From assembly GCA_028700115.1 (NCBI GenBank), contig JAQVTI010000024.1, forward strand, positions 1 to 6,497: DNA of 6,497 bases, read 5' to 3'. A program made the translations under genes and the position numbers. This DNA comes from Candidatus Iainarchaeum sp. Its GTDB lineage: Archaea > Iainarchaeota > Iainarchaeia > Iainarchaeales > CSSED10-239. Under the pieces are notes generated by a model. The model ran no database searches. It saw only the letters and a list, made by a program, of their open reading frames with translations, and was not told the DNA's origin. Below, piece by piece: positions 1 to 6,497 of this stretch. Within the stretch, counting starts at the first letter, position 1, and every line of letters starts with the position of its first letter.

Positions 1-2
1 TA

Positions 3-2726
3 TATATTAGAAATGATTCAACTTTAACAACAATTTCTCAAGATCTTTTTAAAGATTATAGTAAGATAAGATTAGGTTTAAGGGAATATGCAATTACAGA
101 AAAAAATTTCAAAACAGATAAAAAAATAGATTTGTTTTTAAAACAAAAATATTTTTCTATTTCGGAAATAGAGCAAGGGTTAAAATTAATTGGTTTTAAT
201 AAATCAATTTCTGATTATTTTAAATCATTTAAATTAGATGATAAAGATCTTTTTTCAGAAATTACCGATTCATATGATAAATTTAAAAATATAAAGTATG
301 ATCCAAATGGGGATAGATTTGATATTGGTGAAAAGACAGAAAAGGGGGATCTTATAAAGCAATTTTTAGATTCTATAATGGATTTATTACATTTTATTAA
401 ACCACTTTATGTTAGTCTAAAAAATAAACCTTTAGATGATGACAAAGAGAAAAAATCAGAAGCATATGAATTAGATTCTAGTTTTTATACTGAATTTAAT
501 GACATTTATGAAAAATTATTAGAATTAATTAAAATATATAATCAAACTAGAAATTATATAACCAAAAAACCATTTGTAACAAAAAAGTTCAAATTAAATT
601 TTAATAATTCTACTCTTTTAGATGGTTGGGATAAAAATAAAGAAAAGGATAATTTTGGAGTTCTTTTTAAAAAAGAAAATTATTATTATCTTGGGATTTT
701 AAATCCTGAAAATAAAAAGATATTGGATAATTTAGAGACATCCGAAAATGTAGACGCTTTAGAAAAAATGGTTTATAAATTATTACCTGGTCCAAATAAA
801 ATGTTGCCAAAAGTATTTTTTAGTAAGGGTAATATAAAATATTATAATCCCTCTAACGAAATAATAGATATAAGAAATCATTCATCGCATACCAAAAATG
901 GAAAACCACAAGAAGGTTATGAAAAAAAAGATTTTAATTTAGATGATTGTCATAAATTTATTGATTTTTTAAAAGAAAGTTTAAGTAAACATCCAGAATG
1001 GGGTGTTTTTAATTTTAAATTTAAAGAAACCAAAAAGTATGCTGATTCTTCAGAATTTTATTTAGATGTGGCAAATCAAGGATATATAATAGATTTTATT
1101 AAACTAAATTATGAATCTATTTTAGATTTAGTCGATTCAGGCAAATTTTATTTATTCCAAATTTATAATAAAGATTATTCCAAAAATAAAGGAATATATA
1201 ATAAGGGTAAAAAAAATCTTCATACAATATATTGGGAAGAACTATTCTCAAAAGAAAATTTAAAAAATGTTGTGTATAAATTAAATGGAGAGGCAGAACT
1301 TTTTTATAGAGAAAAATCATTACCCGCAAAAATAACTCACCCTAAAAATCAAAATATAGATAACAAAGATCCAATAAACAATAAAAAAACAAGTTGCTTT
1401 GATTATGATTTGATTAAAGATAAAAGATATACTGAAGATAAATTTCTGTTCCATTGTCCAATTACTTTAAATTTTAAACAAAAAGATTTAAAATCTATTA
1501 ACAACGAAGTAAATAAAATTATTAAATCTAATGAAGTTAATATTCTAAGCATAGATCGTGGAGAGCGAAATTTATTATATTATACTCTTTTAGATTCTAA
1601 TGGGAATATATTATCTCAGAATTCATTAAACTCTGTTTTTGATGATTTAAATAGAAAATCAGATTATAAAGCTAAATTAGATTCAATCGAAGGAAAAAGA
1701 AAAGATGCTAGGCAAAATTGGCATAAAATAGTTAATATTAAAGAATTAAAAGAAGGATATTTATCTCAAGTGATTTATAAAATTTCTAAAATGGCAGTAG
1801 AAAATAATGCTATTATTGTTTTAGAAGATTTAAATTATGGATTTAAAAAAGGTAGATTTAAAATAGAAAAACAAGTTTATCAAAAATTTGAAAAAATGCT
1901 TATTGATAAATTAAATTATTTAATGTTTAAAGAAAAAGATTCTACTGAAATTGGTGGTTCTCTTAAGGCCTATCAATTAACAAGCAAATTTGATAGTTTT
2001 AAAAAATTAGGAAAACAATCTGGTATTATATTTTATGTTCCTGCAAGTTATACATCTAAAATTTGTCCAAAAACAGGATTTATTAATTTTATATATCCTA
2101 AATTTGAAAATATAAAACAAGCGCAAGATCTTTTAAATAAATTCCAATATATTAAATACCATCCAGCGGAAGATCTGTTTGAATTTAATTTTAATTATTC
2201 TGATTTTAAAAGTAAAAATGATAAAACTAAATTAATTAAAGATAATTGGTCTATTTGGTCAAATGGGATAAAATTAAAACAATTTAGAAATTCAGAAAAA
2301 AATAATATGTGGGATACAAAAGAAGTTAATGTAACTGAAGAATTAAAAAAATTATTTAAAGATTATGAAATGGATTATACCAGTGAAAATGATATAAAAG
2401 ATCAAGTAATTAATATTAATTCTAAAGAATTTTTAGAAAAATTAATAGATATTCTCAAATTAATATTACAATTAAGAAATTCAAGAAGTAATAGCGATGA
2501 AGACTATATATTATCTTGTGTAAAAGGTAAAGATGACAAATTCTTTGATTCTAGATCTGCAAAAGATAATGAACCAAAAGATGCCGATGCTAATGGTGCT
2601 TATCATATTGGTTTAAAGGGATTAATGATAATAGATAAAATTAAAAACCAAGAATCAGATAAAAAAGTAGATCTAAGACTACAGAATAATGATTATATAA
2701 ATGAAAGAATAAAGAGGTGTAATTAA
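3..2726 (+). CDS. cas12a: Cas12a (Cpf1) type V-A CRISPR effector, C-terminal ~907 codons; 5' end off-window
   Basis: The frame is open from base 3 (YIRNDSTLTTISQDLFKDYSKIRLGL...), and this stretch already resembles the Cas12a REC2 region, so TTG at 132 is not the true start. The product is near-collinear with remembered Francisella Cas12a. Matching motifs: YNQTRNYITKKPF..KFKLNFNNSTLLDGWDKNKE (WED-II); KLLPGPNKMLPKVFFS (PI motif, nt 777-824); YLFQIYNKDYS; ITHP crRNA-processing His (nt 1338-1340); YDLIKDKRYTEDKFLFHCPITLNFK. RuvC-I is SIDRGERNLLYYT (Asp at nt 1554-1556). RuvC-II is AIIVLEDLNYGFKKGRFKIEKQVYQKFEKMLIDKLNYL (Glu at nt 1824-1826). Also present are GIIFYVPASYTSKICPKTGF and the Nuc-domain LQLRNS Arg (nt 2475-2477). 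RuvC-III is DADANGAYHIGLKG (nt 2580-2621). Stop TAA is at 2724-2726. Confidence 0.97.
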   Translation, partial: YIRNDSTLTTISQDLFKDYSKIRLGLREYAITEKNFKTDKKIDLFLKQKYFSISEIEQGLKLIGFNKSISDYFKSFKLDDKDLFSEITDSYDKFKNIKYDPNGDRFDIGEKTEKGDLIKQFLDSIMDLLHFIKPLYVSLKNKPLDDDKEKKSEAYELDSSFYTEFNDIYEKLLELIKIYNQTRNYITKKPFVTKKFKLNFNNSTLLDGWDKNKEKDNFGVLFKKENYYYLGILNPENKKILDNLETSENVDALEKMVYKLLPGPNKMLPKVFFSKGNIKYYNPSNEIIDIRNHSSHTKNGKPQEGYEKKDFNLDDCHKFIDFLKESLSKHPEWGVFNFKFKETKKYADSSEFYLDVANQGYIIDFIKLNYESILDLVDSGKFYLFQIYNKDYSKNKGIYNKGKKNLHTIYWEELFSKENLKNVVYKLNGEAELFYREKSLPAKITHPKNQNIDNKDPINNKKTSCFDYDLIKDKRYTEDKFLFHCPITLNFKQKDLKSINNEVNKIIKSNEVNILSIDRGERNLLYYTLLDSNGNILSQNSLNSVFDDLNRKSDYKAKLDSIEGKRKDARQNWHKIVNIKELKEGYLSQVIYKISKMAVENNAIIVLEDLNYGFKKGRFKIEKQVYQKFEKMLIDKLNYLMFKEKDSTEIGGSLKAYQLTSKFDSFKKLGKQSGIIFYVPASYTSKICPKTGFINFIYPKFENIKQAQDLLNKFQYIKYHPAEDLFEFNFNYSDFKSKNDKTKLIKDNWSIWSNGIKLKQFRNSEKNNMWDTKEVNVTEELKKLFKDYEMDYTSENDIKDQVININSKEFLEKLIDILKLILQLRNSRSNSDEDYILSCVKGKDDKFFDSRSAKDNEPKDADANGAYHIGLKGLMIIDKIKNQESDKKVDLRLQNNDYINERIKRCN
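2712..2717 (+). promoter_or_regulatory. Shine-Dalgarno-like AAGAGG for the second effector, embedded in the last codons of cas12a
   Basis: aAAGAGGtgtaattaATG. The GAGG core at 2714-2717 lies 8 nt before ATG 2726, and it is one of the few purine/G-rich patches in this AT-rich stretch. Together with the TAATG stop/start overlap, this suggests translational coupling. Confidence 0.55.
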
Positions 2727-5700
2727 TGTCTGAATTGAAATTTTTAGGAGATTATTCTTATAATAAAGCAATAAGATTTAAATTAGAACACAAATGTGGA
2801 GAACTTCCAAAATTTGAAAGTAATAATTCCAATCCATTAGATCTTATTGATTTAGGTTTAAAAATTGTTGATGATTTTAAAGATTTAATATACCTAAAAA
2901 CAGAAAAAAACGAACTAAAATTAGATAAAAATAAATCCCCAATATTAACTAAATTTGTTTCTATTAAAAAGCAGTGGTTAAGATATTATACTAAATTAGA
3001 ATTTTATGATGGTTCTAAAAATAAAAGTGTTGATTTTTCAATAACTAATTTTCCATATTTGTCAGACTCTTTTAAAAAATGGATTGTGGATTGGACAGAT
3101 GCAATAAATCATTTAAATAATTTATTACAAGATAAAGAAAATCTAATGATTAGACGATCAGAAATTGCCTATTATTTATTGTTAATTAGTAGTAAGAATT
3201 ATTTTAATTATATAAAAGATTTTTCTTTTTATTCTAATGATAAAAACACCACTAAAGTTGCTGAATTTCAAAAGTTAATATTAATATTTGAAGAAAAATT
3301 AAATTCTTGTGTTATTAAATATGCCCCAGCACAAAATGCTGGTCTTCTTATTGCTAGTGGAAGTATGAATTATTATACTATAAATAAAAAACCTAAAGAT
3401 TATAATTTTGAATTAAGTCAATTGAAAAAAGAATATGAAATAAAACAAGAGGAATATAATTTATTTAAAGTATATAAAAGTACCCAAAAATCTTTATTAT
3501 TTCAATATATTAATTCTGGATTAGATAAAGACGAAATTTTAAAAAAATTAGCAGATAATTATAATTTTTATAAAGAAAACAATAAAAAAATTAAAACATT
3601 TTATAGTGGTGATAGTGGTAATGACCTTGCCTATAAATATTCTAGATTATTTGCAGATGATAGAGCATTAACAAGTATAATTAATTTAACAGATAAGATA
3701 AATGAACTTAATTTAAAACTACAAACAACCAACAATAATAAAGATCAAATAAAATTAGAAATTAGTGCATTAAAACAGAAACGAGGTTTCTATTTTATAA
3801 AAAGACACCCTCGAAAATCTGGTGATCCTGATTTTTATATCAGTAATGAAAAAAATTGGCATGATAGATACACCTTTTGTTTTTCAAATTATACTAATTT
3901 TTGTAAGATTTTTAAAGTAATTGCACAGAAAACAGGTAAATTAAAAGCAAAAATTAGAGCTATTGAAAAAGAAAAAATTGAGTCTCAAACTTTAAAATAT
4001 TGGTCATTTGTAGTAGATAGATCTGATGAAAAAGAATTGTGGATGGTTCCAAAAGAAAATAGAACAAAATTTAAGGATTTATTAAAATCTGATAACTCTA
4101 CAGATGTAAATATATACCAATTAACATCATTAACAATGAGAGCATTAAATAAACTATGTTTTGCAGAAGAAAGTTCTTTTGTTAAAGATATGCCAGATTA
4201 TCTAAAAGATCTTCAAAAAAAAGTAAAAGAAGCAACAGATGATGAGCAAAAAATTAAAAATCAAAGAAAAAAGATTAATTTTAGTACAGATATAAAAACA
4301 AAAAGCGAACTTAAATTGTCTTTTTTTAAGGAACTTATTAAAAGTGAGTATGCTAAAAGCTTATTAGACTTATCCAAATTTAATTTAGAAGATCTACAAA
4401 AAGTAAAAGATCTAAAAGAATTTGAAATGCTTTTAGAAAAAAATTGTTATGTTTTAGAAAAAATTGGTTTATCAAAGGAATCTTGTGAAAAATTAATTAA
4501 AGAGTGTAATATTTTAATATTTAAAATAACATCTTATGATTTAGAAGATAGACCAAAAAACACCTATCAAACAAAAGAAAGTGATTATAAAAGAATAACC
4601 TCTGAAATATGGAATACTTTTTGGGAAAACCCAGGTATTAATTTAAGAATTAACCCAGAAGTAAAAATAAGATATAGAGAAAAAAATGAAGAACATATTA
4701 AATATTTAGAAGAAAAAGGTTTTGATTTAACAAAAATAAAAAATAGATTTATTGTTGATCAATATACCTGTTATTTCACATTTACTTTAAATCCAGGCAA
4801 ACTTTATCCTGAATTAGTATTTGCTAAAACAGAAGAGCTAATAAAGAAGATTCAAGAATTTAATGATCAGTTTAATAAAATTAATTTAGAAGGCACATAT
4901 AAATATGGAATTGATAGAGGGTCTATTGAATTATCAACATTGTGTTTAGCTAAATTTGATAAAAATGATGTTTATACATATACGGTAGATGATAAAACAA
5001 AAACAATATTAAAACCAAAATTTCCAAATGGAGAAGAAGATATTAAAGTATATGAACTTAAAAAGGAACTATATAATAAAAAAGCAATTTCGGATTTAGA
5101 GAATTTGCCAATGGAAAAAAGAAAACCAAAAAGAATTATAGCAAATATTTCTTATTTTATAGATAAGATAAATGATCCAAATTGGTTTAATAAAAAAACA
5201 GTAACTTGTATTGATTTAACTACCGCAAAAGTAATCAAAGATAAAATAATAGTGAATGGAGATCTACTAACCTTTTTAAAAATGAAAAAAGAAGCAGCAA
5301 AAAGAGTATTATTTGAATTGGTATCAGAAGGAAAAATAACCCCTGATCATAAAGAACTAAAATGGGGATCAGAAAATTTAGAGGACCCTTCTTCTCGTGA
5401 ATTAAGATATTACCCATATACTAGTGATAAAATAGTTTATCATTTTGAAAATAATTTTGGAAGAGATTTAGAGGGGTTATTAATAAAAGATGATTTAATT
5501 TATTCAAAAGAAAATGTTTTAAGTAATTTTCAAGTATATCTAACTGAATTATTAGATAATAAATTAGTAGATAAAAATGAACCTAACACGCACACACCAA
5601 CAATTCCAAAAATAAATAATTTAAGAAGAGCACTTGTTTCTAATATGGTTGGTGTAATTACTTATTTACAAAAATATTACCCAGGATATGTGGTTTTAGA

Positions 5701-6163
5701 AAATTTAAAATCTAGTGAAGAATTAAATAAATTTGAAAGAAATTATATAAATACCTCAATTCCATTTGAAAAAGCACTGATTCAAAAATTCCAAACTATG
5801 GGGCTTGTTCCTCCGCACATAAAAAATTTGTGGGAAATAAGAGAAGAGAAAACCAAAAAAAATTTGCTTGTAAATAAACAAAATTTTCAATTAGGTGCTA
5901 TTTTGTTTGTTAATAAAGATAGAACAAGTAAAGATTGTCCATATTGCGAAAAGCCATATACTTGGGATAAAGAAAAGGCTGATGAACTAAAATTTAAATT
6001 ACATCAATATAAGTGTGGGCCAGATCCTTCTTGTGGTTTTGATACTAAAGAATTATTACCTAAATTTGATTTTTTAAAAGAAATTTCAGATCCTGATAAA
6101 ATTGCTGCATTTAATGTTGCAAAAAGATGGAAAGATATAGTAGAAAATGATGCCAAGAAATAA
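2726..6163 (+). CDS. cas12a2: Second Cas12-lineage RuvC + zinc-ribbon nuclease (1145 aa), Cas12a2-like companion effector
   Basis: This is an uninterrupted 1145-codon ORF in AT-rich DNA, where stop codons are frequent by chance. ATG 2726-2728 overlaps the cas12a stop (TAATG), and GAGG at 2714-2717 lies 8 nt upstream. The N-terminus FLGDYSYNKAIRFKLEH resembles the Cas12a WED-I signature (YSLSKTLRFEL). ILIFKITSYDL...EIWNTFW...INLRINPEVKIRYREK...RFIVDQYTCYFTFTLN parallels Cas12a LYLFQIYNKDFS...LYWKALF...YKLNGEAELFYR...RFTEDKFFFHVPITIN. RuvC-I is YGIDRGSIELSTL (D730, nt 4913-4915). RuvC-II is PGYVVLENL (E992, nt 5699-5701). The TSKDCPYC...CGPDPSC zinc ribbon comprises C1071/C1074/C1097/C1103. RuvC-III is DPDKIAAFNVAKR (D1124, nt 6095-6097). 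The Cas12a2 assignment rests on domain architecture and locus context, not on a database search. Confidence 0.8.
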   Translation: MSELKFLGDYSYNKAIRFKLEHKCGELPKFESNNSNPLDLIDLGLKIVDDFKDLIYLKTEKNELKLDKNKSPILTKFVSIKKQWLRYYTKLEFYDGSKNKSVDFSITNFPYLSDSFKKWIVDWTDAINHLNNLLQDKENLMIRRSEIAYYLLLISSKNYFNYIKDFSFYSNDKNTTKVAEFQKLILIFEEKLNSCVIKYAPAQNAGLLIASGSMNYYTINKKPKDYNFELSQLKKEYEIKQEEYNLFKVYKSTQKSLLFQYINSGLDKDEILKKLADNYNFYKENNKKIKTFYSGDSGNDLAYKYSRLFADDRALTSIINLTDKINELNLKLQTTNNNKDQIKLEISALKQKRGFYFIKRHPRKSGDPDFYISNEKNWHDRYTFCFSNYTNFCKIFKVIAQKTGKLKAKIRAIEKEKIESQTLKYWSFVVDRSDEKELWMVPKENRTKFKDLLKSDNSTDVNIYQLTSLTMRALNKLCFAEESSFVKDMPDYLKDLQKKVKEATDDEQKIKNQRKKINFSTDIKTKSELKLSFFKELIKSEYAKSLLDLSKFNLEDLQKVKDLKEFEMLLEKNCYVLEKIGLSKESCEKLIKECNILIFKITSYDLEDRPKNTYQTKESDYKRITSEIWNTFWENPGINLRINPEVKIRYREKNEEHIKYLEEKGFDLTKIKNRFIVDQYTCYFTFTLNPGKLYPELVFAKTEELIKKIQEFNDQFNKINLEGTYKYGIDRGSIELSTLCLAKFDKNDVYTYTVDDKTKTILKPKFPNGEEDIKVYELKKELYNKKAISDLENLPMEKRKPKRIIANISYFIDKINDPNWFNKKTVTCIDLTTAKVIKDKIIVNGDLLTFLKMKKEAAKRVLFELVSEGKITPDHKELKWGSENLEDPSSRELRYYPYTSDKIVYHFENNFGRDLEGLLIKDDLIYSKENVLSNFQVYLTELLDNKLVDKNEPNTHTPTIPKINNLRRALVSNMVGVITYLQKYYPGYVVLENLKSSEELNKFERNYINTSIPFEKALIQKFQTMGLVPPHIKNLWEIREEKTKKNLLVNKQNFQLGAILFVNKDRTSKDCPYCEKPYTWDKEKADELKFKLHQYKCGPDPSCGFDTKELLPKFDFLKEISDPDKIAAFNVAKRWKDIVENDAKK
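5936..6034 (+). other. Four-Cys zinc-ribbon module (CPYC...x22...CGPDPSC) between RuvC-II and RuvC-III of the second effector
   Basis: TGT/TGC codons sit at 5936-5938 (C1071), 5945-5947 (C1074), 6014-6016 (C1097) and 6032-6034 (C1103), giving a CxxC-x22-Cx5C pattern. It directly follows TSK, which aligns with the Cas12a TSKICP segment. The neighbouring Cas12a has no such cysteine pairs at that position. Confidence 0.7.
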
Positions 6164-6205
6164 TAAATTACAAGGTATTTTAAAAAACAACAAAAAAATC
6201 TAAAA

Positions 6206-6497
6206 ATGGAAGAAAACATTATTATTTCAAATCTTAATGATTTTATTTTTTGCCCAAGAAGTATATATTTTCATAATTTGTACTACTCTTTTGATGAAAA
6301 GACTTATCATTCAACAGATCAATTAAAAGGACAATTAGCACATAAAAAAATAGATTCCAAAAAGTATAACACAAAAAAAAACACATTAGAAGGAATAGAT
6401 ATATATAGTGAGGAGCTGGGCTTAGTTGGTAAAATAGATCTTTTAGAATTAGATACAAAAACCTTAATAGAAAGAAAAAATAAGATAAAAACTATTT
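6206..6497 (+). CDS. cas4: Cas4 (RecB/PD-(D/E)xK-type adaptation nuclease), N-terminal 97 codons; 3' end off-window
   Basis: This ORF was translated by hand because it has no stop in the window and is absent from the ORF track. The product is MEENIIISNLNDFIFCPRSIYFHNLYYSFDEKTYHSTDQLKGQLAHKKIDSKKYNTKKNTLEGIDIYSEELGLVGKIDLLELDTKTLIERKNKIKTI. It contains the N-terminal Cas4 Cys motif (F.FCPR), the G..H..D segment, and LGL.GKID(L/V).E followed by the E.K motif (IERK). These are typical of the Cas4 nuclease core. The three C-terminal Fe-S cysteines would lie beyond the window. The in-frame stop at 6164-6166 makes ATG 6206 the first possible start. Position after the effector gene(s) matches canonical V-A order (cas12a-cas4-cas1-cas2). 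Confidence 0.9.
   Translation, partial: MEENIIISNLNDFIFCPRSIYFHNLYYSFDEKTYHSTDQLKGQLAHKKIDSKKYNTKKNTLEGIDIYSEELGLVGKIDLLELDTKTLIERKNKIKTI

What the first reader, a model, noticed from the sequence alone, without database searches (positions are those of the whole stretch)
2726..6163. Dual-effector type V-A locus: a second, remodelled Cas12 nuclease between cas12a and cas4
Canonical V-A operons run cas12a-cas4-cas1-cas2. Here a 1145-aa gene sits between cas12a and cas4 and overlaps the cas12a stop by 1 nt. Its product keeps Cas12a-like N-terminal and WED-III motifs and an intact RuvC triad (GIDRG D730, VVLENL E992, DPDKIAAFN D1124). It differs from Cas12a elsewhere: the N-terminal half is unrelated, there is a large RuvC-I/II insertion, and a zinc ribbon replaces Nuc. 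So it is not a decaying duplicate but a second effector with a different mechanism. The closest described family I know is Cas12a2. That family is encoded beside or instead of Cas12a, uses Cas12a-type crRNAs, recognises RNA targets, and then degrades ssRNA, ssDNA and dsDNA indiscriminately, causing abortive infection. If the assignment holds, this locus pairs targeted DNA cleavage (Cas12a) with a suicide backup that draws on the same spacers. If it does not hold, the gene is a new Cas12 variant.
Basis: partly seen in the sequence, partly recalled or inferred. Interest (0 to 1): 0.9.

Follow-up and report, generated by a model that had tools for sequence, protein, structure and literature searches.

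The report
Cas12a3 nuclease gene beside cas12a
The 1145-residue gene between cas12a and cas4 is a real second CRISPR effector, but it belongs to the recently described Cas12a3 family (RNA-triggered nucleases that cut tRNA ends and stop growth), not to Cas12a2, and pairing with cas12a is the usual layout for that family.

Summary
An intact 1145-aa ORF (2726-6163, +) lies between a 5'-truncated cas12a and cas4 and overlaps the cas12a stop by 1 nt (TAATG). It has the RuvC triad D730/E992/D1124, a four-cysteine zinc ribbon and a 261-aa insertion between RuvC-I and RuvC-II.

The Cas12a2 assignment fails. Sequence, clade profiles, phylogeny and predicted fold all place the protein in Cas12a3 (Nature 2026; NAR 2026):
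- Clade HMM scores are Cas12a3 701 bits, Cas12a4 94, Cas12a2 71 and Cas12a -19.
- NJ bootstrap support for placement in Cas12a3 is 100/100.
- Foldseek gives TM 0.64 to the Cas12a3 structures and 0.43 to Cas12a2.
- The four Cas12a2 aromatic-clamp residues needed for dsDNA shredding fall in gaps.

The protein sits in the untested BdCas12a3 subclade and lacks the Ba1-type tRNA-loading domain.

The tandem cas12a-cas12a3 layout is not special. I found cas12a within 10 kb in 31 of 51 informative family loci, including the Ba1, Sm3 and Bd type loci. Relatives carry one array of canonical Cas12a repeats.

The most likely function is an RNA-target-activated RuvC RNase that disables tRNAs, with looser selectivity than Ba1Cas12a3, arrests growth without DNA damage, and draws on the same crRNAs as Cas12a. 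This is a new member of a known kind and of modest interest.

The parts
3..2726 (+). cas12a, C-terminal 907 codons (5' end cut by the window edge). RuvC motifs IDRGE, LEDLN and DANGAY are present.
   Evidence: TIGR04330 E 1.6e-289; Pfam REC2, PI, RuvC_1 and NUC; motifs found.
2712..2719 (+). Shine-Dalgarno-like AGAGGTG, 6 nt upstream of the cas12a3 ATG, inside the end of cas12a.
   Evidence: Read directly from the sequence.
2724..2728 (+). TAATG stop/start overlap of cas12a and cas12a3 (1 nt shared). Suggests co-transcription and translational coupling.
   Evidence: The same abutting arrangement occurs in L001-L003.
2726..6163 (+). cas12a3 (1145 aa): Cas12a3-family RNA-guided nuclease, BdCas12a3 subclade.
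   Evidence: PDB phmmer hits only Cas12a3. Profile vs PDB 1.9e-292. Clade HMM 701.5 bits. NJ bootstrap 100/100. Foldseek TM 0.64.
2753..2797 (+). N-terminal WED-I motif YSYNKAIRFKLEHKC (aa 10-24), equivalent to the Cas12a YSLSKTLRFELKP motif.
   Evidence: Y10, I16, R17 and F18 are nearly invariant or invariant. Compared with L001 Cas12a.
4127..4129 (+). S468, equivalent to Ba1Cas12a3 S469, which contacts the PFS adenine.
   Evidence: Invariant column; role taken from PMC12851939 Extended Data Fig. 5 legend.
4595..4597 (+). I624, at the position of the WED-III His of the Cas12a pre-crRNA processing motif (NLHTLYW). This position is His in 118 of 132 Cas12a3-clade sequences.
4913..4915 (+). RuvC-I catalytic D730 (GIDRG).
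   Evidence: Aligns with Ba1 D712; invariant.
5306..5620 (+). Segment aa 861-965 of the insertion domain, occupying the place of the Ba1 tRNA-loading domain. It is 105 aa, beta-rich plus one long helix, and confidently modelled. No Ba1-type tRLD is detectable.
   Evidence: Segment length comparison; tRLD HMM gives no hit at E<=10; DSSP and pLDDT 73-92.
5699..5701 (+). RuvC-II catalytic E992 (VVLENL).
   Evidence: Aligns with Ba1 E1032; invariant.
5936..6034 (+). Zinc ribbon C1071, C1074, C1097 and C1103.
   Evidence: Nearly invariant cysteines; alignment with the Cas12a2, Cas12a3 and Cas12a4 zinc ribbons.
6095..6097 (+). RuvC-III catalytic D1124 (DPDKIAAFN).
   Evidence: Aligns with Ba1 D1137.
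6206..6497 (+). cas4, N-terminal 97 codons (3' end cut by the window edge).
   Evidence: TIGR04328 E 2.5e-37. The 99%-identical contig L076 completes cas4 (184 aa) and starts cas1.

Best explanation
The gene encodes a Cas12a3-family effector of the BdCas12a3 subclade. It is co-transcribed with cas12a and translationally coupled to it.

Shown here:
- Family membership.
- An intact RuvC triad, a zinc ribbon and the PFS-contacting serine.
- Absence of the Cas12a2 dsDNA clamp.
- Absence of the Ba1-type tRNA-loading domain.
- A conserved cas12a-cas12a3-cas4-cas1-cas2 layout, with a single array of canonical Cas12a repeats in relatives.

Inferred from characterised orthologues (Ba1, Sm3, ca23 and RoiCas12a3):
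1. The protein binds the same Cas12a-type crRNAs as its neighbour.
2. It recognises complementary RNA flanked by a purine-rich PFS.
3. It opens its RuvC site and cuts RNA, not DNA.
4. Its main substrates are tRNA 3' ends. Because it lacks the gating tRLD, it probably also cuts the target and bystander RNA more freely.
5. Translation collapses and the infected cell stops growing, with no SOS response.

In this reading Cas12a clears DNA, and Cas12a3 acts as the transcript-sensing backup that uses the same spacers.
For: Sequence searches:
- phmmer against all PDB chains returns only Cas12a3 (4.8e-59 and 7.2e-58), with no Cas12a2 or Cas12a hit at E<=10.
- A family profile against PDB gives Cas12a3 1.9e-292, against SuCas12a2 5e-33.
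- BLASTP against the paper's reference sequences gives all six Cas12a3 at 1e-72 to 1e-160, best Cas12a4 6e-17, best Cas12a2 4e-16, and Cas12a 0.1.
- Clade HMMs score 701.5, 93.7, 71.3 and -19 bits for Cas12a3, Cas12a4, Cas12a2 and Cas12a.

Phylogeny and fold:
- In the NJ tree (1005 columns) the query lies inside Cas12a3 and groups with BdCas12a3, both at 100/100 bootstrap.
- The AF2 model has pLDDT 80.5 and pTM 0.71.
- Foldseek gives Cas12a3 3e-45 with TM 0.64, Cas12a2 3.5e-28 with TM 0.43, and Cas12a about 1e-14 with TM 0.29.

Residues:
- The RuvC triad and S468 are conserved.
- The aromatic-clamp residues fall in gaps.

Context:
- Relatives' loci have one array of ...AATTTCTACTGTTGTAGAT repeats after cas2.
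- cas12a lies directly upstream in L001-L006 and within 10 kb in 31 of 51 informative loci.

Published biochemistry:
- PMC12851939.
- PMC13594972.
Against: - No biochemistry exists for this protein or for any member of its subclade. The nearest tested orthologues share only about 26-30% identity.
- The Ba1 residues that hold the CCA tail (R902, Y922, N924) and the REC2 T-arm loop (251-257) have no alignable counterpart. A tRLD HMM does not detect the query.
- The two tested enzymes that lack the tRLD behave differently. RoiCas12a3 is reported by PMC13594972 to lack it. For Sm3Cas12a3 the absence is my own inference from its roughly 80-aa segment. Sm3 trims tRNA tails. Roi cuts target RNA and has high collateral RNase activity. 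Substrate selectivity here is therefore uncertain.
- The window holds no CRISPR array. The closest full locus (L001, 72% identity) has only one degenerate repeat.
- The conserved WED His is Ile624, so self-processing of pre-crRNA is not assured.
- The geometry of the three acidic residues in the model could not be measured, because no coordinates were available.
Confidence: 0.8

Rival explanations
1. One reading: it is a Cas12a2 orthologue. After RNA recognition it shreds ssRNA, ssDNA and dsDNA indiscriminately, causing SOS and abortive infection.
For: It shares the overall architecture of a zinc ribbon in place of Nuc, a large RuvC-I/II insertion and co-location with cas12a. It shows distant similarity to SuCas12a2 (profile E 5e-33; Foldseek 3.5e-28).
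Against: It lies outside the Cas12a2 clade at 100/100 bootstrap. The Cas12a2 HMM scores 71 bits against 701 for Cas12a3. SuCas12a2 Y465, Y1069, Y1080 and F1092, which are essential for dsDNA cleavage and immunity (PMC9849127), all fall in gaps, and the roughly 30-aa segment after RuvC-II that carries three of them is missing. Tested Cas12a3 enzymes do not cut DNA or induce SOS.
Confidence: 0.02
2. It is a strict tRNA CCA-tail trimmer that spares its target RNA, exactly like Ba1Cas12a3. The 105-aa segment 861-965 would act as a divergent tRNA-loading domain.
For: The segment is about 27 aa longer than in the minimal enzymes (Rb2, Sm2 and Ba4, 76-79 aa) and folds confidently. Sm3Cas12a3, whose segment is about 80 aa by my measurement, still trims tRNA tails.
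Against: There is no sequence similarity to the Ba1 tRLD. The key stacking residues are absent. The tRLD-less RoiCas12a3 cleaves its target and shows high collateral RNase activity.
Confidence: 0.25
3. It cannot mature its own guides because the conserved WED His is Ile624. It is therefore an obligate partner of the adjacent Cas12a, which supplies processed crRNAs.
For: His is present in 118 of 132 family members but is Ile in the query and in P0001 and P0002, all of which abut cas12a. The genes overlap by 1 nt.
Against: Cas12a2 and Cas12a4 carry Phe or Tyr at this column, and Cas12a2 is reported to process crRNAs through its WED-domain active site (PMC13594972 discussion). Other members that lost the His include loci without a nearby cas12a (L044, L070). 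Loss of the His does not track cas12a adjacency.
Confidence: 0.15
4. It is a decaying or catalytically dead duplicate, or a DNA-targeting second Cas12.
For: None beyond its position next to cas12a.
Against: The ORF is intact and full length, with all catalytic and zinc-binding residues. Homologues are conserved across phyla. No Nuc or target-loading domain is present (Pfam finds none). Sequence identity to the adjacent Cas12a is negligible.
Confidence: 0.03

Closest known systems
Cas12a3 (Ba1Cas12a3, PDB 9HLX/9HM4; BaCas12a3, PDB 21WE; Dmytrenko et al. Nature 2026, PMC12851939; Li et al. NAR 2026, PMC13594972)
   Same: Same clade by sequence, profile, tree and fold. Same domain order (WED, REC, PI, RuvC with insertion, zinc ribbon). 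RuvC triad and the PFS-contacting serine are conserved. No aromatic clamp. Same cas12a-cas12a3-cas4 neighbourhood: Ba1's own contig L037 has cas12a 53 bp upstream.
   Different: Only about 26% identity. Lacks the roughly 106-aa tRNA-loading domain and its R902, Y922 and N924 residues. Lacks an alignable REC2 T-arm loop. Has RuvC-II motif VVLENL rather than IIKEGF, and GIDRG rather than GIDNG.
BdCas12a3 (Bdellovibrionales MAG, listed but not characterised in PMC12851939)
   Same: Nearest published reference: 40% identity over residues 386-1134 and the same subclade at 100/100. Similar segment length (99 against 105 aa). cas12a lies directly upstream (L013).
   Different: The N-terminal REC half is much more divergent (28% over 238 aa). 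Bd keeps the WED His, whereas the query has Ile624.
RoiCas12a3 / Rb2Cas12a3 and Sm3Cas12a3 (Cas12a3 enzymes without the Ba1-type tRLD; Roi per PMC13594972, Sm3 by my segment measurement)
   Same: All lack the Ba1-type tRLD insertion. They are the best functional proxies. Roi cuts target ssRNA, has high collateral RNase activity and cuts tRNAs to a single band. Sm3 trims tRNA tails slightly further upstream than Ba1.
   Different: About 28-30% identity and different subclades. The query's segment is about 25 aa longer. That RoiCas12a3 is the same protein as Rb2Cas12a3 is my assumption from the shared Roizmanbacteria source.
Cas12a2 (SuCas12a2, PDB 8D49; PMC9849127)
   Same: Sister clade. RNA-target activation, a zinc ribbon in place of Nuc, use of Cas12a-type crRNAs and frequent co-location with cas12a.
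   Different: Separate clade. The aromatic clamps and the insertion after RuvC-II are absent. About 23% identity over the C-terminal half only. DNA shredding and SOS are not expected.
Cas12a4 (ApCas12a4; PMC12851939)
   Same: Related RNA-activated RNase clade with a RuvC domain and zinc ribbon.
   Different: Separate clade (HMM 94 bits; BLASTP 6e-17 over the C-terminal region only). It gives a different tRNA cleavage pattern.

Membership tests
Cas12a3 | Falls inside the Cas12a3 clade, apart from Cas12a, Cas12a2 and Cas12a4. | tested here: met
   In an NJ tree with 6 Cas12a3, 3 Cas12a2, 5 Cas12a4 and 2 Cas12a references, Cas12a3 plus the query is monophyletic in 100 of 100 bootstraps. Clade HMMs score 701.5, 93.7, 71.3 and -19 bits. 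The method was NJ, not ML, and only a subset of the published references was used.
Cas12a3 | Three RuvC motifs with catalytic D, E and D. | tested here: met
   D730, E992 and D1124 align with Ba1 D712, E1032 and D1137 and are invariant.
Cas12a3 | Zinc ribbon between RuvC-II and RuvC-III; no Nuc domain. | tested here: met
   C1071, C1074, C1097 and C1103 are conserved. Pfam NUC is not found, while it is found in the neighbouring Cas12a.
Cas12a3 | Overall fold matches solved Cas12a3 structures. | tested here: met
   Foldseek: 21we_A E 3.1e-45, TM 0.64/0.63; 9hlx_A E 1.4e-43. Model pLDDT 80.5.
Cas12a3 | Lacks the Cas12a2 aromatic-clamp regions. | tested here: met
   SuCas12a2 Y465, Y1069, Y1080 and F1092 fall in gaps in the query and in all Cas12a3 references.
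Cas12a3 | PFS-interacting residue (Ba1 S469). | tested here: met
   S468 is an invariant column.
Cas12a3 | tRNA-loading domain (Ba1 residues 855-960 with R902, Y922 and N924). Reported in only about 35% of Cas12a3 homologues (PMC13594972). | tested here: not met
   The key residues fall in gaps. The inter-anchor segment is 105 aa, against 149-158 aa in Ba1-type enzymes. The tRLD HMM does not hit the query at E<=10. This feature defines a subgroup, not the clade, so clade membership is unaffected but strict CCA specificity is in doubt.
Cas12a3 | Conserved WED residues for pre-crRNA processing. | tested here: inconclusive
   R641, N643, P644 and R651 are conserved, but the His of the HT..W motif is Ile624. 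Cas12a2 and Cas12a4 also lack this His.
Cas12a3 | Associated with cas4, cas1, cas2 and a CRISPR array of Cas12a-type repeats. | tested here: inconclusive
   cas4 is in the window. cas1 is on the 99%-identical contig L076. There is no repeat in the window. Arrays are present in L004, L005 and L006, but only one degenerate repeat in L001.
Cas12a3 | RNA-target-activated cleavage of tRNA 3' tails; growth arrest without SOS. | not testable with these tools
   Needs biochemistry and in vivo assays.
Cas12a2 | Falls inside the Cas12a2 clade. | tested here: not met
Cas12a2 | [quoted passage not shown] | tested here: not met
   residues taken from PMC9849127.
Cas12a2 | Collateral ssRNA, ssDNA and dsDNA degradation with SOS induction. 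| not testable with these tools
   Needs experiments.
Cas12a4 | Falls inside the Cas12a4 clade. | tested here: not met

The most novel reading that the evidence does not exclude
The BdCas12a3-like subclade, to which this protein belongs, may use its own 105-aa beta-rich module (aa 861-965) in place of the tRLD to select a collateral substrate different from both the CCA tail (Ba1) and bulk RNA (Roi). In addition, the Ile624 lineage may have given up guide processing and become an obligate partner of the overlapping cas12a, making a true two-effector system with a division of labour.
Probability: 0.12. Interest if true: 0.6.

Novelty: new member of a known kind. Interest (0 to 1): 0.33.

Why it matters
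The finding adds one more natural Cas12a3 orthologue, from a subclade with no tested member and without the tRNA-loading domain. It would be a useful comparison point for how substrate gating evolved in RNA-triggered Cas12 nucleases, and possibly an orthogonal reporter nuclease for multiplexed RNA detection.

The locus survey shows that cas12a-cas12a3 tandems sharing one adaptation module and one array are the majority arrangement (31 of 51 loci). This includes the loci of the enzymes used to define the family. The literature mentions the association only in passing. How the two effectors share guides, and when each one fires, remains experimentally open. It can be tested with any of these loci and does not depend on this window.

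Tried and rejected
- Pfam, NCBIfam: neither recognises the protein (only a sub-threshold Cas12f TNB hit, E 0.08), so curated libraries are blind to this family.
- Exact look-up of the window's protein in the contig collection found nothing. The 99% variant P0001 gave only a 5.9-kb contig.
- A search for a CRISPR array found none in the window and none in L001 or L002. L001 has only a lone degenerate repeat.
- I tested whether loss of the WED His tracks adjacency to cas12a. It does not, so the 'obligate partner' idea remains a weak lead.
- I looked for the Ba1-type tRLD with a dedicated HMM and got no hit.
- dN/dS against the 99% variant rests on only 13 differing codons, too few for a firm estimate.
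- The convergence of the three acidic residues in the AF2 model could not be measured, because coordinates are not exposed to scripts (one search lists the files in /data).
- One supplementary-file name search returned bulk data of no use.
Full report
1. What is in the window

The window (22% G+C) carries three co-oriented genes.
- Frame 3-2726 is the C-terminal 907 residues of Cas12a (TIGR04330 E 1.6e-289; Pfam REC2, PI, RuvC and Nuc domains). The IDRGE, LEDLN and DANGAY catalytic motifs are present.
- Its TAA stop (2724-2726) shares one base with the ATG (2726-2728) of a 1145-codon ORF that ends at 6163. An AGAGGTG Shine-Dalgarno-like motif lies at 2712-2719.
- After a 42-nt spacer, an ATG at 6206 opens a type V Cas4 (TIGR04328 E 2.5e-37), which runs off the window.
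- A contig 99% identical in nucleotide sequence (L076) continues 815 bp further. It shows the complete cas4 and the start of cas1.

2. Which family it belongs to

Curated domain libraries do not recognise the protein. Every other line of evidence points to Cas12a3.

Sequence against solved structures:
- A phmmer search against all PDB sequences returns only two proteins, both Cas12a3 (21WE, E 4.8e-59; 9HLX Ba1Cas12a3, E 7.2e-58). No Cas12a2 or Cas12a appears even at E<=10.
- A profile of 24 homologues (A1) raises this to 1.9e-292 and 2.1e-279. SuCas12a2 (8D49) follows at 5e-33.

Comparison with published reference sequences. Cas12a3 was described in January 2026 as one of two new clades next to Cas12a2. 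On recognising a target RNA it cuts the 3' CCA tails of tRNAs, arresting growth without DNA damage (PMC12851939). I transcribed 15 reference sequences from that paper's Supplementary Data 1, and later added SuCas12a2 and the C-terminal part of Sm3Cas12a3.
- BLASTP of the query gives all six Cas12a3 references at 1e-72 to 1e-160. The best is BdCas12a3, with 40% identity over residues 386-1134.
- The best Cas12a4 hit is 6e-17, the best Cas12a2 hit is 4e-16, and Cas12a is at 0.1.
- HMMs built from each clade's references score the query 701.5 bits for Cas12a3 (597.9 without Bd), 93.7 for Cas12a4, 71.3 for Cas12a2 and -19 for Cas12a.

Phylogeny. In neighbour-joining trees on 1005 trimmed columns, the query falls inside the Cas12a3 clade to the exclusion of the other three in 100 of 100 bootstraps. 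It groups with BdCas12a3 in 100 of 100.

Predicted fold. An AlphaFold2 model (pLDDT 80.5, pTM 0.71) matches:
- the Cas12a3 binary complexes best (E 3.1e-45, TM 0.64);
- then Cas12a2 (3.5e-28, TM 0.43);
- then Cas12a (about 1e-14, TM about 0.29).

3. Feature-by-feature test

Features that match Cas12a3:
- D730, E992 and D1124 align with the Ba1Cas12a3 catalytic residues D712, E1032 and D1137 and are invariant.
- S468 matches the PFS-contacting S469.
- The four zinc-ribbon cysteines are conserved.

Cas12a2 hallmark absent:
- The four aromatic-clamp residues of SuCas12a2 (Y465, Y1080, Y1069 and F1092) are essential for dsDNA degradation and immunity (PMC9849127). All four fall in alignment gaps.
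- The segment after RuvC-II that carries three of them is missing, as in all Cas12a3 references.

Ba1-type tRNA-loading domain not detected:
- The tRLD spans Ba1 residues 855-960. Its CCA-stacking residues R902, Y922 and N924 have no counterpart in the query.
- The segment between two conserved anchors is 105 aa in the query. It is 149-158 aa in Ba1-type enzymes and 76-79 aa in Rb2, Sm2 and Ba4.
- An HMM of the long-type domain does not detect the query at E<=10.

This absence does not expel the protein from the family. The NAR 2026 paper reports that only about 35% of Cas12a3 homologues have the domain. It also reports that the domain-less RoiCas12a3 cleaves its target RNA, has high collateral RNase activity and cuts tRNAs to a single band (PMC13594972). 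Sm3Cas12a3, whose segment I measure at about 80 aa, still trims tRNA tails, slightly further upstream.

The query's own 105-aa segment is confidently modelled as a small beta-rich module plus a helix. Its role is unknown.

4. Genomic context and the 'dual effector' claim

Homologues at 72%, 50%, 49% and 41% identity all sit directly downstream of a full-length cas12a and upstream of cas4-cas1-cas2. They include a Woesearchaeota MAG and a Phycisphaerae MAG among other metagenome contigs. Two of these loci carry an extra TPR-containing gene of about 680 aa before cas4.

Three of the loci carry a single CRISPR array after cas2, with 8, 59 and 78 repeat copies. The repeats are canonical 36-nt Cas12a repeats ending AATTTCTACTGTTGTAGAT. 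This is the best available evidence that both effectors draw on the same guides.

A scan of species-representative genomes found 69 family loci.
- Of the 51 loci with at least 4 kb of upstream sequence, 31 have cas12a within 10 kb. In most it lies directly upstream on the same strand.
- These include the source contigs of Ba1Cas12a3 (L037, 53-bp gap), Sm3Cas12a3 (L035) and BdCas12a3 (L013).

The tandem is therefore the family's usual layout and not a peculiarity of this window.

The window itself contains no repeat. The closest complete locus (L001) has only one degenerate repeat and no array.

5. Most likely mechanism

Shown by this analysis:
- An intact Cas12a3-family RuvC nuclease, transcriptionally and probably translationally coupled to cas12a.
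- It lacks both the dsDNA-clamp apparatus and the tRLD gate.

Inferred from characterised orthologues:
- It loads Cas12a-type crRNAs and is switched on by complementary RNA with a purine-rich PFS.
- It cuts RNA only.
- tRNA 3' ends are the likely physiologically decisive substrate. Without the tRLD there is probably more target and bystander RNA cleavage than in Ba1Cas12a3.
- The outcome is translational shutdown and growth arrest without SOS.

I put family membership at about 0.95 and the whole mechanistic statement at about 0.8 in its general form. Strict CCA specificity is only about 0.25.

6. A loose end

The His of the WED motif that corresponds to the Cas12a pre-crRNA processing His (NLHTLYW) is conserved in 118 of 132 clade members. 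It is Ile624 here and in the 99% and 72% relatives. This could mean dependence on Cas12a for guide maturation. Two observations weaken the idea. Cas12a2 and Cas12a4 carry Phe or Tyr at this column, and loss of the His does not track cas12a adjacency. I treat it as a lead only.

7. Verdict

It is wrong in family and in collateral chemistry.

The gene is a new member of a known kind, Cas12a3, from a subclade with no tested representative, in the family's typical arrangement. The family is also larger than published: 282 clusters at 50% identity with E<=1e-3, against the 61 Cas12a3 and Cas12a4 orthologues reported in the Nature paper. Interest is modest.

Noticed in passing
window 4595-4597 (codon 624 of the ORF): The His of the WED HT..W motif is Ile in this protein and in its 99% and 72% relatives. 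This His corresponds to the Cas12a pre-crRNA processing His and is present in 118 of 132 Cas12a3-clade sequences. Cas12a2 and Cas12a4 carry Phe or Tyr at this column.
   Followed up: partly
L001 about 10517-10552: After cas2 in the 72%-identical locus there is a single degenerate Cas12a-type repeat (...aatttctactattgtgtat, with GTGTAT in place of GTAGAT) and no array. The contig runs on into peptidase genes. The locus may have lost its array or may keep it elsewhere.
   Followed up: partly
L004 13615-15627; L006 13487-15547 (and 15558-16391): An extra gene of about 670-686 aa (faint TPR hit in L004; no Pfam hit on record in L006) sits between cas12a3 and cas4 in two relatives. It is probably the TPR-DUF3800 accessory gene reported next to about 40% of Cas12a3 operons. 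It is absent from the window, where only 42 nt separate cas12a3 from cas4.
   Followed up: no
L006 1-5497: Upstream of the intact cas12a-cas12a3 pair lies a second cas12a broken into several ORFs (REC1, REC2 and RuvC/Nuc pieces), followed by an AAA_14/DUF4143 ATPase gene. This looks like a decayed duplicate effector.
   Followed up: no
L037 337-4146; L035 6125-9859; L013 6127-9936: The source contigs of the published Ba1Cas12a3, Sm3Cas12a3 and BdCas12a3 each carry a full cas12a directly upstream (gaps of 53, 142 and 65 bp). The Nature paper's locus table does not list these.
   Followed up: yes
L010, L015, L019, L031: In a minority of family loci cas12a lies downstream of cas12a3 (L010, L019, L031) or on the opposite strand (L010, L015, L031), so the gene order is not fixed.
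   Followed up: no
L014 and L072 (both on CBDCLX010000002.1): One Bdellovibrionales genome has two Cas12a3-like matches about 70 kb apart. The second covers only residues 925-1134 and may be a fragment.
   Followed up: no
window 1117-1329, 5235-5417, 6004-6219, 6243-6458 (minus strand): Four antisense ORFs of 60-71 aa lie inside the cas genes. They are Leu-, Phe- and Ile-rich, as expected by chance opposite AT-rich coding sequence, and were not considered genes.
   Followed up: no
L076 versus window 1446-6495: A strain variant is 98.95% identical over 5050 nt. Within cas12a3 there are 7 synonymous and 6 non-synonymous codon differences, including T218A in the nearly invariant NYYT motif.
   Followed up: partly
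family-wide: Relatives occur in Woesearchaeota (archaea), Patescibacteria, Phycisphaerae, Bdellovibrionales, Spirochaetia, Gammaproteobacteria, Bacteroidota and others. The closest taxonomically labelled relatives of this 22% G+C window are an archaeal MAG and a planctomycete MAG, which implies wide horizontal transfer. The source organism of the window remains unknown.
   Followed up: no
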